12,273 nucleotides of DNA from Promethearchaeati archaeon (GTDB taxonomy: Archaea; Asgardarchaeota; Heimdallarchaeia; Heimdallarchaeales; Heimdallarchaeaceae). Location of the stretch: assembly GCA_013166775.1 (NCBI GenBank), contig JABLTJ010000050.1, positions 1 to 12,273 of the forward strand. Reading direction: 5' to 3'. Under the pieces are notes generated by a model that did not search any database, was not told where the DNA came from, and saw only the letters and a program-made list of their open reading frames with translations. A program made the translations under genes and the position numbers. Shown here in pieces: positions 1-12,273 of the stretch (positions are counted from its first letter, which is position 1; each line of letters starts with the position of its first letter).

Positions 1-1
1 G

Positions 2-433
2 GACGATTCTAGAAGTGAGTTGATTATGATCTTTCACGATTCAGCAGTGTACTGTTACTTCAACATTTTCGGAATACCGCGCGAGCTTAAATTCGAATTT
101 TACAAGGCAGTAACAGGCTTAGAATTGACACAAGAGGAATGGGTTAACACAAAAGCATTAAGAATATTGCAACTGCAAAGAGCCATGCTTCTGTTAGGCG
201 GGCCAGATCTTAAATGGAAACCAAAAATCCACGATGAAAACCCACCCAGATTCTACGAACCATTACCTTCTGGACCTTACAAGGGAAAAACCGTTGATAA
301 AACCAAGTTTGAACAAGATAAGAAAGAGTATTATGAGGCGGTTGGCTGGGACGAGAACGGTATACCAAAATCCGAGGTTCTTAAAAGACTTGGATTGGAA
401 GACGTGGACAAGGCTTTAGATAAACTACGTTGA
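2..433 (+). CDS. Aldehyde:ferredoxin oxidoreductase family (tungsten/molybdopterin) protein, C-terminal part; 5'-truncated by the window edge
   Basis: The frame is open from position 2 (DDSRSELIMIFHDSAVYCYF...). It contains a DSxxxCxF-like motif, 'P-RFYEPLPSGPYKG' and the typical AOR tail 'YYEAVGWDENGIPKSEVLKRLGL'. Confidence 0.9.
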   Translation, partial: DDSRSELIMIFHDSAVYCYFNIFGIPRELKFEFYKAVTGLELTQEEWVNTKALRILQLQRAMLLLGGPDLKWKPKIHDENPPRFYEPLPSGPYKGKTVDKTKFEQDKKEYYEAVGWDENGIPKSEVLKRLGLEDVDKALDKLR

Positions 434-482
434 GCTTCAACTTCTTACATCACTAACTAAACCAACGGCAGCTTGAAATGTA

Positions 483-511
483 TGGTGCTCCGGCCTAGAT
501 CCAAACCTTGG
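483..511 (-). repeat. Degenerate copy of the tRNA-Glu 3' end (att-like relic, distal)
   Basis: TGGTGCTCCGGCCTAGATCCAAACCTTGG. Positions 486-511 match tRNA 2765-2790 at 19/26 with the first 10 nt exact. On the minus strand it ends ...GGAGCA-CCA. Confidence 0.7.
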
Positions 512-821
512 TTTAAATCTTTGTTTTTAGCTTCATCCAGAAATTCAAATGGAAAGCCATGAAAAGCGCGTAAAGGAGTTTACACATTCTTTCTGGATGA
601 TCTAACATTAATTACTTTTGTAATGAAACTGAGGTGGCTTGGATTTGTGGTGTTTTTTTCGTACGTTTGCGCACCACCACAACTGCGGTAGACAGTAAAG
701 GGTCTTCTGACGCGGGAAGAAAATTGTCGGGTCTACCCTTTTATTATGGGTCGGTGGAAGATTCAACAGCTCACAGTATGACGAGAGGGAAGTTTTGACA
801 CTTCATCGACACTGGATAATG

Positions 822-1040
822 TTAGATTGGCGAAAAATATTTTTGTAGCCGATTTGCGTGCGTGATTGGAATCCCAAGTTCTCCAAGAAAAGAAGTAGAT
901 GCCCACAGAATTTGCGCAGCGCGTCCCTTAGCGATTAGGCTTTTTACTTTCGCGAGAAGCTCTTTTCCATTGCAAATTGGATTCGATTCTGAGAAATTCC
1001 CTACTTGCATATCAATAATTAACAACGCGGTATCAGCCAT
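822..1040 (-). pseudogene. Truncated isochorismatase/cysteine-hydrolase family gene (N-terminal ~44 aa recognisable)
   Basis: MADTALLIIDMQVGNF...ELLAKVKSLIAKGRAAQI is the family N-terminus with the catalytic Asp in 'IIDMQ'. Similarity ends after RAAQI and I see no catalytic Lys/Cys region. A BRE/TATA-like GAAAGG-TTTATGTA lies on the minus strand at about 1078-1091. Confidence 0.8.
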
Positions 1041-1226
1041 GTTCTTTCACTTAGACTCAACTAGAGTCATTTTTGGCTACATAAACCTTTCAATCGGTAG
1101 GCTTGCTGGATACTGCATTGCATTCACGCTAAAGGCAAACTAAAACTATAGAACCTGCCTGGATGCTTCCTTATACGCCCTTCAAAATCCTAATTAGGGT
1201 TCAAACAGTGCCCTGACTAGGGTTAA

Positions 1227-1250
1227 TGGTGCTCCGACCGGGATCGGAAC
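1227..1250 (-). repeat. Degenerate copy of the tRNA-Glu 3' end (att-like relic, proximal)
   Basis: TGGTGCTCCGACCGGGATCGGAAC. Positions 1230-1250 match tRNA 2765-2785 at 18/21. It ends in CCA on the minus strand. Confidence 0.8.
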
Positions 1251-1325
1251 ACAATTTTGCCAGCAAAAACACGTTTGAAACGCTTAGCGGGATCAAATCA
1301 ACTTTAGCGTTCGCTATGCAGAAGA

Positions 1326-1341
1326 GAAAAGCTTTTAAAAA
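1326..1341 (+). promoter_or_regulatory. Putative archaeal BRE/TATA promoter of the CofE-like gene
   Basis: GAAAAG-CTTTTAAAA lies about 25-30 nt upstream of ATG 1366, which fits a leaderless or short-leader transcript. Confidence 0.5.
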
Positions 1342-1365
1342 ATCAGCACAGTCATACCCTAATTT

Positions 1366-2544
1366 ATGATAGGGATGCCTGATTATATTGGCACATTTGC
1401 TTTCGGAGTTAAGATAGGTGTTATTCTACCCGGAGATGATCTTGTAGAGGACGTTTACAAAGCTGTGAAAAAATGCGCTGAAGATGGTCTAATAGAAAAT
1501 GGGGATATTTTGTGCGTTACCGAGTCTATTGTTGCTCGAGCGCAAAATAATTATGTTACGAAGAAGGAAGTTGCCGAAGAAGTAAAGGAAAGATTAAACT
1601 TAACCGAAAAAGACAACCTAGGCATACTCTATCCTATAGCTAGCCGAAACAGATTCGCTCCAATTCTTGAGAGTTTAGCTAAAGCAGTTCATACTGGAAA
1701 CATTACTATTCAATTTTCTTTTCCAAGAGACTGTGTAGGTAATCAATTAGTGCCGGAAGGTCTTGATGTACAATTGAACAAAGATTTATATTCAGAGGAA
1801 ATAAGTTATGATGAATTAAGAAAAGTGAGATTCCATCACCCAGCCACCGGTATTGATTATGTCAAACTTTACAGTGAAATTGTAGCAAGAGAAGGCGCTA
1901 GACCTAATATTTTTGTGTCTAATAATCCAAAAAGGATAACTAAATATGAACCTGATGGCATAATCGTCTCATGCATTCATGAAAGGGAGAAGATACTCCG
2001 AGAAGTAAAAAAAGTGTTTGATAACGCAGTAACATTAAGAGATCTGTGTAATGACCCCAAGAAAACTGCTTGGTCTGAATGGGGATTATTGGGCTGTAAC
2101 CTGAATTCAGATGATCAAATAAAATTGGCTCCTAGAGAATCTTTCGAAGTTGCAAAAAACATTCAATCTAAAGTATGGAATGGAATAAGGAAAAGAGTAG
2201 AAGTAGTGATATATGGTGATGGAGCCTATAAAGATCCTAGTACAGGTATTTATGAATTAGCTGATCCTGTTTGTTCATTTGGTCACACTAAAGGTATTAA
2301 TACAAAGAGAGAAGGCATTAAATACAAATATTTTGTAGGTATGATGAGTTCGCAAGGTAAAAGCAGAGAAGAAATAGAAAAGCGTATTGAAATTGAAAAA
2401 AATAAGGCGTTCAATATAGATGACGATTCTATGGAAGGCACTACTCCAAGAAAGCTAGAGGATATAGCTACTAGTCTAGCAGATTTAGTTAGTGGCTCTG
2501 CAGATGCAGGAACCCCATTGGTTATCATAAAAAATTTGATGTAA
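1366..2544 (+). CDS. Coenzyme F420-0:L-glutamate ligase (CofE)-like protein, long ~390-aa type; substrate uncertain
   Basis: Motifs 'ILPGDDL', 'DILCVTESIVARAQNNY', 'SRNRF', 'HPATGIDY', 'YGDGAYKDP..IYELADP' and 'GTTPR...SLADLVSGSADAGTPLVII'. Alternative start at ATG 1375. Confidence 0.85.
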   Translation: MIGMPDYIGTFAFGVKIGVILPGDDLVEDVYKAVKKCAEDGLIENGDILCVTESIVARAQNNYVTKKEVAEEVKERLNLTEKDNLGILYPIASRNRFAPILESLAKAVHTGNITIQFSFPRDCVGNQLVPEGLDVQLNKDLYSEEISYDELRKVRFHHPATGIDYVKLYSEIVAREGARPNIFVSNNPKRITKYEPDGIIVSCIHEREKILREVKKVFDNAVTLRDLCNDPKKTAWSEWGLLGCNLNSDDQIKLAPRESFEVAKNIQSKVWNGIRKRVEVVIYGDGAYKDPSTGIYELADPVCSFGHTKGINTKREGIKYKYFVGMMSSQGKSREEIEKRIEIEKNKAFNIDDDSMEGTTPRKLEDIATSLADLVSGSADAGTPLVIIKNLM

Positions 2545-2764
2545 TATGCTTTTCTGATATTGTGCGTACTGCTTGACTATTATGTAAATAAATAGAAATT
2601 CACTGTTTTGTAGATTATATGCAGTGAAATTAGACAGAGCAATTGAAATTAGAGATAATGGATTCTTACTAGTAAATTTGTGCTCCAATTCCAGTCTTAT
2701 CTAGGAACTACTCAATTTTGGCCTTTTTAGTTAAAATAGACCCAAAATAATCCCGAAACTGGAA

Positions 2765-2858
2765 TGCTCCGGCCGGGATTTGAACCCGGGTCGGCGGCTT
2801 TCTTCCACTGTTTTGTGTCGAGAGGCCGCTATACTTGACCGGACTATACTACCGGAGC
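2765..2858 (-). tRNA. tRNA-Glu (anticodon CTC) with a 19-nt intron at the canonical 37/38 position (intron 2800-2818); CCA not encoded
   Basis: The reverse complement folds into acceptor stem GCTCCGG/CCGGAGC, anticodon stem GCGGC/GCCGC, loop CT-CTC-G^A and T arm CCGGG-TTCAAAT-CCCGG, with discriminator A. The intron ACACAAAACAGTGGAAGAA forms a BHB-like motif. Confidence 0.95.
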
Positions 2859-2904
2859 CACAGGGTAGAAATTGATGTTTTGTGGTCTTGTTTTCATTAA
2901 CTAG

Positions 2905-2922
2905 CCTTAAATTAAGGTTTTC
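2905..2922 (-). promoter_or_regulatory. Putative BRE/TATA promoter of the tRNA
   Basis: Minus-strand GAAAACC-TTAATTTAAGG lies about 50 nt upstream of the mature 5' end and includes the palindrome CCTTAA-A-TTAAGG (2905-2917). Confidence 0.45.
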
Positions 2923-3052
2923 TGTATTACTGTTGTTTTGTGTATATTGTTGTGTATAGCCTTATCTTTCTGTAGGGTTTCTTTATACTCTGTTGGTAAA
3001 GTTTTATATCTGCCTGAGTAAAACCATTCGGTTTCAAATTCTTGGAAGAAAA

Positions 3053-3142
3053 ATAGTGCCAGTGTTCATGACAGCAACACTACTAGCAGTCATAGTCTAT
3101 AAGAGGAAACATCAACCTCAGAATAAAAAGAGAGAAGTTTAG
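3053..3142 (+). pseudogene. Relic C-terminal membrane anchor (hydrophobic helix plus basic tail) of a lost surface-protein gene
   Basis: Translates as IVPVFMTATLLAVIVYKRKHQPQNKKREV*, resembling the transmembrane-plus-basic part of archaeal PEF-CTERM-type tails. There is no PEF motif or long ORF upstream (in-frame stop at 2957). Confidence 0.5.
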
Positions 3143-3195
3143 TTTTATTGTGTCTTTTTATGAACTCTCTAGAATGTTTGTGAATTCGGTAATAG

Positions 3196-3207
3196 AAAAA
3201 AAGAGGG
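3196..3207 (-). terminator. Oligo-T archaeal terminator after the integrase fragment
   Basis: Minus-strand CCCTCTTTTTTTC directly follows the TGA stop at 3209. Confidence 0.5.
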
Positions 3208-3208
3208 A

Positions 3209-3439
3209 TCAGGAGAGTGCTTTCAGGTTCGCTTTGTCGTATATCTCTTTCAGTTTCATTGGGTTGTAGTTTACATAGTGTCTCCGTAACACTGTTCTTG
3301 GGATACGACCACAGAAAGCGTTAATGTATGCTGCTGAGACTCCTAGCCTGATCATTTCGTTGTTAAACCAATCCCTAAGATCCTTAGGTGTTATTTTTAT
3401 TCCTGTTTTAGCCACAGCGTTTCTAATAGGTTGTAGAGT
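3209..3439 (-). pseudogene. C-terminal fragment of an archaeal tyrosine recombinase/integrase
   Basis: 'ITPKDLRDWF' (H/KxxR box), 'AFCGRIP' and 'VLRRHY' (catalytic Tyr). An in-frame TAA at 3440-3442 means the N-terminal domain and first catalytic Arg are absent. It lies 350 nt from the tRNA. Confidence 0.85.
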
Positions 3440-3577
3440 TTATAGTGCATGCAAATTCCTCAAGTAGACTTTTTGTTGAATTGTAACCAAAATAGATTTA
3501 TAGAATAATTTCAGTGGACTAAATGTTTATGTTTACAGAAAAGTGTTAAATTGAAATCAATTAAATATTAAATAAAG

Positions 3578-4861
3578 GTGATTAGCATCTCTTTAACGAC
3601 CCTTTTTGTGGCCTTAAAAAAGTCAGAAGATTGGTGGACAGTTTGGTTAGGATTGATCCTTTTCGGGGTTAGTCTATTAGGAATAATTACTACTGTGCCT
3701 AAGCCAAACCGCTGGGTTACAAATCCTTTTAACTCATTTTCTGCAGATGGGTTTATTTCTTATCTTTTGTTGACCATCATTCTACTTATTCTTCTTTCAA
3801 TATCTATCAAATCGATTCAAAATAGATTGTCAACTTTTATTCCGGCCTTTCTCCTATTTTCGATGTTAGGATTAGTTGCCCAAGTAATATCTAAACAATC
3901 TTTTGTGGGAACTTATGGTTTGGAATATGTTCTTTGGGCATTAATTATTGGATTAATAATTAGCAACACAATCGGTGTACCCGATTTTTTAATACCTGCA
4001 ATAAGAACAGAGTTATACATAAAAATAGGATTAGTGTTGTTAGGCGCTGAGATTTTATTTTCCAGAATATTAAATTTGGGAATACAAGGCCTGTTGCTTG
4101 CTTGGGGAGTAACACCTCTTGTCCTATTCCTTATGTACAAATATGGTACATCCGTCCTAAAATTGGATAAGACCCTAACAGTCCTAATGTCAGCTGCAAC
4201 CTCTGTTTGTGGAGTTTCCGCTGCTATAGCTATTGCAGCAGCAACCAAAGCTAAAAAGGAGTTTCTAACCTTAACAATTTCAATTTCTTTATTATCCACA
4301 GTAATATTACTGGTTTGTCTACCTGCTCTTGTTAGACTTGCGGGAATCGATTATATAATTGGTGGAGCTTGGATCGGGGGAACTGTTGATTCAACCGGTG
4401 CTGTTGTAGCTGCAGGAGAATTGCTGGGAGAAGAAGCAATGGAAGTAGCTACAGTAATTAAACTCATTCAAAATGTTATGATTGCTCTAATAGCATTTGT
4501 TATTGCATTTCTTTGGGTCACAAAGATTGATAGAACCTCAAATGACAAACCAGGTCTAATTCAGATCTGGTATAGATTTCCAAAATTTATAATAGGATTC
4601 GCCTTTCTTTCAATACTCTCTTCATTTGTAGTCCTACCCATAATGGGCGAAATGATGTTGACTGACATTCTTAAATTAACAGGAAGCATTCGAACTTTTC
4701 TTTTTGCAATCGCCTTTTTGAGCATAGGCCTAGAAACAGACTTCAAAACCCTTAAAACACAGATTTCCGGGGGGAAACCAGTCCAATTATATATTGTAGG
4801 TCAATCGCTAAATCTAATTCTCACATTAATCTTTGCATGGATGTTATTTGGTTCTTGGTAA
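3578..4861 (+). CDS. YeiH/UPF0324 family putative sulfate exporter, multi-pass membrane protein
   Basis: 'EDWWTVWLG', 'YIKIGLVLLGAEI', 'SVCGVSAAIA', 'GAWIGGTVDSTGAVVAAG', 'IWYRFPKFIIGF' and 'AFLSIGLET', with more than 10 hydrophobic segments. The GTG start is approximate. Confidence 0.9.
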   Translation: MISISLTTLFVALKKSEDWWTVWLGLILFGVSLLGIITTVPKPNRWVTNPFNSFSADGFISYLLLTIILLILLSISIKSIQNRLSTFIPAFLLFSMLGLVAQVISKQSFVGTYGLEYVLWALIIGLIISNTIGVPDFLIPAIRTELYIKIGLVLLGAEILFSRILNLGIQGLLLAWGVTPLVLFLMYKYGTSVLKLDKTLTVLMSAATSVCGVSAAIAIAAATKAKKEFLTLTISISLLSTVILLVCLPALVRLAGIDYIIGGAWIGGTVDSTGAVVAAGELLGEEAMEVATVIKLIQNVMIALIAFVIAFLWVTKIDRTSNDKPGLIQIWYRFPKFIIGFAFLSILSSFVVLPIMGEMMLTDILKLTGSIRTFLFAIAFLSIGLETDFKTLKTQISGGKPVQLYIVGQSLNLILTLIFAWMLFGSW

Positions 4862-4982
4862 CTCTAGTGATTGATATTGCAGTAATACCAAATTATCAGC
4901 AAAATTAAGTTCCCAAATGCAAACTTAACACTTTGGATATTCAATGTTGTCCCGTCAAAAACTTAGAAATTTGCCGCTCTCA

Positions 4983-5369
4983 TCATTCTTCTATACAATC
5001 ACATAGAAGATTATAGATTTCTTTGGAGGATTTACTGATTTCATTTGTTCTTTTTTTAATAGTTGCCTTTTTTTTCTTAATTATCCTTAATTTGGATTGT
5101 GAGCGAAAACTTATCCATATTCCAACAATTGTTAGTATACTGAAAAATGCAAAATTTAACAAATCCAAAAGAATTGATTTTTCAACAGTAAAAACTGACA
5201 ATATATATGCAATTATCGTACTCATTGTAGGACCAATAACTGTAAGTGCCAAACCGTTTCTAAATTCAGCCATTGTAGTCCTTTCTTCTGCAAGGTAATT
5301 TCTCTCCAAAGCTAATAAAGTACGGATTTTTGCTAGAACTTCTTGTTCATTAACTTCGTTCATTTTCAT
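4983..5369 (-). CDS. DUF202 (YidH-like) small membrane protein
   Basis: 'RNYLAEERTTMAEFRNGLAL' matches the DUF202 R..LA.ERT..A..R signature. Two TM helices and a basic tail follow. AAGGAG precedes the start (ATG 5369 or 5363). Confidence 0.8.
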   Translation of the reverse strand: MKMNEVNEQEVLAKIRTLLALERNYLAEERTTMAEFRNGLALTVIGPTMSTIIAYILSVFTVEKSILLDLLNFAFFSILTIVGIWISFRSQSKLRIIKKKKATIKKRTNEISKSSKEIYNLLCDCIEE

Positions 5370-5477
5370 CTCCTTCTGATTATTTGAGTTTTGGCTTCTA
5401 ATTCAAAGGGAATCTTAAGTCAAGTAGCAAACTAATAAGAGTGATATTCAGTCTGCTTTAACTTCAGTTTATTGCTT

Positions 5478-6926
5478 CTAAATTGGAACTATTATTCTTT
5501 TTAATTCTGCAGAAACTGACTTATTTTTTTCCAAATATTCCTCAAGAGCAGATATTGCATTTATTTCCAGACTTTCACGATCTTTACCATACTTTTCTGG
5601 AACACCTTGGGTTGTAACAAAACATACGCTATACGTTTTTGACCCATTCACTCTTTTTCCATTTACAAAAAACTCTTGAATCCTCTTTCCCTCAGGATTT
5701 TCCAATTTGAAATAAATGTTTAAACCTAAACATCTTTTCACATACCCCCCCATTTGTTTGTATGGGTCACAAGAAAATGTACGTTCCAGATTCTCTTCCA
5801 TCATATCCCAAAGATCTGCTCCAGTAATTTTACAAATTGAAACTTTAGGATTAGTAGGAATGATGTTCCAAAGATCATTCAACACTATTGGTCCAGCTAC
5901 AACAGGCGCTCCGTAACGCCATCCATTAGAAAACGCTATTGTTTCTCCACTAACTTCAATCAATCCTTGAAGCAAAAAGTTATCCATTGTAGATTCCATT
6001 ACTTGGTTACGATTGAGGGCAGTTTTGGTTTTTCCTATAATAACACTTAGCATATTTCGATGATTATCTAAAGCTTTGTTAACAATAGAATCAACCGTTG
6101 GATCTGGTTTTATTGATTCTTCAACCTTGATTAATTTATGTTGAAATTTATGAATCCGACCATTCTTGACTTCAAGATCTAATCTGCCGACAAAAGAACC
6201 GTGACAACCCGACTGCATCAATATGCTACCATTTACTACTACCGCCTCATAAAGACGGTTATGAGTATGGCCACTTAACAAAACATCTATTCCATCAACT
6301 TCTTTAGCTAACTTAAACTCTTGTGGATACCCCAAATGAGATAAAACAATAATCAGATCTACTTTCTCACTTTCGCGAAGTTGCCTTATATATTTGGGTA
6401 ATTCTTTGTTTCCTAAAGTAAAGTAGATGCCTTTACTGAAATTTTTAGGCATTGTTTTATCCACAATTGTAGCTGCAATCCCAATAATTCCCACTCGGAG
6501 ATCATCAATTTCAATTATATGAAAGGCAGGAAAGACAAGTTTGTTCGATTTTTTGTAATAACAATTAATTGCAAGCATTGGAAAATTGAGCTTATCAACT
6601 ATGCCTCTAAGTTTATCGGGACCATAAGCAAATTCCCAATGCGCGGTCATTGCATCTAAAGCTAGCTCATTCAATATAGGAACTAACGCTTCACCTTTAC
6701 TATTTACTGCAAGAAATGTACCATGAAGTGTATCTCCGTTGTCAAGCACAATCACTTTTCCATTTTTTTCATTTTTTACTTCTCTGAAAATAGTTGCAAT
6801 TCTTGCGTAGCCTCCGGATTTTTTATAGACTGCCCTATCTCCAACCCAGAATAGTTCATTATGCAATTTAAAGTAGCTATGGGTGTCATTGATTTGTAAA
6901 ATTGTTAAATTCATACTCTTGGACAT
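5478..6926 (-). CDS. SoxB-like dimetal hydrolase (5'-nucleotidase/metallophosphoesterase superfamily), no signal peptide
   Basis: Metal motifs NDTH, GDTLHG, LSHLG and GHTHN. It has 'MTAHWEFAYG' (SoxB-type HWE, not nucleotidase GNHE), 'FSNGWRYG' (cf. SoxB SPGFRWG) and 'FSCDPYKQMGG' (cf. SoxB FNPDPYxQQGG). The protein starts directly at the first beta-strand. Confidence 0.85.
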   Translation of the reverse strand: MSKSMNLTILQINDTHSYFKLHNELFWVGDRAVYKKSGGYARIATIFREVKNEKNGKVIVLDNGDTLHGTFLAVNSKGEALVPILNELALDAMTAHWEFAYGPDKLRGIVDKLNFPMLAINCYYKKSNKLVFPAFHIIEIDDLRVGIIGIAATIVDKTMPKNFSKGIYFTLGNKELPKYIRQLRESEKVDLIIVLSHLGYPQEFKLAKEVDGIDVLLSGHTHNRLYEAVVVNGSILMQSGCHGSFVGRLDLEVKNGRIHKFQHKLIKVEESIKPDPTVDSIVNKALDNHRNMLSVIIGKTKTALNRNQVMESTMDNFLLQGLIEVSGETIAFSNGWRYGAPVVAGPIVLNDLWNIIPTNPKVSICKITGADLWDMMEENLERTFSCDPYKQMGGYVKRCLGLNIYFKLENPEGKRIQEFFVNGKRVNGSKTYSVCFVTTQGVPEKYGKDRESLEINAISALEEYLEKNKSVSAELKRIIVPI

Positions 6927-7029
6927 ATAATTATCCCAAATAACCTAAGGAACATAAATAGGTAAAAAGCTAATTGTGTTGTAAATCATTTTTCCTTTTT
7001 ATCGCTAAGGGAATTTAATATTTAATTCA

Positions 7030-7371
7030 TCAATTTGATTTTTTAACAATCTTTTTGATCTCTTCAGTTGCAGCTTCCAGTCTTTTAAATCCAACAATTT
7101 CTCCAATTTCTTTACTTTTCTGGAATAATTTAACAGTAGGGGTTTCTTCTACTCCAAGTCCCTCGGCAAGTCTAAGATTTTTAACACTTTCAAACATGTT
7201 AATTCTAGTAAATTTTAATCTACCACCAAAAATCTCAGAAAGCGTTTCATAAATAGGTTTGAATTTTTTACAGTTACCACAAGATTTTATCCAGAATTCG
7301 ACTACTACTGGGTTATTGGATTTAATTTCATCATCAAAATCTTCAGCCTGAATATCTACAATATTCTTCAT
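7030..7371 (-). CDS. Thioredoxin family protein (113 aa, CGNC)
   Basis: The true start is ATG 7371 (MKNIVDI...). It has 'PVVVEFWIKSCGNCKKFKP' and the cis-Pro motif 'ETPTV'. The longer ORF-track N-terminus overlaps the upstream gene in another frame. Confidence 0.9.
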   Translation of the reverse strand: MKNIVDIQAEDFDDEIKSNNPVVVEFWIKSCGNCKKFKPIYETLSEIFGGRLKFTRINMFESVKNLRLAEGLGVEETPTVKLFQKSKEIGEIVGFKRLEAATEEIKKIVKKSN

Positions 7372-7424
7372 TTCAATGAACCCAAAAGACACAGATACTG
7401 ACTTTTCCCTTCTGGTTTTTAATT

Positions 7425-7829
7425 TTATGTAAAATATCTTCCCATTACGTAAGCCCCAAGAAACATGCCAGCAATACCGATTAAAGCTGGAAGATTCCCA
7501 ATTCCAAGACTTGCCATAGCTGATCCAGGACATAACCCTGAGATTCCCCAACCTACGCCAAAAATTATTGCACCAATAATTGTCCTTTTGGTTAATGTTC
7601 GGGTTCTTTTCTTGAATACGCCACCCAATATTGGTTTTTTCAAGACTTTGGGTACAATATTGATTGTTAGTGCTGTTACTAGAGCTGATCCGCCAAGTAG
7701 TAACAGTAATCCCAGATCTTTTAATTGTAAGAAGCTTAGAACAATTTCTTGTTTTGACATTCCACCGAAGGCTAAGCCAAAACCAAAGAATATTCCCCCT
7801 ATAAACACAAAAACATGTTTTGATTTCAA
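7425..7829 (-). CDS. YeeE/YedE (thiosulfate/sulfur transporter) family half-size subunit, PmpB/DUF6691-like
   Basis: 'GGIFFGFGLAFGGM...V.SFL...D', 'GAIIFGVGWGISGLCPG' and 'GMFLG'. The probable TTG start at 7829 overlaps the upstream TGA stop (TTGA), which suggests translational coupling. Confidence 0.88.
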   Translation of the reverse strand: MKSKHVFVFIGGIFFGFGLAFGGMSKQEIVLSFLQLKDLGLLLLLGGSALVTALTINIVPKVLKKPILGGVFKKRTRTLTKRTIIGAIIFGVGWGISGLCPGSAMASLGIGNLPALIGIAGMFLGAYVMGRYFT

Positions 7830-8287
7830 GGAAATACCCCCAGACTTTGGATAACAAGTGCAGTCAATATTCCAACGGTTATGAAAGTGAGTACAGCAAA
7901 AAGTGAAGTTGTAGATAGTGACGCTAAACCGCTTATACCATGTCCAGAAGTGCACCCTTTAGAAAGTCTTGTTCCAAATCCTACAAGAAAACCCCCAATT
8001 GCAAGTCTCCACCATTCTACTGATGTTGTGAAGAAACCTTCTGCCGCTAATGTTATTGTGTAAATGAATGCACCTAAAATAACTCCTACAGCAAAGGTGA
8101 TACGCCATCCTCTAGAATCGAGATACTGTTTTTGAAGAAAGTATGGTCTTTTAGAAAAAAAGGATATTGTAGTACCAAAGAAACTGCTTTGTGTTGCATG
8201 GAGTCCTGTTACAATGTAAATAAAACTTACACCCACGCCTATTAATATTCCACCAATAATATATGGAAAAAAACCTAAGGGAAACAT
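7826..8287 (-). CDS. YeeE/YedE family half-size subunit, PmpA-like
   Basis: 'IGGILIGVG', 'WRITF..G.ILG' and 'GGFLVGFGTRLSKGCTSGHGISG'. Probable start ATG 8287 (MFPLG); alternative TTG 8314. Confidence 0.9.
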   Translation of the reverse strand: MFPLGFFPYIIGGILIGVGVSFIYIVTGLHATQSSFFGTTISFFSKRPYFLQKQYLDSRGWRITFAVGVILGAFIYTITLAAEGFFTTSVEWWRLAIGGFLVGFGTRLSKGCTSGHGISGLASLSTTSLFAVLTFITVGILTALVIQSLGVFP

Positions 8288-8374
8288 AAAATAATGTATC
8301 AATCGACTTTTCAAATAAGCTTTTGCATAACCAAAAATCTACAAAAACCAAAATCTAATAACAAATTCCATATT

Positions 8375-8391
8375 ATAATCATGATGATTAT
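8375..8391. promoter_or_regulatory. Perfect 8-1-8 inverted repeat in the divergent promoter region; candidate operator
   Basis: ATAATCAT-G-ATGATTAT sits about midway between the yeeE-like start (8287) and the MBL-rhodanese start (8460). Confidence 0.5.
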
Positions 8392-8416
8392 TTTCGATTT
8401 CCGCAGTCAATGTGAT

Positions 8417-8432
8417 AATTAATATATTAATT
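8417..8432. promoter_or_regulatory. AT-only 16-bp palindrome at the expected TATA position of the MBL-rhodanese gene
   Basis: AATTAATA-TATTAATT ends 27 nt upstream of ATG 8460. Confidence 0.4.
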
Positions 8433-8459
8433 CAATAAATTTACTAATAGGCGTTAGTT

Positions 8460-9830
8460 ATGTTGATTAAAAAAGTTAAATCTGAAGGGCTATCTCACAA
8501 TTCATATTTCGTAGGTTCAGAAAATGAAGCAATAGTAATTGATCCAAGGCGAGATTGCCAAATTTTTATAGATATAGCTCAGCAAGAAGAGATGACGATC
8601 AAAGGGATTTATGAAACACACAGAAATGAAGATTATGTGATTGGTTCTATTGAACTAGCACAACGCACTGGAGCGGGGATCTATCATGGATCAAAACTAG
8701 ACTTCAAATATGGTCAACAATTACAGGATAGACAAGAATTCTTTTTTGGAAAAATCAAATTAATTTCATTAGAGACGCCTGGCCACACAGATGAAAGCAT
8801 GTCTTATGCTTTAGCTGATCTAGACCTAAGCGAAGAACCAATAATGGTATTTACTGGAGATACATTATTTGTTGGAGACGTTGGACGCACAGACTTATAT
8901 GGACCTAATGAAGCTCAACGATTAACTGAAGCCCTTTATGATAGTATTTTTAACAAACTATTACCTCTTGGAGATGACGTGCTTATTTTTCCTGCCCATG
9001 GTGCCGGTTCAGTTTGTGGAGGAGACATAAGTCAACGAGAAGACAGCACCTTAGGAATAGAAAGAACCTTTAATCCACTTCTACAGAAAACACGAAAAGA
9101 GTTCATAAATCATAAAACTACTGAACGCCATACTCGTCCCCCTTACTTTTTAAAAATGGAAAAATATAATTTAGAAGGTCCACCAATATTCAACAAGTTA
9201 CCAACGCCCCCACCTCTTATGCCAAAAACCTTCTTAAAACAAATGAAACTCGGCGCCGTTATAGTGGACACTCGTCAACCCCCATCATTTGGTGGAGCGC
9301 ATTTAAAAAACTCCTATAGTATTTGGTTGGAAAGAATTCCTTCGTATGCAGGTTGGACTCTACCATACGATAAACCAATTCTCTTAATTTTGGAGGACAA
9401 AACTTACCTAAATAAAGCTGTTTGCTACCTTTACCGACTAGGCTATGATAATTTAACAGGATATCTTGTGGGAGGGATAGAAGGCTGGTACAAACAGTCT
9501 TTACCCTTGGAACATTTTGGGTCAATTTCTGTACATGAACTAAAAAATTGGTTAAACCAAAAAGATGACTTGTTCATATTAGATGTTAGAGAAGATGAAA
9601 AGTGGGATCAAGGGCACATCTCAGGATCTATTAATATCTTTTCAGGATACCTTGAAAACCGGATTGAAGAATTACCAAGGGGTCGCCCAATCATAGTGTT
9701 CTGCAATGTGGGAAATCGTGCTAGCTTAGCAGCAAGCATTCTGACTCGAGCAGGATTTCAAGACGTCCACAATGTGCTCGGTGGTATGATTGCTTGGAAG
9801 AACGCTGGTTATGAAATTACCACCTTATGA
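8460..9830 (+). CDS. MBL-fold persulfide-dioxygenase-like domain fused to pseudo-rhodanese and rhodanese domains (CstB-like architecture)
   Basis: 'IDPRRD', 'ETHRNED' (H54), 'TPGHT' (H109), 'FTGDTLFVGDVGRTDL' (D134) and 'PAHGAGSVCG' (C186). The middle rhodanese-like domain lacks the active-site Cys. The C-terminal rhodanese has 'LDVRE..W..GHI.GS', 'FCNVGNRA' (C415) and 'GGMIAW'. Confidence 0.92.
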   Translation: MLIKKVKSEGLSHNSYFVGSENEAIVIDPRRDCQIFIDIAQQEEMTIKGIYETHRNEDYVIGSIELAQRTGAGIYHGSKLDFKYGQQLQDRQEFFFGKIKLISLETPGHTDESMSYALADLDLSEEPIMVFTGDTLFVGDVGRTDLYGPNEAQRLTEALYDSIFNKLLPLGDDVLIFPAHGAGSVCGGDISQREDSTLGIERTFNPLLQKTRKEFINHKTTERHTRPPYFLKMEKYNLEGPPIFNKLPTPPPLMPKTFLKQMKLGAVIVDTRQPPSFGGAHLKNSYSIWLERIPSYAGWTLPYDKPILLILEDKTYLNKAVCYLYRLGYDNLTGYLVGGIEGWYKQSLPLEHFGSISVHELKNWLNQKDDLFILDVREDEKWDQGHISGSINIFSGYLENRIEELPRGRPIIVFCNVGNRASLAASILTRAGFQDVHNVLGGMIAWKNAGYEITTL

Positions 9831-9856
9831 ATATGTACACTATAATTAATCGACCA

Positions 9857-10843
9857 TTATTTCCAGTAATCTTTTCCATCACAGTAGCTTATCATTAAAT
9901 CAATATCAACAAGTTCTTTTGGATAGGGCTCAAAAAAGGATTGACTTAACAAATAATCGTCTTTGAACCTTAAAAGCCATGAAGTGGAAATTCCCGTAAG
10001 TACACTTAAAGGAATAACCCCTGATTTATAATCATCCAATGATTTCAAGAAAAATTCTTTCTCTTCACCAGAAAGGCTCTTCGAAAAATAGCCCATACTG
10101 TTCATTAAAACATTAATTTGAGAACCACATCTAGGAGCACGTTTCAAAGCCTGTAAAAGATGTTTTTCATAATCCGTAATCAATTTAACTATATTGTATT
10201 GATCTCTTTTAGCAACTATTCTTCCGAGAATCCTCATTTCTTTTTCGTTATACGCCTTAAGCAATAACTTATTTTCTGAGTGAAAGTTTAGAACATCTTT
10301 ACTTGATTTTGATCTTTTGACGTCTCTAAACTTAGCTAACGTGTAAAGTTTTGTAAGGAAATTGCTCTTTATGTTTGGATTTCTAAGTCTGCCTTCATCT
10401 TCTATTGCTAAATGAGAAAATCTTTCCAAAACAGCCATTCCGAAAAATCCTGGACCTTTACCCCTTAATGCATCACCTGGATTTGGACCAGAATATCTTT
10501 TCGCATCCTTTATGGCACTCGTTGGTGATCGCCCTTTTAATATGAAGCCATCCACTTCAGGTAAAGAATCTAAAAAGGAATTTACAAAGGCATCCATCTT
10601 TTCAGTGAAATCTAACCCCGTTTTCGGTTGAATAAGCTTCATTTTATCTTCTTTCATAACAATGCGTAATGCATCTCTAGGTGTTCCTAAACCTATCTCA
10701 ACTTCAGGACAAACAGATATTAAATTGACATGTGGAATGAGCTGTTTAACAACATCACTGGCAATCTTCAACCCATTGTATCGGCATGGTTCAATCTCAA
10801 TACATCTACTAACAACAACTGTTGGAGTAACAAAATCTCTCAT
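9857..10843 (-). CDS. DUF523 (TudS thiouracil-desulfidase-like) plus DUF1722 (YbgA) fusion protein
   Basis: N-domain 'VVSRC....CRYNG', 'VCPEVEIGLGTPR', 'GFILKGRSPT', 'G.GFF' and 'EDEGRL'. C-domain 'FHSENKLLL.AY', 'NVL....GYF' and 'YL..Q.FFEPYP'. Confidence 0.92.
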   Translation of the reverse strand: MRDFVTPTVVVSRCIEIEPCRYNGLKIASDVVKQLIPHVNLISVCPEVEIGLGTPRDALRIVMKEDKMKLIQPKTGLDFTEKMDAFVNSFLDSLPEVDGFILKGRSPTSAIKDAKRYSGPNPGDALRGKGPGFFGMAVLERFSHLAIEDEGRLRNPNIKSNFLTKLYTLAKFRDVKRSKSSKDVLNFHSENKLLLKAYNEKEMRILGRIVAKRDQYNIVKLITDYEKHLLQALKRAPRCGSQINVLMNSMGYFSKSLSGEEKEFFLKSLDDYKSGVIPLSVLTGISTSWLLRFKDDYLLSQSFFEPYPKELVDIDLMISYCDGKDYWK

Positions 10844-10968
10844 AACAAAATCAACTTACAATAATCTGTTTTGGATATAAGAAGGTAACCATGAACAGAC
10901 AATAATACATCACTAAGATAATTTCTATAAAAAAGGGAATTAATAAATACGTCTTTTAATGGTCAGTG

Positions 10969-11151
10969 TTATTCTTTCTTTTCCATTAGTGCTATCACGA
11001 CAGCGCCTATTCCGATGATGATTTTTAGCACTGCATGCCATTCTGGTTCTGTTCCCATGTCAGAAACCCCGGGCAGACCTGCAATCCCCATCACAAGAAG
11101 TAAAATACCCACGATAATTAAAGTTAATTTACAATATTTCACAGTTTTCAC
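10969..11151 (-). CDS. Small two-helix membrane protein (60 aa), function unknown
   Basis: Two clear hydrophobic segments flank the loop 'SDMGTEPEWHA', followed by a charged tail. It has a GTG start and fills an intergenic gap without overlap. Confidence 0.7.
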   Translation of the reverse strand: MKTVKYCKLTLIIVGILLLVMGIAGLPGVSDMGTEPEWHAVLKIIIGIGAVVIALMEKKE

Positions 11152-11295
11152 CCCCTAAACTGCTTTAGATACTTGTTTAGAATGCTTTATTTTTAATACT
11201 TTCCGTATGTATAGCAAATTATAGGGAAAGGTTTAATTGAATATTTATCCTTTTTATTAGATGCTGAAAAGCATTTTTTGGGGAGGTGGAGTATT

Positions 11296-11394
11296 TTGAA
11301 GTGTGGACTTTGTGGAAAAGAAGTCGATAAACAGCCTATGATAACATCTGAAGGTAAATGTTCAGTTTGTGGTGCAAAACTCAAACCAGCATAA
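11296..11394 (+). CDS. 32-aa C4 zinc-finger/zinc-ribbon microprotein (not in the ORF track)
   Basis: TTG start gives MKCGLCGKEVDKQPMITSEGKCSVCGAKLKPA* with two CxxCG knuckles. A strong SD (GGAGGTG, 11282-11288) lies 7 nt upstream, and a hairpin plus T-tract lies downstream. Confidence 0.8.
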   Translation: MKCGLCGKEVDKQPMITSEGKCSVCGAKLKPA

Positions 11395-11420
11395 AGCAAT
11401 CAATCAAAAAGAATAAAGTT

Positions 11421-11480
11421 TGAGTGATTTTTTTCACTCACAATCTTTCTTTTTTTTAAAAAAGGGGGGAATTTTTTTTG
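11421..11480. terminator. Likely bidirectional terminator region between the convergent zinc-finger and heliorhodopsin genes
   Basis: Inverted repeat TGAGTGA-T6-TCACTCA (11421-11440) is followed by plus-strand T-tracts. The minus strand reads CCCCCCTTTTTT shortly after the heliorhodopsin stop. Confidence 0.55.
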
Positions 11481-11487
11481 GGGTTTA

Positions 11488-12273
11488 TTAGAATGGTGCG
11501 AAGATTCCTATGAATACTAGCCACGCTAAGATTGATTTTGCTACAAAGCTTAGAATGATATAGAATCTTTCTCCGTATAGATAGTCTTTCCAACGACTAA
11601 CACCTTTGTATTGTAATACCATGTTAAGGGCAAAGATGTTGAAGACAATGAAGTATATGAAAAGAATCATGTAAACAAAGGTAGGTATTTCTGCGTTTAT
11701 TGAAGAAAGTGCTCCAATGAAGTATGCGTAGAGGACGATCCATGGGAGTCCACCGGAAATACATCCGAGTATGAAAGAAGTCCAGTTTGTTTTTTCGGTT
11801 TTTTGGTTTATCAGTTCCATTAAGTATCCGAACATTATCATCATTGCGTTTAATACGAAGATCATTGTCAAAGACCAGAAATCCCATACGCCCAAAAAAA
11901 GGGCAATTAGCACTATCATTATTGAGCTAGAGAATGCATATTCATACCATCGGTATGGATTCATTCCTTTCTTCAGGTTCTCATTGTATTTATCATTCTT
12001 AATGAATGCAATGATAAAATGAGCTAATGCTGAAAGTAATGGAAAAGATGCTACAATAACTCCAAGATACCCGATTGTAACCAAGACTTGTGGGTCAGGA
12101 GTGACATCTATTCGAAATGGTGGACCTTCAATTATTGTAAATTTTGTGTAGAAAGTATAAAGACTACGTTCCCACTCGAGCTGAGTTCCTAGGACAAGCA
12201 TTAATATTCCTTGGATTAGATGTAGCACAAAAGCAGCTGCATTGAAGCGTTTCAGATATTTGAAGGAAATCGG
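11488..12273 (-). CDS. heR: Heliorhodopsin; 5'-truncated by the window edge
   Basis: The frame is open to the window end (PISFKYLKRFNAAAFVLHLIQG...). It has TM1 His 'LHLIQ', TM2 'SALAHF', TM3 'NPYRWYEYAFSSSIM' (counterion Glu), 'FGYLME', and TM7 'GERFYIILSFVAKSILAW' with the retinal-binding Lys. Confidence 0.95.
   Translation of the reverse strand, partial: PISFKYLKRFNAAAFVLHLIQGILMLVLGTQLEWERSLYTFYTKFTIIEGPPFRIDVTPDPQVLVTIGYLGVIVASFPLLSALAHFIIAFIKNDKYNENLKKGMNPYRWYEYAFSSSIMIVLIALFLGVWDFWSLTMIFVLNAMMIMFGYLMELINQKTEKTNWTSFILGCISGGLPWIVLYAYFIGALSSINAEIPTFVYMILFIYFIVFNIFALNMVLQYKGVSRWKDYLYGERFYIILSFVAKSILAWLVFIGIFAPF

Follow-up and report, generated by a model that had tools for sequence, protein, structure and literature searches.

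SoxB-like enzymes that do without SoxYZ have already been described in Erythrobacter flavus 21-3 (Zhang et al., 2020, PMC7608252), and the SoxYZ-independent system proposed for the present locus in a preliminary description is in this respect not without precedent. Deletion of gene 01435 of this organism had no effect on sulfur-globule formation (PMC7608252). SoxB hydrolyses free trithionate; the isolated enzyme gave no turnover of its SoxYZ conjugate, and in the SoxB of Thermus thermophilus the metals are out of reach for a Cys-S-sulfonate without an extra sulfane (PMC5336275). The persulfide dioxygenase CstB self-S-sulfonates its loop Cys (PMC12934615), and DsrE3A and TusA form Cys-S-thiosulfonates with tetrathionate (PMC4175335). 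With regard to transport, thiosulfate import has been demonstrated for full-length TsuA, a YeeE protein of about 330 aa with an adjoining TsuB/YeeD, whereas split YedE1E2 pairs import zero-valent sulfur or polysulfide and co-occur with persulfide dioxygenase (PDO) in 83.5% of genomes (PMC10812762). The locus described here is a gene cluster of a sediment archaeon which is built on a non-exported cousin of SoxB, an enzyme predicted probably to clip sulfate from reactive sulfur chains inside the cell.

Gene content and host of the cluster

The window, meaning the whole 12,273-nucleotide stretch of DNA analysed, was examined by ORF and family scans. The seven genes of the preliminary description are all present, uninterrupted and arranged as it stated, and it was also correct that soxY, soxZ, soxA, soxX, soxC, soxD, tusA and sqr are absent from the window. 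The features are:

2765..2858, minus strand: tRNA with intron, anticodon read as CUC (Glu) (Rfam RF00005, 51.9 bits)
3209..3415, minus strand: archaeal integrase C-terminal remnant (PF16795, E=4.5e-8)
3578..4861, plus strand: YeiH/PSE-family putative sulfate or sulfite exporter with about 12 hydrophobic segments (PF03601, 170 bits; TIGR00698 below cut-off)
4983..5363, minus strand: DUF202-like small membrane protein, 126 aa, with about two hydrophobic segments (PF02656, E=0.005, below cut-off)
5478..6926, minus strand: signal-less SoxB-like dimetal hydrolase, 482 aa (TIGR04486, 342 bits)
7030..7371, minus strand: thioredoxin, 113 aa, C31-x-x-C34 (CGNC) (PF00085)
7425..7829, minus strand: split YeeE/YedE half B, DUF6691, 134 aa, single Cys100 (PF20398, 62 bits)
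7826..8287, minus strand: split YeeE/YedE half A, 153 aa, single Cys112 in a GC motif (PF04143)
8460..9830, plus strand: CstB-like MBL/persulfide dioxygenase-pseudorhodanese-rhodanese, 456 aa (3TP9 and 3R2U matches)

The two yeeE halves overlap, the TTG start of half B falling on the stop codon of half A. Shortly beyond the cluster end the window has a TudS-DUF1722 gene; this gene and a heliorhodopsin gene were considered as parts of the module and rejected, being found in only 3–4 of 160 related loci (TudS-DUF1722 in three). There is also a second DUF202 subfamily, which flanks the bacterial orthologues of the SoxB-like gene. A scan of the window for bacterial promoters and terminators, with models ill-suited to archaea, gave no excess over chance. 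A single marine-sediment RNA run, read without a silent control, gave seven short matching contigs, of which one in the hydrolase and one in yeeE half B reach 98–99% identity; these matches do not amount to proof of transcription.

Almost certainly the contig comes from a member of the Bathyarchaeia and was mis-binned into the genome bin of another archaeon (bin G000), so the nominal organism of that bin should not be regarded as the carrier of the locus; the preliminary description was right in placing it in an archaeon, and only the bin organism as host has to be given up. The three tusA genes of G000 belong to the main organism of the bin and were rejected as partners of the module. By blastn, identity to near-identical contigs stops at approximately position 3408, at the integrase remnant, which is probably the edge of an island. 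The intron-containing tRNA, 93% identical to a Bathyarchaeia tRNA, is a possible integration site.

The SoxB-like hydrolase and its gene neighbourhood

Profile searches, fold, phylogeny and active-site motifs all place the 482 aa protein as a relative of SoxB and not as a nucleotidase. It scores 342 bits against TIGR04486, below the cut-off of 550 bits for canonical SoxB, and at most 129 bits against nucleotidase models. Its best PDB match is SoxB (E 7e-43, against 1e-31), and the top seven Foldseek matches are all SoxB (TM 0.90–0.91). The full set of metal ligands is present (D14, H16, D65, H96, H197, H220, H222), with W97 following H96 so that His-Trp stands at the nucleotidase Asn-His, and R337-Y338 aligns with the SoxB Arg-Trp, providing the C-domain Arg, while Y395 stands where SoxB has its loop Asp. 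The functional roles assumed for these residues are those reportedly assigned in SoxB by Sauve in 2009. Across the family, His-Trp-Glu/Asp replaces the nucleotidase Asn-His-Glu in 237 of 240 homologues. No Tat motif occurs in any of the 240, and in 231/237 the first metal ligand falls among the first 25 residues (residue 14 in the window protein); the hydrolase is thus predicted to be cytoplasmic, without export signal, and here the preliminary description holds both on identity and on location. Co-folding of the hydrolase with the MBL-rhodanese gave a score of 0.01, which was counted neither for nor against.

In a quick IQ-TREE search (48 rows, SH-aLRT support only; 12 further rows, mostly near-duplicates, were omitted), the family joins canonical SoxB and exported SoxB-like types (support 99), apart from the nucleotidases. 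Within that shared clade it forms a clade of its own (96) outside the SoxB clade proper (100). It is a distinct signal-less clade found in many archaeal and bacterial phyla, across which it is conserved at more than 50% identity, and its members include homologues in the Methanoculleus, Methanosarcina and Methanobacterium lineages of methanogens. No description of this cytoplasmic clade was found in a literature search whose coverage excludes most subscription journals. In RefSeq and IMG the homologues often go under the name of nucleotidase, the concealment that the preliminary description had foreseen, while KEGG and IMG call many of them 'sulfur-oxidizing protein SoxB'.

Sulfur context is conserved around the gene in other genomes. 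Of 66 GTDB loci flanked by 5 kb or more of sequence, 42 lie within 5 kb of a sulfur-trafficking gene, compared with 3.2% of positions drawn at random from G000, so that the association is not one of chance, although the 66 loci are not independent; in about a third of this set no sulfur neighbour was detected. Over 160 related loci the neighbours comprise DsrE (33), the yeeE pair (30), MBL-rhodanese (28), DUF202 (25), TauE (8) and a TsdA-like gene (7), with nine phylum or class labels represented for the yeeE pair and likewise nine for the MBL-rhodanese. DsrE, the commonest neighbour of the family outside the window, adjoins the hydrolase gene in Methanomicrobia and Thermoplasmatota, and the Methanoculleus loci lack the MBL-rhodanese. 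In aerobic Alphaproteobacteria and Bacteroidota the orthologue lies within PDO/TauE/TsdA clusters, and peroxiredoxin, SOD-like and DJ-1/PfpI genes stand beside several bacterial loci. Matches to 'TusA' among the neighbours were not counted as TusA, as they were rhodanese-domain matches from a fused seed. No cysteine-synthase-type gene was present among the annotated recurrent clusters, and neither soxY nor soxZ in any of the 160 loci.

In carrier genomes, all of them incomplete, searches for soxYZ and soxAX found nothing in G000 or in the Bathyarchaeia examined (two searched for soxY, five for soxZ, four for SoxA/TsdA-type cytochromes), which supports the independence from SoxYZ proposed in the preliminary description. 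PF21342 (TsdA) was not found in G000, G041, G042, G128 or G185.

The yeeE genes encode two adjoining short proteins (153 and 134 aa) with one conserved Cys each, as in the YedE1E2/PmpAB type, which elsewhere imports S0. Against the full-length TsuA/TsuB model NF052577 they reach 34 bits (cut-off 400), no TsuB/YeeD gene adjoins them and the window has no TusA-like gene, so that the thiosulfate entry through a split YeeE proposed earlier is not supported in that form. Nor is the role of sulfate exporter given to YeiH. It lies beside the hydrolase in only 6/160 loci (at least 82% identity) and on one Pontibacter plasmid, and is part of the module in the closest relatives alone; according to Li et al. 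(2024), YeiH is more likely a sulfite exporter. Other lineages have TauE, SulP or DASS instead, and taken together, anion exporters belonging to four families are found repeatedly near the gene, in loci with ten different lineage labels. The thioredoxin subfamily is specific to the module (21 loci), standing beside the yeeE pair even where the block is inverted relative to the hydrolase. The sulfur-carrier role first proposed for the thioredoxin and rhodanese Cys residues is conjectural. The module is patchily distributed, with YeiH and thioredoxin as clade-specific, interchangeable parts. The MBL-rhodanese, a predicted persulfide dioxygenase-rhodanese (E=6e-50 to 3R2U), has H54, H109, D134, C186-G187 and C415 invariant in 25 sequences, corresponding to the CstB-type Fe ligands, loop Cys-Gly and C-terminal rhodanese Cys; its first metal motif is the ETHRNED variant, altered in an anaerobe-associated MBL subfamily.

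Predicted function and alternative readings

The reading to which we give roughly an even chance (about 0.5), by analogy with the described enzymes, is that polythionates or Cys-S-thiosulfonates are hydrolysed in the cytoplasm to give sulfate and persulfide. The YedE1E2-type pair would admit sulfane sulfur (S0/polysulfide) and perhaps also polythionates. Sulfonate-capped chains (tri- or tetrathionate, R-S-S-SO3-) would arise from polythionates and protein or small-molecule thiols, or alternatively from persulfide oxidation at Cys186 of the CstB-like protein on exposure to O2, and the SoxB-like enzyme would hydrolyse their terminal S-SO3 bond. Cys186 and Cys415 of the CstB-like protein, together with the dedicated thioredoxin, would take up the persulfide or reduce it, with release of HS- and restoration of the thiols, and YeiH (elsewhere TauE, SulP or DASS) would clear the oxyanion. 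Such a module would serve detoxification or turnover of reactive sulfur and the repair of thiols, releasing sulfide on the side, and would not serve energy conservation. Against this stand the loci without a detected sulfur neighbour, the missing sulfur-globule phenotype on deletion of 01435 (a probable orthologue, by synteny), and the need of CstB-type oxidation for O2 when the hosts are mostly anaerobes. Moreover, since a Cys-S-sulfonate without extra sulfane stays off the SoxB metals, the CstB adduct may not be a substrate.

The flow proposed in the preliminary description, here made specific as a supply of sulfide from thiosulfate for assimilation without passing through sulfite, is unlikely in our estimation. 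Thiosulfate would open the disulfide of thioredoxin (or DsrE), the resulting Cys-S-S-SO3- would lose sulfate to the enzyme and a second Cys would expel HS-, the disulfide re-forming (net S2O3(2-) + H2O -> SO4(2-) + HS- + H+). The dedicated thioredoxin, the adjoining DsrE of Methanomicrobia and Thermoplasmatota and the recurrent anion exporters would all suit it. Sulfite inhibits methyl-CoM reductase, and its avoidance would suit methanogens. The yeeE pair, however, is of the S0-importing type without TsuB/YeeD, a cysteine-synthase-type neighbour is missing from the annotated recurrent clusters, the hosts appear to live mostly in sulfide-rich settings, and isolated SoxB does not turn over its own conjugate (PMC5336275). 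That the clade as a whole hydrolyses thiosulfate in this redox-neutral manner, with the thioredoxin or DsrE Cys as a recyclable handle, is doubtful; if true, Bathyarchaeia, methanogens and other anaerobes would have a route to sulfide that avoids sulfite and amounts to thiosulfate 'disproportionation' without respiration. It is rather unlikely, too, that the known YedE1E2 and CstB persulfide-detoxification pair forms the core, active on O2 exposure, and the SoxB-like enzyme merely turns its product thiosulfate or thiosulfonate into sulfate, in which case the sulfane sulfur taken in would leave the cell as sulfate. The invariant CstB residues, the established YedE1E2-PDO linkage (PMC10812762) and the PDO/TauE/TsdA clusters of aerobic bacteria speak for it, but strict anaerobes are numerous among the carriers, the MBL-rhodanese is absent from the Methanoculleus loci and the MBL protein carries the altered first metal motif.

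The identity of the enzyme itself could also be read in other ways. A cytoplasmic nucleotidase or phosphoesterase lying among sulfur genes by chance, for instance in thionucleotide salvage with TudS-DUF1722, would share superfamily and Pfam domains with the hydrolase, would agree with the names in RefSeq and IMG and would have its partner just beyond the cluster; it is improbable given that the GNHE catalytic His of 5′-nucleotidases (UshA/CD73) is Trp in all but three of the 240 homologues, that the protein groups with SoxB and that TudS-DUF1722 is so rare nearby. Hardly credible is an ordinary SoxB whose soxXAYZ genes went unassembled, in spite of the KEGG/IMG labels and the incomplete genomes: the protein has no Tat signal, falls below the TIGR04486 cut-off and lacks the N-terminal insertion of about 30 residues, the loop Asp and the acidic aromatic loop, the last of which we take to be the SoxYZ-docking site. 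In addition, the Sox partners were not found in the Bathyarchaeia carriers searched, and genomes with a true SoxB carry a member of the clade as an extra gene.

A large conserved cytoplasmic branch of the SoxB family is thus defined, in organisms not known as sulfur oxidisers; it is widespread in anaerobes and easily confused with a nucleotidase or with a true soxB marker. As many members are labelled SoxB by KEGG and IMG, claims that archaea or anaerobic bacteria oxidise thiosulfate may be false positives where they rely on soxB. If hydrolysis of polythionates or S-thiosulfonates is the true function, sediment anaerobes would aid the turnover of sulfur-cycle intermediates by a route absent from current models. 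With members in cultured methanogens, the function is directly testable.

Comparison with known systems

Like canonical SoxB (T. thermophilus, 2WDC/4UWQ), the hydrolase has the dimetal ligands, among them His in place of Asn, Trp where nucleotidases have their catalytic His, the C-domain Arg and a DPY-x-Q-x-GG loop, with a TM score of 0.9. It differs in being shorter (482 against approximately 560 aa), signal-less and without the insertion and loop named above, with Tyr for the loop Asp; it also falls in a separate clade, has no soxXAYZCD genes nearby and is found in methanogens and other anaerobes.

The TsdA-SoxB-SdoA/B pathway of E. flavus 21-3 (Zhang et al., 2020, PMC7608252) likewise combines SoxYZ-free SoxB-like '5′-nucleotidases' with an MBL-rhodanese, in a thiosulfate-induced cluster, and the window has the same combination. 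Orthologues of the hydrolase gene of the window occur in similar clusters (loci L184, L185, L237 and L239). That pathway is aerobic and TsdA-driven, however, and the window has neither TsdA nor a cytochrome. D0Y83_01435 is probably the E. flavus orthologue of the window gene: a DsbA-like gene precedes it, and the peptide IARIKTI, encoded by a published primer that lies immediately downstream of this DsbA-like gene, fits the N-terminal motif of the family. This assignment rests on synteny and the primer-encoded peptide because the primers have no DNA-level match in the fetched loci, except for one hit with two mismatches in a DsbA-like gene. The phenotype gene 01365 appears by gene count to be a different paralogue of 523 aa in L237.

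The MBL-rhodanese shares with CstB of Staphylococcus aureus the three-domain layout, Fe ligands, loop Cys-Gly and rhodanese Cys, but has ETHRNED instead of ETHIHAD, an anaerobic host and a SoxB-like partner, with no sqr or cstA in the window. Like YedE1E2/PmpAB (PMC10812762, PMC11582611), the yeeE pair consists of two adjoining membrane proteins of 130–150 aa with one conserved Cys each and a linked PDO gene, the differences being the archaeal host and the linked thioredoxin and SoxB-like genes. Finally, the DsrE3A/TusA thiosulfonate transfer of Metallosphaera cuprina (PMC4175335) is also cytoplasmic and archaeal and works with tetrathionate-derived Cys-S-thiosulfonates; it is encoded beside an Hdr-like complex, whereas the window encodes a SoxB-like hydrolase and neither DsrE nor TusA.

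Module genes and origin of the contig

Every gene named in the preliminary description is present in the window as an intact ORF, as seen in ORF and family scans. The minus-strand genes run in the order yeeE half A, yeeE half B, thioredoxin, hydrolase and DUF202-like gene, and the TTG start of half B overlaps the stop of half A, which suggests translational coupling.

Genes of the module in the window
8460-9830, divergent from the minus-strand run: MBL-rhodanese, family match
7826-8287 (-): yeeE half A, family match
7425-7829 (-): yeeE half B, TTG start
7030-7371 (-): thioredoxin, family match
5478-6926 (-): SoxB-like hydrolase, TIGR04486
4983-5363 (-): DUF202-like gene, weak match (E=0.005)
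3578-4861, convergent with the minus-strand run: YeiH, family match

The window makes up all of contig C96 in the bin G000, the genome that nominally carries it. Over 7.5 kb the window shares 97.6% identity with L192, a 100.8-kb contig whose flanking proteins are assigned by NCBI to Ca. Bathyarchaeota and whose flanking genes lack a close match in G000; a Vps4-like ATPase from this flank shows 36% identity in G000 against 75% in a Bathyarchaeia. For the leftmost 3.4 kb of the window, a Bathyarchaeia genome gave a match (74% nucleotide identity, with the tRNA at 93%), and neither of the two G000 congeners tested did. A 57-kb contig that shares 94.8% identity with window 1225-2859 has an S6e gene only 47% identical to that of G000. 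The EF-2 of G000 shares 84% identity with that of a congener and 40% with that of one Bathyarchaeia. Orthologues of the hydrolase and of the MBL-rhodanese were each found in 0 of 24 congeners. All of C96 is thus, almost certainly, Bathyarchaeia DNA binned with the wrong genome, and other findings from it should not be credited to the main organism of G000. In the bin G000, ARAGORN reported a tRNA-Pyl (CUA). Within the Bathyarchaeia the hydrolase gene is accessory (8/251 sampled).

In near-identical contigs the identity ends at ~3408. This point falls in what remains of an integrase gene, 350 bp away from a tRNA, and suggests the edge of an island. The tRNA contains an intron and, with the adjacent remnant, occupies 2765-3415; it was found by Rfam and not reported by ARAGORN in related loci. 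Full-length integrases flank the module in loci L097, L099, L100, and L101.

The left end of the window holds an aldehyde:ferredoxin oxidoreductase C-terminus (20-433), downstream of which is a truncated isochorismatase-family ORF of 72 aa (822-1040, E=0.003) that is probably a pseudogene. There is also an F420-0:gamma-glutamyl ligase-family protein (1366-2544) of 392 aa, against 244-253 positions in CofE models. At the right end (9857-12228), a TudS-DUF1722 (2-thiouracil desulfurase) fusion (9857-10843) and a heliorhodopsin (11488-12228) are co-oriented, as in L098, L099, and L192, and one may speculate that the two handle 4-thiouridine in a light-linked way. The intervening DNA includes a ~400-bp stretch that is absent from L192 and holds a 60-aa membrane ORF.

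The SoxB-like hydrolase and its partner proteins

The SoxB-like identity proposed for the key gene, a 482-aa hydrolase, was borne out. Its score against TIGR04486 (SoxB) is 342 bits, short of the cut-off of 550 and far exceeding every nucleotidase model; its closest PDB sequence match is Thermus thermophilus SoxB, to which the top seven fold matches of its AlphaFold model (pLDDT 86.6) also belong (TM 0.90-0.91). The metal ligands D14, H16, D65, H96, H197, H220, and H222 are invariant in the alignment. Like SoxB, the protein has His-Trp where nucleotidases have Asn-His and retains the C-domain Arg (R337). Unlike SoxB, it lacks the Tat signal, the 30-residue insertion after H16 and the acidic aromatic loop at 124-130, which in SoxB is the SoxYZ-docking site, and has Tyr395 in place of the SoxB loop Asp. 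Both sets of traits extend across 240 homologues. In a tree of 48 sequences (quick search, SH-aLRT as the sole support), the family is monophyletic (96) and separate from canonical SoxB (100); a wider clade (99) takes in the family, SoxB and a number of further SoxB-like types and leaves nucleotidases outside. The family is not simply a SoxB substitute, because it occurs together with a true SoxB in Thermithiobacillus, in a Nitrospirota MAG and on a Bradyrhizobium plasmid. Thermithiobacillus tepidarius (G298, L221-L227) has eight SoxB-family matches, one canonical, one of the hydrolase clade and several other SoxB-like.

In the archaeal/anaerobe alignment, cysteines C122, C241, and C399 (the last in the loop next to Y395) are conserved at 90-100%. 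An internal Cys may serve as sulfur acceptor, but in sphingomonad orthologues residue 399 is Phe or Met.

The MBL-rhodanese is CstB-like, its Fe ligands, loop C186-G187 and rhodanese C415 all being invariant. In CstB, the loop Cys undergoes O2-dependent self-S-sulfonation with release of thiosulfate (PMC12934615). CstB has an ETHIHAD motif, whereas the window protein belongs to a subfamily with ETHRNED (residues 52-58), found mainly in anaerobes (Bathyarchaeia, Chloroflexota, WOR-3), which may work independently of O2.

Entry of thiosulfate through the split YeeE had been proposed and is not upheld, the pair being of the short YedE1E2/PmpAB type. YedE1E2-type pairs import zero-valent sulfur and polysulfide and are usually linked to persulfide dioxygenase (PMC10812762); thiosulfate import is a trait of full-length TsuA together with TsuB (PMC11582611). 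In H. denitrificans, YeiH is reported to be the gene most induced by thiosulfate, and sulfite export has been suggested for it (PMC11582611).

Conservation of the gene neighbourhood

The neighbourhood survey covered 160 loci, which were the best matches, 80 of them in GTDB genomes and 80 on metagenome contigs. Among the hosts are the archaeal groups Bathyarchaeia, Methanomicrobia, Methanosarcina, Methanobacteriaceae, Thermoplasmatota, and Hadarchaeota and the bacterial groups Chloroflexota, Bacteroidota, Nitrospirota, and Bacillota. Neighbours within 5 kb were DsrE (33 loci), the yeeE pair (30), MBL-rhodanese (28), DUF202 (25), thioredoxin (21), TauE (8), TsdA-like (7), YeiH (6), DASS (6), and SulP (4). 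The expected sulfur association is conserved, with at least one sulfur-trafficking gene in 42 of the 66 GTDB loci having enough flank (not independent, 17 being Methanomicrobiales), compared with 3.2% of positions drawn at random from G000. Both the yeeE pair and the MBL-rhodanese recur under nine phylum or class labels apiece, in varying order and orientation. The thioredoxin subfamily is essentially of Bathyarchaeia type and remains with the module after inversion. YeiH, present and convergent in the window as first described, is confined to relatives of at least 82% identity and one Pontibacter plasmid, where it lies directly upstream of the orthologue amid yeeE, DUF6691, MBL, TauE, and DsrE genes. 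The conserved core is therefore the hydrolase, a Cys-based sulfur handler and an interchangeable anion transporter.

The claimed absence of SoxYZ stood: neither soxY nor soxZ lies within 5 kb of a hydrolase homologue (0/160 loci), and among incomplete Bathyarchaeia MAGs carrying the gene SoxY was not found in the two tested, SoxZ in the five tested or SoxA/TsdA in the four tested.

In Methanoculleus-type loci (L035:10001-11775, L044:10001-11763), which lie in a core housekeeping region, the stop of the hydrolase gene overlaps the start of a following DsrE gene, whose product has a conserved Cys; cultured strains exist for testing. In L070, L084, and L088 (Nitrospirota, Desulfobacterota), genes for two large membrane proteins and a TsdA-like cytochrome lie upstream of the orthologue, and one or both of the membrane proteins contain a cytochrome c domain.

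Proposed function and comparison with known systems

The module is read, at a probability of about 0.5, as a means of clearing sulfonate-capped sulfur chains in the cytoplasm, for which we infer all catalytic steps. The hydrolase would cleave polythionates or Cys-S-thiosulfonates to sulfate and a persulfide, the persulfide would be disposed of by the CstB-like protein and thioredoxin, and YeiH would move the oxyanion out of the cell. As precedents, SoxB cleaves free trithionate, and DsrE/TusA cysteines form S-thiosulfonates with tetrathionate.

Hydrolysis of thiosulfate via a carrier, serving sulfur supply, is doubtful: a Cys-based handler belongs to the core, but the yeeE pair is of the S0/polysulfide type. 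Oxidation by CstB completed by the hydrolase and triggered by O2 would suit the invariant loop Cys, and is rather unlikely given the departure from the CstB motif. A nucleotidase would be in keeping with the shared superfamily and Pfam domains, but with the His-Trp pair and the tree it is improbable, and membership of canonical Sox is highly so, the docking loop and neighbouring soxYZ being missing. Assignment of the locus to the canonical Sox, TsuAB or TsdA pathway was likewise rejected, as it falls outside the definitions of all three.

SoxYZ independence in itself is already known, and no description of a cytoplasmic SoxB-like clade in anaerobic archaea was found in the literature open to search. 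In Erythrobacter flavus 21-3, thiosulfate oxidation relies on TsdA and a SoxB-like enzyme that is independent of SoxYZ; three '5'-nucleotidase' genes lie in the cluster induced by thiosulfate, with a deletion phenotype for D0Y83_01365 only. In locus L237, the gene count from 01365 to tsdA is reproduced with a different, 523-aa paralogue, and the hydrolase-family orthologue sits after a DsbA-like gene, just as D0Y83_01435 follows the thiol:disulfide gene D0Y83_01430. The peptide encoded by a primer that lies downstream of 01430 fits the N-terminal motif of the family, and because of this synteny and peptide 01435, which is thiosulfate-induced and dispensable for sulfur globules, is probably the orthologue. 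The module is a real and conserved one with a predicted function, and the window locus is in its working a putative SoxB-type hydrolase module.

Follow-up and report, generated by a model that had tools for sequence, protein, structure and literature searches.

The window analysed here, a stretch of 12,273 nucleotides at the start of contig JABLTJ010000050.1 from a Heimdallarchaeaceae archaeon, contains a gene whose product combines the domains of a 5'-nucleotidase with sequence motifs of SoxB, but lacks an export signal. The locus thus raises the question whether this protein is a nucleotidase, a SoxB, or an enzyme of another kind, and which substrate it might hydrolyze inside the cell. The features used to approach this question are compiled in Table 1.

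Table 1. The SoxB-like gene, its motifs and its neighbours; residue numbers are those of the SoxB-like protein.
Feature	Position	Strand	Description and basis
SoxB-like di-metal hydrolase gene	5478..6926	minus	482 aa; signal peptide absent; ORF and translation
Motif I INDTHS, residues 12-17	6876..6893	minus	metal ligands D14, H16; invariant in all groups
H22-N-E24	6855..6863	minus	inside the short 22-residue segment; conservation table
Motif II NGDTLHG, residues 63-69	6720..6740	minus	bridging Asp65
HWEF (context AHWEF), residues 96-99	6630..6641	minus	alignments
SHLG (residues 196-199, H197) and GHTH (219-222, H220, H222)	6261..6341	minus	remaining metal ligands
GWRYG, residues 335-339	5910..5924	minus	Arg337 = Arg of SoxB xRWG; HMMER alignment to 2WDC
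Pro357-Thr358	5853..5858	minus	Thr at the first base-stacking Phe ('PF') site of nucleotidases
DPYKQMGGY-V-KRC (DPYKQMGG = residues 387-394)	5730..5768	minus	aligns with SoxB DPYxQQGG
Spacer between thioredoxin and SoxB-like genes	6927..7029	minus	103 nt, A/T-rich; oligo-T run; TATTTATG box about 35 nt 5' of ATG
Thioredoxin	7030..7371	minus	113 aa; CGNC active site; belongs to the conserved YeeE-YeeE-Trx core
Split sulfur (thiosulfate) transporter of the YeeE/YedE type	7425..8314	minus	N half 7826-8314, C half 7425-7829; Pfam Sulf_transp, DUF6691
Small membrane protein with weak DUF202/YidH similarity, encoded 3' of the SoxB-like gene	4983..5369	minus	Pfam DUF202, E = 0.005
Putative sulfate exporter of the YeiH family, convergent to the operon	3578..4861	plus	Pfam Cons_hypoth698
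Protein with an MBL fold and a double rhodanese, oriented divergently to the operon	8460..9830	plus	domain matches

Placement between SoxB and the nucleotidases

With respect to Pfam domains (Metallophos PF00149, E = 9e-9; 5_nucleotid_C PF02872, E = 5e-17), overall fold, domain closure and metal ligands except the Asn, the protein resembles UshA, CD73 and E. coli c4898 (3IVD). Among the NCBIfam profiles, however, SoxB (TIGR04486) gave the best match with 342.3 bits (E = 4e-102; UshA E = 2e-33), which spans profile positions 110-546 of 556 and stays below the curated equivalog cut-off of 550 bits. SoxB of Thermus thermophilus (2WDC-2WDF; 4UWQ in complex with SoxYZ) is also the best sequence match in the PDB (2WDC, 6.6e-43), and the AF2 model (pLDDT 96.5) fits SoxB best (2WDC and 4UWQ, TM 0.92-0.93), followed by closed nucleotidases (TM 0.85-0.88). 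By its profile scores, the resemblance to SoxB, which comprises the two-domain fold, the His-Trp motif III and GHTH, lies far beyond chance.

The preliminary description had considered that the protein might cluster inside nucleotidase clades. This was not seen in an ML tree of 75 rows: the nucleotidase clade (24 rows, 99% support) leaves the protein outside, and the family falls into a sister clade (99% SH-aLRT) separate from the SoxB clade (96%). The sister clade also holds many SoxB-like proteins with an 'NW' motif, some of which are exported. Forcing the family and SoxB together cost 23.3 lnL units and was not rejected by the AU test (p = 0.10), which was carried out with a reduced alignment of 31 rows.

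For a comparison of active-site residues, 42 family members, 20 other sister-clade representatives, 11 Tat-bearing SoxB representatives and 19-24 nucleotidases were aligned. The metal ligands D14, H16, D65, H96, H197, H220 and H222 are invariant in 42/42 family members, and the alignment shows a predicted two-metal centre of the SoxB type to be complete. At motif III, HWEF had been read as a replacement of the nucleotidase NHEF, and the alignment columns agree: His96 corresponds to the metal-ligand Asn of nucleotidases and Trp97 to their catalytic His, with the same swap in SoxB (H-W in 42/42 family members and 9/11 SoxB; N-H in 18-19 of 19 nucleotidases). The parallel drawn between GWRYG and DPYxQxGG and the corresponding SoxB motifs held as well. 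The column of Arg337 contains Arg throughout the family (42/42), the remaining sister clade (20/20) and SoxB (11/11), and the nucleotidase Arg sits two columns after this register, within GGIR; the DPYxQQGG columns align and are followed in both proteins by Arg398, which is Gln in nucleotidases. Asp315, a Gly in nucleotidases, is likewise shared with SoxB. Trp97, Arg337, Arg398 and Asp315 are thereby retained as residues typical of the SoxB pocket.

Two further columns, which we assign to the base-stacking pair on the basis of the UshA and CD73 residues, show that this pair is not retained as a whole. At the first one (column 779, which was also aligned to 3IVD), Thr358 occupies a site with Phe (16) or Trp (2) in nucleotidases, Val, Thr or Met in the sister clade and Thr in SoxB. 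At the second one, the family-invariant Tyr395 is aromatic, in place of the second stacking Phe of nucleotidases and of an Asp following the GG of SoxB. At most one partner, namely Tyr395, could remain of the pair. The family also differs from SoxB in the clade-specific residues H22, E24 and W27 and in three invariant cysteines (C122, C241, C399); H22 and E24 are invariant in the family and in 20/20 other sister-clade representatives and missing in SoxB and nucleotidases.

Because the protein lies outside the nucleotidase clade, has His-Trp in place of Asn-His and carries Thr358 at the first stacking site, the view that it is no true nucleotidase is supported. The same three observations, together with the lack of Pho, Pst, Ppx and Ppk among the top 25 neighbour families, argue against an enzyme that cleaves phosphoesters or phosphoanhydrides, which we consider rather unlikely. 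Such an enzyme could be a nucleotidase of the cytoplasm, a polyphosphatase or an enzyme that degrades APS/PAPS, with a leaving group good enough to make the catalytic His (GNH(E/D)) unneeded. This alternative would accord with the domains assigned by Pfam and NCBI, with the names of the Atlas look-alikes, all of which are generic nucleotidase names, and with Tyr395 at the second stacking position. Moreover, DUF202 and the VTC polyphosphate channel belong to one fold family, and an APS hydrolase would also free sulfate, matching the exporters encoded nearby.

Export signal and carrier proteins

UshA and CD73 are exported, most of the nucleotidase-type representatives examined begin with a hydrophobic leader, and 11/11 SoxB representatives possess a twin-Arg within their first 20 residues. 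In contrast, the SoxB-like protein is predicted to be cytoplasmic. A leader would not fit, since motif I begins at residue 12 with the DxH His already at residue 16; in addition, an in-frame stop is located six codons 5' of the ATG. In 119 family members, the most hydrophobic 12-residue stretch of the first 35 residues reached a median Kyte-Doolittle value of 0.21 and a maximum of 1.17, whereas SoxB leaders score 1.4-2.4 by the same measure. The 120 closest homologues do not exceed 497 residues either, which leaves them no space for a leader; RR occurs in the first 25 residues of only 4/120. The segment after DxH is short, as had been noted along with the missing leader: 22 residues separate the DxH His from GG in the family, compared with 39-64 (mostly 64) in SoxB.

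Export without a leader, by piggy-back on a partner, or a membrane association via a DUF202 tether would allow the protein to act outside the cell like SoxB. In bacterial loci, genes for periplasmic cytochromes (TsdA, bd-like cytochrome c fusions) indeed lie tightly packed and co-oriented with the gene, and a small DUF202 membrane protein is often encoded next downstream. We nevertheless regard such a localization as highly improbable: besides the missing leaders, the invariant cysteines suit a reducing compartment, the archaeal hosts do not have a periplasm, and a conserved partner with a Tat signal is lacking.

SoxY and SoxZ (PF13501, PF08770) gave no match in the 88.7%-complete genome, with Thermus as a positive control, and within the window the gene is accompanied neither by sox genes nor by TsdA or cytochromes. 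In summary, the idea of a cytoplasmic SoxB-like subfamily put forward in the preliminary description is supported in part: the proteins form an unexported, coherent group of about 482 residues, and SoxY and SoxZ did not turn up in the genome. In the ML tree the group is not nested within SoxB, with a direct sister relation to SoxB not rejected.

Gene neighbourhood and candidate reactions

The lack of a Tat leader, of a long post-DxH insert and of SoxYZ implies that the substrate must differ from SoxY-bound sulfur. Our preferred reading, to which we assign an even chance, is that the protein is a cytoplasmic, SoxYZ-independent hydrolase that belongs, within the 5'-nucleotidase superfamily, to a SoxB-like sister clade and releases sulfate from a substrate of the R-S-SO3 type. 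The terminal -SO3 group would be bound at the metal pair and the bond behind it hydrolyzed in the cell according to R-S-SO3(-) + H2O -> R-S(H) + sulfate. Candidate substrates would be thiosulfate itself, a polythionate, or a small thiol or protein that bears a Cys-S-sulfonate or S-thiosulfonate. In the window, the enzyme would be an optional companion of the split YeeE, thioredoxin and MBL-rhodanese, which together would import thiosulfate and transfer sulfur, and the product sulfate would leave via the adjacent DUF202-like or YeiH-type transporters. The genome gave no match to siroheme sulfite reductase domains, so that a pathway bypassing sulfite would be of use. A tetrahedral phosphate would also suit the Arg/metal pocket, which we counted against this reading. 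Further points entered on the same side are the score under the SoxB cut-off, the grouping with 'NW' proteins, Tyr395 and the dispensability of the gene.

The assignments of the neighbours are of different strength. The split YeeE weakly matches the thiosulfate transporter TsuA; the YeiH-family protein matches TIGR00698 with E = 2e-28, under the cut-off; and an ortholog of the small membrane protein reaches E = 9.6e-5 for DUF202. The spacer in front of the SoxB-like gene may, judging from its composition, contain a promoter of its own. The thioredoxin gene ends with TGA TGA, where relatives have Cys-Cys. Selenocysteine at this site was rejected for now, as tRNA-Sec was not found by ARAGORN, SepSecS was not found, and the best scores for RF01852 (34 bits, threshold 47) and SelD (72 bits, cut-off 125) were too low. 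A role of the C-terminal Cys tail as a SoxY-like swinging arm was likewise dismissed, because the tail shows no association with the SoxB-like gene (31/44 loci with, 11/18 without it). The complex predicted for the SoxB-like protein and the neighbouring thioredoxin scored 0.00, which weighs neither for nor against a carrier role.

In 80 related metagenome loci with the core module YeeE-YeeE-Trx, MBL-rhodanese is present in 50, and the SoxB-like gene adjoins the module in 45, in two different arrangements; of the loci that allowed a judgement, about one third lack it. In the lineage of the window, the module carries the gene as an optional addition. The Pfam families met most often among 142 neighbours (29 de-replicated loci) were Rhodanese (5), DUF202 (4), MBL (4), Sulf_transp (3, plus DUF6691 with 2) and TauE (3); the whole 3.85-Mb genome contains 9 rhodanese domain matches. 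Recurring sulfur-related neighbours are split YeeE, thioredoxin, MBL-rhodanese, TauE, DUF202, YeiH-type anion exporters and TsdA; DsrE-like genes also flank the family, and clear DUF202 genes stand beside it in 7 bacterial loci. We counted against the preferred reading that no neighbour is universal and that each sulfur-related family occurs at only 10-17% of the de-replicated loci. The Methanoculleus loci display lineage synteny only (ribosomal protein S8e, HypB-like GTPase), and the commonest neighbour in genome loci is a P-type ATPase (adjacent in 12/80), which has a non-sulfur function; the only one typed matches Ca/Mn (PMR1/SERCA) pumps below the cut-off.

A precedent for a SoxB homologue that acts without SoxYZ exists in Erythrobacter flavus 21-3, where such a protein releases sulfate from tetrathionate together with TsdA (PMC7608252). 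It is annotated as 5'-nucleotidase, and its cluster also encodes TsdA and the MBL-rhodanese SdoA; the pathway is aerobic, and neither a signal peptide nor the cytoplasm is mentioned in that report (PMC7608252). Because TsdA is periplasmic, we infer the same location for the pathway. Compared by description, both gene types of this cluster recur beside the family; in the window, an MBL-rhodanese is adjacent and TsdA and cytochromes are absent, and SoxYZ was not found in the genome. Nine TsdA-type cytochrome genes form a BLAST cluster from bacterial loci, and TsdA adjoins the gene in Nitrospirota, Desulfobacterium, Smithella and Bacteroidota, whereas it is missing from archaeal loci.

This precedent, which requires no carrier, raises the possibility that free sulfur oxyanions, either trithionate or tetrathionate, which have been proposed for SoxB of E. 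flavus, or thiosulfate (S2O3 + H2O -> sulfate + sulfide), and not thiol-bound sulfonates, are hydrolyzed in the cytoplasm. The tetrathionate-making TsdA beside the gene in several bacterial loci and the YeeE-type thiosulfate importer directly upstream in the window would agree with it, as would the free thiosulfate that, according to the title of PDB entry 2WDE, was crystallised in the active site of SoxB. Yet TsdA and its product are periplasmic, and the 482-aa protein is leaderless even at TsdA-linked loci; given also the archaeal loci without TsdA and the fact that a polythionate importer is not evident, we hold this alternative to be doubtful. It differs from the preferred R-S-SO3 reading in the substrate only.

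Going beyond the preferred reading, a cellular disulfide (oxidised thioredoxin, or the heterodisulfide CoM-S-S-CoB of methanogens) could be attacked by sulfite or thiosulfate, and the S-sulfonate or S-thiosulfonate formed would then be hydrolyzed. The net reaction would be SO3(2-) + RSSR + H2O -> SO4(2-) + 2 RSH, or S2O3(2-) + H2O -> SO4(2-) + H2S, that is a route to sulfate inside anaerobes that needs neither oxygen nor a redox cofactor. We deem this extension a long shot.

Distribution and significance of the family

The family is strongly conserved; the 120 best database matches have identities of 60-98%. Unlike those of SoxB, its hosts are anaerobic; they comprise Bathyarchaeota, Asgard archaea, cultured Methanoculleus, Anaerolineae, Nitrospirota, Bacteroidota and Clostridia. 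The contig studied here is a compositional outlier within its MAG. In one sediment metatranscriptome library, four short contigs with 91-99% identity cover parts of the DUF202-like, SoxB-like and YeeE genes; only 0.10 of the words sampled recovered this run, and DNA may have been carried over.

Literature searches found no description of a cytoplasmic SoxB-like enzyme. Many members carry the IMG labels 'SoxB' or 'S-sulfosulfanyl-L-cysteine sulfohydrolase', and a sulfur pathway figure in a study of Heimdallarchaeia MAGs shows SoxB, by the label used there (PMC11193907). Environmental surveys often take the family for true SoxB; if it is counted as soxB, Sox-type thiosulfate oxidation is overstated for anoxic sediments.

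The release of sulfate from R-S-SO3 type substrates is the candidate function that we prefer for this large, strongly conserved family, which occurs in methanogens, Bathyarchaeia, Asgard archaea and numerous anaerobic bacteria. If the suggested chemistry is true, sulfate would be released without oxygen, haem or molybdenum, and anaerobic sulfur cycling as well as sulfite tolerance would gain a further step. Should the disulfide route apply as well, methanogens, Bathyarchaeia and Asgard archaea would possess an unrecognised means of sulfite detoxification and thiosulfate splitting. As Methanoculleus species in culture carry the gene, the question of its function is directly testable.

Family assignment, active site and location

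The SoxB-like protein is the product of a single ORF, which contains all SoxB-diagnostic motifs named in the preliminary description; the strand is the only addition.

Genes of the window and motifs of the SoxB-like protein
Feature	Position	Strand or orientation	Remarks
YeiH-family putative sulfate exporter	3578-4861	convergent with operon	
Membrane protein	4983-5369	minus	weakly DUF202-like
SoxB-like gene	5478-6926	minus	482 aa
INDTHS	residues 12-17		
NGDTLHG	residues 63-69		
HWEF	residues 96-99		
SHLG	residues 196-199		
GHTH	residues 219-222		
GWRYG	residues 335-339		
DPYKQMGG	residues 387-394		
A/T-rich spacer			103 nt, between thioredoxin and SoxB-like gene
Thioredoxin	7033-7371	minus	113 aa, CGNC site
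YeeE C half (DUF6691/Sulf_transp)	7425-7829	minus	134 aa, TTG start overlaps N-half stop
YeeE N half	7826-8314	minus	
MBL-double-rhodanese protein	8460-9830	divergent from operon	

Pfam assigns to the protein the generic pair Metallophos and 5_nucleotid_C and nothing else. Among the NCBIfam models, SoxB (TIGR04486, E = 4e-102) ranks far above every nucleotidase model (UshA, E = 2e-33), with a score of 342 bits that is under the 550-bit cut-off and a match starting at profile position 110. By sequence, the nearest solved structure is Thermus SoxB (2WDC, 6.6e-43), followed by the E. coli nucleotidase c4898 (1e-31); the fold of the AlphaFold model (pLDDT 96.5) is likewise closest to SoxB (TM 0.92-0.93), closed-form nucleotidases being next (0.85-0.88). 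A maximum-likelihood tree of 75 rows resolved three groups: nucleotidases with GNH(E/D) (24 rows, 99% support); the Tat-bearing SoxB representatives plus four further SoxB-related rows (15 rows, 96%); and a sister clade (36 rows, 99%), which includes the family of the window and whose other members are signal-less or exported, mostly with G-N-W-E as motif III. The tree thus sets the protein apart from the true nucleotidases and places it beside SoxB, not inside it. An AU test on a reduced set did not reject a direct grouping of the family with SoxB (delta lnL 23.3, p = 0.10).

The protein has a SoxB-type metal site and SoxB-type pocket residues. All seven metal-ligand positions are invariant across 42 family members. 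The family and SoxB share His 96, Trp 97, Asp 315 and Arg 398, where nucleotidases have Asn, the catalytic His, Gly and Gln, respectively; Arg 337 of the xRxG loop is also common to both, the nucleotidase arginine lying two columns later. Thr 358 occupies the position of the first base-stacking phenylalanine ('PF') of nucleotidases; the aromatic pair, whose retention was to count against a SoxB-like reading, is thus not retained. We regard a phosphoester or phosphoanhydride as an unlikely substrate. A docking preprint lists the residues contacting thiosulfate in 2WDE (bioRxiv 10.64898/2026.09.20.752951); judged from the sequence alignment to 2WDC, H96/W97, H220 and the residue preceding R337 would be counterparts of these contacts, which is a weak pointer only. 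The family also differs from SoxB: Tyr 395 is invariant (Trp or Tyr in the sister clade, Asp in SoxB), the short segment after the DxH motif contains H22, E24 and W27, the former two being invariant throughout the sister clade, and of three family-invariant cysteines (C122, C241, C399) two adjoin pocket residues.

The protein is cytoplasmic. An in-frame stop six codons upstream of the ATG makes a longer, leader-bearing form impossible. Among 119 family members, the DxH histidine is at median position 16, and the most hydrophobic 12-residue stretch within residues 1-35 has a median Kyte-Doolittle value of 0.21 (maximum 1.17), whereas an RR leader with a hydrophobicity of 1.4-2.4 is present in 11/11 true SoxB representatives. 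The spacing from DxH to GG is 22 residues in the family and 39-64, mostly 64, in these SoxB proteins. Both the missing export signal and the short post-DxH segment, noticed beforehand, are thereby confirmed. Action outside the cytoplasm is most improbable for this enzyme. SoxY and SoxZ were not found in the window's genome (88.7% complete; the Thermus control was positive). These features agree with the cytoplasmic, presumably thiosulfohydrolase-like subfamily proposed in the preliminary description.

The core module and the gene context

Two ORFs of the window were rejected: the 275-aa 'thioredoxin fusion' (7030-7857) is an over-call of the thioredoxin gene, and a 176-aa ORF (7425-7955) is an over-extended YeeE C half. 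The thioredoxin ends (7024-7041, minus strand) with K-S-N TGA TGA ATT AAA TAT TAA, its relatives with S-N-C-C-(K/T/E)(E/D), so that the two TGA codons fall exactly on the Cys-Cys positions. The tandem is also present in a 90%-identical relative (L086), and L091 and L092 have TGA TGC at this site. As no tRNA-Sec, SelD or SepSecS was found in the window's own genome, we provisionally read the TGA codons as stops, repeated though their coincidence with the Cys-Cys positions is.

A search that started from this thioredoxin subfamily retrieved 80 loci from metagenomes. They contain the YeeE N half in 76 cases, the C half in 73, the MBL-rhodanese in 50, the SoxB-like gene in 45, the DUF202-like gene in 19 and YeiH in 13. 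The SoxB-like gene either shares the strand of the thioredoxin and lies downstream of it, or is on the opposite strand, there upstream and divergent (L113, L128, L131-L133, L139, L159) or, in L119, downstream and convergent. In loci that lack it, the next gene after the thioredoxin is YeiH (L098, L099, L101) or the DUF202-like gene (L107, L121, L143, L152, L153), with nothing in between; L151 has a spacer of about 320 nt ahead of the DUF202-like gene. L094, otherwise without the gene, retains between thioredoxin and YeiH a 37-codon SoxB-like remnant (5330-5440, 73% identity), apparently the trace of an ongoing deletion, which shows that the core module can do without the gene. Therefore, the core consists of YeeE, thioredoxin and MBL-rhodanese, to which the SoxB-like gene is linked as a facultative addition.

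The context of the family gene is sulfur-centred but variable, and no neighbour is universal. The most frequent families among 142 neighbours from 29 de-replicated loci were rhodanese (5), DUF202 (4), MBL (4), P-type ATPase (3-4), Sulf_transp (3, plus DUF6691 2) and TauE/SafE (3). Given nine rhodanese domain matches in the whole 3.85-Mb genome of the window, the rhodanese count is, as a rough estimate, an excess of about 15-fold over the own-genome level. TauE/SafE, DUF202 and YeiH are three unrelated putative anion-export families that alternate beside the gene, a pattern which fits an enzyme whose anionic product must leave the cell. In bacteria, the gene is often part of a block that comprises a TsdA-type cytochrome, a pair of membrane cytochrome-c fusions, DUF202 and DsrE-like proteins, a protein that binds anions and, according to Pfam, an Fe/Mn superoxide dismutase and a P-type ATPase. 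N-terminal sequence alone suggests a rubrerythrin-like protein and universal stress proteins in addition. Such a block surrounds the gene in Nitrospirota, Desulfobacterium and Lentimicrobiaceae (L026, L033, L034, L048, L040), where a phosphoketolase and a glucan phosphorylase were also read from N-termini alone; it seems to be a stress island mobile between phyla.

In G082, the second carrier genome of the class, the gene is divergent from a P-type ATPase, with a Sec23/Sec24-like gene close by (locus L168, G082:C57, 2876-5683 and 8520-9737); this ATPase matches best a PMR1-type calcium pump model. The Sec23/Sec24-like gene makes it probable that the class is Asgard. P-type ATPases are the commonest neighbour in bacterial loci, too. 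As SoxB contains two manganese ions, the ATPases might conceivably be connected with manganese supply.

Distribution of the family and origin of the contig

A word-based search returned 3,429 proteins at E <= 0.001, nucleotidases among them. The best 120 are the family proper, with 60-98% identity to the protein of the window and lengths of nearly always 471-497 aa (range 452-497); about half of the IMG entries among these are named 'SoxB'. Relatives are encoded by at least 477 matched stretches of species-representative genomes. The best 80 of these loci belong almost all to anaerobic lineages: Bathyarchaeota (L002, 84% identity, syntenic with the window), Promethearchaeota, Hermodarchaeota, Methanoculleus (including cultured M. 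chikugoensis, M. nereidis, M. sediminis and M. palmolei DSM 4273), Methanosarcina, Methanobacterium, Methanothrix, Anaerolineae, Thermodesulfovibrionales/Nitrospirota, Desulfobacterium N47, Smithella, Bacteroidales, Clostridia and Atribacterota. The nearly identical copies in Nitrospirota, Desulfobacterium and Lentimicrobiaceae (branch lengths 0.06-0.10 in the tree) point to recent transfer between phyla. One deltaproteobacterial contig (L039) has two copies (7983-9431 and 15375-16823), one of them broken into ORFs of 256 and 218 aa, probably a frameshift or pseudogene.

Within the class, the gene is rare, being carried by 2/83 genomes; none of the other 24 species of the genus has it or the MBL-rhodanese. 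The contig (C96 of the MAG) has a GC content of 0.358 versus 0.329 +/- 0.010 for the MAG, and its tetranucleotide correlation of 0.964 (median 0.996) is the third lowest of 61 contigs. Due to this composition, the contig must have been either acquired as an island by horizontal transfer or mis-binned. The label of its closest syntenic relative is Bathyarchaeota, as opposed to the class of the MAG, which looks Asgard. Single contigs in two marsh runs contain DNA at least 99% identical over a 3.5-kb stretch; most of its sampled words occur in 19 runs, which belong to 12 studies of sediments (marine, marsh and other). The window's genome has an ATP sulfurylase; a siroheme sulfite reductase domain was not found in it. 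ARAGORN calls there a 93-nt tRNA-Pyl with anticodon CTA (47450-47542, minus strand), which may be a genuine pyrrolysine tRNA or else a tRNA with an intron that was called wrongly.

Proposed reaction

We propose that the metal pair would bind a terminal sulfonate and that the enzyme would hydrolyse the S-S(O3) bond, releasing sulfate. By our own reasoning, Trp could stand in for the general-acid His, since a leaving group that is a thiolate or persulfide does not have to be protonated. Candidate substrates are thiols, of a small molecule or a protein, that are S-sulfonated or S-thiosulfonated; free thiosulfate; and polythionates. Among experimental precedents, the closest comes from Erythrobacter flavus. 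To form sulfur globules from thiosulfate, this organism requires both TsdA and a SoxYZ-free SoxB homologue that is annotated as a nucleotidase; the proposed role of the homologue is hydrolysis of tetrathionate, with sulfate and zero-valent sulfur as products. An MBL-rhodanese is encoded in the cluster as well, and its deletion did not obviously affect globule formation (PMC7608252). We consider free inorganic oxyanions doubtful as substrates of the SoxB-like enzyme, and judge the chances of action on thiol-bound S-SO3 to be evenly balanced. Both readings combined make sulfate-releasing chemistry probable.

No paper describing the family was found in a literature search; in databases it goes under a generic nucleotidase name or under SoxB, the latter wrongly if the curated cut-off is applied. 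With SoxB, it has in common the fold, the metal site and probably the chemistry; it differs in compartment, partners and hosts.
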